64,000 nt of DNA, taken from the NCBI GenBank assembly GCA_963720545.1, contig OY970399.1, forward strand, positions 1,120,001 to 1,184,000, given 5' to 3'. The stretch's first letter is position 1, and each line of letters starts with the position of its first letter. The position numbers were made by a program, and so were the translations under genes. Source of the stretch: an uncultured Acidobacteriota bacterium (GTDB taxonomy: Bacteria; Acidobacteriota; Vicinamibacteria; Fen-336). Positions 1-64,000 of the stretch are shown piece by piece. The notes beneath the pieces were generated by a model, which had not been told where the DNA came from, ran no database searches, and saw only the letters and a program-made list of their open reading frames with translations.

Positions 1-1133
1 TCCTGCAAGGAGCGTTCGAACGCTGCCGCCGCTTCGGCGAACTGGTTGAGCTGGCCGCGGGCGAAGCCGAGGTGCAGCAGGAACACGCGGTCGTTGCGCG
101 CGCGCTGGTCGGCGTCGTCCGCCGGCTTGCGCGGCCGCTTCAGCAGCTCCTCGAGCAGGGCCGCGGCGCCGGCGAAGTCGCGCTTCGCTTCGAGGATGGT
201 GACGCGCAGGTAGTCGGCGGCCGCCGGATCGGGCGACAAGGCGCGCAGCTGCGCGGCGGCTTCGAGCGCCTGGTCGAACTGCTTGAGGTCGCGCAGGGCG
301 CGGGCGCGCAGGTCGAGGCCGAAAGTGTTCTTCGCGTCGAGCTTGAGGATGGCGTCGGCTTCGGCAAGAGCTTCCTTGAACTTGCGCGCATCGGCGAGCG
401 CCTCGCCGAGCCCAATGCGCGCCTGCACGTTGTTCGCGTCGAGCTCGAGCGCCTTGCGGTAGTTGAGGATCGCCTGGTCGTACTGCTGGGTCTTCGCGTA
501 GACGCCCGCGAGCCGCTCGTACGACACGCCCATCTCCGGGCGCAGCGCCTTCGCCTTCTCGAACGCGGCAGCCGCGGCCTCGCTGTCGCCCAGCGCCGCG
601 CGGCTCATTCCCAGGCGCTGGTAGACGTCGAAGTTGCCTGGATCGAGCTCGAGGTACTTCTCCCACGAGTCGGCCGCTTCCTTGTTCTTCTCGAGGCGCG
701 TGTACATCATGCCGAGGCTGTAATAGATCCGCGGATCGGGCTGGAGGCGGGCCGCCTCTTCGTATTCCTTCGCGGCCGCAGCGACGCCTTCCGGCTCGCC
801 GCGGCTCGAGTCGAGCAGGACCTCGGCGAGCACCAGCCGGGCGCTCGGGGAATCGCTGTCGAGGCGCACGCCCTCGCGCGCCGTCGCCACCGCTTCGGTG
901 CCGCGATCGAGGTCGCGGAGCGCCAGTGCCAGCTCGGAGCGGATTTCCCCGGCCGTGGGATCGAGTGCCACGGCCTTGTTCAATTCTTCGACCGCGGTCT
1001 TGCCGTCGTCGGCGAGCCGCGCCTGCTGGCCGAGCGAGTAGTGGAAGTAGGCCGCGGCCTGGTTCTGGGAGGCCGACCCCTCGGGCGCGACGGCGGAGAC
1101 GACGAGTGCTGCCGCAAGCAGGAACGGTGTCAC
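1..1133 (-). CDS. Secreted tetratricopeptide repeat protein (3' end beyond window)
   Basis: Manual translation from GTG 1133: signal-like MTPFLLAAALVVSAVA, then repeated TPR helices (KAVALDP, EKYLELDP, YRKALELDA). Absent from the ORF track because it has no stop in the window. Confidence 0.85.
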   Translation of the reverse strand, partial: MTPFLLAAALVVSAVAPEGSASQNQAAAYFHYSLGQQARLADDGKTAVEELNKAVALDPTAGEIRSELALALRDLDRGTEAVATAREGVRLDSDSPSARLVLAEVLLDSSRGEPEGVAAAAKEYEEAARLQPDPRIYYSLGMMYTRLEKNKEAADSWEKYLELDPGNFDVYQRLGMSRAALGDSEAAAAAFEKAKALRPEMGVSYERLAGVYAKTQQYDQAILNYRKALELDANNVQARIGLGEALADARKFKEALAEADAILKLDAKNTFGLDLRARALRDLKQFDQALEAAAQLRALSPDPAAADYLRVTILEAKRDFAGAAALLEELLKRPRKPADDADQRARNDRVFLLHLGFARGQLNQFAEAAAAFERSLQ

Positions 1134-1176
1134 AAGTCGATTGTCTCACACGCCTTCGGGGCCGGCCGTATCGGCG

Positions 1177-1464
1177 TCAGGCGGCCATTTGGGTGGCCCG
1201 GTAGCTGTCGAGGATCCAGTCTTTTACGCGGCGCGCGTCGGCCGGGACGCCCTCGACCGAGCGCAGCAGGTCGAAGTAACGCCGCTCGGTTTCGCTGCCG
1301 AAGGCACGCGCGGGAAACGTAACGTAGACGCCGTCGTCGCCCCCGCGCCACAGGCTGAAGCCGACGAGTTTCATGCCGGCGAGCGGACCTTCGTCGAACA
1401 CGACTTCCGCTTCGCAGACGAGCTTTTCCGGGGCTCCGCCCCGGTTCACGAACTGGACTCTCAT
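1177..1464 (-). CDS. SpoVG-like small nucleic-acid-binding protein
   Basis: 95 aa; KLVGFSLW...YVTFPAR...RYFD...WILDSY pattern resembles SpoVG; GGGAG RBS upstream. Confidence 0.55.
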   Translation of the reverse strand: MRVQFVNRGGAPEKLVCEAEVVFDEGPLAGMKLVGFSLWRGGDDGVYVTFPARAFGSETERRYFDLLRSVEGVPADARRVKDWILDSYRATQMAA

Positions 1465-1627
1465 GGCACTGCTCCCTTCGAATGTTGGTAGTGCTGCTGC
1501 AAGCTGGCGGGAGAGTGCCGGCCCTATCGAGGAACACGCTAACCCGCGGCGGCGGCGCCGGAGGTCCGCTCGCCGCGGTCAATTTCTGGAGAAACGTCTG
1601 CGCGGACCCCTGCGGTACACTCGCGCC

Positions 1628-1801
1628 ATGGCGATTCACCCCGAGCTCCTCGAAATCCTGGCGTGTCCGGTGTGCAAGACTCCGGTGGAGGTGGTGCTCG
1701 GCGGAGCGGGATTGCGGTGCACGCGCTGCTCGCGGGTCTACCCGGTGCGCGACGACATCCCGATCATGCTCCCCGAGGAAGCCACCATCGAGAACGCTTG
1801 A
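1628..1801 (+). CDS. Trm112 family (YcaR-like) protein
   Basis: LLEILACPVCK...LRC..C.RVYPVRDDIPIML motif. Confidence 0.9.
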   Translation: MAIHPELLEILACPVCKTPVEVVLGGAGLRCTRCSRVYPVRDDIPIMLPEEATIENA

Positions 1802-3138
1802 GCCTGGAGCGCCTGCAGCTCGCGGCGGTCGCGGCGATCGCGGCCAGCTGCACGCTGTCGATCTTCGCCGCGCAGGTGTTCCTGGTGGTGGCGCTTGCCG
1901 CCTTCGGCGCGCGCTGGGCGCTAGGCCAGACCGCGCCGCCGCGCCTCGCGGTGGACGGGCCGCTGCTGGCGTTCTCGGTGTGGACGCTGCTCTCGGCCTC
2001 CTTTTCGGCCGACCCCGTCGCCTCGCACGAGAGCGCCAAGAAGCTGGTGCTCTTCGGCCTCGTCTATGTCGCGGTGGACAGCCTGCGCACCAGCGAAGCG
2101 CGCGAACGGGTGGTGGACGCGCTGCTCCTCGGCGGCACCGTGCTCGCCGCCGGCGCGCTGCTGCAGCACTTCTTCCTTGGCTACAACACCATCGCGCGCC
2201 GGCCGACGAGCTTCCTCGGCCACTACATGACCGCCGCCGGCGTGCAGATGGCCACCCTGATCGTCGCCGCCGCGCGCCTCACGTTCGCGTCCCTGCCGGC
2301 GCTGCCGCGGCCGAGCCGCCGCGACCTCTCGGGGTTCGCGCTGCTGGTTGCGGCGCTCGCCGGGCTCACGTTCCTGAAGCGGCTGGGCATGTTCGCGGTC
2401 GAGGCGGAACGCGGCATCGTCGCGGTGGTGGCCGCGGCCGCCGCGTGGTGCGCGCTGTCGCGCAAGGAAGGCGTCGCGAACGGCAGCCGTAGCGCGTGGG
2501 CCTGGCTCGCTGCCGCGATCTCCTGCTTCGCCCTCGTCGTGTCGCTGACGCGCAACGCCTGGCTCGGCGCCATCGCCGGCATCGCCATCCTTATTATGTT
2601 GCGGGCGCCGAAGGCATTCTGGCTGCTGCCGGCAGGCGTCGCCGCACTCCTCATCCTGAGCCCGCGGCCGGTGCTCGACCGCATGACGCTGCGCGACGAC
2701 AGCTCGCGGGACCGTTACTACATGTGGCAGGCGGCTGTGGACATGATCCTCGACCGGCCGGTGTTCGGGCAGGGGCCGGGGATGATCCTGGCCCGCTATC
2801 CGCTCTACCGCTGGCGGGAAGCGCCGAACCCGGAGACGCCGCACCTGCACGACAACGTCCTGCAGATCGCCGCCGAACGCGGCGTGCCTGGCGCGATACT
2901 CTGGGTGTGGATCTTCGTCGGCATGCTGCACGCCGCCTGGCGCGAATGGCGGCGGCCGCCGGGGACCGCGCGCCCCTGGCTCGCGGCTGCTGCGCTCGCC
3001 GTGCTCTCGGGGCTGTTCGTCGCCGGGCTGTTCGAGTACAACTTCGGAGATTCGGAGCTGCTGATGCTGCTGCTGGTGGTCGCCGCCCTGCCGTTGTCCC
3101 TGCGCAGCGCGCGCGCCGCCGAGGCGCTCGCCGCATGA
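1798..3138 (+). CDS. O-antigen ligase (WaaL/Wzy_C) family membrane protein
   Basis: Multi-TM; SLTRNAWLG, RPVFGQGPG and HLHDNVLQIAAERG motifs; TTG start overlaps the upstream stop. Confidence 0.85.
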   Translation: MSLERLQLAAVAAIAASCTLSIFAAQVFLVVALAAFGARWALGQTAPPRLAVDGPLLAFSVWTLLSASFSADPVASHESAKKLVLFGLVYVAVDSLRTSEARERVVDALLLGGTVLAAGALLQHFFLGYNTIARRPTSFLGHYMTAAGVQMATLIVAAARLTFASLPALPRPSRRDLSGFALLVAALAGLTFLKRLGMFAVEAERGIVAVVAAAAAWCALSRKEGVANGSRSAWAWLAAAISCFALVVSLTRNAWLGAIAGIAILIMLRAPKAFWLLPAGVAALLILSPRPVLDRMTLRDDSSRDRYYMWQAAVDMILDRPVFGQGPGMILARYPLYRWREAPNPETPHLHDNVLQIAAERGVPGAILWVWIFVGMLHAAWREWRRPPGTARPWLAAAALAVLSGLFVAGLFEYNFGDSELLMLLLVVAALPLSLRSARAAEALAA

Positions 3139-4133
3139 GCGCTGCCGCTGCCGCGGAAGAGGCGCGCCGCATCCTCGCGCGGCTCAAGGGCCGCCGCATC
3201 CTGGTCGTCGGCGACGTGATGCTCGACGAGTTCGTCTGGGGACGCGTGAGCCGCATTTCGCCGGAGGCACCGGTGCCGGTGGTCGAGGTGTCGCGCGAGA
3301 CGACGAGCGTCGGCGGCGCCGGCAACGTCGCCAACAACGTGCAGGCGCTCGGCGGCCAGGCACTGCTCGTCGGCTACGTCGGCGACGACCAGGCTGGCGA
3401 CGAGGTGCGGCAGTCGCTGGCGGCGAGCGGCGTGGTTTCGCGCCTGGTAACGAGCCCGCAACGCGCGACGACGCGCAAGACCCGCATCATTGCTCACCAG
3501 CAGCAGCTGGTGCGCGCCGACCGCGACCCGGTCGGCGCCCTTCCCGCCGGGGTCGAGCAGAAGCTCGCCGCCGCCTGCCTCGCCGAGCTTGGCTCGTGCC
3601 GCGCCGTCATCGTTTCCGACTACGCGAAGGGGCTGGTGTCGCGGGCGCTGATGCGCGGCATCGTCGCGGCCGCGCGGCGCCGCGGCATTCCGGTGCTGGT
3701 CGACCCGAAAGTGCGGCCCGCGGCCGACTACCTGGGCGCCACCATCGTCACCCCGAACCAGGCGGAGGCCGAGCAGACCGCGGGCCTCCGCATCAGCGAC
3801 GACGCTTCGCTCGCCGAGGCCGGCAAGCGACTGCTCGCCCGGTGGCGTGCGCAAGCGGTACTGGTGACGCGCGGTGAGCGCGGCATGAGCCTGTTCGCGG
3901 CGCACAAGAGGCCGCACCATGTCGCGACGGCGGCGCGCGAGGTGTTCGACGTGACCGGCGCCGGCGACACCGTGATCGCGGCGCTCGGCCTCGCCGTGGG
4001 CGCCGGTGTCGCGCTGCGCAGCGCCGCGGCCCTTGCCAATCTCGCGGCCGGCGTCGTGGTGTCGAAGGTCGGCACGGCGACCGCGAGCCCCGCCGAGGTC
4101 GAGGCGGCAGCGAGGCTCGCGGCACGGCGATGA
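3135..4133 (+). CDS. rfaE1: D-glycero-beta-D-manno-heptose-7-phosphate kinase (HldE kinase domain alone)
   Basis: VVGDVMLDEF.WG.VSRISPEAPVPVV, SDYAKG, DVTGAGDTV. Confidence 0.92.
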   Translation: MSAAAAAEEARRILARLKGRRILVVGDVMLDEFVWGRVSRISPEAPVPVVEVSRETTSVGGAGNVANNVQALGGQALLVGYVGDDQAGDEVRQSLAASGVVSRLVTSPQRATTRKTRIIAHQQQLVRADRDPVGALPAGVEQKLAAACLAELGSCRAVIVSDYAKGLVSRALMRGIVAAARRRGIPVLVDPKVRPAADYLGATIVTPNQAEAEQTAGLRISDDASLAEAGKRLLARWRAQAVLVTRGERGMSLFAAHKRPHHVATAAREVFDVTGAGDTVIAALGLAVGAGVALRSAAALANLAAGVVVSKVGTATASPAEVEAAARLAARR

Positions 4134-5263
4134 GCCTGCGGGTCGCGATCGTCGGCGCCGGCCCCGCGGGTTCGCTGTGCGCGCACGATCTTGCCCGCGG
4201 CGGCGCGGAAGTCGTCGTGTTCGACCCGAGCCACCCGCGCGAGAAGCCCTGCGGCGGCGGGCTCACCGGGCGCGCCCTCGACCTGCTGCCCGAGGCGCCG
4301 GCCGCCGATCCCGCGCCGCTGCGCGCAATCGCCGAGTGCCGCTTCGAATCGGGATCGGGCGAATCGGTGACCGTGCGGCTCCGGCGTCCGATGGCGGTGG
4401 CGTCGCGCAGCCTGCTCGACTCGTGGCTGCTGCGCCAGGCGAAGAATGCCGGCGCACGCCACGTGAGCGAACGGGTCGTGGACGTCGCCTCGGGCGGCTG
4501 GCTCGCGACGAGCGAAGGCCGCCGCCAGCGGTTCGACGTCATCGTCGGCGCGGACGGCGCCGGCAGCCTGGTGCGGCGCACCTTCCTGTCGCCCACGCCC
4601 AAGGAGCGGCTCACCATGGCCGCGGGCTGGTTCGCACCGGGCGACAGCGAACTGGTGGTGCGCTTCGTCCCCGAGTACTCCGGGTACATCTGGCTCTTTC
4701 CCCGCAGCGGCCATGTCGGCGTCGGCGTCGGCGCGCCGCTCGGCGCGGTGCCCACCCGCAGCCTCATCGAGCGCCTCGACAGCGAAGTGCGCCGTTCGTT
4801 CCCGTCGCTCGCCCAGGCCGGACAGCCGCGCTACGCGCACACCATCCCGGCGCCGTCGAGCGATCCGCGCTCCATCACCGAGGTGGCCGGCGACTGCTGG
4901 GCGCTCGTCGGCGACGCCGCAGGGTTCACGGACCCGATCACCGGCGAAGGCATCCACTTCGCGCTCCGCTCCGGGCAGCTCCTCGCCGGCACGCTGCTGG
5001 CCGGCGAAACGACGCTCGGCTACGCGCAACGCGCCCTCGACGACTTCGGCCGCGAGCTGGTGAAGGCGGCGGCGATCCGGCCGCGCTTCTACAGCGCGGC
5101 CTTCGTGCGCCGCGTCATCCGCTATGCTGCGCGCAGCGCTGCCATCCGCGAGGTGCTGGCAGAGCTGGTGCACGGTGAGCAGGGCTATGTCGGCCTGAAG
5201 CGCCGGCTGTTGCGGATAGCGCCGCGCTTCGTCTGGGAGACGCTCACTCACTCGCAGGCCTGA
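4130..5263 (+). CDS. Geranylgeranyl reductase-family FAD oxidoreductase
   Basis: IVGAGPAG, EKPCGGG, GADG, LVGDAAGFTDPITGEGI. Confidence 0.85.
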   Translation: MSLRVAIVGAGPAGSLCAHDLARGGAEVVVFDPSHPREKPCGGGLTGRALDLLPEAPAADPAPLRAIAECRFESGSGESVTVRLRRPMAVASRSLLDSWLLRQAKNAGARHVSERVVDVASGGWLATSEGRRQRFDVIVGADGAGSLVRRTFLSPTPKERLTMAAGWFAPGDSELVVRFVPEYSGYIWLFPRSGHVGVGVGAPLGAVPTRSLIERLDSEVRRSFPSLAQAGQPRYAHTIPAPSSDPRSITEVAGDCWALVGDAAGFTDPITGEGIHFALRSGQLLAGTLLAGETTLGYAQRALDDFGRELVKAAAIRPRFYSAAFVRRVIRYAARSAAIREVLAELVHGEQGYVGLKRRLLRIAPRFVWETLTHSQA

Positions 5264-5281
5264 CCGGCCCAAAGGAGGCTC

Positions 5282-5794
5282 ATGTCGGGAACGTCGATCG
5301 TGCACAAGAGCTCGCGTTCGGGCCTGGCACTCTGTGCGGCACTCGCCTTTCTCCCGCCGCTACTGACGCGCCTCGTCATTGGCCAGGCGTTCTTCCTGAC
5401 CGGACGCGGCAAGATCCAGAACATCGACCAGATCGGGCAGTTCTTCGCGAGCCTCAGCATTCCCCTGCCCGAGGCGAACGCTTTCTTCATCTCGCGCCTC
5501 GAGTACTTCGGCGGCATGCTCCTCGTCATCGGCCTGCTCACGCGGCTGGTGGCGGCGCTGCTCAGCTGCACCATGATCGTCGCCATGATGACGGCCGACA
5601 AGCAAGACTTCCTCGGCGCCTTGCACATGACGAGCGACAAGGGGCTCACCGACGTGGTGCCGTTCGTCTACCTGCTGTTCCTCATCTGGCTCGTGATCAA
5701 GGGCCCCGGCGCCGTCAGCGTGGACGCGTTGCTGAAACGCTGGCTGTTCCGCGGCGAACACGCGCCCGGGCGAGCAGCAAGCCCGCACCAGTGA
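5282..5794 (+). CDS. DoxX family membrane protein
   Basis: FFLTGRGK, EYFGGMLLVIGLLTR, GPGAVSVD. Confidence 0.88.
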   Translation: MSGTSIVHKSSRSGLALCAALAFLPPLLTRLVIGQAFFLTGRGKIQNIDQIGQFFASLSIPLPEANAFFISRLEYFGGMLLVIGLLTRLVAALLSCTMIVAMMTADKQDFLGALHMTSDKGLTDVVPFVYLLFLIWLVIKGPGAVSVDALLKRWLFRGEHAPGRAASPHQ

Positions 5795-8153
5795 GTGCCG
5801 CGGCGGCGGCAGCGGCTGCCGTGAGGGTGGTCCATGAGACCGCTGTCGCAACCGGCCGCGTGCCTTCGCCGGTGAGGACGAACGCCGCCCAGTAGTGCGG
5901 GTGCGCGAGGCTCGTGCCGCTCGCCAGGAAGCGCAGCTTGGCGCGCTGCAGCGCCTGGTCGCGCGCGGCGCCGCGCTGCAAGTGGTAGTAGAACGACGCC
6001 ATGAAGTCGGCCGTCGGCTGGTCGGCCACACGCCACAGCGTCGTCACCGTGCTCGCCGCGCCGGCGGCGAGAAACGCGCGGCTGAAGCTCTGCACGCCTT
6101 CGCCGCGCAGGTAGGCTCCGCGCTCGGTGTCGCAGGCGCTCAGCACGGCTAGCTGCACATCGCCAAGCGGCAGCGAGTAGGCCTCCCGCAGGTAGAGGTA
6201 GTCGGCTGCGCCGCCCGCGACTTGCGGCGAGAACAGAATGCGCGACTGTTCGAGGGCGCTGGTGTCGGCGAACGCATGCGCCGCGATGTGCAGCAGCGGC
6301 GGCCGGCGCCGCTCTTCCTCGAGGTGCCGCTTGCGGTCGTCTGCGCCGAGGTGCGGGAGCACGCGTCCCGACAATTGCGCGGCGACGCGCGCGATCTCGT
6401 CGCGGGTGCCGGGAAGCACCGGATGCGGCGGCGGCGCCTGCGGATCGCCAAAAGCTTCCAGCACCGTTTGCCACGGCCAGCGCCGGCGCGGCGCGAGTGC
6501 AGCGCGGCGCTCGGTCGCGGAGGTGCCGGGCGCCAGCAAGGCCGCGGCGGTTGGCAGGTAACTGACGGGCGCGCGTTCGACCAACAGCCGGTCGGCCACG
6601 GGCAGCACCTCGAAGGGCACGAGTGCGACGGCGCCGTCGGGAACCACGATCACGTGGCGGATGCCGTCGAACCAGTCGCGCGGCGGCAGCAGCTGAGCGA
6701 GAGCCGCAGCATCGGCGCGCCACTCGCGGGCATCGCCGGCAGCGAGCGAGTCGATGAGCCGCTTCGCGGCTGCAACGTCGATCGTGAGCGGCAGGACCTG
6801 CACGCGTAGCCGCGTCACGGCCACCACCGCCGAACCGGCGGCGGAGTTCCAGTAGTCGAGAAGCAGCACTCCGTCGCCTAGGCGCGCCTGCACGTCCGCG
6901 AGCCGCACCCGCGCCGCCAGACCCAGCCGGTCGCGCCAGTCGCGCGAATGCGCCTGTTCCAGCACCGCGAACACCTCGCCCGCGTCTCCCGCGGGAAGGC
7001 GCGCCGCGAGCAGCGCGTCGTAGACGTCGCGCTTGTCGTTGAGGAAGTCCGGCCGCAGCGACGGCACCCGGAGCTCGCCACGGATCTTCTCGATGGTTTC
7101 GACCGCTTCACGAAACTGCGCCGCCGCGCCGTCACGCGTGCCTTCGGTACGGCCGAGGCCGTACAGCCCTTTCCACTCCTCTTCCGGTGTCTTCAGGCTG
7201 CGCGCCAGCGCGACGGCGGCCGTGAAATCGGTGCGCGCGCCCGGCGCATCGCCGCTGCGCAACAGCGCTTCGCCGCGGTAGAGGCGCGCGTGCAGCATTT
7301 CGCGCTGGTTGCCGGCCGTGGTCGCGGTCGCCAGCGCGGCGGCAAATGCCGCGGTGCCGAGGTCGGCGCGGCCGAGGTCCTGCGCGAGGACGATGCCGCG
7401 GTTCTTTATGGCGCCGAGCTCGCCGTCCACGTTGCGGTCGCGACGAAACAGTTGCAGCGCGCGGTCGTAGGTGGCGAGCGCTTTCTGCGGGTCGCCGAGG
7501 CGGCGATAGAGAGCCCCCTCGTTCACCAGCAGCTGCGCGGCTTCGCTCGGCGCGAGCGTGTCGGCATCCCTCGCCAGCTCTTCATAGACCTCGAGCGCTT
7601 CCTGGTACCGGCCGAGCCGCTGGTAGAGGCTCGCCTGGTTCGCGGCCAGGATGCGCCGGCGACGCGCGACCCACGTTGATCCGGCGCCGGGCGGCGACGC
7701 TTTCGTGAGCAGAAGCGCCTGCTGGTAGCGCGCGGCGGCATCGGTGTAGCGCCCGGTGAAGAAGTCGACATTGGCGCGGTTGCCCACCTCTTCGGCCAGG
7801 CCTTCGGTATCGCCGGCGCGCCGCGACGCGTCGATCGCGGCGTCGAGGCTCTGTTGCGCCAGCGCGTAGTCGCCGGCGTAGATCGAGGCGAGCCCGGCGC
7901 GGTTCCTGGCCTTGCCCACGGCGGCCGGGTCGCCGAGCGCCTCGTAGAGCGCCGCCGCTTCCTCGGCATGGCGGCGCGCCGCATTGTACTGGCCGAGATC
8001 AGCCTCACCGCCGGCGGCCTCCAGCAAGGCGTCGGCCCTCTGGCGATCGGCGGCCCGGCCGGCAGGCGCCGCGGGCTCGCCGATCGCCGCCGGAACCAGG
8101 CTAAAAAGCAGGACCAGGGCGGCCAGACTCGGGTCCAACAGGCCGCGGCGCAC
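5715..8153 (-). CDS. TPR + CHAT (caspase-like) domain protease with signal peptide and C-terminal TM helix
   Basis: N-terminal hydrophobic leader, TPRs, IVVPDGAVALVPFE, LHIAAHA (His), VLSACDT (Cys), HPHYWAAFVLTG. Confidence 0.9.
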   Translation of the reverse strand: MRRGLLDPSLAALVLLFSLVPAAIGEPAAPAGRAADRQRADALLEAAGGEADLGQYNAARRHAEEAAALYEALGDPAAVGKARNRAGLASIYAGDYALAQQSLDAAIDASRRAGDTEGLAEEVGNRANVDFFTGRYTDAAARYQQALLLTKASPPGAGSTWVARRRRILAANQASLYQRLGRYQEALEVYEELARDADTLAPSEAAQLLVNEGALYRRLGDPQKALATYDRALQLFRRDRNVDGELGAIKNRGIVLAQDLGRADLGTAAFAAALATATTAGNQREMLHARLYRGEALLRSGDAPGARTDFTAAVALARSLKTPEEEWKGLYGLGRTEGTRDGAAAQFREAVETIEKIRGELRVPSLRPDFLNDKRDVYDALLAARLPAGDAGEVFAVLEQAHSRDWRDRLGLAARVRLADVQARLGDGVLLLDYWNSAAGSAVVAVTRLRVQVLPLTIDVAAAKRLIDSLAAGDAREWRADAAALAQLLPPRDWFDGIRHVIVVPDGAVALVPFEVLPVADRLLVERAPVSYLPTAAALLAPGTSATERRAALAPRRRWPWQTVLEAFGDPQAPPPHPVLPGTRDEIARVAAQLSGRVLPHLGADDRKRHLEEERRRPPLLHIAAHAFADTSALEQSRILFSPQVAGGAADYLYLREAYSLPLGDVQLAVLSACDTERGAYLRGEGVQSFSRAFLAAGAASTVTTLWRVADQPTADFMASFYYHLQRGAARDQALQRAKLRFLASGTSLAHPHYWAAFVLTGEGTRPVATAVSWTTLTAAAAAAAALTGAGLLLARARVRRGTASVSATRPR

Positions 8154-8268
8154 GATACGGGATGGTACATCCGGGCTCGCCCGGATTTGTGTTCCGCAGC
8201 CGCCCCGCGCCGGGTCTTATTTTCCGGGCAAGGACCCCCAATCGAATGACCTCTATACAATCGAAGCC

Positions 8269-8862
8269 ATGGCGCTGCGCGACCTCACCGACGAGCAACT
8301 CGTGGCCGAGTGCCGTCTCGAGGGCTCTGCCCAACGGGAAGCCGCGAAGGACGAGCTGTTCTCGCGCCACTACGCGACCGTCGCGCGCTGGTGCCTGCGC
8401 ATGACGAGCGATCGCGAAGCCGCCGCCGACCTCGCCCAGGACGTGTTCCTGAAGGCGCACCGCTATCTCGATTCGTTCCGTGGCCAGTCGCGCTTCTCGA
8501 CGTGGCTCTACACCATCGCACGCAACGAAACCGCCGATCGCTTCAAGTCGATGCCGGCACCGGTCGAGAGCGAAGAGATCCTCGCCGACCTCGCGGACGA
8601 CGCGCCCGGCCCCGAGCAGCAGGCCGATATCGCCAGCCGCGGGCGACGGGTGCGCGAGTTCCTGGCGAGCACACTCGACGAGACCGAGCGCGCGGTGTTC
8701 GCGCTGCACTTCGGCGAGGACATGCCGCTGGCGGCCGTGACGCGGACGCTGGGCCTCGACAACCGCAGCGGCGCCAAGGCCTACCTCGTCAGCGCCCGGC
8801 GCAAGCTCGCCCGCGTGCTCGACCGTTCCCAGGTCGCTCTTGGGGCAAGGGAGGACGCGTGA
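8269..8862 (+). CDS. ECF RNA polymerase sigma factor
   Basis: DLAQDVFLKA...FRGQSRFSTWLYTIARN region 2; C-terminal HTH. Confidence 0.92.
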   Translation: MALRDLTDEQLVAECRLEGSAQREAAKDELFSRHYATVARWCLRMTSDREAAADLAQDVFLKAHRYLDSFRGQSRFSTWLYTIARNETADRFKSMPAPVESEEILADLADDAPGPEQQADIASRGRRVREFLASTLDETERAVFALHFGEDMPLAAVTRTLGLDNRSGAKAYLVSARRKLARVLDRSQVALGAREDA

Positions 8863-9584
8863 CCAACGAGCGCATAGCCGAGGGTCGGCTGGTGATGGGC
8901 GCGGCTCTGGGAACGACGCCCGATTGCATCGCGACCGCCCGCTTCGAGTCGCCGCTCGGTGCCGCGGATGCCGCGCACCTCGCGACCTGCGCGCATTGCC
9001 AGGCGGAGCTGGCGCTCTTCCGCAGCTTCCACGACGCTTCGCCGCTCGCGGCGGGCGAAGCTGCCGACGTCGAGTGGGTCACCGGCCGCCTGCGCCAGTC
9101 GGCGGCGCCGAACCGGGTCGCCGCTTTCCCCCCGGCGCGTACCACGCGGACAGGCGCCAGCCGCTTCCTGCCGGGCCTCGCCGCCGCTGCGGTGCTGCTG
9201 CTCGGCATCGGCTTTTTCGCGAGCCGGCGAGAACCGGAGCTGCGGCCGCTCGACGGCGGGTCCGTGGCTTATCGCTCGCTGCGCCTCGATCTCCTGTCGC
9301 CAAAAGGCGACCTCGACCGAGCGCCCGGCTCGCTGCAGTGGCACGCGGTTCCTGATGCGGCGCGCTACGACATCGAGGTCCTCGGCGTAGACCGGACGCC
9401 GCTCTGGCGCGGAGTGTCCGAGCAGGCGCAGGTGGCCTTGCCCGAGTCTCTCGTCGCCCAACTGTTGCCCGGACGAACCGTGCTGTGGCGTGTCGTCGCT
9501 TACGACGCGTCCGGCCGCACCCTGGCGGAATCGAACATGGAGCCGTTCCGCGTTGCGATGCGGCCGGCTGTCGGTAAGGATTGA
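8859..9584 (+). CDS. Putative anti-sigma factor (ZAS-like zinc motif, one TM, extracytoplasmic beta domain)
   Basis: HLATCAHC (HxxxCxxC), TM LAAAAVLLLGIGFF; GTGA coupling to the sigma gene. Confidence 0.75.
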   Translation: MTNERIAEGRLVMGAALGTTPDCIATARFESPLGAADAAHLATCAHCQAELALFRSFHDASPLAAGEAADVEWVTGRLRQSAAPNRVAAFPPARTTRTGASRFLPGLAAAAVLLLGIGFFASRREPELRPLDGGSVAYRSLRLDLLSPKGDLDRAPGSLQWHAVPDAARYDIEVLGVDRTPLWRGVSEQAQVALPESLVAQLLPGRTVLWRVVAYDASGRTLAESNMEPFRVAMRPAVGKD

Positions 9585-9588
9585 CGCC

Positions 9589-10695
9589 ATGATCCGGTCC
9601 ATCGCCCGCGCTCTTTTGGCCTCTTTCTTCGCAGTGGCTGGCGCCCTGCCGGCCGCGGCGCAGGCGCCGATAGAGCTGCGAGTCGAAGACGAGGTCGTGC
9701 CGCAGGGCGGCATCGTGCAGATGAAAGTGGGGGTCACGGAATCGAAGCCGATCTCGACCGGCCGCGGCCGCTTCCGCTCGTCGGCGCTACCGTTCCTTGC
9801 CGGCCTCGTGGTGCTGAGCCCCGCCAACGACACCTACGGTGCGGCGGTGCTCGATGGTACCAACCTGAGCGTCTCCGCGGTCTCGACCACATTCGCCTTC
9901 GGCACCGATACCGATTACCCGATCCTGGCCGCGGCGCTGCGGGTTCCCGAGACAATGGCCATCGGGACGGTGGTGCCGTTCGAGATGGAGCCCGGCTCGC
10001 TCGTGTTCCGCGATCCTTCCGGCGCCGTGTATCCGACGACCTTCGAGAACGGCGCCTTCACGGTCACCCGGCGCGCGCTCTCGATCGACGACGTGATCCC
10101 CGGCAGCGCCGACCTCCCCGCCGGCGCCACGGTCACCATCCTCGGCCGCGGCTTCCTGCCCTCGACGCGCATCCGCTTCAACGAAGTCGAGCTGGCCGAG
10201 ACTCGCTACATCAGCGCGCGCCGCATCGACGTGGTGCTGGGCGCGCCCGCGCACATGCACGGCATGCGCATCCGAGCCGAGAACGACGACAGCCCGCGGC
10301 TCGAGTACTTCTCGTACCAGCGAACGACGGTCCTTGGCGTGACGCAGACGCCTGGCTTGCAGAACGTCATCCCGCTGTTCGCGCACCAGCCGGTGCAGGA
10401 CGCGACCGTCGTGGTGGCGAAGCCGACCACCGCGACCACCGGGCTCGCCATCGAGAACCTGCAAGGCGCCGCGGTGCGCGTGACGATCGACCTGCTGCGG
10501 CCCTCGGGCGAGATCATCGCGACCACCCGCCTGCGTATCCCGCCGAGCCGCTACATCCTGCGCAACGTCACCGAGCTCTTTTCGGCCGCCGTGCCGCGAA
10601 ACGCGCGGCTGCGGGTGCGGGCCCCATCTCCCGTCGAGGTGATGGGCATCCGTGTGACCGCGGCCGGCGCCGTCGAACCCATCCTCGCCAACTGA
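9589..10695 (+). CDS. Secreted protein with IPT/TIG-like Ig domain
   Basis: Signal peptide ending AAAQA; IDDVIPGS...GATVTILGRGF...IRFN typical of IPT/TIG. Confidence 0.65.
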   Translation: MIRSIARALLASFFAVAGALPAAAQAPIELRVEDEVVPQGGIVQMKVGVTESKPISTGRGRFRSSALPFLAGLVVLSPANDTYGAAVLDGTNLSVSAVSTTFAFGTDTDYPILAAALRVPETMAIGTVVPFEMEPGSLVFRDPSGAVYPTTFENGAFTVTRRALSIDDVIPGSADLPAGATVTILGRGFLPSTRIRFNEVELAETRYISARRIDVVLGAPAHMHGMRIRAENDDSPRLEYFSYQRTTVLGVTQTPGLQNVIPLFAHQPVQDATVVVAKPTTATTGLAIENLQGAAVRVTIDLLRPSGEIIATTRLRIPPSRYILRNVTELFSAAVPRNARLRVRAPSPVEVMGIRVTAAGAVEPILAN

Positions 10696-10797
10696 TCCTC
10701 GCCTGCTGAAAGAAACCTGTTCCGCATCGCGCGGGCGCGGGGTCACACCCTTGGAACCACGGACCATATCGTCCGCACTGCTCTAAGGAGATTCACA

Positions 10798-11307
10798 ATG
10801 TTCACCCCTCACAAGCTGTTCGCACTGCTGGCGGTCGCCGGCTTCGTTTCGTTCAGCGCTGCCTGCGGCAGCGAGAACTCGTCCTCGCCGGTCGCCCCGA
10901 GCAACGTCGCCGCGGGCGATGATGCGAGCCTCGCGGTCGACGCCTCGCACGGCAGCGACGACAGCAACGTCGGCAGCTCCGACGACAACGCCAGCGGCGG
11001 CGGCGGCAACGCGATCCGCGTCCGCTGCGAGCGCCGCGGCAACCAGCGCTCGAAGATCTCGGTCGACGGCCGCAACCTCCGCTCCGGCACCTACACCGCC
11101 CGCGTCACCTCCGGCGCCAACACCGCCAGCGCGGCGCCGCAGCACACCATCGGCGACGAAGTCGAGTTCGACTTCGACAGCAACACCGGCGAGGGCGGCA
11201 CCCGCATCCCCCGCACCTTCATCCAGGGCAACAGCGTCACCGGCCAGATCCTCAACGCCGCCGGCAACGTGGTCCGCAACCAGACCGCCCGCTGCGAGGT
11301 TCGCTAG
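10798..11307 (+). CDS. Hypothetical lipoprotein
   Basis: TAAGGAG RBS, lipobox-like SAAC, Ser/Asp-rich linker, small Cys-flanked domain; strong codon bias. Confidence 0.75.
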   Translation: MFTPHKLFALLAVAGFVSFSAACGSENSSSPVAPSNVAAGDDASLAVDASHGSDDSNVGSSDDNASGGGGNAIRVRCERRGNQRSKISVDGRNLRSGTYTARVTSGANTASAAPQHTIGDEVEFDFDSNTGEGGTRIPRTFIQGNSVTGQILNAAGNVVRNQTARCEVR

Positions 11308-11333
11308 CCTTCATCGGCGAGTGGGCTGACGTC

Positions 11334-11380
11334 ATCGGCGGATGGGCTCCTTGCGAACCCATCCGCCGATTTTCCGTTTG
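11334..11380 (+). terminator. Intrinsic terminator-like hairpin
   Basis: ATCGGCGGATGGG / CCCATCCGCCGAT 13-bp stem followed by TTTCCGTTTG. Confidence 0.65.
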
Positions 11381-11430
11381 TCGGAGGCTCGTTGCCGCTC
11401 CCTCGGCGGCTCCGTTCCCTAGGAAGCTCG

Positions 11431-11565
11431 TCAACTGCGTCCGGACGCAGTCGAACTGAGTCCTGACGACTCAAGTGCGACTCGTTCCAGAACGGTGTCA
11501 CGTTGCGCAGCACAGACTCAACCGTGGCATCTCAGAAACGGTGGACTGCGTCCGGACGCAGTTGA
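11431..11565. repeat. 135-bp element bounded by 22-bp inverted repeats, each containing a perfect 18-bp palindrome (REPIN/MITE-like)
   Basis: ACTGCGTCCGGACGCAGT at 11434-11451 and 11545-11562. Confidence 0.75.
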
Positions 11566-11735
11566 AACTCAGTCGTCTTACAGCACGTTGACTGCTAGAC
11601 GACTGTGCCCGCGGGGCGGCGCGGTAAGTGTTGGGTGCGGCAAACGCAGCAACGGATGCAGGGAGATCCTTCGCGCCCGGGAACGGACCGAAGCGCTCAG
11701 GAAAACGGAACGAACCAGGAACAACGAACAACGAC

Positions 11736-11776
11736 AATCGACGGATTGGACTGCAAGGGCGGCCAATCCGTCGATT
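11736..11776 (-). terminator. purH terminator hairpin
   Basis: AATCGACGGATTGG / CCAATCCGTCGATT 14-bp stem abutting the purH stop; T-rich tail on the minus strand. Confidence 0.65.
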
Positions 11777-13346
11777 AGTGCTTAAAGTGCCTCGCGCCGG
11801 TGAAGACCATGGCCAGCTTGCGTTCGTCGGCGGCGGCGATGACTTCGGGGTCGCGGACCGAGCCGCCCGGCTGGATGATCGCGGTGGCGCCGGCCTTGGC
11901 GATCTCGTCGATGCCGTCGCGGAACGGAAAGAAGGCGTCCGACGCAGCGACGGTGCCGGCGAGCGGCAGCTGCGCCTTGGCGGCGGCGAAGCGGGCGGCG
12001 TCGACACGGCTCATCTGCCCGGCACCGACGCCCACCGTCTGCTGCGCGTTGGCGAACACGATGGCGTTGCTCTTCACGTGCTTCACGACCGTCCAAGAGA
12101 GGATCAGCGCCTTCCATTCTTCCTCGCTCGGCGCGCGCTTCGTCACCACCTCGGCCTTCTCGCGCTCGAACGGCTGCAGGTCCCAGTCCTGCAGCAGCAG
12201 CCCGCCCATCACCCGGCGCATGTCGAAGCCTGCGACCTTGTGGATCGCCGTTGTGTCCATGTCCATGACGCGCAGGTTCTGCTTCGCGGCCAGGATCTGC
12301 TTGGCCTCGCCCTCGAAGCCGGGCGCGATGACGCACTCGACGAACACCGCCACAACCTTCTTCGCGGTGGCCGCATCCACCTTGCGGTTGAACGCGAGGA
12401 TGCCGCCGAACGCCGAGATCGGGTCGGCGGCCCAGGCGCGGTCGAAGGCTTCGCCGAGGCCCGAGGCGATGCCGGTGCCGCACGGGTTCGTGTGCTTGAT
12501 GATGACGCAGGCCGGGTCGTTGAGGTCGACGGCGAGCCGCCAGGCCGCGTCGAGGTCGAGGATGTTGTTGAACGACAGCTCCTTGCCCTGCAGCTTGCGC
12601 GCCGCGGCAACCGAGTACAGCGTCGAGCCGAGGTCGCTGTAGAACGCCGCCTTCTGGTGCGGGTTCTCGCCGTAGCGCAGGTCCTGGATCTTCTCGAGCG
12701 TGAGGCTCAGCCGGTAGGGAAAGAAGCTCTCGGCCGCGGCCGGGATGTATCCGCCGTTGCCGGCCTCGACCTGCGCGAAGTAGCCGGCGATGGCCGCTTC
12801 GTAGCGCGCCGTGTGGCGAAACGCCTTCTGCGCGAAGTAGAGGCGCGTGGCGGCGTCGATGCCGCCGGCGCGATCGAGCTGTTCCAGCAGCAGGTTGTAG
12901 TCGGCCGGATCGACGATCACCGCGACGCTCGCGAAGTTCTTGGCGGCAGCGCGCACCATGGTCGGCCCGCCGATGTCGATGTTCTCGACCGCCTCCAGGA
13001 ACGGCACGCCCTTCGCCACCTTGTCCTCGAACGGATAGAGGTTCACCACCACCACGTCGAGCGGCACGATCCCGTGCTCGTCGAGCGCCTGCATGTGGCG
13101 CGGGTCGTCGCGCCGCGCCAGCAGGCCGCCGTGGATGCGCGGGTGCAGGGTCTTGACGCGGCCGTCGAGGATCTCGGGAAACCCGGTCACTTCCGAGACG
13201 CCGAGCGTCTTGACCGAAGCCTTGGCAAGCGCGTCCTTGGTGCCGCCGGTCGAAAGGATTTCATAGCCGCGCGATGCCAGGCCCTTGGCGAGTTCGACGA
13301 CGCCGTCCTTCTTGTAGACCGATATCAAGGCGCGCTTGGCGGGCAT
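11775..13346 (-). CDS. purH: Bifunctional AICAR transformylase/IMP cyclohydrolase
   Basis: RALISVYKKDG, GRVKTLHP, IDIGGPTMVRAAAKN, LRYGENPHQ, ASDAFFPF. Confidence 0.98.
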   Translation of the reverse strand: MPAKRALISVYKKDGVVELAKGLASRGYEILSTGGTKDALAKASVKTLGVSEVTGFPEILDGRVKTLHPRIHGGLLARRDDPRHMQALDEHGIVPLDVVVVNLYPFEDKVAKGVPFLEAVENIDIGGPTMVRAAAKNFASVAVIVDPADYNLLLEQLDRAGGIDAATRLYFAQKAFRHTARYEAAIAGYFAQVEAGNGGYIPAAAESFFPYRLSLTLEKIQDLRYGENPHQKAAFYSDLGSTLYSVAAARKLQGKELSFNNILDLDAAWRLAVDLNDPACVIIKHTNPCGTGIASGLGEAFDRAWAADPISAFGGILAFNRKVDAATAKKVVAVFVECVIAPGFEGEAKQILAAKQNLRVMDMDTTAIHKVAGFDMRRVMGGLLLQDWDLQPFEREKAEVVTKRAPSEEEWKALILSWTVVKHVKSNAIVFANAQQTVGVGAGQMSRVDAARFAAAKAQLPLAGTVAASDAFFPFRDGIDEIAKAGATAIIQPGGSVRDPEVIAAADERKLAMVFTGARHFKH

Positions 13347-13356
13347 CCTGTCCTCA

Positions 13357-13384
13357 GTGAAAGGTGAAACGTGAAAGGCGAAAG
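13357..13384. repeat. Heptamer tandem repeat (GTGAAAG)x4, imperfect
   Basis: gtgaaag gtgaaac gtgaaag gcgaaag directly upstream of the purH RBS. Confidence 0.8.
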
Positions 13385-13397
13385 GGGATGACGGGGT

Positions 13398-14198
13398 TCA
13401 GCGATTGGGCGGTGCGGTCGGCGGCGGCTCCGGCTGCGAGGGTACACCAGCCGGCAGCACGCGTGCGACAGTGCCCATGCGCGTGAGGTCGCCGTGCGCC
13501 TCGCGCCAGGCGACGAGCCAGGTGGCTGCGATCGCGGTGATCGCACGCGAGTAGGAAAGCTGCGCGACGCCAAAGGCGTGCGAGTGCGCGTCGAGGGTGC
13601 GGTGGTCGACCAGGCGGCCCGCGCGAACGAACTCGGTGCCGAGCACCGGCGACTGCACGACGCTGCGCGCCAGCACCTCGTTCCAGTACTCGTACAACTC
13701 GGCGCGCGTCCCGCCCAGCGCCTTGCGGCTGTCGAGGATCACCGGGATGTTGGGCATCTGCACGCGCAGGAACGCGTAGTACTCCGGGATCACGCCCTGC
13801 GCCTGCGGCCTCGCGCCGGCGAGCGCGGCATCCGACAGGTCGGCGCCGATGCGGTACAGGCGGCCGAGCGCAACGAGCCCCGGATCCACCTGGCCCGCGC
13901 GCAGCAGCGCGACCGCGCGGTCCATCTCGACGTCCACGAGCGAAAGCGTCGCCGGTGAAAGGCGGCCCGCCGCCCGGTCCTGGGCCAGGGCGTTCGTGAG
14001 TTCGAGCGGCAGTCGCCCGGCGCCCTCGAGGATCGCCTGCTGCCGCTCCGCCAGCAATTGCGCCAGCGAGCGCGGCACCAGCCGGCGCGCGTCGCGGTTG
14101 ATGCCCGGCGCCACGTCCGCGGGCCAGGCGTAGCCGGGCGGCGCGAGCACGGCCAGGACCAGGACGGCCCACAGGGCGAGGGCCGCGCCCCGTTTCAT
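13398..14198 (-). CDS. Secreted helical protein, possibly degenerate phospholipase C/P1 nuclease fold
   Basis: Signal peptide ending GYA-W; C-terminal YSRAITAIAATWLVAWREA helix; ATGA-type overlap with the upstream gene. Confidence 0.5.
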   Translation of the reverse strand: MKRGAALALWAVLVLAVLAPPGYAWPADVAPGINRDARRLVPRSLAQLLAERQQAILEGAGRLPLELTNALAQDRAAGRLSPATLSLVDVEMDRAVALLRAGQVDPGLVALGRLYRIGADLSDAALAGARPQAQGVIPEYYAFLRVQMPNIPVILDSRKALGGTRAELYEYWNEVLARSVVQSPVLGTEFVRAGRLVDHRTLDAHSHAFGVAQLSYSRAITAIAATWLVAWREAHGDLTRMGTVARVLPAGVPSQPEPPPTAPPNR

Positions 14199-14776
14199 TT
14201 CACCGCCCGCGCCTTGAGCGTGACCTTGCCACCCTTGGTGTCGACCCGGTAGTCGACCGCCTTCACTTCGCTGTTGCTGCGCAGCTTGGCAGTTTGCTTC
14301 GCCACTTGCTGTTCGAACGCCTGGTAGGTCAGCGTCCCTGCCTCGCCCGCACGGCCGCGCTCCTCGACGAAGCGCTGGTACAGGGTGCGCACCGCCCCGG
14401 TGTCCTTGGTGGAGCCGATGCGCACCTCGCGCAGCTGCGCCGAAGGCGGCGCCTCGGGCTGCTGCTGCAGCACGATCGCGGGCGACGAGCCGGCCGGGCC
14501 GCGCACCGGAACTCCCGGCAGCCGGCCCTCCTCGAGGGCGCGCAGCCGCTTGTTCCACATCTCGTTGAAGACGTTGTAGCGGGCGACGAGCCCCTGGTAG
14601 CGGAAGCGGTCGGTGGCGTTCCTGATCTCTTCGTCGAGATAGCGCCTGATGAGCCGCTCGAGGCGCGCGCGCACTTCCATCGGCGGGCGCCGCTCGACGC
14701 CGCCGAAGAACTTCTCCCACTCCACCTGGAGGTTGCGGATGCCGAGTTCGATGACCGGAAGGTCGTCGCGAATCAC
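14195..14776 (-). CDS. MXAN_5187 C-terminal domain-like protein
   Basis: WEKFFGGVERRPP...RFRYQGLVARYN...WNKRLRALEEG...VDYRVDTKGGKVTLKA. Confidence 0.75.
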   Translation of the reverse strand: MIRDDLPVIELGIRNLQVEWEKFFGGVERRPPMEVRARLERLIRRYLDEEIRNATDRFRYQGLVARYNVFNEMWNKRLRALEEGRLPGVPVRGPAGSSPAIVLQQQPEAPPSAQLREVRIGSTKDTGAVRTLYQRFVEERGRAGEAGTLTYQAFEQQVAKQTAKLRSNSEVKAVDYRVDTKGGKVTLKARAVK

Positions 14777-15183
14777 GCCTGGTCGCCCTTGACGAACAAG
14801 TATACGAGCGGCAGCCACAGCTCGCGCGCATACGGAACCTTCTTGCCGGCGACCAGCACGTCGGTGCCGCGATTGTTGCCGACCAGCGACACGAGGTCGC
14901 GCAGCGCGTTGGCTTCGCTGGTGGCGAACTCGGCGCGATGGCGGGTGCGCGTGCCGTCCCGGAACGTGCGATACGCGGAGGCGCTGCGCGCCAGCTGCAG
15001 AGCCCGGCTCGCATCGGCACCGCTGAAGTCGTCGAACACGACGCCCATGCGGAAGGGTCGCGGCGCGCTGCCGGGATAGAGAAGCTCGCGCAGGTCGTCG
15101 TCGAGGCGCGCGGGGTCTTCTTCCCCGGCGGCGAGGATCGGCGGCAGGCGGTCGGCGAAGTCGGGGGCGCGGTCGTAGGACAA
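14773..15183 (-). CDS. Hypothetical protein
   Basis: Coupled to the downstream gene; start is TTG 15183 or ATG 15207; KKVPYARELWLPL C-terminus. Confidence 0.6.
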   Translation of the reverse strand: MSYDRAPDFADRLPPILAAGEEDPARLDDDLRELLYPGSAPRPFRMGVVFDDFSGADASRALQLARSASAYRTFRDGTRTRHRAEFATSEANALRDLVSLVGNNRGTDVLVAGKKVPYARELWLPLVYLFVKGDQA

Positions 15184-15191
15184 ATCGACCG

Positions 15192-15199
15192 AGTATAGT
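15192..15199. promoter_or_regulatory. Overlapping bidirectional -10 boxes
   Basis: AGTATAGT gives TATAGT (+) 6 nt before selA ATG and TATACT (-) 8 nt before TTG 15183. Confidence 0.55.
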
Positions 15200-15205
15200 C
15201 CAGGC

Positions 15206-16626
15206 ATGAGCAGCTCCCGCGGTGATCTGAGCGACCTTCGCCGCTCGCTGCCGTCGGTGGACGAGCTGCTGCGCAGCCCCGCCGGCGCGGCCGCGGCGGC
15301 GCGCTTCGGCCGCGGGCCCCTGCGCGCGGCAACTCGCGTGGTTCTGGCGGAAATGCGCGCCGCGCTGAGCGGCGCGGGCCGGGCCGGCGCGCCGCAGCCC
15401 CAGGCCGACAGCGCCGGGCTGGTCGCGGCTGTTGTGTCGCGCCTCACAGGAGCCACGGCGCCGTCGCTCGAACGCGTCATCAATGCCACGGGCGTCGTGG
15501 TGCACACCAACCTCGGCCGCGCTCCCCTCTCGGCCGCGGCCATCGCCGCGGTCAACACTGTCGCGAGCGGCTACTCGAACCTCGAGTACGACGCCACCAC
15601 CGGCGGGCGCGGCAACCGCGAGGCGCACATCGAGTCGGCCTTGCGCCGCCTGCTCGCAGCCGAGGCGGCGGCGGTCGTCAACAACTGCGCCGCGGCCGTC
15701 CTGCTGGCGCTCAACACCTTCGCCGAAGGCCGCGCGGTGCTGGTGAGCCGCGGCGAACTGGTGGAGATCGGCGGCTCGTTCCGGATTCCCGACATCCTGC
15801 GCAAGAGCGGCGCGACGCTGCGCGAGGTCGGCACCACCAACAAGACGCGGCTCGCCGACTACGCCGACGCGCTCGGCGGCGGACCCGGCGAGAGCGGAGT
15901 GGGACTCATCCTGCGTGTCCATCCCAGCAATTTCCGCATCGTCGGCTTCACCGAGAGCCCCGCGCTCGCGGACCTGGCGGCGCTCGCCGCGCGCGCCGGC
16001 ATACCGCTCGTCGAGGATCTCGGCAGCGGCCTGCTCGATGCGCCCGCCGGGCTCGAGTCGGAGCCGAGCGTGCGCGAGAGCCTCGCCGCCGGCGCCGATC
16101 TCGTGACCTTCAGCGGCGACAAGCTCTTCGGCGGACCGCAGGCGGGCCTGTTCGCCGGCCGCGCCGCGCGCGTCGACGCGATGCGCACCAATCCCCTGTA
16201 TCGGGCGCTGCGCGTGGACAAGATGACGATTGCCGCGCTGCACGCCACCCTGCTGGCGCACGAAGCCGGACGCGCTGCCGTGCAGGTACCGGTGCTGCGG
16301 ATGCTCGTGGCGCAGCCCGACGAGCTGCAAGCGCGCGCCGAACGCATCGCCGACCAGGTGCGCGCGGCAGGGGTCTCGGCCGATACCGTGCCCGGTCATT
16401 CCGCGGTCGGCGGAGGCGCAGCGCCGTCGCTGGCCCTCGCGACCACCCTGGTGCGCATTGCGGTTTCCGGGCAGTCGGCCGACGAGCTGCACGCGCGGCT
16501 GCGCGCCTCGCGCCCGCGGGTCATCGCACGCATCGAGGACGGCGCGCTGCTCATGGACCCGCGCACCGTAGACACGGCCGAGGAGTACGCCCTGATCCGC
16601 GCGCTGCGCGCCCTGGCTGCCGTCGA

Positions 16627-16630
<4 letters not shown>
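15206..16630 (+). CDS. selA: L-seryl-tRNA(Sec) selenium transferase
   Basis: VINATGVVVHTNLGRAPL, SRGELVEIGGSFRIPD, EVGTTNKT, FSGDKLFGGPQAG. Confidence 0.97.
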
Positions 16631-18068
<1,438 letters not shown>

Positions 18069-18072
<4 letters not shown>

Positions 18073-19604
18073 CGCGCGCTGTCCTGGCTGGCGGCGGCCT
18101 GCGGCTGCGGCAGGCGCACCTCGACCGGCCGGCTGGCCGCGTCACGCACGCTGCGCACCAGGCTGTCGATGGCGGGCTCCATCTTGTGCGTGAAGTAGGG
18201 GCTCGCGACCCCCATGAACAGGCTGAGCGCGACCAGCGGCACGAGCACCGCGAACTCGCGCGGCGAGAGGTCGGAAAGCCCGCGGTTCTTCTCGTTCGTC
18301 ACCTCGCCGTAGAGCACGCGCTGCAGCATCCACAGGACGTAGGCGGCCGCCAGGATCACGCCGATCGACGACACCGCCACCATGGTCTTGCTGAAGGGCC
18401 ACGACCCCATGAGGATCAGGAACTCGCCGACGAAGCCGTTGAAGCCGGGCACTGCGATCGACGACAGGCCGACCAGCAGGAACAGCGCGGAAAACCACGG
18501 CATGACGTTCTTGATGCCGCCGAACTCGGCGATCAGGCGGGTGTGGCGGCGATCGTAGAGCATGCCGACGCACAGGAACAAGGCGCCGGTGGAGATGCCG
18601 TGGTTCAGCATCTGGTAGACGGCGCCGGTCACCGAAGTGGTGGTGAACGCAGCGATGCCGAGCATGACGAAGCCGAGATGCGAGACGGACGAATAGGCGA
18701 CGAGCTTCTTCATGTCGGGCTGCACCAGCGAGACCAGCGCGCCGTAGATGATGCCGATCACGGCGAGCGCGCCGATCCACGGCGCGAAGCGCAGCGCCGC
18801 ATCCGGGAAGAGCGGCATGGCGATGCGCAGGAAGCCGTAGCCGCCCATCTTCAGGAGCACGCCGGCAAGGATGACGGAGCCGGCGGTCGGCGCCTCGACG
18901 TGCGCGTCGGGTAGCCAGGTGTGGAACGGCCACATCGGCACCTTGATCGCGAAGGCGAGCGCGCAGGCGAGGAACAGCCACACCTGCATTGCCGGCGCCA
19001 CCGGGTTGCGCGCCAGCGCGAGGATGTCGAGCGTGCTGCCGCCGGTGGTGCGGTAGAGCACCAGGAACGCCACCAGCATCAGCACGCTGCCGGCCATCGT
19101 GTAAAGGAAGAACTTGACCGCGGCATAGATGCGGCGCTCGTGGCCGAAGATGCCGATGAGGAAGTACATCGGGATCAGCATCGCTTCCCAGAAGATGTAG
19201 AAGAGGAAGAGGTCCAGGGCGCAGAAGACACCGAGCATGCCGGCCTCGAGCAGCAGCATGAAGATGTTGAATTCCTTGACGCGCTGGCCGATCGAGTCCC
19301 ACGAGGCGAGCAGCGACACCGGCGTCAGGAAGGTGGTGAGGACGATGAGCCACAGCGAAATGCCGTCGATGCCGAGGTGGTACGAAATGCCATAGTCGGG
19401 CAGCCAGGGGCGCGCCTCGGTGAACTGCATGCCAGGCACGCTCTGGAAACCGGCCACCAGCAGCAGCGACGCGGCAAAGAGGGCGACCGCGCCCACCAGG
19501 CTGACCGTCTTGACCAGCCGGTCGTTGCCGCGCGGCAAGAGCGCGATGAGCGCCGCGAGCGCCGCGGGCGCCACGATCAGCGCGGTCAGGAAGAAGCGGC
19601 TCAT
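18069..19604 (-). CDS. nuoM: NADH-quinone oxidoreductase subunit M
   Basis: FWEAMLIPMY, KVPMWPFHTWLPDAHVEAPT, KKLVAYSSVSH. Confidence 0.96.
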
Positions 19605-21541
19605 CGCATCCACACCAGGTAGGAGACGAACACCACGGCGCCGGCGAACAGCACCAGCGCGTAGCTGCGGATGAAGCCCGTCTGCAGCTCGCGCACGCCG
19701 GTGCCGAGGTCGCGCGTGATGCGGCCGACGCCGTTGACGCTGCCGTCGATGAGCGTTGCGTCCACTTCCTTCCAGAGCACCTTGTCGCTGCCCGAGACGA
19801 CCGCCGTCTTGACGAAGCCGTCGTAGGCCTCGTCGAAGTAGTACTTGTGTTCGAGCGCGTCCACCAGCGCCGGCACCTTTTCCTTCACCTTGTCGGGGCT
19901 GCGCGGGAAGGCGACGTACATGTAGTACGCGAGGAACGACGCGAGCACCGCGCCGCCGACCGCGGCGAACGGCACCCAGGTGACGTGCGCCTCATGGTGC
20001 GCGTCGAGGCGGAACACCGGGTCGACGAACTCGGGCAGGTTGAAATAGCCGGCGAGCGCCGAACCCACCGCGAGCAGCACCAGCGGCAGCAGCATCACCC
20101 ACGGCGACTCGTGCAGGTGGTGCTCCTGTTCGTGCGTGCCGCGGAACTGGCCGAAGAACGTCAGGAACACGAGCCGCGACATGTAGAACGCGGTGAGCAG
20201 CGCTGTCGCGAGGCCGATGAGGAACAGCCACTTGTGCCCGCCGTACGCGCTCAGCAGGATCGCGTCCTTGCTGAAATAGCCGGAGAAGCCGAGGGTCGCG
20301 ACGCCGATGCCCATGATCGCGAGCCAGCCGACGACGAAGGTGGCGAAGGTCCACGGGATCCTGCGCCACAGCCCGCCCATCTTCCACATGTCCTGCTCGC
20401 CGCCCATTGCGTGGATCACCGAGCCCGAGCCGAGGAACAGTAGCGCCTTGAAGAACGCGTGGGTGAAGAGATGGAAGACGGCCACCCCGAAGGCGCCGAC
20501 ACCGGCGGCCATGAACATGTAGCCGAGCTGGCTGACGGTCGAATAGGCGAGCACCTTCTTGATGTCGCTTTGCACCAGGGCGATGGTTGCCGCCATCAGC
20601 GCCGTGGCGGTGCCGATCACCGCCACCACCGTCATCGCCGTTGGCGACAGCGCGAAGAAAGGCGCGAGGCGCGACACCATGTAGACGCCCGCGGTCACCA
20701 TGGTCGCGGCATGGATGAGCGCCGACACCGGCGTCGGGCCTTCCATGGCGTCCGGCAGCCAGACGTGCAGCGGTATCTGCGCGCTCTTGCCGCAGGCGCC
20801 GACGAACAGCAGCAGGCAGGCGACCGTAACCGCGCCGAACTCCCAGGGAGCGTCGGGGGCGAGGGCGCCGGCGTTCGTCGCTATGTCCACGAAGTCGAGG
20901 CTGCCGAAGGCGTGGAACATCAGGATCATGCCGACGATCAGCCCGGCGTCGCCGATGCGGTTGACGATGAAGGCCTTCTTGCCGGCGTCGGAGGCGCTCT
21001 TCTTCTTGAACCAGAAGCCGATCAGCAGGTACGAGCACAGGCCGACGCCTTCCCAGCCGACGAACATCAGCGGCAGGTTGCCGCCGAGGATCAGCAGGAG
21101 CATGAAAAAGGTGAAGAGGTTGAGGTAGGAGAAGTAGCGCGGCCGCTCCTCGTCGTGCGCCATGTAGCCGACCGAGTACAGGTGGATGAGGAAGCCGATG
21201 CCGGTCACCACCAGCAGCAGCACCGCGGACAGCGGGTCGAGCAGCAGGTTGAGCGGCACCGAAAAGCCGCCGGCCTCCAGCCACTCGAAGCCGAGATAGG
21301 GCTGCGCGAAGCGCACGCCGCCTTCGCCCGGCGCCAGCTGCAACAGGCGGACCACGCAGACGATCGCCATCACGAACGAGCCGAACACGGTGCCGCATGC
21401 GAGCCAGGCGGCGCCGGCGCTCTCCTTGTGGCGCTTGATCGCGTCGCCGAACAGGGCGAGCACTGTGAAGCCGCAGAGCGGCAGCAGCAGGATCGCCCAG
21501 GGCAACAGCTCGAGCCAGCGGTCTTGGGTGGTGCCTAGCAT
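19601..21541 (-). CDS. nuoL: NADH-quinone oxidoreductase subunit L
   Basis: GKSAQIPLHVWLPDAMEGPTPVSALIHAATMVTAG. Confidence 0.97.
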   Translation of the reverse strand: MLGTTQDRWLELLPWAILLLPLCGFTVLALFGDAIKRHKESAGAAWLACGTVFGSFVMAIVCVVRLLQLAPGEGGVRFAQPYLGFEWLEAGGFSVPLNLLLDPLSAVLLLVVTGIGFLIHLYSVGYMAHDEERPRYFSYLNLFTFFMLLLILGGNLPLMFVGWEGVGLCSYLLIGFWFKKKSASDAGKKAFIVNRIGDAGLIVGMILMFHAFGSLDFVDIATNAGALAPDAPWEFGAVTVACLLLFVGACGKSAQIPLHVWLPDAMEGPTPVSALIHAATMVTAGVYMVSRLAPFFALSPTAMTVVAVIGTATALMAATIALVQSDIKKVLAYSTVSQLGYMFMAAGVGAFGVAVFHLFTHAFFKALLFLGSGSVIHAMGGEQDMWKMGGLWRRIPWTFATFVVGWLAIMGIGVATLGFSGYFSKDAILLSAYGGHKWLFLIGLATALLTAFYMSRLVFLTFFGQFRGTHEQEHHLHESPWVMLLPLVLLAVGSALAGYFNLPEFVDPVFRLDAHHEAHVTWVPFAAVGGAVLASFLAYYMYVAFPRSPDKVKEKVPALVDALEHKYYFDEAYDGFVKTAVVSGSDKVLWKEVDATLIDGSVNGVGRITRDLGTGVRELQTGFIRSYALVLFAGAVVFVSYLVWMR

Positions 21542-21545
21542 CCCG

Positions 21546-21854
21546 TCACCACTTCATGATGTTGAAGGAGTCCACGTCGAGGGTGTCCTTGTTGCGATGC
21601 AGCGCGATCACGATCGCGAGGCCCACCGCCGCCTCGGCGGCAGCGACCGCCATCACGAAGAACACCAGGATCTGGCCGTCGAGTGTGCCGTTCTGGCGGC
21701 TGAATGCGACGAACGCCAGGTTGACGGCATTGAGCATCAGCTCGATGCACATGAAGACGGTGATGATGTTGCGGCGCAGGAACACGCCGAGGGCACCGAC
21801 GCAGAAGAGCGCGGCGCTCAGGTAGAGGGCGGGCTGCACCAGTTCGTGGCTCAC
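21546..21854 (-). CDS. nuoK: NADH-quinone oxidoreductase subunit K
   Basis: [19 protein letters not shown]...[10 protein letters not shown]. Confidence 0.96.
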
Positions 21855-22348
21855 AGGTCCTTCTTCGCGAGGACCACGGCGCCGACGAGCGCGGCCAGGA
21901 TCAGCACCGAGGTGGCCTCGAACACGTACACGTATTGCGCCGAGAACAGCACCGCGGCCATGGCGCGGGTGGAAGCATCGAACTGGGCAGCCGCCGGCGG
22001 CAGCGCCGAACGCTGGTAGACGAGCGCCAGTTGCACGAACAGGCCCGCTGCGAGCAGCGCCGCGATGATCGCCAGGGTGCGGCCCTCCTTGCGGTCGTGG
22101 GCCTCGCGCTTCACGTTCAGCAGCATGATGACGAACAGGAACAGCACCATGATGGCGCCGGCGTAGACGATGATCTGCAGCACCGCGATGAACGGCGAGC
22201 CCAGCAGGCCGAAGATCGCCGACAACGAGCACAGTGTGATGATGAGCGCGAAGGCGCTGCGCGTCGGGTTGCGCTGGCCGATCACCACCAGGCCCGAGCC
22301 GAGCGCGACAGCGGCGAACGCGTAGAAGAGCGCGAGGTCGAGGCTCAT
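21851..22348 (-). CDS. nuoJ: NADH-quinone oxidoreductase subunit J
   Basis: [20 protein letters not shown]. Confidence 0.96.
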
Positions 22349-23379
22349 CGGAAAGCCAGCCACGCGGCCGTCGCCACCACGTTCACGGTGGCCACGGGAA
22401 TCAGCACCTTCCAGCCGAAGTGCATCAGCTGGTCGTAGCGGAGACGCGGCACCGTGCCGCGCAGCCACACGAACACGAACAGGAAGAAGAACACCTTGGC
22501 GACGAACACCGCGAAGCCGACGCCGGGGAGCGTGTCCAGCGCCGGGATGCCGCTGTGCCAGCCGCCGAAGAACAGGTTGGCCGCCAGCACCGAGACCGTG
22601 ATCATGTTGACGTACTCGGCCATCTGCAGGAGTGCGAACTTCATCGACGAGTACTCGGTGTGAAACCCGGCCACCAGCTCGGTCTCACCTTCGGGCAGGT
22701 CGAACGGCAAGCGGCTGACCTCGGCGCACCCGGCGATGAAGTACACGAGGAAAGCGACGAACGGCAGCGGCAGCGCGAACACAAACCAGTTCCACACCGG
22801 CCCCGCCTGGTACGCGACGATGTCGGCGATGCGGAAGGAGCCGGTGAACATTATGATGCCCACCCACGAGAGCCCGAGGCTCAGCTCGTAGGAGAACAGC
22901 TGCGCCGACGAGCGCAGCCCGCCGATGAGCGCGTACTTGCTGTTCGACGCCCAGCCGGCCAGGACGATGCCGTAGACGCCGAGCGCCGTGATGGCGAAGA
23001 TGTAGAGCAGGCCGACGTCGAGGTCGGCGATCTGCATCTGGTACTCGCGGCCCCAGAGCGTGAACTTCGGGCCGTAAGGCACCACCGCGATCGCCATGAA
23101 GGCGGCGACCACCGACAGGCACGGCGCCAGCACGAACGCCCAGCGCTCGGCGCCCGCCGGCATCACTTCTTCCTTGAAGAACAGCTTGACCCCGTCCGCC
23201 ACTGGCTGCAGCAGGCCGAACGGGCCGACGCGGTTCGGGCCGAGGCGGAACTGCATGAACGCGAGCAGCCGGCGCTCGGCCCACGTCATCACGGTGAACA
23301 GCCCCTGGATGAGGCCGATGAGCACCGCGATCTTGACGAGTGCCACGAGCAGGTCCTGCTGCCACGGTGCCAGGTTCAT
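22345..23379 (-). CDS. nuoH: NADH-quinone oxidoreductase subunit H
   Basis: [42 protein letters not shown]. Confidence 0.97.
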
Positions 23380-23385
23380 GGCGCG

Positions 23386-25248
23386 CTAGCGGGCGCCGTC
23401 CGTCGCCAGCACGCGCGTCTCCTGCGGCGCCGGCGTGGTCGCGGCGCGCGGCAGCGCACGGGCAGCGGCGAAGGTCGCGGCGACGCTCTTCCAGCAGCGC
23501 TTCTCGCGCACGTGGTACTCGTATTCCTCGCGGAACTTCTGGAGCGTCGACTGCGGCGGCGCGATGGCGGCATCGCCGAACGGGCACAGCGTCTTGCCGC
23601 CGATCGACTCGGTGACGTTCCACAGCACGTCGAGGTCCTTCTCGGTGCCGTGGCCCGCCTCGATGCGCTCCAGGATGCGCAGCATCCAGCCGGTGCCCTC
23701 GCGGCACGGCGAGCACTTGCCGCACGACTCGTGCTTGTAGAAGAAGGTCAGCTTCATCGCCATCCACACCATGCAGGTGCTGTCGTCCATGACGATGGTG
23801 CCGGCCGAGCCGAGCATCGAACCGGCCTTGGCGACGCCGTCGAAGTCCATCGGCACGTCGATCTCGTCGGCCGTCAGCACCGGTGTGGACGAGCCGCCGG
23901 GAACCACGGCGCGCAGCGTGCGCCCCGCGGGCACGCCGCCCGCGAAGTCGGGCGACTCGATCAGTTCGCGCAGCGTGATCTTGCCCATCGGCGCCTCGTA
24001 GGTGCCAGGGCGGTTGACGTTGCCGGAGATGGAATAGAGCTTGGGCCCGCCGTTCTTTTCGGTGCCGAGCGCCGCGAACCACTCGGCGCCGCGCTCCAGG
24101 ATGAGCGGCACGTTGACCAGCGTCTCGACGTTGTTGACGATCGTCGGCGACGCGTAGAGGCCGCTGGTCGCCGGGAACGGCGGCTTGAGCCGCGGCTGGC
24201 CGCGCTTGCCCTCGAGGCTTTCGAGGAGCGCAGTCTCTTCGCCGCACTCATAGGCGCCGGCGCCGCCGTGCACCACGCACTCGAGGTCGATGCCGGTGCC
24301 GAGGATGTTCCTGCCGAGGAGTCCGGCGGCATAGGCCTCGCCCACCGCCTTCTCGAGGATGCGGATGCCCTCGACGAACTCGCCCCTGATATAGATGAAG
24401 CACAGCTGCGAGCGGATCGCGTGCGCCGAGACGATGCACGCCTCGATGAGCTGGTGCGGATCGCGTTCGATCAGCAGGCGGTCCTTGAAGGTGCCCGGCT
24501 CGCTCTCGTCGGCGTTGACGCAGAGGTAGCGGGGCTTCGGGTTGTCCTTCGGCAGGAAGCTCCACTTGAGCCCGGTGGGAAACCCGGCGCCGCCGCGCCC
24601 GCGCAAGGTCGACTTCTTCACCGTCTCGACGATCTCGTCCGGGCTCGTGCGCAGGTGCTTCTCGAGGTGCTGGTAACCGCCACCGGCCTTGTAAGTCGCG
24701 AGCGAGGCCGAATCCTGCTTGAAGACATTGCGCAGCAGGATCTGTTCGCCCTTGCTCTGCGGCCAGTCGAAGTAGCGATAGGCATCGCCGCCGGCGATCA
24801 ACTTGTCCATGTCGGCGTCGGTCGCGTGCTCGAGCCACTCGCCGTTCACCTGCACCGCGGGGCCGCCGCCGCAGGCCGCGAGGCACTCGACGCGGGTGAC
24901 GACGAACTTGCCGTTGCCGGTGACCTCGCCTTCCTTCACGCCGAGCTTGGCGCAGGTGCGCTCGATGAGGCCGTCGGCGCCCATGAGCGCGCAGGAGAGA
25001 TTGGTGCACACCTCGATGTGCTTTTCGCCCCACGGCTTGAAGCGGAACATCGCGTAGTAGGACGCGGTGTCGTGCACCTGCGCGGGCGACAGCTCGAGCA
25101 GGGTGCCGATGTACTCCATCGCCTCGCGCGTCACGTAGCCTTCCTGCTGCTGCGCGAGGTGCAGCGCGGGCAGGATGGCGGAGCGCTTCACGGGATAGCG
25201 CTTCAGGATTTCGTCGAAGCGCTTCTTGCGGTCGGGCGTGAATTCCAT
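23386..25248 (-). CDS. nuoEF: Fused NuoE-NuoF NADH dehydrogenase module
   Basis: NuoE CTNLSC...CLAAC in frame with NuoF GRGGAGFPTG, ADESEPGTFKD, ESCGKCSPCREG. Confidence 0.92.
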   Translation of the reverse strand: MEFTPDRKKRFDEILKRYPVKRSAILPALHLAQQQEGYVTREAMEYIGTLLELSPAQVHDTASYYAMFRFKPWGEKHIEVCTNLSCALMGADGLIERTCAKLGVKEGEVTGNGKFVVTRVECLAACGGGPAVQVNGEWLEHATDADMDKLIAGGDAYRYFDWPQSKGEQILLRNVFKQDSASLATYKAGGGYQHLEKHLRTSPDEIVETVKKSTLRGRGGAGFPTGLKWSFLPKDNPKPRYLCVNADESEPGTFKDRLLIERDPHQLIEACIVSAHAIRSQLCFIYIRGEFVEGIRILEKAVGEAYAAGLLGRNILGTGIDLECVVHGGAGAYECGEETALLESLEGKRGQPRLKPPFPATSGLYASPTIVNNVETLVNVPLILERGAEWFAALGTEKNGGPKLYSISGNVNRPGTYEAPMGKITLRELIESPDFAGGVPAGRTLRAVVPGGSSTPVLTADEIDVPMDFDGVAKAGSMLGSAGTIVMDDSTCMVWMAMKLTFFYKHESCGKCSPCREGTGWMLRILERIEAGHGTEKDLDVLWNVTESIGGKTLCPFGDAAIAPPQSTLQKFREEYEYHVREKRCWKSVAATFAAARALPRAATTPAPQETRVLATDGAR

Positions 25249-25268
25249 GGGCTGGCTTGCGGTGGCCG

Positions 25269-25643
25269 CTACCAGTCGAGCGCGCCGACCTTCCAGGCGT
25301 AAGCAAAGCCGCCGCCCAGCAAGGTCACGAAGGTCATCATCTCGACGAACGTGAATGCGCCGAGACCGGCCGCGACCAGGTCCCTGAAGATCAGCGCCCA
25401 CGGATACAGGAATGCGGCGTCCACGTCGAGCAGGATGAAGATCATGCAGACGAGGTAGAACTTGATCGGAAAACGCTCGCGGGCGGTGCCAATGGCAGGG
25501 ATTCCGCATTCGTATGCGGCGTCCTTCGCGGCGTTCGGCCGATGCTTGCCGAGGACCTGCGAGAGCACCACCGTGAAGACGGCGAAACCCGCGGCCACGA
25601 GACCGAGGAGCAGCACAGGGACGTAGGTTGGAAGGGTTTGCAT
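25269..25643 (-). CDS. nuoA: NADH-quinone oxidoreductase subunit A
   Basis: AYECG...RFPIKFYL...FLYPWA...WKVGALDW. Confidence 0.95.
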   Translation of the reverse strand: MQTLPTYVPVLLLGLVAAGFAVFTVVLSQVLGKHRPNAAKDAAYECGIPAIGTARERFPIKFYLVCMIFILLDVDAAFLYPWALIFRDLVAAGLGAFTFVEMMTFVTLLGGGFAYAWKVGALDW

Positions 25644-25694
25644 TCTGTTGGCTGCGTGTAACTTCCGGCCCGTCGGCCAGGAACGTTGACGCGC

Positions 25695-25724
25695 ACTATA
25701 CCGTCAGCGTTCGACAACGGTCAA
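25695..25724 (-). promoter_or_regulatory. Sigma-70-like promoter of the nuo operon
   Basis: TTGACC-N18-TATAGT about 50 nt upstream of nuoA. Confidence 0.6.
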
Positions 25725-25889
25725 CGAACGCGAAGCGGCGTCTGTTTGGACTGATTGTAGAAACACGTCGGCAAAAGATGCAGGAACGCCTCCGCCACTC
25801 AGCGTCAGGTAGTCTGGTGTACACCAAGCGTCGGGCCGGCGGTGGCACCCGCCTTGCTCCGTGACCTGCGGGGAGGTCTGAATTCAACC

Positions 25890-27131
25890 ATGGCGACAGC
25901 GTCCGTCGAGCTTCGCCCGGCACGCCAGGAACTCATCCGCCAGGCGCGCCAGCGTAGCGACGAACTCTTTGCGATGCTGGATCCAGGCCTCCTTTTCGTC
26001 CGGCCCATCCCCTTGCGCCATCGGCTCGTGTTCTACCTGGGCCACCTGGAGGCGTTCGACTTCAATCAGCTGGTGAAGGCGGATGCCGGACCGCGAGGCT
26101 CGGTGCATCCGGCCTTCGAGAAGCTCTTCGACCGGGGCATCGACCCCGCCGCCGGCGAGGAGCCACAGGACACGGCGCGCGACTGGCCGGCGCGCGGCGA
26201 GATCGAGGCGTTCCGCAAGCGCACGCGCCTGGCCGTGGATGATGCGGTCGCCGCAGACCGCGCCGGCGACGACCTCGTGCACCTCATGGGCGAGCATCGC
26301 CTGATGCACGTCGAGACGCTCGCGTACATGCTGCACCAGCTGCCGGGCTCGGCGAAGAATCAGCCGCGCGGCGGCGTCACCCGCAGACGCCTCGGCCAGC
26401 TCGACCGCTCGCCGGTCGAGGTGCCGGAAGGCAAGGCGTTGCTCGGCCGCGAGCGCGGCACGGGCTGGGGCTGGGACAACGAGTTCGAAGCGAACTGTGT
26501 GCCGGTCGAAGCCTTTCGCATCGACCGCCACAAGGTGACGAACGGTGAGTACCTGCGCTACGTGCTCGCGACCGGCGCTCTTCCCCCGCACTTCTGGAGC
26601 AGGCAGGGCAGCACGTGGCTGTGGCGCGGCATGTTCGAGTCCGTGCCGCTGCCGCTCGACGCGCCGGTATTCGTCACCCACGACGAAGCCGACGCCTATG
26701 CGCAGTGGCGCGGCCAGCGGCTGCCGACCGAAGCCGAATTCCATCGCGCTGCCTACGGCACCCCCGAAGGCGGCGAACGCCCCTATCCGTGGGGCGCAGA
26801 GCCGCCGACCGCGGCCCGCGCGCACGCCGATTTCCACGGCTTCGATCCCGTGGACGTGGGCGCGACGCCGGAAGGCGACAGCGCCTTCGGCGCGGCGCAG
26901 ATGGTGGGCAACGGCTGGGAGTGGACTGCCACCCCGTTTGCCCCGTTTCCCGGCTTTGCGGCGCAACAGACCTACCCCGAGTACTCCGCCGATTTCTTCG
27001 ATTCCCGCCACTACGTCCTGAAGGGCGGCTCGCCGCGCACCGCCGCGGCGCTGCTGCGGCGTTCGTTCCGCAACTGGTTCCGGCCCGACTACCCCTACGT
27101 GTACGCTGCGTTTCGTTGTGTCGAGTCGTGA
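25890..27131 (+). CDS. egtB: EgtB/OvoA-family sulfoxide synthase (DinB_2 + FGE-sulfatase domains)
   Basis: RHRLVFYLGHLEAF, EHRLMHVE (HxxxHxE), GWDNE, RLPTEAE, GNGWEW, RRSFRNWF. Confidence 0.82.
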   Translation: MATASVELRPARQELIRQARQRSDELFAMLDPGLLFVRPIPLRHRLVFYLGHLEAFDFNQLVKADAGPRGSVHPAFEKLFDRGIDPAAGEEPQDTARDWPARGEIEAFRKRTRLAVDDAVAADRAGDDLVHLMGEHRLMHVETLAYMLHQLPGSAKNQPRGGVTRRRLGQLDRSPVEVPEGKALLGRERGTGWGWDNEFEANCVPVEAFRIDRHKVTNGEYLRYVLATGALPPHFWSRQGSTWLWRGMFESVPLPLDAPVFVTHDEADAYAQWRGQRLPTEAEFHRAAYGTPEGGERPYPWGAEPPTAARAHADFHGFDPVDVGATPEGDSAFGAAQMVGNGWEWTATPFAPFPGFAAQQTYPEYSADFFDSRHYVLKGGSPRTAAALLRRSFRNWFRPDYPYVYAAFRCVES

Positions 27132-28129
27132 GCGGTTCCGGCTCCAGCATCAGGCGTGAGGATCGCCGCGGCGATCCGGCGCTGCGCGCCTTCGCCGGCG
27201 ACGTGCGCAGCGGCCTCGGCGCAACCGGCCAGAAGACGCTGCCCTGCCGCTACCTCTATGACGACCTCGGCTCGGCGCTGTTCGAAGCGATCACCTACCT
27301 CCCCGAGTACGGGCCGACGCGTGCCGACCTGCGCCTCCTGACCGGCCACGCGGGCGACATCGCGCGCCGCTTCACCGCGTCGCCGCTGGTGGTGGAACTG
27401 GGAAGCGGCTCCGGGCGCAAGACTCGGCCGCTGCTGCAGGCGTTCTCCCGGCTCGGTCCCATCGACTACCGCCCCATCGACGTCTCCGCCGCCGCGCTGC
27501 GCGCCTGCGTCGCCGACCTCTCGCCCGTCGCCAGGGTCTCGCCCATCGTCGGCGACTACTTCGAAGGGCTGCAGCAGGCGATCACGGCGCGCCATGGCCG
27601 CCGCGTGCTGCTGCTGTTCCTCGGCGGCACCATCGGCAATTTCGATCCCGCCGAGCGCGCGGCCTTCCTTGCCGGCATCGCACGGCAGCTGGCGCCCGGC
27701 GACCAGTTCCTGTTCGGCGCCGACCTCGTCACCGACGCGGAGAGGCTGCTGCCCGCGTACGACGATCCGCCGGGCGTGACCGCCGCCTTCGACAAGAACC
27801 TGCTGGCGCGCGTCAACCGCGAGCTGGGCGCCGACTTCGACCTCGACCTGTTCGAGCATGTGGCGGCGTTCGACGCGCGGCACTCGCGCGTCGAGATGCA
27901 CCTGCGAGCGAAGCGCGCGCAGCGCGTCAGCATCCCGGCGGCGCGCCTCGCCATCGACCTCGCCGCGGGCGAAACCATCTGGACCGAGTCGAGCTACAAG
28001 TTCAAGGGCGACGAGGTGCGCGCGTGGAGCGTGGACTTCGGCTTCCGCGGCGTCGCACAATGGATCGACGCCGAGTGGCAGTTCTCCGAGAACTTGTGGG
28101 AGCGGGGCTTCAACCAGCCGCGCTCCTGA
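27128..28129 (+). CDS. egtD: L-histidine N-alpha-trimethyltransferase
   Basis: YLYDDLGSALFEAITYLPEY, ELGSGSGRKT, GGTIGNF, AYDDPPGVTAAF, IWTESSYKF. Confidence 0.92.
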   Translation: MSGSGSSIRREDRRGDPALRAFAGDVRSGLGATGQKTLPCRYLYDDLGSALFEAITYLPEYGPTRADLRLLTGHAGDIARRFTASPLVVELGSGSGRKTRPLLQAFSRLGPIDYRPIDVSAAALRACVADLSPVARVSPIVGDYFEGLQQAITARHGRRVLLLFLGGTIGNFDPAERAAFLAGIARQLAPGDQFLFGADLVTDAERLLPAYDDPPGVTAAFDKNLLARVNRELGADFDLDLFEHVAAFDARHSRVEMHLRAKRAQRVSIPAARLAIDLAAGETIWTESSYKFKGDEVRAWSVDFGFRGVAQWIDAEWQFSENLWERGFNQPRS

Positions 28130-28190
28130 ACCAGGGGCGGCCGCAACCCGTCTTGCGCTGGCGGGCCGCGAGACGCGATACTCAACGCGC

Positions 28191-29606
<1,416 letters not shown>

Positions 29607-29635
29607 CGCATGCCGATTACGAAAGGAGCCACACC

Positions 29636-31261
29636 TTGAGACTGTCCCCGGGCCTCATCGTCCTGGTGCTCGCCGCACCGCCGGCCGTGCCGCTGCACGC
29701 CGCCGAATCCGTCGACTACGAAGCGGTTGCGAAGATCCGCGACGAAGCGTTTCACCGCTCCGAGGTGATGGACACGCTCGCCCAGCTCACCGACAGCCTC
29801 GGCCCGCGGCTCACCAACTCGCCGCAGCAGCGCGCCGCGAGCGACTGGGCGCGCACCCGGCTCGAAGGCTGGGGGCTGAAGAACGCGCGCCTCGAATCGT
29901 GGGGCCATTTCGGCCGCGGCTGGAGCTGCCAGGGCGTTTCGGTGCGCATGGTGGCACCGCAGGTGGCGCAGCTCATCGGCTACCCGAAGGCGTGGACGCC
30001 CGGCACCAACGGTGCGGTGCGCGGCGAGGTCGTGAAGGCAGTGGTCAAGGAAGAGGCGGACCTCGACAAGCTGAAGGGCCAGGTGGCCGGCAAGATCGTG
30101 CTGCTGGGCGACGCCGCGCCGCTCGCGACTTCGGACAAGCCGGTGTTCTCGCGCTACGACGCCGCCGGCCTCGAGGAGCTGAGCCGCTTCGAGGCGCCGT
30201 CCACCGACCGCGCGCGCCGCGAGGAAGCGGTGAAGCGCATTGCGCTCGGCAAGAAGGTGCGCGCCTTCATGGCCACCGAGAAGGCGCTCGCGGTGTTCGA
30301 GCCGAGCGAGCGCGAAGGCGCCGTGGTGCGGGTGACCGGCGGCGGGTCGCGCGAGAAGGATGAAGACCCGGGCGTGCCGAACCTGGTGCTGGCGGTCGAG
30401 CACTACAACCGCCTCGTCCGCCTCGCCGAGCGCAAGCAGAAAGTCGAGGTCGAGATCGACGTCAAGGCCGCCTTCAACGACGACAACGAGGACGCCGCCA
30501 ACGTGGTCGCCGAGATTCCGGGCACCGACAAGGCAGCTGAGGTGGTGATGGTCGGCGCGCATCTCGACTCGTGGCACTCGGGCACCGGCGCCACCGACAA
30601 CGCCGCCGGCTCGGCCGTGGCGATGGAGGCGGTGCGCATCATCCAGGCGCTCGGGCTGAAGCCGCGGCGCACCATCCGCATCGCCTTGTGGACCGGCGAG
30701 GAACAGGGCCTCCTGGGTTCGCGCGGCTACGTGAAGGAGCACTTCGCGAGCCGCCCCGAGTCGAGCGACCCGACGGAGAAGGACCTGCCGTCCGGCCTGC
30801 GCACGCCGCAGTGGCCGATCACGGTGAAGCCCGAACACGCCAAGTTCTCGGCCTACTTCAACCTCGACAATGGCACCGGCAAGGTGCGCGGTATTTACGC
30901 GCAGGAGAATGGCGCCGCGGTGCCAGTGTTCGAAGCCTGGCTGAAGCCGCTCGCCGACCTGGGCGCCACCACCATCACGCAGCGCAACACCGGCAGCACC
31001 GACCACGTGCCGTTCGACGCCGTTGGCCTGCCCGGTTTCCAGTTCATCCAGGACCCCGCCGACTACTCGACCCGCAGCCACCACACGAACGTGGACACCA
31101 TGGACCGAATCCAGAAGGACGACATGGTGCAGGCCTCGATCGTGATGGCGTCGTTCGCGTACAACGCAGCGATGCGCGACGCCCTGTTCCCGCGCAAGCC
31201 GATGCCGAAGGAGCCGGCGAAGACGCCGGAGAAGGCGCCGGAGAAGCCCGCCGCCCGTTAG
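29636..31261 (+). CDS. Secreted M28 family peptidase (carboxypeptidase Q-like)
   Basis: AAAGGAG RBS, signal peptide, GAHLDSW, GATDNAAG, GEEQGL, HHT. Confidence 0.9.
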   Translation: MRLSPGLIVLVLAAPPAVPLHAAESVDYEAVAKIRDEAFHRSEVMDTLAQLTDSLGPRLTNSPQQRAASDWARTRLEGWGLKNARLESWGHFGRGWSCQGVSVRMVAPQVAQLIGYPKAWTPGTNGAVRGEVVKAVVKEEADLDKLKGQVAGKIVLLGDAAPLATSDKPVFSRYDAAGLEELSRFEAPSTDRARREEAVKRIALGKKVRAFMATEKALAVFEPSEREGAVVRVTGGGSREKDEDPGVPNLVLAVEHYNRLVRLAERKQKVEVEIDVKAAFNDDNEDAANVVAEIPGTDKAAEVVMVGAHLDSWHSGTGATDNAAGSAVAMEAVRIIQALGLKPRRTIRIALWTGEEQGLLGSRGYVKEHFASRPESSDPTEKDLPSGLRTPQWPITVKPEHAKFSAYFNLDNGTGKVRGIYAQENGAAVPVFEAWLKPLADLGATTITQRNTGSTDHVPFDAVGLPGFQFIQDPADYSTRSHHTNVDTMDRIQKDDMVQASIVMASFAYNAAMRDALFPRKPMPKEPAKTPEKAPEKPAAR

Positions 31262-32088
31262 CGCAGCCGGAGGCGCACGCCGGCCGTCGCTCCCCAGGTG
31301 CCGTCCGCGTCGAGCAAGCCGCGCCGCAGCGCGGCGTCGATGCTGAAGGCGCCGGACGCGTAGCGAAGGCCGGCGCGCACTTCCGCGTGCTCGTCGGCTC
31401 CGGGGGCGCCGCTGCCGCGCAGCCCCGCGATCTCGCCCAGCCCCGCCAGACCGCCGGCAAGCGGCAGCTCGACGGCCGCGCCGTAAGCCAGGAAGTCCGA
31501 CTGCTCGTGCGACTGCAGCGGCCGGTCCTGAATGGCGAGACCGGCGTTCAGGTGAATGCGCGCCGCGCCAGTGTCGTACGACCACAGCAAGTCGGCGCTC
31601 ATCCGCAGCGTGTTCGGCCCGAGGCCAACGGCCTGGTTCGTCTCCGGCAACGCCACCGCGAAGCGTGCCGCGAGCGCCGCACGTTCGCTGTGCCACAACC
31701 GCGTCTTGGCCCGCAGGGTCACGTCGCCATAGTCGGACACGTCGCCGAACGTGGGGTCGTTGCGCGCCAGGACCCGGCCGATCCACTCGACGTCGATTTC
31801 GACGTTGTCCGACGGCGAGAAGGCGAGGCGCAGCAGCGGCAGGTCGAGCCGCGTGCGCGGCTCGGTGGTGAGAAAATTGGGCACCGCGCGCATCAGGTCG
31901 GCGCCGGTCTCGAAAAACAGCGCGCCGCGCGGAGCGGTCCACGCTTCCTCGGTGACCAAGGGTCGTGTCTGCGCGGCCGCGCTTCCGGCGAGCGTCGTGG
32001 CTCCGAGCAGCGCCGAAAACCCGGTGCGTCGTAGCCAACCTCTATAATTGATCCCGGATGGCAACCGCCTCGCGCGTCTACTCGCCAC
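31258..32088 (-). CDS. Putative outer-membrane beta-barrel (start uncertain)
   Basis: Signal-like leader to AAAQTRPLVTE, alternating beta strands, C-terminal WGATAGVRLRL; no clear in-frame start short of overlapping the PBP gene. Confidence 0.6.
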   Translation of the reverse strand: MASRRARRLPSGINYRGWLRRTGFSALLGATTLAGSAAAQTRPLVTEEAWTAPRGALFFETGADLMRAVPNFLTTEPRTRLDLPLLRLAFSPSDNVEIDVEWIGRVLARNDPTFGDVSDYGDVTLRAKTRLWHSERAALAARFAVALPETNQAVGLGPNTLRMSADLLWSYDTGAARIHLNAGLAIQDRPLQSHEQSDFLAYGAAVELPLAGGLAGLGEIAGLRGSGAPGADEHAEVRAGLRYASGAFSIDAALRRGLLDADGTWGATAGVRLRLR

Positions 32089-34346
32089 AACGCCTCCGGC
32101 TGGTCCTGATCGTGCTCGCTCTCATCGCGCTGCCTTTCGTGGTGGGCTCGGGTGTCCTCATCTATTACTACGCCAGGTACAGCGCGATCGTCGACAAGCG
32201 GCTGTCGGGCGAGCGCGCCTCGACCCCGGCGACCGTGTACTCGCGGCCCGTGGTGCTGCGCCCGGGATACGACATGACGCCCCGCGATCTCGCCCGGGTC
32301 CTGAACGGACTGCGGTACGAAGAGAAGCAGGAGGGCGCGCCGGCGCCAGGCGAGTTCGTTGTGGATGCCGCCCGGGTGCTGTTCACGCCGCGCGACACGA
32401 AGGGTGCGCCGCAGGAGACGATCGCCGCGGCGTTCGAGAAGGACAAGCTCAAGGCGCTCGAGGGACAGCGCACGCGCGGCGCGTTCAAGTCGGTCACGCT
32501 CGAAAGCCAGCTTATCACCCAGCTTTCGGCGTCTCGCGAGAAGCGCCGCCGCATCCGCTACGAAGAGCTGCCGAAGACGCTGATCGAGGCGGTGCTCGCG
32601 ATCGAAGACCGCCGCTTCTTCTCGCATCCCGGCCTCGATCCGTTCCGCATCGTCGGCGCCGCGGTGCGCAACTATCGCGCCGACAGCTATATCCAGGGCG
32701 GCAGCACCATCACCCAGCAGCTGGTGAAGAACTTCTTCCTCACGCCGCAGCGCACCATGAAGCGCAAGGTGCAGGAAGCGCTCATCGCCTTCATCCTCGA
32801 GCGTCATGCCACCAAGCAGGAGATCTTCGAGCTGTACCTGAACGAGATCTACCTCGGCCAGATCGGCTCGTTCGGCATCAACGGCGTCGGCGAGGCGGCG
32901 CACTCGTACTTCCGCAAGGACGTGACCAACCTGACGCTCGAGGAATCGGCGCTGCTCGCCGGCATGATCCAGTCGCCCAACCCCTACAACCCGTTCCGTC
33001 ATCCCGAGCGCGCCAAGGAGCGGCGCGCCGTGGTGCTGCGCGCGATGGAGGATTCGGGCTTCATCGCCGACGCCGAGCGGGCACGCGCGCAGGAGGCGCC
33101 GCTGGTGGTGGAGGCGGGCGCGCTCGACGCAACCGAGGCGCCGTACTTCGTCGAGTTCGTGCAGGAAGAGCTCGCGCACCGCTACGACCTGGCGCGCACC
33201 CACGTCAACGACCTGGTGGTGCGCACCTCGCTCGACGTGCGGCTGCAGGCGATCGCGCAGCGCGCCTTGTCCGAGGGCCTCGCGAAGCTCGACGCCGGCT
33301 TCAAGAGCAAGCGCGCGAACCCGCTGCAGGGCGCGCTCGTGGCGCTCGAGCCGAAGACCGGCGCCATCGTCGCGTTCGTCGGCGGACGCGCGTATGGCCA
33401 GAGCCAGTACGACCGCGTCACCCAGGCGAAGCGGCAGACCGGCAGCACCTTCAAGCCGTTCGTTTACCTGGCAGCGTTCGAGTCGGGCTTCGAAGACCCC
33501 GACTCGCCGCCCATCACTCCGGCGACCGTCGTCGACGACACGCCTTCGGTGTTCTTCTACGGCGACAAGGAGTACATGCCGGAGAACTACGAAGACAACT
33601 ACATGGGACCGGTCACCATGCGCACGGCGCTCGCGCACAGCCTCAACGTGGCGACCGTGAAGGTGGCGGAGATGGTCGGCTTCGACGCGGTGGCACGCAC
33701 CTGGAACAAGAAGATCGCGGTGGGCGCGCCGGTGAAGGCGTATCCGGCGGTGGCGCTCGGCGCGTTCGAGGCCACGCCCATGGAGATGATCGCCGCCTAC
33801 AACGTGCTCGCCAACGACGGCGTGCGCGTGCCGCCGATGAGCGTTGCGGAAGTGGATGGCGACGGCAGCCGCCGCATCGACCCCAAGCCGCAGCCGGCGC
33901 CGGAGCGCGCGGTGCGCGCCGAGTCGTCGTTCATGGTGGTCAACATGATGCGCAGCGTCCTCAACTACGGCACCGCCGGCGGCGCGCGCCGCATGGGCTT
34001 CACCTACGACGGCGCCGGCAAGACCGGCACCACCAACGACCTGCGCGACGCCTGGTTCGCCGGCTTCGTTCCCAACCTGTTGTGCGTCGTGTGGGTCGGC
34101 TACGACGACAACACACCAGTGGGCTTGTCCGGCGCGAAAGCGGCGCTGCCGATCTGGGTCGAGTTCATGCGCCACGCGCTCGCCGGCGGCGACCCGGGAG
34201 TGTGGCGCACGCCGCCGAACATCGTGTTTCTCGACATCGACCGCGACACCGGCCTGCTCGCCGGGCCTGGCTGCACGCGCGTCATCGGCGAAGCGTTCGT
34301 CGCCGGCACCGAGCCGCACGAGGTCTGCCAGGGCCACTCGTACTAG
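32058..34346 (+). CDS. Class A penicillin-binding protein (PBP1A/1B-type)
   Basis: EDRRFFSH.G, GGSTITQQL, RKVQE, STFK, SLN, KTG. Confidence 0.95.
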   Translation: MATASRVYSPQRLRLVLIVLALIALPFVVGSGVLIYYYARYSAIVDKRLSGERASTPATVYSRPVVLRPGYDMTPRDLARVLNGLRYEEKQEGAPAPGEFVVDAARVLFTPRDTKGAPQETIAAAFEKDKLKALEGQRTRGAFKSVTLESQLITQLSASREKRRRIRYEELPKTLIEAVLAIEDRRFFSHPGLDPFRIVGAAVRNYRADSYIQGGSTITQQLVKNFFLTPQRTMKRKVQEALIAFILERHATKQEIFELYLNEIYLGQIGSFGINGVGEAAHSYFRKDVTNLTLEESALLAGMIQSPNPYNPFRHPERAKERRAVVLRAMEDSGFIADAERARAQEAPLVVEAGALDATEAPYFVEFVQEELAHRYDLARTHVNDLVVRTSLDVRLQAIAQRALSEGLAKLDAGFKSKRANPLQGALVALEPKTGAIVAFVGGRAYGQSQYDRVTQAKRQTGSTFKPFVYLAAFESGFEDPDSPPITPATVVDDTPSVFFYGDKEYMPENYEDNYMGPVTMRTALAHSLNVATVKVAEMVGFDAVARTWNKKIAVGAPVKAYPAVALGAFEATPMEMIAAYNVLANDGVRVPPMSVAEVDGDGSRRIDPKPQPAPERAVRAESSFMVVNMMRSVLNYGTAGGARRMGFTYDGAGKTGTTNDLRDAWFAGFVPNLLCVVWVGYDDNTPVGLSGAKAALPIWVEFMRHALAGGDPGVWRTPPNIVFLDIDRDTGLLAGPGCTRVIGEAFVAGTEPHEVCQGHSY

Positions 34347-34402
34347 GCTGCGGCGGGTCGCGCAGCTGTTGTACACTGGCCTGCGTCGCAACAAAGCCGC
34401 AA

Positions 34403-34477
34403 GGGCGCTTAACTCAGCGGTAGAGTGCCACCTTCACACGGTGGAAGTCGCAGGTTCAAACCCTGCAGCGCCCACCA
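34403..34477 (+). tRNA. tRNA-Val(CAC)
   Basis: GGGCGCT...CCACC-TTCACAC-GGTGG...GGTTCAAACC...AGCGCCCACCA cloverleaf. Confidence 0.96.
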
Positions 34478-34481
34478 TCCT

Positions 34482-35042
34482 TCATGCCTTGTCGTAGGCC
34501 TCTTTCAGCCAGCCGATCAGCGCGTCGTCGGCATCCGCCGCGCTCGCAACCCTCACGCGATGCGAGCACATGCCGCTGAAGCTGCCGGAGGCTTCGAGCC
34601 TGCCCTTCGGTGCGACGCCCTTGAGGTTGAGGCCGACATCGATCCGCGTTGCCGTCGAAGGCTGGATCATGGCGAACTGCTTGTTGCGCCGCAGGCTGAC
34701 GTAGGCGTTCTTCGGGCTGACGTCCACGTCCTTGCCGAAGCGCTTCACCTTGTCGATGATGCCGTCGTAGATCGGCCGCAAGCCGGCCTTGGCGCCGGAA
34801 TATTGCGCTGCCACCAGGTCGACGCCGGTGCCCGCGCGCGACACCGCATCCGAACCGCGCACCTGGTGCGCCACGAGGTTGGCATAGCCGTGCGTCAGCC
34901 CGTTCTTCTTCAGGTGCGCGACCATTTCACCGTGCGCCTGCCCGCCCGACTTCGCCACCTTTGTCCACTCGGCAAGCGAGCGCCCGGTCTTTTCCTTCAG
35001 CGCCTGCACCATCTTCGCGACGGTTTCGTCCGGGTCGGCCAT
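34482..35042 (-). CDS. DUF4287/DUF5655 domain protein
   Basis: KTGRSLAEW...HLKKNGLTHGYAN; YVSLRRNKQFAMI; WLKEAYD. Confidence 0.85.
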   Translation of the reverse strand: MADPDETVAKMVQALKEKTGRSLAEWTKVAKSGGQAHGEMVAHLKKNGLTHGYANLVAHQVRGSDAVSRAGTGVDLVAAQYSGAKAGLRPIYDGIIDKVKRFGKDVDVSPKNAYVSLRRNKQFAMIQPSTATRIDVGLNLKGVAPKGRLEASGSFSGMCSHRVRVASAADADDALIGWLKEAYDKA

Positions 35043-35125
35043 CGTGCCTCCTGCGATAGAGCGGCTGTTGCAGTCCTGTTAAACGGCGATGCCGAATCCT
35101 TTTTCCAAAGCCGCGGGTTGGTAAC

Positions 35126-35848
35126 ATGGCCGCGGAGGTGCTGGTGAGGTTGCGGCGGTCTTTCCTGCTGTTGGCGCTCCTGCTCGCGCCCGCCGTGGCA
35201 ATGGCGCCGCCGCTCTTCGCCCAGGTGGCTGCAGCTCAATCGGGGGCCGGCACCCTGCGGGCGCGCTTCATCGGCAATGCGGCGTTCGAAATCACCGACG
35301 GGACGGCGACGCTGCTCACCGACTTCCCTTACAAGTCGGGCGCCTTCGGCTACATGACGTACCGGATGGAATCGGTGGCGCCGCAAGGCGATGTCCTCTG
35401 CCTCATCACCCATGCCCACGACGACCACTGGGACCCGCGCCTGTTTCGTCCCACGCGCTGGCAGGTAGCCGGGCCGCAGAGCGTCACCACTGGCATCGAG
35501 CCAAGCCGCGTCGTCCCTGTCTATCCGCGCGGCCGCTGGAAGTCGCTCATCATCGAGTCGCAGGAAACGCCGCACGAGCCGAAGGGCCACTACTCGTACC
35601 TGGTGCGCTGGCGCGGCCAGAAGCTCTACTTCACCGGCGACACCGAGCGGTCCGACCGCTTGCAGGCGACCGGGCCGGTGGACACGCTGTTCATCACCCC
35701 GTGGCTGCTGCGCAACTGCCTGAAAGCCGGCATCAAGCTGCAGGCGCGGCGCATCGTCATCTATCACCACGACGACAGCGAGCCGCTGCCCCAATGCGGA
35801 CCCAATTGTTCGGGTCCACGCCAGGGCGACGAGATCGTCCTGCGGTGA
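35126..35848 (+). CDS. Secreted metallo-beta-lactamase fold protein
   Basis: LITHAHDDH, YFTGDT, IYHH; start uncertain. Confidence 0.8.
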   Translation: MAAEVLVRLRRSFLLLALLLAPAVAMAPPLFAQVAAAQSGAGTLRARFIGNAAFEITDGTATLLTDFPYKSGAFGYMTYRMESVAPQGDVLCLITHAHDDHWDPRLFRPTRWQVAGPQSVTTGIEPSRVVPVYPRGRWKSLIIESQETPHEPKGHYSYLVRWRGQKLYFTGDTERSDRLQATGPVDTLFITPWLLRNCLKAGIKLQARRIVIYHHDDSEPLPQCGPNCSGPRQGDEIVLR

Positions 35849-36552
35849 GCGGCGCCGCGCGACCGCAAAGGAGCTATCGCTACTACGACTTCGTGATGGC
35901 GGCGTTCGTCACGGTGCTGCTGTGCGGGAACCTGATCGGCGCAGCAAAGGCCTGCGAGGTCACGGTCTTCGGCAGGCCCTTCCAGTTCACCGCCGGGGTG
36001 CTTTTCTTCCCGCTGAGCTACATCTTTGGCGACATCCTCACCGAGGTCTACGGCTACGCGCGCGCCCGGCGCGTCGTCTGGGCCGGGTTCGCGGCGTTGC
36101 TGTTCGCCGCGTTCATGGCGTTGGTCGCGGTGCGGTTCCCGCCGGCGCCCGAGTGGCGGGGCCAGGCCGCGATCGAAAGCGTCTTCGGCTCCACGTGGCG
36201 CATTGTGCTCGCGTCGCTGGTCGCCTACTTCTGCGGCGAGTTCTGCAACTCGTTCGTGCTTGCCAAGATGAAGCTCGCCACCGGCGGCCGCATGCTCTGG
36301 TCGCGCACGATCGGCTCGACCGTCATCGGCGAGGCGGTGGACTCGATCATCTTTTATCCACTCGCCTTCTATGGCACCTGGCCCGATGCGCTTGTGCTCA
36401 AAGTCATGGCCGGCAACTACACCTTGAAGGTACTCTGGGAAGTGGTGAACACGCCGGTCACGTACCGCGTGGTCAACTTCCTGAAGCGGACCGAACACGA
36501 AGACTTCTTCGACAAGGACACCGACTTCACGCCGTTTTCGCTGCGCACGTAG
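35845..36552 (+). CDS. Queuosine precursor transporter (YhhQ/VUT family)
   Basis: FPLSYIFGDILTEVYGYARARRVVW, RTIGST. Confidence 0.92.
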   Translation: MSGAARPQRSYRYYDFVMAAFVTVLLCGNLIGAAKACEVTVFGRPFQFTAGVLFFPLSYIFGDILTEVYGYARARRVVWAGFAALLFAAFMALVAVRFPPAPEWRGQAAIESVFGSTWRIVLASLVAYFCGEFCNSFVLAKMKLATGGRMLWSRTIGSTVIGEAVDSIIFYPLAFYGTWPDALVLKVMAGNYTLKVLWEVVNTPVTYRVVNFLKRTEHEDFFDKDTDFTPFSLRT

Positions 36553-36567
36553 GAGGCACACGTCGCA

Positions 36568-36954
36568 ATGGCCGCCGGCATCCGTACCTGGCACTGCGCA
36601 TCCTGCGACCGCCGCGTGCCGCTCGAGCTGGACACCTGCCGCTGCGGCGCGGCGCGGCCCATGCCACCGGCGCCGGTGCGCCTGCAGCCCGTCGCTGCGC
36701 CGCGCGCACCGCGCAGCGGCGGAAGCGGCTGGCGCCTGCCCCAGGCGGGGCCCGTCCTGCGCAGCGCGCTGGCGCCGGAGTATCGGCGGCTGACGATCGG
36801 CGTGACGATCGGGACGCTGTTGCTGCTGGCCGCGCTCTACCGCGCCGTCACCGCGCCGCCGCCGCCGCCGATCGTACCGCTCCTCGGCAGTTCGGCAGAG
36901 GGCGAGCAGCAGGCGCCGCGCAAGCCGGCACAGCCAACGCCCACGCCGCGTTAG
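36568..36954 (+). CDS. Hypothetical membrane protein with N-terminal zinc ribbon
   Basis: AGGAGG RBS; WHCASC...CRCG; one TM. Confidence 0.6.
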   Translation: MAAGIRTWHCASCDRRVPLELDTCRCGAARPMPPAPVRLQPVAAPRAPRSGGSGWRLPQAGPVLRSALAPEYRRLTIGVTIGTLLLLAALYRAVTAPPPPPIVPLLGSSAEGEQQAPRKPAQPTPTPR

Positions 36955-37308
36955 CTAGCGCGGCAGCCGGCTGGCGACGAACTTCATCAGCAGCTCGCGC
37001 TGCGCGTGCTGCATCCCGACGAACTCCATGCCGACCATGTAGACCGCCTGGCCTTCGGGGTCCTCGCGGCGCTGCGTGTCGCGCACCACGGCTGTCGCGT
37101 CGAACTCCTCGCCCATCAACATGAGCGTCACGGCGTACGTGGTGCCGGGCTGCGGCGCAAACCGCATCCACACGCCGAGTCCGCCGGCCGAGATTTCGTG
37201 GACGTCCGCCTCGAGCGAGAGCCGGGCCGACCACAGGCCGAGCGTCTCGACCCGCCGCGCTTCACGCGGCAGCGTCCATTCGGATTCGGCCGCTTCGTCC
37301 GACGTCAG
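36955..37308 (-). CDS. PilZ-like domain protein
   Basis: PREARRVE...EISAGG...VGMEF; frame is open up to CTG 37308, which overlaps the upstream stop. Confidence 0.65.
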   Translation of the reverse strand: MTSDEAAESEWTLPREARRVETLGLWSARLSLEADVHEISAGGLGVWMRFAPQPGTTYAVTLMLMGEEFDATAVVRDTQRREDPEGQAVYMVGMEFVGMQHAQRELLMKFVASRLPR

Positions 37309-37676
37309 AACTCCTCCTCGCTGCCCTTCATCGACTGCACGATGCGCTTCAACGTGTCGGCGATCTCATCGGGCACCGGCTCGAACGACAGCGCCGCGCG
37401 GTAACGGATGCGGCCCTCGCCATCCTGCTGGGTGGTCACTTTGTGCACGTAGCTTCTCACCACTCGCGCGCGCAGCAACATCGGCTTCGCCTTCTCCAGG
37501 CCGAGCTGGATGGTATACAAAGCGCCGGGCCGCAGCACTGCGGGCGACTCGATGAGGATGCCGCGCTCCGAGATGTTGAGGATCGGCGCAGCCTTGATTG
37601 CGTGAATGCTGCCGATCACGTCGCCAAGCGCAGGAACACGGGCGTTGCGGCGACGCTCCACCCTTCTCTCTGCCAC
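37305..37676 (-). CDS. PilZ domain protein
   Basis: ERRRNAR (RxxxR) and NISERG (NxSxxG) c-di-GMP motifs. Confidence 0.8.
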   Translation of the reverse strand: MAERRVERRRNARVPALGDVIGSIHAIKAAPILNISERGILIESPAVLRPGALYTIQLGLEKAKPMLLRARVVRSYVHKVTTQQDGEGRIRYRAALSFEPVPDEIADTLKRIVQSMKGSEEEF

Positions 37677-37801
37677 TTGCCCGCTTTCTCCCCTGACATA
37701 GGATCGACTCTCGAGGCGCCCTGTCCGGGCGAGTGAAGAATAGGTGTGACGCCGTCTCGTGGTCAAGGACGCTCGAAGCAACTTGTGACTAAGCTTGTGT
37801 C

Positions 37802-38281
37802 ATGGACGACGCGACGACCGGCCCGCAGAGCCTGCAGGAGCGCTACGCGCCGGAGAGCCGCTGCTTCGGGTGTGGTCCGCAGAACGATCAAGGCTTACAC
37901 ATCAGGAGCTTTGCGGAGGGTCAGGAATGTATCGCGGACTTCATTCCGGCAGTACAGCATGAAGCGTTTCCGGGCATGCTCAACGGCGGCATTATCGGCG
38001 CGCTTCTCGATTGTCACTCCAACTGGACTGCGGCCATCCACCTCATGAATGGCTCCGGGCGCGACACGCCGCCGTGCACCGTGACCGCCGAGTTCCACGT
38101 CAAGCTGCGCCGGCCCACGCCGACCGGCGGGCCAGTGCGGCTGCGCGCGCACGTTGTCGAGTCGTCGGCCGACCGCGCCACCGTCGAGGCCACACTCGAA
38201 GCGGACGGCGTCATCACCTCCACCTGCCGCGGTGTGTTCGTCGCCGTGAAGGAAGGTCATCCCGCATTCGGCAGGTGGTAG
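37802..38281 (+). CDS. PaaI/hotdog-fold thioesterase
   Basis: CFGCGPQN..GL, GMLNGGIIGALLD, VKLRRPTP. Confidence 0.88.
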   Translation: MDDATTGPQSLQERYAPESRCFGCGPQNDQGLHIRSFAEGQECIADFIPAVQHEAFPGMLNGGIIGALLDCHSNWTAAIHLMNGSGRDTPPCTVTAEFHVKLRRPTPTGGPVRLRAHVVESSADRATVEATLEADGVITSTCRGVFVAVKEGHPAFGRW

Positions 38282-38293
38282 CCTCGGCGATCA

Positions 38294-39013
38294 ATGGCCA
38301 CCGATTCACCCGCATCGCCGCGTCCGCTGCTCGACTTCGGACGTGCCTTCCAGTTCTTCTTCGAGGATCGTGAGTGGGTGAAGAAGATCCTCATCGGCAG
38401 CGGGCTGGTCCTGCTCGGCATCGTGCTGGTGGGCAGCATCCTGCTGGCCGGCTACCTGTTGCGCCTCATTCGCAGGAGCGCCGCGGGTGACGCGCTGCCG
38501 CTGCCCGAGTTCGACGACTGGGGCGGCATGCTGGTTGACGGCCTGCGAATGGCCGCCGTCTACCTCGGGCACCTCCTGGCGGTGCTCGCGGCGCCGATGC
38601 TCATGTTCGCCGTCGCTTTCCTGATGACCGGCAGTTTCGCCGGCGACAACCGCGGCGCCGGCCCGGTCTTCGGCTTCATCATCGCATTCGCATACCTCGT
38701 GATGATGGTCCTGATGCTGCTGGTGTTTCTGTACGTGCCCGCTGCGCTCGCCCGCCTCGCGCAAACCGACAGCGTCGGCGCCGCCTTCGACGTGCGCGCG
38801 AACATCGCCTTCATCCGCCGCAACGTCGCGAACTACGGCATCACGCTCCTCCTCTATCTCGTGACGAGCTTCGTCGGCCAGTTCGGCGTGCTGCTGTGCT
38901 GTGTCGGCGTGCTGCCGGCGAGCTTCTGGGCGGCGTGCGTCGCTTCGTGGGGTGTCGGCCAGGTGTTGCGCCTCGACACGCAGCCGCAGCCGGTGCTGGC
39001 GAGGACCTCGTGA
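38294..39013 (+). CDS. DUF4013 family membrane protein
   Basis: DREWVKKILIG, GYLLRLIR, LPEFDDWGGMLVDG. Confidence 0.85.
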   Translation: MATDSPASPRPLLDFGRAFQFFFEDREWVKKILIGSGLVLLGIVLVGSILLAGYLLRLIRRSAAGDALPLPEFDDWGGMLVDGLRMAAVYLGHLLAVLAAPMLMFAVAFLMTGSFAGDNRGAGPVFGFIIAFAYLVMMVLMLLVFLYVPAALARLAQTDSVGAAFDVRANIAFIRRNVANYGITLLLYLVTSFVGQFGVLLCCVGVLPASFWAACVASWGVGQVLRLDTQPQPVLARTS

Positions 39014-39393
39014 CGGACGCCGTCACCGAAGGCATCCGCGTCTCGGTGCAGACGCTTTACGTCGCCGAGCGCAGCGACCCGAAGGCCGGCCACTACTTTT
39101 TCGCGTACCACATCACGATCACCAACGAGGGCACCGAACCGGCGCGGCTCCTGAGCCGCAAGTGGATCATCACCGATGGCGACGGCGAGGTTTCGACCGT
39201 GGAAGGGCCCGGCGTCATCGGCGAACAGCCGCGCCTCGAACCCGGAGCCGCGCACGACTACACGAGCTTCTGCCCGCTGCCGACGCCGGTGGGTTCGATG
39301 CACGGGACCTACACGATGGTGCGTGACGACGGCCGTTCGTTCGAGGCGGTGATCACGCCATTCACGCTCGCGGTCAAGACCGCCCTGAATTAG
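39010..39393 (+). CDS. apaG: ApaG protein
   Basis: FAYHITITN...LLSRKWIITD...VEGPGVIGEQP...YTSFCPL.TPVGSM.G. Confidence 0.95.
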   Translation: MTDAVTEGIRVSVQTLYVAERSDPKAGHYFFAYHITITNEGTEPARLLSRKWIITDGDGEVSTVEGPGVIGEQPRLEPGAAHDYTSFCPLPTPVGSMHGTYTMVRDDGRSFEAVITPFTLAVKTALN

Positions 39394-39407
39394 CTACGAT
39401 TGAGGCC

Positions 39408-40778
39408 ATGGACAACCGCGCCCGCCTGATCGCCGTCCTGGTCCTGAGCCTCGTTGGCGCCGCCATCTCCTGGACGCTGCTGCAGCAGCATCACGGCGAG
39501 GCCTGGGGCAGCGCCGCCATCTCGGCTGTCTGCGGCGCCGGCGAATCGGGATGCGATGTCGTCAACCGCAGCTCGTGGTCGTCGCTCGGCGGCGTGCCGG
39601 TGGCGGCCATCGGCATGGTCTTCTATCTCTCGCTCGCCGCCTTGTCGCTGCTCGCGTGGCTGTCGAGCCGCGCCACGGCCGCGGCAGCGGTGAAGTGGGC
39701 GCTGCTGCTGGTCGGCGCCGCGATCTTCGTCGACGGGCTGCTGCTCGCCGTGCAGGTGGTGTCCCTGAAGGCGTTCTGCAAGGCGTGCCTCGCGACCTAC
39801 GCGGTCAACATCGTGATCTTCCTGGTGCTGCGCTTCATGGGCAAGGGCAAGAGCAAGGAAGAGGAAGCCATAGAAACAGCCACAAGCGACAGCAGGCTGT
39901 TCATAGGCGGCTGGGCCGCGGCAACCCTGCTCGCCGCGAGCTTCGCCTGGGCCACCGAAAGCCGGCTGCAGGACCGCCAGGCGCAGCGCGAGCGCGGCGT
40001 CCTCGGCGACAGCAGCGCGGCGTCTGCGAGCGCGGCCGCGCGCGAGCCCATCGGCAACGACGTGGACACCCTGCGCGCCGAGGTGGCGCGGCTGCGCGGC
40101 GCGCTCGACGATCCCGACAAGCGCCAGCGCTACGACACCGACAAGGCGGTAGGTGAATACCAGCGCGCGCCAGTGCAGAGCCTCGACCTGAGCGCAGCGC
40201 CCTTCGAAGGCCCGGCCGAAGCGCCGATCACCGTCGTCGCCTACTCCGATTTCCTGTGCCCGTTCTGCCAAAGCATCGCGAGCGCCTTCCAGCAATACAT
40301 CGCAAGCGAAGGGCGGGGTCGGGTCAAGATCTACTACAAGCACTTCCCGCTCGACATGGAGTGCAACAAGTCGATGAAACAGACGGTGCACGGCGGTGCC
40401 TGCCGCCTCGCCCTCGGCGGCGTGTGCGCGAACGAGCAGGGCAAGTTCTGGCCATATCACAACCGCGTGTTCGCGAACGCCAGGCAGCTCAACAACCCGC
40501 AGGTCGCCGACGTGGTGCGCCTCGCCGGCCAGGCGGGGCTCGACACCGCAAAGATGCAGGCCTGCCTCGCCTCGCCCGCGGCGGCGCAGCGCTTGCAAGT
40601 GGACGTAGGCGAAGGCGAGCGCATCGGCGTCTCGGCGACGCCGACGCTGCTCATCAACGGCAAGAAGATGACTCGCGTCAACGACTTCCTCGAGATCGTC
40701 AACCGCGAGGCGAAGCGCCTCGGCCTTGGCGAACCTCCCCCGCCGATGCTCGCGCGGCCGACACCGGCAACCCATTGA
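39408..40778 (+). CDS. VKOR-DsbA/thioredoxin fusion
   Basis: VKOR loop C-x6-C and CKAC; Dsb[21 protein letters not shown]. Confidence 0.88.
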
Positions 40779-41167
40779 CCAGGGAACGCCTCAACATCGC
40801 GACGGGCACGCCGTGGGAGCCGGTCGTCGGCTACGCACGCGCGGTGCGGATTGGCGACCACGTCTGGGTCTCGGGATGTACGGCGACTGCGGCCGACGGC
40901 AGCATCGTCGGCATCGGCGACGTCTACGCCCAGGCGGTGCAGACCCTGCGCAACGTCGAATCGGCCCTCACCCGCTGCGGCGTCACGCTCAAGGACGTGG
41001 TCCGGACCCGCATGTTCGTGGTGGACATCAAGGAATGGGAAAAGGTCGGCCGCGCCCACGGCGAATTCTTCAAGGACATCCGCCCCGCGACGTCGATGCT
41101 GGAAGTTAAGGCCCTGATCTCACCGGAAATACTGGTCGAGATCGAAGCCGAAGCCTACGTCTGCTAG
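40775..41167 (+). CDS. RidA/YjgF family protein
   Basis: [34 protein letters not shown]. Confidence 0.92.
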
Positions 41168-41186
41168 CATTTCCGTTCCCGCCCAG

Positions 41187-41262
41187 GCCGGCGTAGCTCA
41201 GTTGGTAGAGCAGCTGATTCGTAATCAGCAGGTCATCGGTTCAAGTCCGATCGCCGGCTCCA
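41187..41262 (+). tRNA. tRNA-Thr(CGT)
   Basis: GCCGGCG...GCTGA-TTCGTAA-TCAGC...GGTTCAAGTCC...CGCCGGCTCCA. Confidence 0.96.
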
Positions 41263-41500
41263 TCCTTTGGTAACGGCTCAAAAGCATGTTTTCGGGTTTC
41301 ACATTTCAGCCCGGAAGGTGGTACCGGCAACCTTCATCGTAGCCTGGTGCCCGCCGATCGAACCGTTGACCTGCCGCGGCGACTCCAAGTGATCCGGAAC
41401 CCGCGCCGAGAAGTCTCTCTTCGTCGAGCAACGGCGGTTGTTGCGCATAATCAGCAGGAATGCATTTCGAGCTTCGGAAGCTCGACGATGCGTGGATGCA

Positions 41501-43114
41501 TCAGTCGTCGTTCGAGACGGACTCGGTGGAATTGGGTCGGGAACACGCTGAGTTGCTCGCGCGGCGCATGGTAGCCGGGGGAATGTTGCACGCGGTCTCG
41601 CGGTCCAGGGTCGCCAACGTTCGCGCGTAAAGCGCCTCGACCTCTTCGGGGCTGTTGCCTATCGCCGTCAGTCCTAGCTTCCCAAACTGGGAAACCGCAC
41701 CCATCAGATGGAATAGAACGCCGGTCTCCGAACCTTGATCGTAGTGAAGCCGGTTGACCGTGAGGATGTCGATGAGGTCTTCGGGCAGCACACCCCGGTA
41801 GGCCGGTGAGCAGAGATTGTCTGTAGACCGGTAGTACTTGGTGAGCCCGCGTGGGGTACGAAACAGGCCACTCCCTACGTCGAGTTGTCCCGCGGTGAGG
41901 AAGCGTAGGGCGAGGAACGGGTGGGTGGTTCCTCCCATCCGCAGATTGATTTCGATCGCGTTGATGTCCCAATCGCTTCTTCGTTCCGCCCGCCGAACCA
42001 CGAAGTCGACGCCAAATCGGCTCACGACACCCTTGGAGGCGAGTACGGCTCCGACGCGTGCGCCCGCCTCCTGGATAGCGAGCCTGTAGTCGTCGGCCGC
42101 GGGGAAACGACATCCAAGGTACGTCTGCCCCATCGGTCCACCCAGAATCTGGTCGTGCGTGGCTACGAGGATCACGGCGCCCCTCGGGTTCACGCGGAGT
42201 TGCGCGCTCGGTGAGCGTTTGTCGTGTCCCTCCAGAAACTCCTCCACGATTCCACCCATCCGCTGGAGCTTCGAAAAGTAACTGACGCGGGTTTCGGCCG
42301 GAACCGCGAACGTCAGGTGCCTCATGGCGCGTTCGATCGCGGGGCGGGCGCGCGAACTCGTTGGATACGTGTAAAGAGCATTGCCCTCACCCGAGAAACT
42401 CTCGTCAAGCTTGACGACCGCCCGCCGAATGCCCGGGCGGATCCGCGCCAGCTCAGCCAGGGCGCGAACCGTCTCCGATTCGCTGTGGATATCCTCGATT
42501 CCATCCGGGCAGGCAACCCCCGCCTCTCGAAAGATCCGCCGGCTTCCGGATTTCGTACCGTGCTTCAGGAGCTGTGGATCCACGCCGTTCAGCGGAATGT
42601 CCAGGAGCACCGACAGCTTTCGTTCGAGCGGTGTGGCGTTGAAGACCGAGAGGTACGCACGCGACACGTCCGGAATCCCGACGCGGATCCGCTGGAGAAG
42701 CCTCGGCCGCTCCAGGATCTTCTCGGTCAAGGGGCGAGGCGAAGAGTCATGAGCGCAGAGCAGCGTCAGGCGAGCGCGCGCATGGCTTGCTGGGATTCCC
42801 GCAAGCAGCTGGAAGTAGTACTCGAGAACGAGCGGATGGATCGGTTGTGAGGTGACATACACGACTCGAGCCCGAGGGTTGCGCAAGCGGATCAGCAGGA
42901 AGAGAAGCCGTTCCTCGTAAAACGTCACACCGGCGATCTTCTGGAGTTCCACCTGATCCAGCGTCTGCGACGGGACTACGACCGACGTGTAGTCTTCGTC
43001 GTCACCGGGAAAGATCGCGCTCCACAGGCTCGCCAGCCGCGGCTTGAGCGCTTCGAACGCCGCGATCTCAGCCTCCGGCTCCAGGTCCCAGGGAAAGGGC
43101 GGCTTCGGGATCAT
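41501..43114 (-). CDS. Peptide ligase PGM1-related ATP-grasp protein
   Basis: YEERLLFLLIRL, GTKSGSRRIF, KLDESFSGEGNA, EINLRMGGTTHP. Confidence 0.88.
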   Translation of the reverse strand: MIPKPPFPWDLEPEAEIAAFEALKPRLASLWSAIFPGDDEDYTSVVVPSQTLDQVELQKIAGVTFYEERLLFLLIRLRNPRARVVYVTSQPIHPLVLEYYFQLLAGIPASHARARLTLLCAHDSSPRPLTEKILERPRLLQRIRVGIPDVSRAYLSVFNATPLERKLSVLLDIPLNGVDPQLLKHGTKSGSRRIFREAGVACPDGIEDIHSESETVRALAELARIRPGIRRAVVKLDESFSGEGNALYTYPTSSRARPAIERAMRHLTFAVPAETRVSYFSKLQRMGGIVEEFLEGHDKRSPSAQLRVNPRGAVILVATHDQILGGPMGQTYLGCRFPAADDYRLAIQEAGARVGAVLASKGVVSRFGVDFVVRRAERRSDWDINAIEINLRMGGTTHPFLALRFLTAGQLDVGSGLFRTPRGLTKYYRSTDNLCSPAYRGVLPEDLIDILTVNRLHYDQGSETGVLFHLMGAVSQFGKLGLTAIGNSPEEVEALYARTLATLDRETACNIPPATMRRASNSACSRPNSTESVSNDD

Positions 43115-43318
43115 GAGGTTCCTTCAACCAAACCCCGTGCCACTCTGGCGCGCACTCGACGACCGCAGATACTCACGACATCGCGCGGCTTTAGCGCAAT
43201 GTTTGCGGACCGGCTTCGTGCGGCGCGAACTTCTTGCGCAAAGGGTCGGCTCGCTATCCTACCCCTGCCACGTTCCCCTGAGGCGTTACGACGCGCCGCG
43301 GTCGTCGAATCCTAGAGT

Positions 43319-43334
43319 TGGCACGAAGGTTGTT
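43319..43334 (+). promoter_or_regulatory. Sigma-54-like -24/-12 element (variant -12)
   Basis: TGGCAC-GAAGG-TTGTT upstream of 43360. Confidence 0.45.
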
Positions 43335-43359
43335 TGCCAATGGGTTCTAGGAGTGTCCT

Positions 43360-44364
43360 GTGACGATAACCCTCGAGACGCGCTACCTGGGCTTCACGCT
43401 TCCCCATCCATTCATGCCCGGGGCCTCGCCTCTGGTGGATGACCTCGACATGGTGAAGCGGCTGGAGGACGCCGGCGCGGCGGCGATCGTCATGCACTCG
43501 CTGTTCGAGGAGCAGATCGAGCGAGAGGCCGTTCGGGGCTTTCTTCGAAACGGAATGCAGGGCGAATCCGTGGCCGACGCGCTGTCCTACGCTCCCAACC
43601 CTGATCGGTTCGCCCTGAGCCCCGAGGACTACCTCGAGCACATCACGAAGATCAAGAAGATCGTCCGCGTCCCCCTCATCGCCTCGCTCAACGGCACGAC
43701 CCTTGGCGGCTGGCTGAAGTACGCGAAGGAGATCGAACAAGCGGGAGCCGACGCCCTGGAGCTGAACGTGTATACCGTCACGAGCGACCCCGACGTGAGC
43801 AGCCAGGAGGTTGAGGATCGACAGGTCGACATGCTGAGGGCTGTTAAGACCGACGTCCGGATCCCGGTCGCCGTCAAACTCTCACCGTACTATGCTGGAT
43901 TCCCTCATTTCGCGCGAAGACTGGATCAGGCCGGTGCCGACGGCATCGTCCTCTTCAACCGCTTCTATCAGCCCGATATCGATCCCGAACATCTGGATGT
44001 CTCCCACCATCTGACGCTTTCGAGTTCCGTCGAGCTGCCGCTGCGCCTGCGATGGCTGGCCATGCTCTCGGGGCGTGTGCGCGCGTCGTTGGCCGTGACG
44101 GGAGGGGTGCAAGGCGCGCGCGACGCGGTGAAGGCCGTCATGGCGGGGGCCCACGCCGTGCAAATGGTTTCAGCCCTCTTGCGCAGCGGTCCCGAGTACC
44201 TCGTCCGTGTTCGAGAGGAAACCGCTGCCTGGCTCGCCGACCACGGCTACCAGTCCTTGGGTCAGCTCCGCGGAAAGATGGATTTCACGTCTTGTTCAAA
44301 TCCCTCCGCATACGAACGCGCCAACTACATGCTGCTCCTGCAGTCGCGGCGGCCCCGGGCGTAG
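43360..44364 (+). CDS. Dihydroorotate dehydrogenase-like FMN protein
   Basis: GAAAIVMHSLFEEQI, IASLNG, AVKLSPY, LFNRFYQPDID, YERANY. Confidence 0.9.
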   Translation: MTITLETRYLGFTLPHPFMPGASPLVDDLDMVKRLEDAGAAAIVMHSLFEEQIEREAVRGFLRNGMQGESVADALSYAPNPDRFALSPEDYLEHITKIKKIVRVPLIASLNGTTLGGWLKYAKEIEQAGADALELNVYTVTSDPDVSSQEVEDRQVDMLRAVKTDVRIPVAVKLSPYYAGFPHFARRLDQAGADGIVLFNRFYQPDIDPEHLDVSHHLTLSSSVELPLRLRWLAMLSGRVRASLAVTGGVQGARDAVKAVMAGAHAVQMVSALLRSGPEYLVRVREETAAWLADHGYQSLGQLRGKMDFTSCSNPSAYERANYMLLLQSRRPRA

Positions 44365-44375
44365 CAGCGAAGCTA

Positions 44376-44654
44376 TTACGCGCTGGCCGGTAGTCGCGTG
44401 GCCGGCCCGATCCGCACGCGGCCATCGACCACGATCGCACCCTGGCCGGGGGGCGAAGTAGTGCAGGTCCTCCCCGGCCAGGTCCTTGCTGCCCAGAAAG
44501 CGCTGTCGCACCGACTCTGGGCCAGGCGCCCGAAATGTTCGCTGAGCCGCTGCTGGTCATCGGGGCGCATCGCCCTGAGATGAAGCGACGTCCCATCCCG
44601 CAGCAGGGCATCCGCCGCGTAGGCTCGGGCGGCGTCGCGCGTCGATTGCCTCAT
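44376..44654 (-). pseudogene. Remnant of the N-terminal GNAT domain of a Pat/acetate-CoA ligase-type protein
   Basis: ADALLRDGTSLHLRAMRPDDQQRL..HF.RL, then frameshifted VRQRFLG...EDLHYF; truncated. Confidence 0.7.
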
Positions 44655-44777
44655 CGACCCTAGGTCGGTTCGCGCAACCGTTGCGGCACCGCGCGCGCGC
44701 TCGCGCAAACCGTGCGCCGAAGCGGCACGCCGTAACCTGTAACTCGTGTGCGTGCGTCGCCCAACTCGATGCTGGCG

Positions 44778-44793
44778 TGGCATGAAGATTGTT
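44778..44793 (+). promoter_or_regulatory. Sigma-54-like -24/-12 element (variant -12)
   Basis: TGGCAT-GAAGA-TTGTT upstream of the cytochrome c gene. Confidence 0.45.
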
Positions 44794-44819
44794 CCCCACA
44801 GGAGGCAGGAGGAGCAACC

Positions 44820-45257
44820 ATGAGAACCGCGAGTTGGGTTGTGATCGCATTCTTTGCCAGTGTGGCCGGAATTGCGCCGGCGCTGCTGGCCCAGCACCCA
44901 GGATCGGTCACTGCTGTGGGAACCGTTGGCAGCGACACGTCGGGACCCGCGCTCTACAAGTCGTACTGCTCGAGCTGCCATGGCCTGGCCGGGAAGGGAG
45001 ACGGCCCGCTGGCAGAGCATCTGCGGTATCGCCCGGCCGACCTCACGCTCATCGCCAAGCGAAATCGCGGGACGTTCGACACGGACAGGGTCTATCGTAC
45101 GATCGACGGGCGCGACCCCGTGAAAGGCCACGGCGGCACTGACATGCCTGTTTGGGGCGACGCTTTCAAGCGCTCGGGCGACGGCTACGACGAGGAGACC
45201 GTGAAGCGCCGCATCCAATCCCTGGTGGATTTTCTGAGCACCCTGCAAGTCCAGTGA
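44820..45257 (+). CDS. Monoheme cytochrome c
   Basis: AGGAGG RBS, signal peptide, CSSCH, HGGTDMPVWG. Confidence 0.92.
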   Translation: MRTASWVVIAFFASVAGIAPALLAQHPGSVTAVGTVGSDTSGPALYKSYCSSCHGLAGKGDGPLAEHLRYRPADLTLIAKRNRGTFDTDRVYRTIDGRDPVKGHGGTDMPVWGDAFKRSGDGYDEETVKRRIQSLVDFLSTLQVQ

Positions 45258-45270
45258 GGAGGCAGCCAAC

Positions 45271-46234
45271 ATGGCAAGGTTACGGATCGAAAACATTCTT
45301 TGCCCCACCGACTTCTCGATGTTCTCAGCCCGTGCCGTCCGCCATGCTGGCGCTCTGGCGCAGCGGTTTGGTGCGCGGCTCACGGTGCTGCACGTCTGGG
45401 CTCCTTACGCGACGAGTCCGCTCCACGCCCCGGCCACGATCGCGTCGAACTGGGAACTTCGCACCCGGATCGACGATGAAATGCGCGCCTTCGTGGAGTC
45501 TGCCGTCCACGACAGCGCGACCGTGAAGACGGTGGTGCGCGAGGGCGAGCCGTGGCGGGAGATCCAGGCGATGGCGGAGCAGCTGCCGGCGGACCTGCTT
45601 GTCATGGGCACGCACGGCCGGGGAGGGTTCGAGCACCTGCTGCTCGGCTCGGTAACCGAGAAGATCTTGCGCCGCGCCCCCTGCCCGGTTCTTTCCGTCT
45701 GCCACGAAGAGGGCCGGACGTGGGAGGCGCCGGGTTTGATTCGCCGGATCCTGTGCGCGACGGACCTCTCCGCGTCGTCGAATCCCGCGATGAAGTTCGC
45801 CCTCGCGCTGGCGCAAGAGCACAAAGCGACGCTGATTCTCGTCCATGTGGTCGAGGCCCTTGCGCCAGGGGCGACCCGGACACCTGGTAATGCCCGAGAC
45901 CGAAGCGCTGCGCCAGCGGATCGAGTCGCTGGCACGGAATCGGTTGAGTCGGACGACCCTGTTAAATCCGCGGACCGGCTGCAAGATCGTGAGACGAGTA
46001 GTAGGTGGCCGCGCGCATCGCGAAATCCTCCGGCTCGCTGTCGAGGAGTCCGCCGACATGATCGTGATGGGAGCGCGCCCTCACGCCACGCTGGCGCACG
46101 CGGTGTTCGGTTCCACGTCGCAGCATGTCGTCCGGGAAGCGACGTGCCCCGTTCTGACGGTGCGCCCACTTTTTGGGGCCGCAGGAGGGCGGCAACCGAG
46201 ATCTGTAACGAAACGCGTCAGGGCACATGGATAG
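45271..46234 (+). pseudogene. Tandem universal stress protein, frameshifted near 45870
   Basis: ILCPTDFS, MGTHGRGG...GSVTEKILRRAPCPVL; second domain ends in another frame (GSTSQHVVREATCPVLTV). Confidence 0.85.
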
Positions 46235-47937
46235 CTTCGCGTTGAAGCGCGCCGCCAGCGGGGGAACCCGTCTGTCTTCCCCGTACCGAGGTGCGGCACT
46301 GCTGCGCATGCCCCTCTACAACAAGGGCTCGGCCTTCAGCGAGCAGGAACGTGCCGACCTCGGCCTGGAAGGGCTGCTTCCCTCGCACATCGCCACCATG
46401 GACGACCAGCGCCGCCGCGTCCACGCGAACCTCGCACGGAAGAAGGATGCGCTCGAGAAGTACATCGGACTGGCGTCGCTGCAAGACCGAAACGAGTGCC
46501 TGTTCTACCGGGTGCTGTTGGATTACATCGAGGAGCTCTTGCCCATCGTCTACACTCCGACGGTCGGGCTCGCCTGCCAGGAGTACAGCCACATTTTTCG
46601 GCGCGCACGCGGGCTTTGGATCACCCCCGAGCAGCGAGGCAGGATTTACGAGGTGTTGGGTAACGCCCCGTTTGCCGACGTACGCCTGATCGTCGTGACG
46701 GACAACGAGCGAATCCTAGGGCTCGGGGACCAGGGTGCCGGCGGCATGGGCATCCCCATCGGCAAACTGGCTCTCTACACTGCTGCGGCGGGGATCCCAC
46801 CCTGGCAGACTCTGCCGATCAGCCTCGACGTGGGGACGGATAACGAGGAGCTTCTCGCGGACGATCTCTACTTGGGGTGGCGCGACCGTCGGCTGAGATC
46901 GCCCGAGTACGACTCGCTGGTCGACGAGTTCGTTCATGCCGTCAAGCGGCGCTTCCCGCGGGCGCTGCTCCAGTGGGAAGACTTCAAGAAGGGGAATGCG
47001 TTTCGGCTGCTGGACCGGTATCGCGGATTCCTTCCATCGTTCAACGACGACATCGAGGGCACGGCGGCAGTGGCCGTGGCTGGCATGACGGCGGGTGCTC
47101 GGCATACGGGAATACGGCTGACCGACCACAAAACAGTGATCCTCGGCGCCGGTGCCGCCGGGATCGGCATCGCCCGCCTCATTCGCACCACGTTGCGCCA
47201 GGCTGGTCTTCGCGGAGAAAGCGTAACGAATGCGATCGCGTGCATCGACTCGCGCGGCCTCCTCGTGGACGATCGGCCCATCGCCGACGAGCACAAGCGC
47301 GACTTCGCGTGGCCTTCGGCCCTGGCGGAGGCGCGCGGGCTCGGACGAGGGAGCGCCCGCGATCTGCCAGCGGTCGTCACCGCGCTCCGGCCCCCGGTCC
47401 TCATCAACTTCCGGTAAGCCAAGTGCTTTTACCGAGGACGTCGTGCGCGAGATGGCACGTCACGTCGAACGTCCCCTCGTGTTCCCTTTGTCCAATCCAA
47501 CCAGCAAGAGCGAGGCGAACCCGGCCGATGTCATGGCGTGGACGGAAGGCAGGGCTCTCGTAGCCACCGGCAGCCCTTTCGAACCGGTCTGCTGGAAGGG
47601 TCGCACGCTGACCATTGGTCAGGCCAACAACGTCTTCGTGTTCCCGGGACTCGGGCTGGGCGCTTTGGTGTCCCAGGCCCGTGAGATCACCGAGCCGATG
47701 TTCGTCGCGGCGGCTGGCCGGTTGGCCCTTGAAGTGGGTGCGGACGACCTGGCGTCGGGCAGTCTGTTCCCCCCGGTTCGAAACCTTCGCCGCGTCGCGC
47801 GAGGGATTGCGGTGGTCGTGGCGCGCGAAGCTCGTGACTCCGGCGTGGGACGGTCGTTGTCCGACGAAGAGATTGAAGGCGCGCTGGATGAAGCGATGTG
47901 GGAGCCGTCATATGCCATCATCGGCGCGACGTCATGA
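46227..47937 (+). pseudogene. maeA: NAD-dependent malic enzyme, frameshifted near 47405
   Basis: PIVYTPTVG, ILGLGDQG, QWEDF, FNDDIEGT, GAGAAG; continues LSNPTSKSE, QANNVFVFPG in another frame. Confidence 0.88.
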
Positions 47938-47938
47938 A

Positions 47939-48791
47939 ATGACGCTATCGTGGCCCCTGCTGTGGTTCGCTGTCGCGGTGATCATTGCGATGACTGTCCT
48001 TGTTTCCGTCAACAGCATGCGAGTCCGTCGCAGCGTCAACCGCGAGGTCAGGTCGATGTGGGCACACGCGACCGAAGCACTCCCCATCGATCGGACGCGG
48101 CTATCGGCACTTCCAGCACCCGCGCGTGTCTACCTCGAGAAGGCCCTTGGCCATCGCGCGACCGCCATCCGAACGGTCCGCTTTCGCCACGGCGGACGTT
48201 CCGCACGAGCCTCGAGGGTGCCTGGCAACCCATCCGCGGGGAACAGTACGAATCCTCTGATCCACCGGGATTCATCTGGTGGGGCCGACTGCGCAGCGCA
48301 CCCGCCGTGTGGGTGGATGCTCGTGACTGGTCCGTTGCCGGAGCCGGCCGAATGTTCGTTTCGCTCGAATCGACGTTCACGCTGTTCGATCGATCTGGCA
48401 CCGAGATCGACCAGGGAGCGCTCCTCCGCCTCCTTTCGGACATGGTGCTGTTCCCGAGCGCATTCCTCGACGGCCGTTATGTGACCTGGGATGGCATTGA
48501 CGACACGCACGCGCGAGCGACGTTACGCGTCGGCACACAGGCCGTGGAAGGAGTCTTCGAGTTCGGTGCAAACGGCCTGCCGTTGTCCTTTTAGCTGATC
48601 GCTACTACGACACCGGTAAGGGGCGCGCCGAATTGCAGCCGTGGTCGGGCGAGTACCGCGACTACCGCGAAGTTGATGGCATCCTCGTGCCTCACCGCTT
48701 CATCGGGTACTGGCATGTGGTGACAGGGCGGATCCCATACGTCGATTTCCAGCTGGAACCACCACAGTTCGATGCCGCGGCACCGTTCTGA
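47939..48791 (+). pseudogene. DUF6544-like protein, frameshifts near 48195 and 48592
   Basis: LPAPARVYL, PPGFIW, EIDQGALLRLL, WDGIDDTHARAT, PWSGEYRDYREVDG. Confidence 0.7.
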
Positions 48792-48812
48792 GCTGCCCCG
48801 ACGGCGCCGTGG

Positions 48813-50021
48813 CTACCAGAAGACGACGGCGACAGCGGCAGCCAGCGCGAGCGCCAGCAGACTCGCTCCGGCCTCGAGTGCGAACGCCCCGCGGCCCATG
48901 CCGAGGACCGCCGCCAGCTTGAACAGCGTGTTCGCGAGGGCGCCACGGCCAACGCCTTACCGGCGACATCTGCTGCGGTCGAACTGCCCAGCTGAGCGAC
49001 GAGAATGAGCGCGCTTGAGAGTGAGCGCCGGCCAGGGGCGGAAGCCCCGAGGCGCGCACAGAATGGTCCCCCAGGCGAGGAATGTGTGACCACCTGGAAG
49101 GCCAGCGCCATCTGGATGGCGACCAGCAGGCCGAGGGGGTTGCGTGGCTGGGGTGCGGCCGCAGCCGATTCCTTCGCGCGACGAAACCCAACGGCCGCGA
49201 TGACGAGGCCAACCGCGAGTGGAGCTGCCATGTGAACCGCCATGGTTGTGCCCAATCGCGGATCGAGTGCAGTCGCAAGGAGCCCGACGCGCGCAAACGT
49301 GACCGTGCAGGCGGCTGTGACCCCCACAGCCAAGGCTCCCCCCAGCCCGGGTTCGGCGCGGCTTTCGCGGGCGAAACTCATTGTCACGGCAGTGGACGAC
49401 ACGAGGCCGCCCAGGAGACCCGCAAGACCATAGCCCTGCTGCGGACCGACGGCGCGCAGCGCGAGAAAACCCGCGAAGCTCAGACCGGAGAAAACCAGCA
49501 CCAAACCCCACAGCCGCGCGAACGAAGACCCGGTGCGGCTCAAGGGCTCAGGCAGAAGGGTAGGACCACAGCAGCGAGCATCGCGAATGCCGCGACGGAG
49601 ATGGCGGGGTACGAGGGACTGAAGACGAAGCACGGTTTCTCGAGAGAGACCAGCGCGACAGCAGCGCCGCCGCCTGGCCAGAACCAGGGTCCAGAGCCGG
49701 CCAGAACGCCGGCACCTAGCACGACGATGGCCGAGACCTCGGTGGTGCCGTCCGGGTCGCCGCCGCGAGAGGCGACCAGGTAGGCGGCCACCACCAACGA
49801 GCCGGCCGCCACCAGGAGCACGCCGGCGGCCATGCCCCTTGCCACTGCGACTTGCAGGTCGCATCCGCGTGTCAAGCGAGCAGAAGGAAGGTCCGGACCC
49901 CGGCGAATTTTGGGGCTCGTCGACGGGCGGACGCGGACCACTCGCGCTCGATCCCGACGGCGAGGCCACCGAACGCAGCGACGGCAAGGCGCAGCGCGGA
50001 CGGCTCGAGCGTTGCGCTCAC
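48813..50021 (-). pseudogene. MgtC/SapB + DUF4010 membrane protein, multiple frameshifts
   Basis: GLAVGIEREW...FAGVRTF, DGTTEV, GLLGGLVSSTAVT. Confidence 0.78.
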
Positions 50022-50028
50022 GAGGGCC

Positions 50029-50231
50029 TTAAGAACTTTGGTGTGACGAAGGTCGCGAACAGCCTCCCAGCCGAAGATGCCCACTGCCACCGCAAGCAGG
50101 GGCTGCCCGAGAAACATGAACGCGACCAGCGTGTAAGGCGTCTCCCCCACGAGGAGAGGAGACAGATGAGGAGACGGCACCGAGGCGAGAAGGCCACCGC
50201 GTCGTCCAGAGCCGTGCGCCACACGGGTCAT
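50029..50231 (-). CDS. Small membrane protein coupled to the NapC/NirT gene (probably frameshifted)
   Basis: ATGA overlap; ETPYTLVAFMFLGQPLLAVAVGIF hydrophobic helix. Confidence 0.5.
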
Positions 50232-50881
50232 TGACCGGCCGCCGCAGTTCGATGGGCGGGCCCGTGACATCCCAGGCACGGCGTCTCACCCGAAATCAGC
50301 CTGGCCAAGTCCTCCGGCGGATGGCCATCGCTCTTCACGAACTTCTGAGACTCGCCGTGGCAGTGAAGGCAACGGCTGTTGGGATAGGGGTGGGCGATCT
50401 TGAGGGGCAGCGAATAGGAGCCTGTCGTGTAGCGGACGACGTGGCCGAGACCCTCCCTCTTTGCTGTGAGGGTCCCGAACATCCCGTAGTCCGTGTGACA
50501 GGTGTAGCAGTGGTCCTCCTGGATATAGCGATTCTTGAAATGGACCGCGGCCAGAGTATCACTGTCGGGATTCGAGAGATCGGACAGGTAGGGCTGCATC
50601 ACGTGACACGAGCCGCACGCGGCGGGCGTCTTCGACGCATCGATGCCGTGGGAGTAGTCGAAGAAGACGATCGGAAGCGGCAAGATCGCCAGGGCGATGA
50701 ACAGAAGCTCCTTCAATCTCGAGCTCAGCCCGTCGCGGGCCAGCATCTTCCAGGCGACGACCAACAAAACCAGAGCGAGAACAATGAAGCCGATTCCGAG
50801 TCCCCGCGACCAGTCTTCCGTCGTTCCAATCCAGCCGTGAGGGCGGGGAGCTACCGTACTGGCGAGGAGCGCAATTCTCAT
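50228..50881 (-). CDS. Membrane-anchored tetraheme cytochrome c, NapC/NirT (CymA/ImoA-like)
   Basis: Two N-terminal TMs; CGSCH, CYTCH, CLHCH, CLGCH. Confidence 0.88.
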   Translation of the reverse strand: MRIALLASTVAPRPHGWIGTTEDWSRGLGIGFIVLALVLLVVAWKMLARDGLSSRLKELLFIALAILPLPIVFFDYSHGIDASKTPAACGSCHVMQPYLSDLSNPDSDTLAAVHFKNRYIQEDHCYTCHTDYGMFGTLTAKREGLGHVVRYTTGSYSLPLKIAHPYPNSRCLHCHGESQKFVKSDGHPPEDLARLISGETPCLGCHGPAHRTAAAGQ

Positions 50882-50889
50882 GGGGCCAG

Positions 50890-51237
50890 TTACTTGGCCT
50901 TGAGGCTCTCCATGTAGGAGACGATGGCTTCTAGATCCTCGGCCGACAGCTTCGGATATGCCTTCATGGGAGGCTTGCGTGTGGCCTTTGACTTCGCGGT
51001 CATCTCTTGCGGCTTAACGATCGACTCCTTGATTTCATCGCGCGAAAGCTTGGAGCCGACGCCGTCGAGCGATCCTTTGGCGTTCCCCTCTCCCGCGACA
51101 GAATGGCACAGCTTGCACTTCTGCTCGCTGTAGACCTGCTTCCCGTGGTCAATCTTTTGGGCTTCCTGGCCGAAACCCGGCGACACGCCACCTGCCACCA
51201 GCGCCATAGCCACGAAACCCACGGTCAATCGCTGCAT
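50890..51237 (-). CDS. Periplasmic monoheme cytochrome c
   Basis: GGAGG RBS, signal peptide, CKLCH, distal PPM. Confidence 0.9.
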   Translation of the reverse strand: MQRLTVGFVAMALVAGGVSPGFGQEAQKIDHGKQVYSEQKCKLCHSVAGEGNAKGSLDGVGSKLSRDEIKESIVKPQEMTAKSKATRKPPMKAYPKLSAEDLEAIVSYMESLKAK

Positions 51238-51265
51238 GACTCGCCTCCCTTGATTCTGCTGTTGC

Positions 51266-53599
51266 CTACCAGCGATAAGTGAAGCGCAGGTAAGCCGCCT
51301 TGGCATTGTAGTCGGCGTCGTTTGCGGCCAGGAAGAACGAGCCGGGCACGTAGTTGAGCAGACCGTCGGTGTTTGAGTCGTCGATCTCGTAGTCCTCGAC
51401 GAATCCGCCCAGCGCACACGACCACGATTTGGCGAATGCGAACCTCAGCTCGCCGCCGAGCCGAGTCGATCGCGTGTCGTCGTAGAGCGGAATGTCCAAC
51501 ACCCCGCCGACGTTGGCGCGGGCGGAGGCCGGCGCGCCACCCGGAGGCGCGAACAGATCGTTGTTGCCGTTCACCTTCTGATGGTGCCCGCTCACGTCGA
51601 GAAACCACTTGTCCTTGACCAGGGTAATGAGGGCGCCGGCGCCAATAGTGCTGACCTTGTCCTCCACGTCCGAGGTCCAGTCGTCGAGGGGATTGTCGGA
51701 CACCGTGGCTCCGCTTTGCCGTCCGCGCTGCGCGTTGGTGAGTTTTTTGCGGCTGTAAAACGCAAAGACCGTGAACCGCTCGTTGGGCGTGTAGTCGGCT
51801 TCGGCGGAGAAGGTGTCGTAAGTCGCGTTGGTCAGACCGTACCGGCTCTCTTCGTAGTCCTCATCTGTACGCAGGTAGGACAGGGCGAAGCTCGAGTTCC
51901 CTGTGGGCGTGAGCTGCAGGCTGCCACCAAAACGCGTCACGTCCCTCTTGGCCTGGTCGTAGCGCAGGTTGCACACCGGCCCGCCAGCGCCGCACAGGCT
52001 TGCGAAAACAGCGGCAAAGGCGGGATTTTCGGATGGCGGTGGGACAGCCAAGAGGTTCGCGGGCGCGCCGGGCTCCTGGAACGACGCCTCCTCGGATGCC
52101 TCGATCTCGAGGTGCTCGTAGTCGCGCTTGGCCTTCTCGAAGTTCGCGCGGAGGGATGACCCATCCGGTCGCACGAACGTCGGCAGCCAGCACGAGCCCG
52201 TTTTCACTCGTGTCCTCGGTTTCGCGGAACGTCCGCTTCATCCCCCGGTGCTTGAACCCGCCTTCGACCGTGACACGTCCCAGGTCATAGCTCGCTGTGG
52301 CGTCGAAACCCAGCGTTTCGAAGCCATAGGGCACGCCGATGCGGGGGATGTCCTCCCACACGGCGTCGAAGCGGACGTAGCCCGGGAACGCGATCCGCGC
52401 GGTCTCATTCGTCTGGTTGTACTTGCGCACGCGCGCCACCAGGGTGAGGTTGGCTGCTGGTCGCGAGGTGGCGTTCAGGTTGAGCGAGGTCACGTTGATC
52501 TGTCCGTCGAGCTGGCGGGCGGGCAGCGCCCCGGCGTCGGTCGCTGGAACGTGGCCCCTGTCCCCGTCTCGCCAACGACCGACGTGTTCGTGGTGTACGG
52601 GATGAAGGGCGTGCTGTCCTGGGTCCAGCGGCCCAGCGACGCGTTGGCGCTGATCCTGGTTCGCCGGGAAGGATCAGTGTGCCGCCGATGATCCGTTGAA
52701 GGCCTGGTTGTCGGGCGGAAGCGCCATGAGGCCGCGGACCGGACCGCCGACCGACGCCGTGCCGGGCGCCTGGTAGGCGTTTGGGTCCGTGGAGTCCGTG
52801 GCGCGGAAGGGATTGTCCCAGGCGAGGGTTTCGACCGGCTCTCGAACCAGTTGTAATGCAGCCCTGCGTGGAGTACGCCCCAATCGTCGCCGTATTCGAC
52901 GTCGGCGCCGACGTCCTGCGTGAGGTAGTGAAGCGGTTCCGGCAGCTCCACCACGTTGCCGAACCCGAACGACGTGCCCGATGCCGCCCGGTCCCCGGCC
53001 CGTCGCTCCCGGAAATAGGTGACCCTGACGGCGACGGGACCTTCCGGCGTCACGTTGAACACCAAGTGGCCGCGTTCACGCTGCAAGCTCAGGTCCACAC
53101 TGTTGGCGGCTGTGAGCGACGGACTTACCAAACCGTTGAGAAAATCGTAGTTGATCTGCGAACGAGGAACGGTGCCTTCCAGGGTCGTCTGGAAATTGCT
53201 CTGGAGCGTGTCGCTGACCTCCCACACACCCTCGCGCGTATTCGACAGGAGCGTGTGGCCGTTATTGCCGAAGTTGTGTGGGATCTGGTTGTATTGGCCG
53301 TCAACCGAAAACGCCCCCTTGCTCAGGCTCAGCCAGAACCGCTGGTCGCGCTGCTGCACGTTTCGGCCGGCGAGGTCCCACTGGAATCCGTCGTTCGCGC
53401 CATGGAACCTGAACGAGGCGGCCGTCAGGCCGTTGGGCAGATCGCGATACTCCTCGAACTTGGACGACGGGGTATCGCTGTCGGTCTGGCCCACGCCCAA
53501 CGTCACCTCGCCCGTCTCGAAGTCGGGCACGGCGGGTGGGGTCTGGCCCGAGGCGGTGCCGGCGATCAGGAACAAGCTGAACGCGACGGAACGAGTCAT
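51266..53599 (-). pseudogene. MtrB/PioB family outer-membrane porin, several frameshifts
   Basis: SKFEEYRDLPNG, YNQIPH, ELPEPLHY, LAWDNPF, ALPPDNQA, C-terminal YLRFTYRW; split over about 5 frame segments. Confidence 0.85.
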
Positions 53600-53603
53600 G
53601 GGT

Positions 53604-54560
53604 CTACCTCCCGAGGTACGGCCCGGAGGGCGCATTACCCCCATGGACGTTCTGGTGGCAGTTCTTGCAGGCGTGCTCCACCGCACGGTTGCTCACCGTC
53701 GGGATCCCCGTGCCACCCACGAGTCTCCCCGCCTGGGTGTTGCTCCCGTCGTACAGCGTTCCTGGGTGGCGCGTGTTCAAGTGGCAGCGCTGACAAAGAA
53801 ACGGCTGCTTGGCCACGAGCATCTTGTCGTGGTTGGAGCCGTGGGGGTCGTGGCACAGGGCGCAGTTCTCCCGCACTGGTGCGTGCTCCCACAGGAACGG
53901 ACCTCGCTTCTCCGTGTGGCATGTCAGGCATCCCTCGGTGATCCACTCTGCCTTGACCATCTTGGGCTTCGAGCCGTCGTGAGGGTCGTGGCAGTCGCTA
54001 CAACCCATCTTTCCCTCCCGTACCGGGTGATGCGAGGCTCGCAAGCTCTTGGCCCGGATCTGCTGATGGCACGTATAGCACGTGTCGACCTCGCGCGCGC
54101 TTTTGAGCTGGCTGCGAAGCGACTTGAAGGCATGAACCGAATGGCAGGATGTGCAACCGACACCACGCCGGTCGTGGACACCCCCGGCCCAGTTCCGTTG
54201 ATGTCCTTTCTCGTGGCATGACAAGCACGTTTCCACCACCTTGGCCGGCTTCATTTCTGCCAGGGATGTTATTGGCCCGGGCTCGCCGTTTTCGAGGACG
54301 GACTTGAGGTGCGCGGTCGCGTCGGCGTGGCAAGACCCGCAACTCCCCTCGAGAGCGGCGTGAGGCGTTCCCTGGGACCCATGCACGGCCTGCTCGTGGC
54401 ACGTCGCGCATTCCTGAGCGTCGATCGTGGACGCGGCCGGGGCCTGCTTCGTGTCCGTGGCTTGAGCCTGCGCGGCTATGGACGAGCCTTCGACCAAGGC
54501 CGACAACAATGCGCCGCCAGCCAGGAAACCCAATGCCAATCCTGCTCGCAGTCCCATCAT
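53604..54560 (-). CDS. Decaheme cytochrome c, DmsE/MtrA/PioA family
   Basis: Ten CxxCH motifs; EKRGPFLWEHAPV, C.NCHQNVHGGNAPSG. Confidence 0.95.
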   Translation of the reverse strand: MMGLRAGLALGFLAGGALLSALVEGSSIAAQAQATDTKQAPAASTIDAQECATCHEQAVHGSQGTPHAALEGSCGSCHADATAHLKSVLENGEPGPITSLAEMKPAKVVETCLSCHEKGHQRNWAGGVHDRRGVGCTSCHSVHAFKSLRSQLKSAREVDTCYTCHQQIRAKSLRASHHPVREGKMGCSDCHDPHDGSKPKMVKAEWITEGCLTCHTEKRGPFLWEHAPVRENCALCHDPHGSNHDKMLVAKQPFLCQRCHLNTRHPGTLYDGSNTQAGRLVGGTGIPTVSNRAVEHACKNCHQNVHGGNAPSGPYLGR

Positions 54561-55107
54561 GAGCGCACCGCGGCCGCCTTTCGAATACGATCCCGTTGAT
54601 GCTCGAAGGCTATTGGTGCACTTTACCCGGAATCAATGGATCGTTTGCATCATGCGGGCCACGGCTGACCCGGTCTTCGCTGACGGCGGTCAGAATGCGC
54701 CCGGAGTGTCCACCGCTCTCCGCGTCGGCCATGTCGGAGAGGTCAGCCCCACTGCTCTCCAGCCGTCGCTGACCCGTCGGTTTTGGTGTGCCTCAGTGCT
54801 CCGCTCGGGACGCTTGCACGGGCTTCACACGGCGCCTGGTGCTGACAACTTGACATGCGAAGCCTGATCAATTGGTCGCCCTCGGCAACAACCAGCACCT
54901 GTACCGTTCCAATGCGCATACCGGGTAGCCCTGCTCCAGGAACCGTGCCAGCGGCCAACGCGGGTGTTGTCATGTGCCAGCAACGCGTTCCAAGCCGTTG
55001 GCCCGCCTGCACGCGCAAAGAACGACGGCTCTGGCGCCGGTGCGCGCAGTTCCTGCGCGAAAGTCAGGGATGCTCGCGGTCGCCGGACCTGGGCTCCTCT
55101 GGTCGGA

Positions 55108-55778
55108 TCAACCTCGTCCGAAAGCAAGCGAGACCGCTTCCAGCTTCGAATGCACACCCAGCTTTTCGAGAATGTTATGGACGTGGTTACGCACCGTCGC
55201 AAGGCTGACGCCAAGCTTGCGCGCAACCTCCTTGTTCGGCATGCCTCGGCGCAATCGACAGGAGGATCTCGCGCTCGCGGCTTGTCAACGGTGGCTCCGT
55301 GGGCGATGGGGGCTCCCACGGGGTCGGGTGCGTCTCGAACCCGGCCGCGATGCGTTTCGAGCCCAGCTGTTCGAGGGCGCGGGCTAGCTTCCGACTTGGT
55401 CGATGGGCTGAAGGATATGCACGAGAGCATACAGATCGGCACGCACGCCCGGTACCTGAACGATCGTCACGTCGACCGACCGCCGTGCTTTCCCGCCAGC
55501 GCAAACGGTCAACTCGAAAGGCGCCAACGGCTCGCCGCACGCAGCCCCGCTTTCACGGGGCAATTCTCATAACAAAACCGGTTGCCGAACACGTCACGTC
55601 CGACCAAGGCGTCGTAGCAGCGCGTACCGAGCACCTCCTCTGCTCTACGTCCGAGGACATCGGCCGCCCCGCTATTGCAGAACACGACGCGGTCACGCGA
55701 ATCCGTCGCAATGGCCGGCGGGTACCCCGATGCCAGCAAGTCCAAGAGTTCGGCTTCGCGCTCGTCGTCCACGCTCAC
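55108..55778 (-). pseudogene. PAS + LuxR HTH transcriptional regulator, frameshifted
   Basis: VVFCNSGAADVLG...GRDVFGNRFCYENC; LTSREREIL...NKEVARKL...TVRNHVHNILEKLGVHSKLEAV across frames. Confidence 0.82.
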
Positions 55779-55794
55779 CTCCGTCCGTCCGAGG

Positions 55795-55810
55795 AGCAAG
55801 CGCCGTGCCA
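55795..55810 (-). promoter_or_regulatory. Sigma-54 -24/-12 promoter
   Basis: TGGCAC-GGCGC-TTGCT, a consensus match, just upstream of the GGAGGT RBS. Confidence 0.7.
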
Positions 55811-55869
55811 GACGTGCCGTGTGTGCTGTCTACTTCGAGGAATGCGGTGAAATGGTGGGTGCTACGTCC

Positions 55870-56035
55870 AGTGCGGTGCTAAAAGAATGCATCCTCCTCG
55901 AAGCGAGCCAACGCAGTTGCTTGAGCGCGAACAAAGGCCGTAACCTCGGTCCGCAACCGAACTCGCCCGGCAAGTGCCAGGAATTCCTCACCGTCGCGAC
56001 GCGTGAGGTTGGCCACCGAACCAACATCGCTCCTG
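55870..56035 (-). pseudogene. C-terminal remnant of a zinc-binding alcohol dehydrogenase
   Basis: SVANLTRRDGEEFLALA...RTEVTAF resembles the C-terminus of that family; no N-terminus upstream. Confidence 0.6.
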
Positions 56036-56193
56036 CCACAATTCGCGGGCGGAGCCCGGCGGCGGCCAGCCGGACGAGGAGTCAGCTTCACGATCGCGGC
56101 GATTCTATCCGCACGCGAACGCATGCGAGCGCCGTGAGGAGATGGTGACCCAGTCACGGTCTGATACGCTCTCCCCCGATCCAAGGGGGAACC

Positions 56194-57403
56194 ATGGGCG
56201 ACGACACACGCAGGCGTGTCCTGAAGTCCATTCTTGCCGCGCCGGCACTCTTCGGTCTGGCACGCGCGCTCCGCGCAGGCGCTCAGGACGACTCGTTGAT
56301 CGCTTCCGCTGCCGAGGCGCGGGATGTGTTCGACTTCGAGCGGCTCGCGCGCACTAAGGTGCCGACCGCCCACTGGGGTTATCTCGCGACCGGCGTGGAC
56401 GGCGATGCGACGCTCCACGCCAACGACGCGGGCTTCGCGAACTACAGCCTGCGCGTGCGGCGGATGGTGGACACATCCCGGATCGACACGTCCATCAGCC
56501 TCTTCGGCACGACCTGGCAGTCGCCGATCTTCCTCGATCCGGTCGGCAGCCAGCGCGCGTTCCACCCGGACGGTGAAATCGCGAGCGCGAAAGCGGCCCG
56601 CGCGCAGAAACGCCTGCAGATCGTCTCGACGGTTGCATCGAACAGCGTCGAAGACGTTAGCGCCGCGCGCGGCGAGCCGGTTTGGTATCAGCTCTACCCC
56701 ACCGACCAGTGGCCCGTGACCCAGGCACTCGTGCGTCGTGCCGAGGCAACCGGCTGCCCCGTGTTGGTGTTGACGGTTGACCTGCAGGGCGGCTCGAACC
56801 GTGTCACGCTCGCGCGCGCAGTTGCACACGATTCGCGCAACTGTAGCGCTTGCCACGCGGCCAGCACGCGGCTCGCCGTCGAAATCTCACGCAAGCCGAT
56901 GTTCCGGGAGCTCGACGTCACGGCAGTTGAGGACCTGACGCCGCCCGACATGAACTGGGACTACCTCAAGCGCCTGCGCGACATCTGGCCGCGCAAGCTC
57001 GTCGTCAAAGGCCTCGTCACGCGCGAGGACGCGCTGCTCGCGGTCGAGCACGGCGTCGACGGCATCATCGTCTCGAACCACGGAGGGCGTGCCGAGGACA
57101 GCGGCCGAGCTTCGATCGACAGCCTCGCTGAAGTCGCGCCGGCAGTTGCCGGCCGTGTGCCGGTGCTTGTGGACGGTGGGGTGCGTCGCGGCGCCGACGT
57201 TTTCAAGGCGTTGGCGCTCGGCGCCACTGCGGTCGGCATCGGCCGGCCCTACATCTGGGGACTCGCGTCGCTTCGGGCAGGAAGGCGTCGAGCGCGTGCT
57301 CGAGATGCTGCACTCGGAGCTCGCCGGCACCATGCGGCAGGCGGGAACACGCAGCGTGGCCGAGATCGACGCGTCACGCATTGTCGACCGACGGCGGGCA
57401 TGA
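56194..57403 (+). CDS. FMN-dependent alpha-hydroxy acid oxidase/dehydrogenase with Tat-like leader (frameshift near 57270)
   Basis: RRRVLK leader, WYQLY, LTVD, VKG, VSNHGGR, DGGVRRGAD, GRP; C-terminus in the 57089..57403 frame. Confidence 0.88.
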
Positions 57404-58876
57404 GGCGCCGCGAACTCCTGGCAAGCCTGGCTGGCGTCGCGGCATATGCCGGTCGCCACGGTATCGCAAGGCACGAGATCGCTGCACTACTCGAGCCTGG
57501 CGGACGTCGCCAGGCTGATTGCGGCGCGAGAAATCCAGTCGTTCGATCTGACGCAACAACTGCTCGACCGGATCGCCTCCGTGGACCGGCGCCTGCAGAG
57601 TTACGTCACGGTCATGGCCGACCAGGCGATGGCGAGCGCTCGGCGCGCGGACGCTGAGATCCGCGCCGGCCGGTACCGAGGGCCTCTGCATGGGATGCCC
57701 ATCGCGGTGAAAGACCTTTGCTATACGCGCGGCGTTCGCACCATGGCGGGCACCAAGGTCCTGACGGACTTCGTACCCGATTTCGACGCGACCGTCGTCG
57801 CCCGACTCGAAGGTGCGGGTGCGGTCATCCTCGGCAAGCTCGTGCTGTGCGAAGGTGCCTTCGGTCCGTACTTTCCCGGTCTGCAGGTGCCGGTGAACCC
57901 GTGGGACAGCACACGGTGGAGCGGAGTGTCGTCGAGCGGCTCCGGCGTGGCGACGGCAGCCGGCTTGTGCTTTGCGTCGGTTGGTACGGACACCGGGGGC
58001 TCGATCAGATACCCATCGGCCGCGAATGGCTGCGTCGGGCTCAAGCCGACGTATGGCCGGGTGAGCCGCTACGGCGTATTCGCCCTGGCCGCATCCATGG
58101 ATCACGTCGGACCGATGGCTCGCACCGTGGAAGACGCCGCAATCATGTTCGAAGCGATGGCCGGCCCCGATCCCCACGACCCGACGTCGCTGCCGGACGC
58201 GGTGCCCTCGGTACGTGCCGAACTGGGTCGAGGAATCGCCGGCCTGCGCGTCGGTTTCGACCGTCGCTATGCCACCGACAACGTCGACCCTGATGTGGCC
58301 CGGGCGATGGATGACGTGCTCGCGGCGCTGACCCGATTGGGCGCGACCGTCGTGAGCGTCGACATGCCGGACGTCAGCAAAGTCGGCAGCGCGTGGCTCG
58401 ACCTGTGTACGGTCGAGGCGCTTGCCGCCAATGCGAAAACGTTCCCAGCCCGGGCCAGCGAGTACGGGCCGGGGCTGCGCGCCGCGCTCGAGTCTGGTCA
58501 ACGAGTCACTCCCGCGGCGCTGGCGGCCGCCAGGAAGGTTCGAGCAGAAGTGACCGCGTCACTCGAACGCATGCTGAACACCGTCGATTGCCTGGTGTGT
58601 CCGTCGCTGGCGAACAGCGCACGCGTAAAAGAGGCTGATCCGTTCGACGTCGAGACCGAGGAATCGTGGAGCGCTCAGGTCAGGAATGACGTTCACGCCC
58701 AGCCGTTCAACTTCAGCGGCAGCCCCACCCTCTCCGTACCGTGCGGCTTCTCGACGGACGGCCTGCCGCTAAGCGTGCAGTTCGTGGGTCGCCGGTTGAA
58801 CGAATCGGTGTTGTGCCGCGTGGGTCACGCGTACGAGCAGGCGACCCCGTGGCACTCGAGGCATCCGGCCATCTAA
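57400..58876 (+). CDS. Amidase signature family enzyme (probable frameshift in the leader near 57445)
   Basis: GPLHGMPIAVKD, SGVSSSGS, GTDTGGSIRYP; MRRRELLASLAG leader in another frame. Confidence 0.9.
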
Positions 58877-58893
58877 CCGGCGCACAGGTGGAC

Positions 58894-59361
58894 ATGAAGG
58901 CAACACGTCTGGCGATCGTGGTCGCGGTTGGTCTGGCTCTCCAAGGCGCGACCGGCGCGCCCGCTGACCCAAGCAAGCAGGTCACGGCGTTGGTCCCGGC
59001 GGACATTCAGTGGTTCACCCCGCCTTACTACACCGACGGCAGGCAGAGAGCGCTGCTTCGCGGCGATTCATCCAAAGGCGGAGACTGGATCGACAGGGTG
59101 AAAATTCCCGCCGGTTCGCGAGTCCGCTCGCATACGCATCCGGATGACGAAATTCGCACTGTGATCGAAGGTACTTGGTACCTGGGGATTGGGGACCAGT
59201 TCGACGAAACAAAGCTCAAGGCTTATCCGGCTGGCAGCTTCATAGTCATCCCAGCGGAGGTGCCACACTTTGTCGCGACGAGAGAGGGTCCTGTAATCGT
59301 TCAGGCCAGCGGTCACGGCGTTTTTCGGACGACCTACCTGGAAGAGGACAAACCGAAGTAG
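58894..59361 (+). CDS. Secreted cupin domain protein
   Basis: Signal peptide; HTHPDDE.RTVIEG, PAEVPHF. Confidence 0.85.
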   Translation: MKATRLAIVVAVGLALQGATGAPADPSKQVTALVPADIQWFTPPYYTDGRQRALLRGDSSKGGDWIDRVKIPAGSRVRSHTHPDDEIRTVIEGTWYLGIGDQFDETKLKAYPAGSFIVIPAEVPHFVATREGPVIVQASGHGVFRTTYLEEDKPK

Positions 59362-59402
59362 AGCGATGGCGAGCAGATGCGAAAGGCTATGAAACGGGCC
59401 AG

Positions 59403-60293
59403 TTATTTTCGCTGAACGTCAGGCTCTGATACCGGCACGGCGAGGACCGGGCACGAGGCGCCTCGGATCACGCGGTCGGTCTGGCTGCCCAGGATGCGAT
59501 CGCCGAAGCTGTCAGCGCCGCGTGTCGCCATGACGATGGCGCCCGCATCGACTTCCGCTGCGACGCCAATGATCTGGTGCCATGGCACGCCTTGTTCCAC
59601 ACGTGGAGTGACCCGGATGCCGTCGAAGCTCTCGAGCAGTTTGCGCAGCCGCGTTTCTGTCGGCATCTCGCCAGAGAGGTCGTGGAGGTCGGCGTCAGGC
59701 GCCGGTCCAGCGGTCTTCTTGACGTGAACCACGACGACCTCGGAACCAAAAGTGCGAGCTAGCAGATGCGCGTGCGGCAGCGCTGCATCCGACTGCGGGG
59801 AGAAGTCGGTCGCCAATACCACGCGCGCGTAGGGCGTTGCGCCAGGCGCCTTGGCGCGCGCCGGCACAGCGAAGATCGGCGTGTGAGCGGTCCGCAACAC
59901 CTCTCCGGTGACGCTCCCCAGGAAGAAGCTGCCAACGTCTCCGCGGGCGTGCGTCGCCATCACGACGAGGTCGGGAGCGGACGCCGCGACCTGGCGTGTC
60001 ACCGCGAGATCGATCAACCCCGGTCTGCCCGGTTCCGAATCGAGAACGATGGCGGGACGTTCTTCGAACCCGCCGCTGCGTTGTTCGAGCGCCGCGGTGG
60101 CAGCCGCCAGCGCGTCTCGCCTTACTTCCTCCTCGTTCTTGACCCAGTTGAGTACCGCGTCGCCGCGGAGTGAGAGCGCGTGGTACAGCGTTACCTGCGC
60201 TTCGAAGGCGGACGCCAGCACGCGAGCGTGTTCTAGCGCCCGATCCGAAGCAGGGCTGAAATCGACAGGCGCCAGGATCTTTCCTACCCTCAT
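59403..60293 (-). CDS. Tandem universal stress protein
   Basis: KILAPVDFS, FLGSVTGEV, ATDFS, GSQTDRVIRGASCPVL. Confidence 0.9.
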   Translation of the reverse strand: MRVGKILAPVDFSPASDRALEHARVLASAFEAQVTLYHALSLRGDAVLNWVKNEEEVRRDALAAATAALEQRSGGFEERPAIVLDSEPGRPGLIDLAVTRQVAASAPDLVVMATHARGDVGSFFLGSVTGEVLRTAHTPIFAVPARAKAPGATPYARVVLATDFSPQSDAALPHAHLLARTFGSEVVVVHVKKTAGPAPDADLHDLSGEMPTETRLRKLLESFDGIRVTPRVEQGVPWHQIIGVAAEVDAGAIVMATRGADSFGDRILGSQTDRVIRGASCPVLAVPVSEPDVQRK

Positions 60294-60329
60294 GGTGGCG
60301 AGCTTAGCCCGAGTAGTATTCCTGTTCCC

Positions 60330-61730
60330 ATGCTGCTGACGCTCAGGACCACCCACCAGCCGGCGACCGATCTTGGCTACCTGCTGCACAAGAACCCGGC
60401 GAAGCTCCAGAGCTTCGACCTGTCATTCGGCAAGGCGCACGTTTTCTATCCCGAGGCTTCGACGGAGAGCTGCACGGCTGCCCTGCTTCTCGACGTGGAT
60501 CCGATCGGGCTCGTGCGTGGTCGCAAGGGGCCGCCGGGAGAAGGCTTCGTCTTGGATCAGTACGTCAGCGATCGGCCGTATGCCGCCTCCTCATTCCTGA
60601 GCGTTGCGATTGCGCGCGTCCTGGGTTCGGCGCTCGGCGGACGAAGCACGAACCATCAGGAGCTGGCGAACACGCCGATCGCCCTCACCGCGCGGATCTC
60701 CGCCCTGCCCTGCCGCGGCGGCGAGGGATTTCTCCGCTCCCTGTTCGAGCCGCTGGGCTACTCGGTGACGGCCACTCGCCATGCGCTCGACGACCAGTTC
60801 CCGGCCTGGGGCGACAGCGCTTACTTCACCGTGGAACTCGCCGCGCACTGCCGCCTGAGCGACCTGTTGACGCAGCTCTATGTCCTGATACCCGTTCTGG
60901 ACGACGACAAACACTACTGGGTCGGTGAGGACGAGGTCGAGAAGCTGTTGCGGCACGGTGAGGGATGGCTGGCTGCGCATCCACAACGCGACGCGATCGC
61001 CTTTCGATACCTGAAGCATCGCCGCCACCTCATGCGGCAGACGCTGGCGCGTCTCGTGGAGGAGGACCAGGAAGACCCCGATGAGGCGGCACTGGTCCAT
61101 GGCCAGGAAGAGGAAGGCCTGGAGAAGCGCATCAGCCTGAATGAAGAGCGGCTCGCAGCTGTGTTGGCAGCGCTGAAGGCATCGCAAGCAACGCGGGTCC
61201 TGGATCTTGGTTGTGGCGAAGGCAAACTCCTGAAGGCGCTGCTGGCTGAGCGTCAGTTCGAGGAGATTACGGGTGTCGACGTGTCCACCAGAACGCTGGA
61301 GCGGGCCGCCGATCGCCTGAAGCTGGAGCAGCTCCCGCCGAAACAGCGTGAGCGCATCCACCTGTTGCAGGGCGCCCTCACCTACAAGGACAAGCGCCTG
61401 CAGGGTTTCGATGCAGCGGCGGTGGTCGAGGTCGTCGAACACCTCGATCCGTCACGGCTCGACGCTTTCTCCCGAGTCCTGTTCGAGTGCGCGCGGCCGG
61501 GGACAGTCGTCGTCACGACACCCAACGCCGAATACAACGTGCGCTTCGAGGGCCTGCCGGCCGGCACGTTCCGCCACAAGGACCATCGCTTCGAATGGAC
61601 GCGTGCCGAGTTCCAGGAATGGAGCGCCGGTGTTGCGAGTCGTTTTGGTTACGCCGTCCGGCTTGCCCCGATCGGCCCGAGCGACCCCGAGGTCGGCTCG
61701 CCGACTCAGATGGCTGTCTTCACTTGCTGA
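60330..61730 (+). CDS. hen1: 3'-terminal RNA ribose 2'-O-methyltransferase Hen1
   Basis: ATDLGYLLHKNP, DRPYAASS, LDLGCGEG, EVVEH, TTPN.EYN, RHKDHRFEW. Confidence 0.96.
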   Translation: MLLTLRTTHQPATDLGYLLHKNPAKLQSFDLSFGKAHVFYPEASTESCTAALLLDVDPIGLVRGRKGPPGEGFVLDQYVSDRPYAASSFLSVAIARVLGSALGGRSTNHQELANTPIALTARISALPCRGGEGFLRSLFEPLGYSVTATRHALDDQFPAWGDSAYFTVELAAHCRLSDLLTQLYVLIPVLDDDKHYWVGEDEVEKLLRHGEGWLAAHPQRDAIAFRYLKHRRHLMRQTLARLVEEDQEDPDEAALVHGQEEEGLEKRISLNEERLAAVLAALKASQATRVLDLGCGEGKLLKALLAERQFEEITGVDVSTRTLERAADRLKLEQLPPKQRERIHLLQGALTYKDKRLQGFDAAAVVEVVEHLDPSRLDAFSRVLFECARPGTVVVTTPNAEYNVRFEGLPAGTFRHKDHRFEWTRAEFQEWSAGVASRFGYAVRLAPIGPSDPEVGSPTQMAVFTC

Positions 61731-61737
61731 CGCATCG

Positions 61738-64000
61738 ATGAAGGTCACCATTCCCGAGCTTTCCCTTGTCGCGTTGATCGGTCCGACGGGCTCGGGCAAA
61801 TCCACGTTTGCCCGGCAGCATTTCAAGCCCAGCGAGGTGCTGTCGTCGGACTATTGCCGGGGGCTCGTGTCGGATGACGAGAACAGCCAGGCGGCGACCC
61901 GCGACGCCTTCGATGTGCTCTATTTCATCGCTTCGCAAGCGGCTGGCAGCCGCGAGGCTCACCGTCATCGACGCGACCAATGTGCAGCCGGAGGCGCGTA
62001 AGCCCATCGTGGCGCTGGCCCGCGAATACCACTGCCTGCCGGTGGCCATCGTCCTGAACCTGCCCGAGAAGCTCTGCCACGAACGCAACCGCGACCGGCC
62101 CGAGCGCGCGTTTGGTCCGCACGTCGCGCGCCAGCAGGCCCAGAGCCTGCAACGGTCGCTCCGGAACCTGAAGGGCGAGGGGTTCCGCCACGTCTTCGTG
62201 CTGTCGTCGCCGGAAGAGATCGCAGCCGTCGAGATCGAGCGCCAGCCGCTCTGGAACAACCTCAAGCACGAGCACGGGCCCTTCGACATCATCGGGGACG
62301 TGCACGGCTGTCGTGATGAGCTTGTCGCATTGCTGGGTCGTCTTGGATATGCAACGGATGCGAATGGCGTCGTCCGCGGCACCCGTACGCGCGCAAGGTC
62401 GTCTTCCTTGGCGACCTCGTCGACCGTGGTCCGGACACGCCCGGTGTACTGAGGACTGGCGATTGAGCATGGTCGAGGCAGGGACGGCACTCTGCGTTCC
62501 CGGAAACCACGAGATGAAGCTGCATGCGCAAGCTGCGCGGACGGAAGGTCCAGGTCACGCACGGGCTTGCGGAATCCCTCGCGCAGCTCGAGCGCGAGCC
62601 GGCGTGAGTTCACGCAGAAGGTCACGACCTTCATCGACGACCTTGTGAGCCACTACGTGCTCGATGGCGGGAGGCTGGTGGTGGCGCATGCCGGAATGAA
62701 AGAATCGATGCAGGGACGCGGTTCGGGCAAGGTGCGCGACTTCGCACTCTACGGCGAGACCACCGGTGAAACCGATGAGTTCGGGCTGCCGGTTCGATAC
62801 AACTGGGCAGCCGAGTATCGCGGCTCGGCCATGGTCGTCTACGGCCACACGCCGGTGCCGGAACCCGAATGGCTGAACAACACGATCTACATCGACACCG
62901 GCTGCGTCTTTGGCGGGCGCCTCACGGCCCTGCGCTATCCGGAAAAGGAACTCGTTTCGGTGCCGGCGGCCCGGACCTACTGCGAGCCGGCCCGGCCCTT
63001 CCTGACGCCGGAAGCTGAATTGCCGGCGCTCACGGCTCAGCAGGAGCACGACGACCTGCTCGATATCGACGACGTGATGGGCAAGCGAATCGTCGCGACA
63101 CGCCTCCATCACAACGTCACCATCCGGGAAGAGAACGCCATCCCCGCCCTCGAGGTGATGAGCCGTTTCGCCGCGAATCCGAAATGGCTCATCTACCTGC
63201 CGCCCACGATGTCGCCGTCGGAGACGATCGCGCGAACCCGGCCTCCTCGAACACCCGGCCGAGGCCTTCGCCTACTACCGTGCTCATGAAGTTGCGAAGG
63301 TCGTCTGCGAAGAGAAGCACATGGGCTCGCGCGCGGTCGTGATCGTGTGTCGTGACGATGACGCGGCACGGCGGCGCTTCGGTGTCACGGGGCAAGGAAT
63401 CGGCATCGTCTACACGCGAACGGGCCGGCGGTTCTTTCCGGATCACGACACCGAGCGAGCGCTGCTGGATCGCCTGGCTGCGGCCCTGACGGCAACGGGC
63501 CTGTGGGAGGAGTTCAACACCGACTGGTTCTGCATCGACGCGGAGCTGCTGCCGTGGTCGGCAAAGGCGCTCGAGCTGGTCAAGAGTCAGTACGCTGCGG
63601 TCGGAGCAGCGGCTCGTACAGGTTTGCGCGACGCAGTTGCTGCGCTTGCGCACCGCCGCAGAGCGGATCCACGGCGCCGAGCGACGCTTGATGCGAGAGG
63701 TACCGCGACCGCGAGTCGCGGGCGATCGGCATACGTCGACGCCTATCGCCACTACTGCTGGCCGGTGGAGTCGCTCGCCGACTTGAAGCTCGCGCCCTTT
63801 CACCTGCTGGCTTCAGCCTGCGGCGTCCATGTCGACCGCGACCATTCGTGGCACATGGAGACGCTCGCGAGAGTCTGCGCCGCGGAGCCGGAGATCCTTC
63901 TCGCTACGCCCTATCGCGTCATCGACCTCGGCGATCAAGCGAGTCAGGATGCCGCTCTCGCGTGGTGGATTGAGCTGACGAGCCGCGGCGGCGAGGGCAT
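61738..64000 (+). pseudogene. pnkp: Polynucleotide kinase-phosphatase-ligase Pnkp (many frameshifts, runs off window)
   Basis: GPTGSGKST, DATN, IGDVHG, GDLVDRG, GNHE, YGHTP, DTGCVFGG, YLPPTM, CEEKHMGSRA. Confidence 0.93.

Follow-up and report, generated by a model that had tools for sequence, protein, structure and literature searches.

A TPR-CHAT protein linked to an ECF sigma factor and its membrane anti-sigma factor in Acidobacteriota: a candidate exported site-1 protease acting in trans

Introduction

The locus studied here lies in a window of 64,000 nucleotides (the whole stretch of DNA that was analysed) from an uncultured Acidobacteriota bacterium. It raises the question of whether a protein with TPR repeats and a caspase-like CHAT domain, encoded opposite an ECF sigma factor and a membrane anti-sigma factor, is the protease that opens this anti-sigma factor. 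An earlier note, made from the DNA letters alone, had proposed such a module, with the Csx29/Csx30 pair as its model. We analysed the five genes, their homologues and their promoters, and on balance we lean to the view that the TPR-CHAT protein is a site-1 protease dedicated to the anti-sigma factor encoded next to it, releasing the sigma factor for the expression of secreted and surface proteins.

Results

All five genes called previously were confirmed (Table 1). The CHAT gene opposes the genes of the sigma factor, the anti-sigma factor, a TIG protein and a lipoprotein, and the gap of 115 bp between the CHAT and sigma genes (8154-8268) was as described. The GTG start codon of the anti-sigma gene, at 8859, overlaps the stop codon of the sigma gene. 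According to Pfam the locus is flanked by DoxX and purH, indicating that this is not a CRISPR locus with Cas7-11.

Table 1. Features of the locus (positions refer to the window)
Feature	Position	Strand	Evidence
TPR-CHAT protease gene, 812 aa	5715..8153	-	Pfam, hydropathy, AlphaFold2, Foldseek, alignment columns
Catalytic Cys674 codon	6132..6134	-	Cys in 132/132 aligned homologues
Catalytic His626 codon	6276..6278	-	His in 132/132 aligned homologues
Predicted promoter of the module's own ECF sigma (TGTTCC 8190-8195, GTCTTA 8214-8219)	8185..8220	+	Best genome site, 29.3 bits
TACAAT, sigma70-type -10 element, 7 nt before sigma ATG	8256..8261	+	Same arrangement in 57/72 homologous loci, 0/72 internal controls
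ECF sigma factor, 197 aa	8269..8862	+	Pfam Sigma70_r2; NCBIfam TIGR02937
Anti-sigma factor, 241 aa: CHCC zinc domain, TM ~103-121, flexible linker 122-140, FN3-like domain 141-232	8859..9584	+	Alignment invariants, AlphaFold2 model, Foldseek FN3 matches
Arg139 codon, linker (YRS), candidate P1 of site-1 cleavage (putative role)	9273..9275	+	Arg in 150/150 aligned homologues
Secreted TIG-domain protein, 368 aa, conserved fourth module gene	9589..10695	+	Homologue in 14/16 GTDB and 48/80 metagenome loci
Second predicted sigma-dependent promoter (TGTTCC 10718-10723, GTCACA 10742-10747)	10713..10748	+	Second-best genome site, 24.3 bits
Predicted lipoprotein, 169 aa, unnamed family, variable cargo, predicted regulon member	10798..11307	+	184 homologues

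The CHAT domain (PF12770) spans residues 485-763 of the protease (E 5e-55, 187 bits against a cut-off of 24), and several TPR families of Pfam match the same protein. The catalytic residues lie in the motifs LHIAAHA (from residue 621, H626) and LSACDT (from 671, C674), and the dyad is also intact in 29/29 linked CHAT domains. By its above-cut-off domain and its dyad the protein is a member of the caspase/separase-like protease family, and its activity is predicted. In the AlphaFold2 model (mean pLDDT 91.9) a TPR superhelix extends over residues ~31-360 and carries a conserved Asn ladder (N84, N125, N172, N211, N251). The best Foldseek matches of this model were DdvA, Csx29 and separase, DdvA being the top PDB match by both sequence and structure.

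Topology was deduced from hydropathy and conservation. One hydrophobic stretch was found at residues 6-24 (KD19 1.97), within a predicted signal peptide of residues 1-~25, and a second one, Ala-rich and borderline in this copy, at residues 777-795 (KD19 1.83), with RARVRR after it. Among 119 homologues, the N-terminal h-region was present in 104, the C-terminal TM in 118 and both in 103, whereas internal control windows were hydrophobic in 4/119 and 0/119. The signal peptide, TPRs, dyad, C-terminal TM and basic tail of the earlier note were thus all recovered, and hydropathy predicts that the protein is exported and tethered by its C-terminus instead of being cytoplasmic.

The ECF sigma call was confirmed by NCBIfam TIGR02937 (87.5 bits, cut-off 42.9), and the sigma gene adjoins the anti-sigma gene in 16/16 GTDB loci. 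The anti-sigma factor, previously read as a HxxxCxxC-TM-beta protein, kept its TM and its beta domain, the latter being FN3-like by Foldseek, while the motif turned out to be a fuller one, C23-x16-H40-x3-C44-x2-C47. This CHCC motif is conserved in the alignment and is predicted to bind zinc; zf-HC2 matches 23/136 homologues. Hydropathy and the model agree on a single TM after the zinc domain. DUF928 was rejected as the identity of the ectodomain, since 0/136 members matched it.

The secreted IPT/TIG assignment stood in part: the TIG match of this copy (17.5 bits) is below the Pfam cut-off of 20.9, whereas three homologues exceed it. The Atlas neighbours of this protein are unnamed Acidobacteriota clusters. 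The lipoprotein has a lipobox-like SAAC and a promoter site of its own, but it was discarded as a core member of the module because no homologue was present in any related locus fetched. Comparison of its profile with that of the small cargo family revealed no similarity (probability 8%). Cargo genes vary between loci; CHAT is constant.

Linkage surveys were seeded on the anti-sigma factor alone, and the related loci belong to Acidobacteriota. CHAT was found beside the anti-sigma gene in 13/16 GTDB loci, in 44/80 metagenome loci (11/11 of those having at least 1.5 kb upstream and at least 2.5 kb downstream) and in 28/59 regions around phylum-wide anti-sigma matches, counts that include kin, related loci not being independent samples. 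The linkage outlasts changes of gene order (divergent, convergent), and the two genes, located on opposite strands here, were never fused in the loci examined. Four genomes without CHAT at the close-family locus (G181, G401, G323 and G188) have one clear orthologue elsewhere (747, 712, 660 and 654 bits, respectively; next match at most 336). G232 (77% complete) and G387 (93%) yielded no orthologous CHAT, and G151 has a 712-bit CHAT and no anti-sigma match at 1e-5. A cassette of four genes (CHAT, ECF sigma, anti-sigma and TIG) is conserved across Acidobacteriota. The linkage anticipated by the earlier note held in this survey, as did its independence from CRISPR, judged by the phylum-wide linkage, the recurring exported and anchored topology and the failure to find Cas1 in this genome (94.8% complete).

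A promoter matrix was built from 23 homologous loci, with this genome left out. The conserved motif is TGTTCC-N17/18-GTC, and in the genome (4.09 Mb) the sites that score highest and second highest lie ahead of the sigma gene and the lipoprotein gene, respectively. These two, both in this locus, are the only credible sites; a third one, C1:2668159, was dropped as antisense and inside a reading frame. The first site predicts autoregulation of the sigma gene, and the second falls within the region (10696-10797) where a sigma-type promoter had been expected. For the CHAT gene of this genome, the matrix gave no site reaching 15 bits. Scanning for the sigma70 consensus upstream of the sigma gene gave no full -35/-10 match; a basal leaderless transcript of this gene is predicted from the TACAAT element. 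The predicted regulon consists mostly of secreted proteins, and no defence genes were found in it. A PADLOC scan of 35 locus and cargo proteins returned one generic TPR model and otherwise generic HTH models. Three repeat clusters with CRISPR-like spacing match dispersed palindromic repeats and were not taken as CRISPR.

One important question is where the anti-sigma factor might be cut. Arg139 is situated 18 residues above the TM, at the border between the low-confidence linker and the first strand of the AlphaFold2 model, and from its conservation it is the best candidate cut site, located in the juxtamembrane linker instead of the folded ectodomain. It was rejected as a CHAT-specific mark, since Arg occupies the aligned column in 31/41 CHAT-linked rows and in 32/35 unlinked ones. 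Furthermore, the linker Arg is kept in a clade of 15 anti-sigma members (FastTree support 0.86; 13 beside holB/PSP1) without adjacent CHAT, and a search of three genomes of this clade (G274, G430 and G362, 91-92% complete) with Pfam CHAT gave no match. An anti-sigma factor of this architecture can therefore occur in the absence of CHAT, and the role of the Arg may be a structural one. According to the accessible part of PMC9729208, D2151 of separase binds the P1 Arg and its counterpart in the Scalindua TPR-CHAT is K670. Mapped indirectly via this K670, the equivalent position (W+8) is Ala715 in our CHAT and Ala in 110/132 homologues; the acidic S1 residue of separase is absent there, so that separase Arg specificity is not directly inherited. 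D711 was rejected as the equivalent of D2151, being W+4 and not W+8, although this invariant residue, one turn from Ala715, is a possible substitute for the Arg-binding Asp.

The modelling of CHAT with the anti-sigma factor suggested by the earlier note gave a weak pass. The ipSAE was 0.46 (best control 0.00), the runs shared at least 87% of contacts and the partner pLDDT was at least 80, with no resolved interface to be seen in the output. In the calibration, the ipSAE mark was reached by 116/157 solved complexes and 2/215 mismatches, and the range up to 0.60 contained only 18 of the solved complexes and both mismatches. The prediction lends weak support to binding.

Discussion

From the gene linkage, the intact dyad and the conserved hydrophobic termini and promoter motif, we infer the topology, binding, cleavage, signal and output of the module as follows. 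At rest, a low level of sigma factor would come from the leaderless housekeeping promoter and, as is usual in this family, would be kept bound by the CHCC zinc domain. By analogy with Csx29 and separase, the His/Cys dyad would be brought into line when the Asn-lined groove of the TPRs takes up a ligand, probably a peptide in extended form. The anchor would place the active site of CHAT close to the membrane, and CHAT would then cut the anti-sigma linker, best after Arg139, shedding the FN3-like cap. RseP, of which the genome encodes an above-cut-off homologue, would subsequently cut the TM, by extension from DdvA and RseA, and the released sigma factor would read the TGTTCC-N17/18-GTC promoters. 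It would in this way raise the expression of its own operon and switch on genes close by for proteins that are secreted or lie at the surface, in this locus those for TIG and the lipoprotein.

The most serious alternative, which we consider rather unlikely, keeps this pathway with a different substrate: the target of CHAT would be some other protein of the envelope (e.g. TIG), whose cleavage would make or destroy a ligand of the FN3-like domain, or CHAT would bind and shield the anti-sigma factor, with Arg139 serving for docking or as a pseudo-substrate and the site-1 cut falling to a different protease. The Arg of the CHAT-less clade, a TIG linkage nearly as tight as that of CHAT (14/16), the predicted contact without a resolved interface and the lack of phenotype at rest of the DdvA catalytic mutants (PMC11506125, accessible part) all fit this alternative. 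However, loci L235, L240, L245, L247, L255 and L257 have the sigma, anti-sigma and CHAT genes with no intervening TIG, indicating that CHAT and the anti-sigma factor form a smaller core, and a pure shield needs no dyad, yet the dyad was never lost.

That the module is an anti-phage alarm controlling defence genes, like DdvA/DdvS, appears improbable to us. DdvA is its nearest structural relative and CHAT-sigma pairs are known in CRISPR and CBASS loci, but neither the Cas1 search nor the PADLOC scan pointed to defence, and the only two credible promoter sites of the genome are both at the locus; surface remodelling could still protect indirectly against phages. Slightly less probable again is that CHAT belongs to the output, maturing or turning over the sigma-induced secreted proteins and being linked by shared function only. 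A mostly secreted regulon could require such processing, whereas the matrix gave no promoter site of at least 15 bits towards CHAT in this genome and the cargo differs per locus while CHAT stays. Finally, that the CHAT gene has no relation to its neighbours or that its product is cytoplasmic is barely credible and already largely refuted by the linkage in GTDB and metagenome loci, despite the abundance of CHAT genes in the phylum (matched in 45/61 genomes), the marginal anchor and a topology based on hydropathy, since a density as high as ten CHAT genes per 5 Mb would still place one in a 14-kb region in only ~3% of cases by chance and both hydrophobic termini are conserved.

A wider form of the site-1 protease reading is put forward more tentatively. 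In Acidobacteriota, site-1 cleavage may be carried out by a new class of enzyme, a separase-like protease that is anchored in the membrane and gated by a peptide. A ligand of the TPR groove would trigger a cut after the invariant linker Arg of a ZAS-TM-FN3 anti-sigma factor and thereby activate a small regulon of surface proteins; the system acting in trans would be much the wider one, and DdvA a fused form of it adapted to defence. If true, caspase-family signalling would routinely run outside the bacterial cytoplasm.

The classical site-1 enzymes are PDZ serine proteases or PrsW; the enzyme proposed here is, unlike these, a clan CD cysteine protease with a TPR sensor. PrsW and RasP act on RsiW, which has a CHCC zinc domain like our anti-sigma factor, with a like logic, a site-1 and then a site-2 cut freeing the sigma factor. 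For DegS and RseP on RseA, a site-1 cut outside and a site-2 cut in the membrane release the sigma factor (PMC10028731, in part).

ECF54, as presented in the accessible parts of PMC7826278 and PMC8999054, also has a conserved neighbouring TPR-CHAT gene, and regulation of this sigma factor by proteolysis was proposed; it is the only ECF group that mentions CHAT in the portion of the PMC7826278 supplement covered. ECF54 is restricted to Actinobacteria, has no putative anti-sigma factor and has a predicted GTATCAG/CTCC promoter, whereas our locus is from Acidobacteriota, with a TM anti-sigma factor and the motif TGTTCC/GTC. Craspase (Csx29/Csx30/CASP-sigma, type III-E CRISPR) shares a TPR-gated CHAT acting in trans on the inhibitor of an ECF-like sigma factor, and in the authors' model cleavage of Csx30 by Csx29 relieves CASP-sigma (PMC10028731; PMC9729208; both in part). 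It differs in being cytoplasmic, Cas7-11-bound and activated by target RNA, and Csx30 is not a ZAS-TM protein. The DoxX/purH flanks, the Cas1 result and the predicted export of the protease set our locus apart from type III-E.

A closer model than Csx29/Csx30 is DdvA/DdvS of Myxococcus xanthus, known to us from the accessible sections of PMC11506125, with an ECF sigma factor and a single-pass CHCC anti-sigma factor fused to a periplasmic TPR-CHAT with a His/Cys dyad. The zinc residues are C6/H28/C32/C35 in DdvA and C23/H40/C44/C47 in our anti-sigma factor, which, unlike DdvA, ends in an FN3-like domain. DdvA is one polypeptide of 991 aa, whereas our protease is separate, with a predicted signal peptide and C-terminal anchor; DdvS controls CBASS/CRISPR (PMC11506125), whereas our sigma factor is predicted to control secreted proteins. 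In the same sections, site-1 autoproteolysis in the linker above the TM, followed by RseP, is proposed with cleavage unproven, truncated DdvA is an RseP substrate, H862A and C907A still repress with no autoproteolysis observed, and DdvA-like fusions are reported only from Myxococcota and one Comamonas (PMC11506125). Our cassette is apparently an undescribed split form of DdvA, the sole known protease-bearing anti-sigma factor; a literature search that took in few of the subscription papers found no description of it. Whether a periplasmic CHAT is a site-1 protease was left open for DdvA, because protease and substrate there belong to a single polypeptide, for which the signal is not known (PMC11506125). 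With the two encoded by separate genes, a putative cleavage position, a predicted promoter and natural variants in the hundreds, this question becomes approachable in trans. The answer would assign a function to the exported TPR-CHAT proteins, a common class that lacks annotation, and would define a first regulon for this ECF family, whose hosts are abundant and mostly uncultured bacteria of the soil.

Gene content of the module

All five genes of the module were found at the positions that the earlier note had named. Divergently from the TPR-CHAT gene runs an operon encoding the ECF sigma factor, an overlapping 241-aa anti-sigma factor, a secreted 368-aa protein (the TIG protein) and, beyond a 102-bp gap, a lipoprotein. 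A DoxX gene and purH flank the module. The source genome is a single 4.09-Mb contig (94.8% complete) in which no other intact CHAT gene was found, the second CHAT being split in two pieces that lie in separate reading frames.

Features of the module, of the window and of related loci
Feature	Position	Strand	Remarks
TPR-CHAT gene	5715-8153	-	812 aa; TPR repeats; CHAT domain at residues 485-763
Overlap of CHAT and convergent DoxX genes	5715-5794		80 nt at the 3' ends; tail and part of Ala-rich anchor region
First-ranked promoter site	8185		29.3 bits
ECF sigma gene	8269-8862	+
Anti-sigma gene	8859-9584	+
TIG protein gene	9589-10695	+
Second-ranked promoter site	10713		24.3 bits
Lipoprotein gene	10798-11307	+
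Palindromic repeats	11308-11775		Intergenic, lipoprotein gene/purH
tRNA genes	34403-34474; 41187-41259
Second CHAT domain, source genome	G000:C1:1983395-1984166
Partial CHAT copy, related locus	L166:2397-2921		Second copy, downstream
150-180-aa secreted proteins, related loci	L187:5542-6030; L198:10654-11109

The palindromic repeats form a mosaic, recur dozens of times in the genome outside this stretch and include a perfect 22-nt inverted pair; they are REP-like, and no Rfam match was obtained for this stretch. The GC content of the window falls beyond ~40 kb. The C-terminal domain of the lipoprotein (~95 aa) is the basis of an unnamed family in which two Cys residues are near-invariant and the acidic-aromatic strand at 121-128 is invariant.

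Predicted structure and topology of the protease

The catalytic dyad, described earlier as intact, was indeed located (His626 and Cys674, within the expected motifs), and it was never lost among 132 aligned CHAT homologues. The AlphaFold2 model was confident (mean pLDDT 91.9), its best PDB matches being DdvA, followed by Csx29 and separase. The TPRs carry an Asn ladder (Asn at five positions in 124-130 of the 132 homologues) and the natural TPR structures nearest to them in sequence are the LGN/Pins repeats, which bind peptides; together these points make a peptide ligand plausible.

Topology was assessed by hydropathy and by conservation in 119 close homologues (among the matches listed, self match excluded). 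The window protein shows an h-region near its N-terminus; towards the C-terminus come a marginal, Ala-rich hydrophobic segment and then basic residues. Among the matches listed, the h-region was present in 104 of the 119 homologues, the C-terminal segment in 118, both in 103, and at least two K/R after the segment in 117; internal control windows gave 4/119 and 0/119. On inspection, most homologues that failed appear to have miscalled starts. In a more distant set of 29 CHAT domains, linked to anti-sigma factors of the module's family, 22 also have the C-terminal segment. The best reading of these patterns is that the protein would be exported and C-terminally anchored, with its CHAT domain beside the membrane.

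The anti-sigma factor and its proposed link to the protease

No Pfam match was obtained for the window anti-sigma factor itself; zf-HC2 was matched by 23 of 136 homologues, in a large family (5169 representatives at E <= 0.001). Its CHCC set (C23, H40, C44, C47) resembles that of DdvA. In the model, helices and a TM segment (106-121) are followed by a linker of low confidence and by a beta domain (141-232) with matches to FN3 modules. Arg139, at the linker end, is Arg in 150 of 150 aligned sequences. Among proteins matching the anti-sigma profile, P0021 (444 aa) matches at 208-438 only, a possible sigma fusion; P0086 (669 aa) matches at 9-254 and extends C-terminally beyond; and the very large P0036 and P0077 repeat the FN3-like domain 14 and 22 times.

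The complex that the earlier note had suggested modelling was examined by co-folding CHAT 30-768 with anti-sigma 122-236. The support is weak: the pair passed the mark (ipSAE 0.46, best control 0.00; contact agreement at least 87%, partner pLDDT at least 80), and the run gave no interface. Of the 157 solved complexes, 18 passed at so low a level, as did both of the mismatched pairs that cleared the mark. The separase position that anchors the P1 Arg corresponds to Ala715, and Arg specificity is therefore not established; invariant Asp711, one turn away, could be the sole possible substitute. RseP is encoded in the source genome. Site-1 cleavage of the anti-sigma factor by the CHAT protease would be the most likely mechanism, a judgement we hold with slightly better than even confidence.

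Conservation of the linkage

Every linkage survey was seeded with the anti-sigma factor alone. Matches occurred in 80 of 401 phylum genomes (a tally counting unpublished genome G083, on which nothing else rests). Regions around the best non-self matches, several of them interrupted by contig ends, gave an anti-sigma match by profile in 59 of 60 cases, and 28 of those 59 held CHAT. The association predicted earlier recurs in other genomes: of the 16 close-family GTDB loci, all from Acidobacteriota, every one contained sigma, 14 the TIG protein and 13 CHAT (one of these CHAT copies being an N-terminal part only, at a contig end, and three frameshifted). In 80 metagenome loci, some near-duplicates, sigma was found in 65, the TIG protein in 48 and CHAT in 44, and CHAT was present in 11 of 11 loci with sufficient flank on both sides. 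Both divergent and convergent gene orders were found. Where CHAT was missing from the close-family locus, four genomes had one clear orthologue elsewhere, and none was found in two others (77% and 93% complete). In locus L096, a single sigma/anti-sigma pair is flanked by two full CHAT genes, of which only one has the C-terminal anchor.

Counting against universality of the linkage, a single nested clade accounts for 15 of the 31 CHAT-less regions. In 13 of these 15 the neighbours are holB and PSP1; searches of three genomes of the clade yielded no CHAT domain, and the clade retains the linker Arg. These sigma/anti-sigma pairs beside uvrA-holB-PSP1 (L071, L073-L077, L080, L082-L086, L090, L097, L098) often show a degenerate zinc motif in their alignment rows. 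The module is a real, conserved signalling cassette.

Predicted promoters and regulon

Of 27 homologous loci, 23 carry the motif TGTTCC-N17/18-GTC ahead of their sigma gene, and from these 23 a matrix was built with the source genome left out. Genome-wide, this matrix ranked the two module sites first and second; only four sites reached at least 15 bits, and the reversed genome gave a maximum of 18.9 bits. In the metagenome set, 31 of 45 loci have a site no more than 260 nt from the sigma gene, and in 8 more the distance is up to ~310 nt. From its position, we infer that the motif is read by the module's own sigma factor. In 57 of 72 loci (controls 0/72) the sigma start codon is preceded, at a distance of 5-9 nt, by a hexamer resembling TATAAT, which suggests that the basal transcript may be leaderless.

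Second sites often face a neighbouring gene, and most such genes begin with a signal-like stretch. The 23 that were scanned encode five DUF5666 proteins, two glycosyltransferases, one TonB-like barrel, several propeller-like proteins, one HTH protein and one response regulator, and seven lack a Pfam family. A PADLOC scan of 35 locus and cargo proteins found no specific defence proteins among the genes facing second sites. In relatives (loci L187, L188, L190, L198, L234 and L237), secreted proteins of 150-180 aa that belong to one unnamed family stand repeatedly behind the same motif.

Comparison with known systems

No description of a split, anchored TPR-CHAT/anti-sigma module was found in the literature searched. 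ECF54 likewise pairs an ECF factor with a CHAT gene but is reported to be without an anti-sigma factor (PMC7826278, PMC8999054). Craspase is a precedent for a CHAT protease that targets a sigma inhibitor in trans, there within the cytoplasm (PMC10028731). Nearest in working mode is DdvA/DdvS of Myxococcus xanthus; in PMC11506125, DdvA site-1 autoproteolysis is a hypothesis, the RseP step alone being shown, and catalytic mutants were like the wild type at rest. Since the fusion that defines DdvA/DdvS is absent here and the predicted regulon includes no defence island, the window module is not a member of that system.
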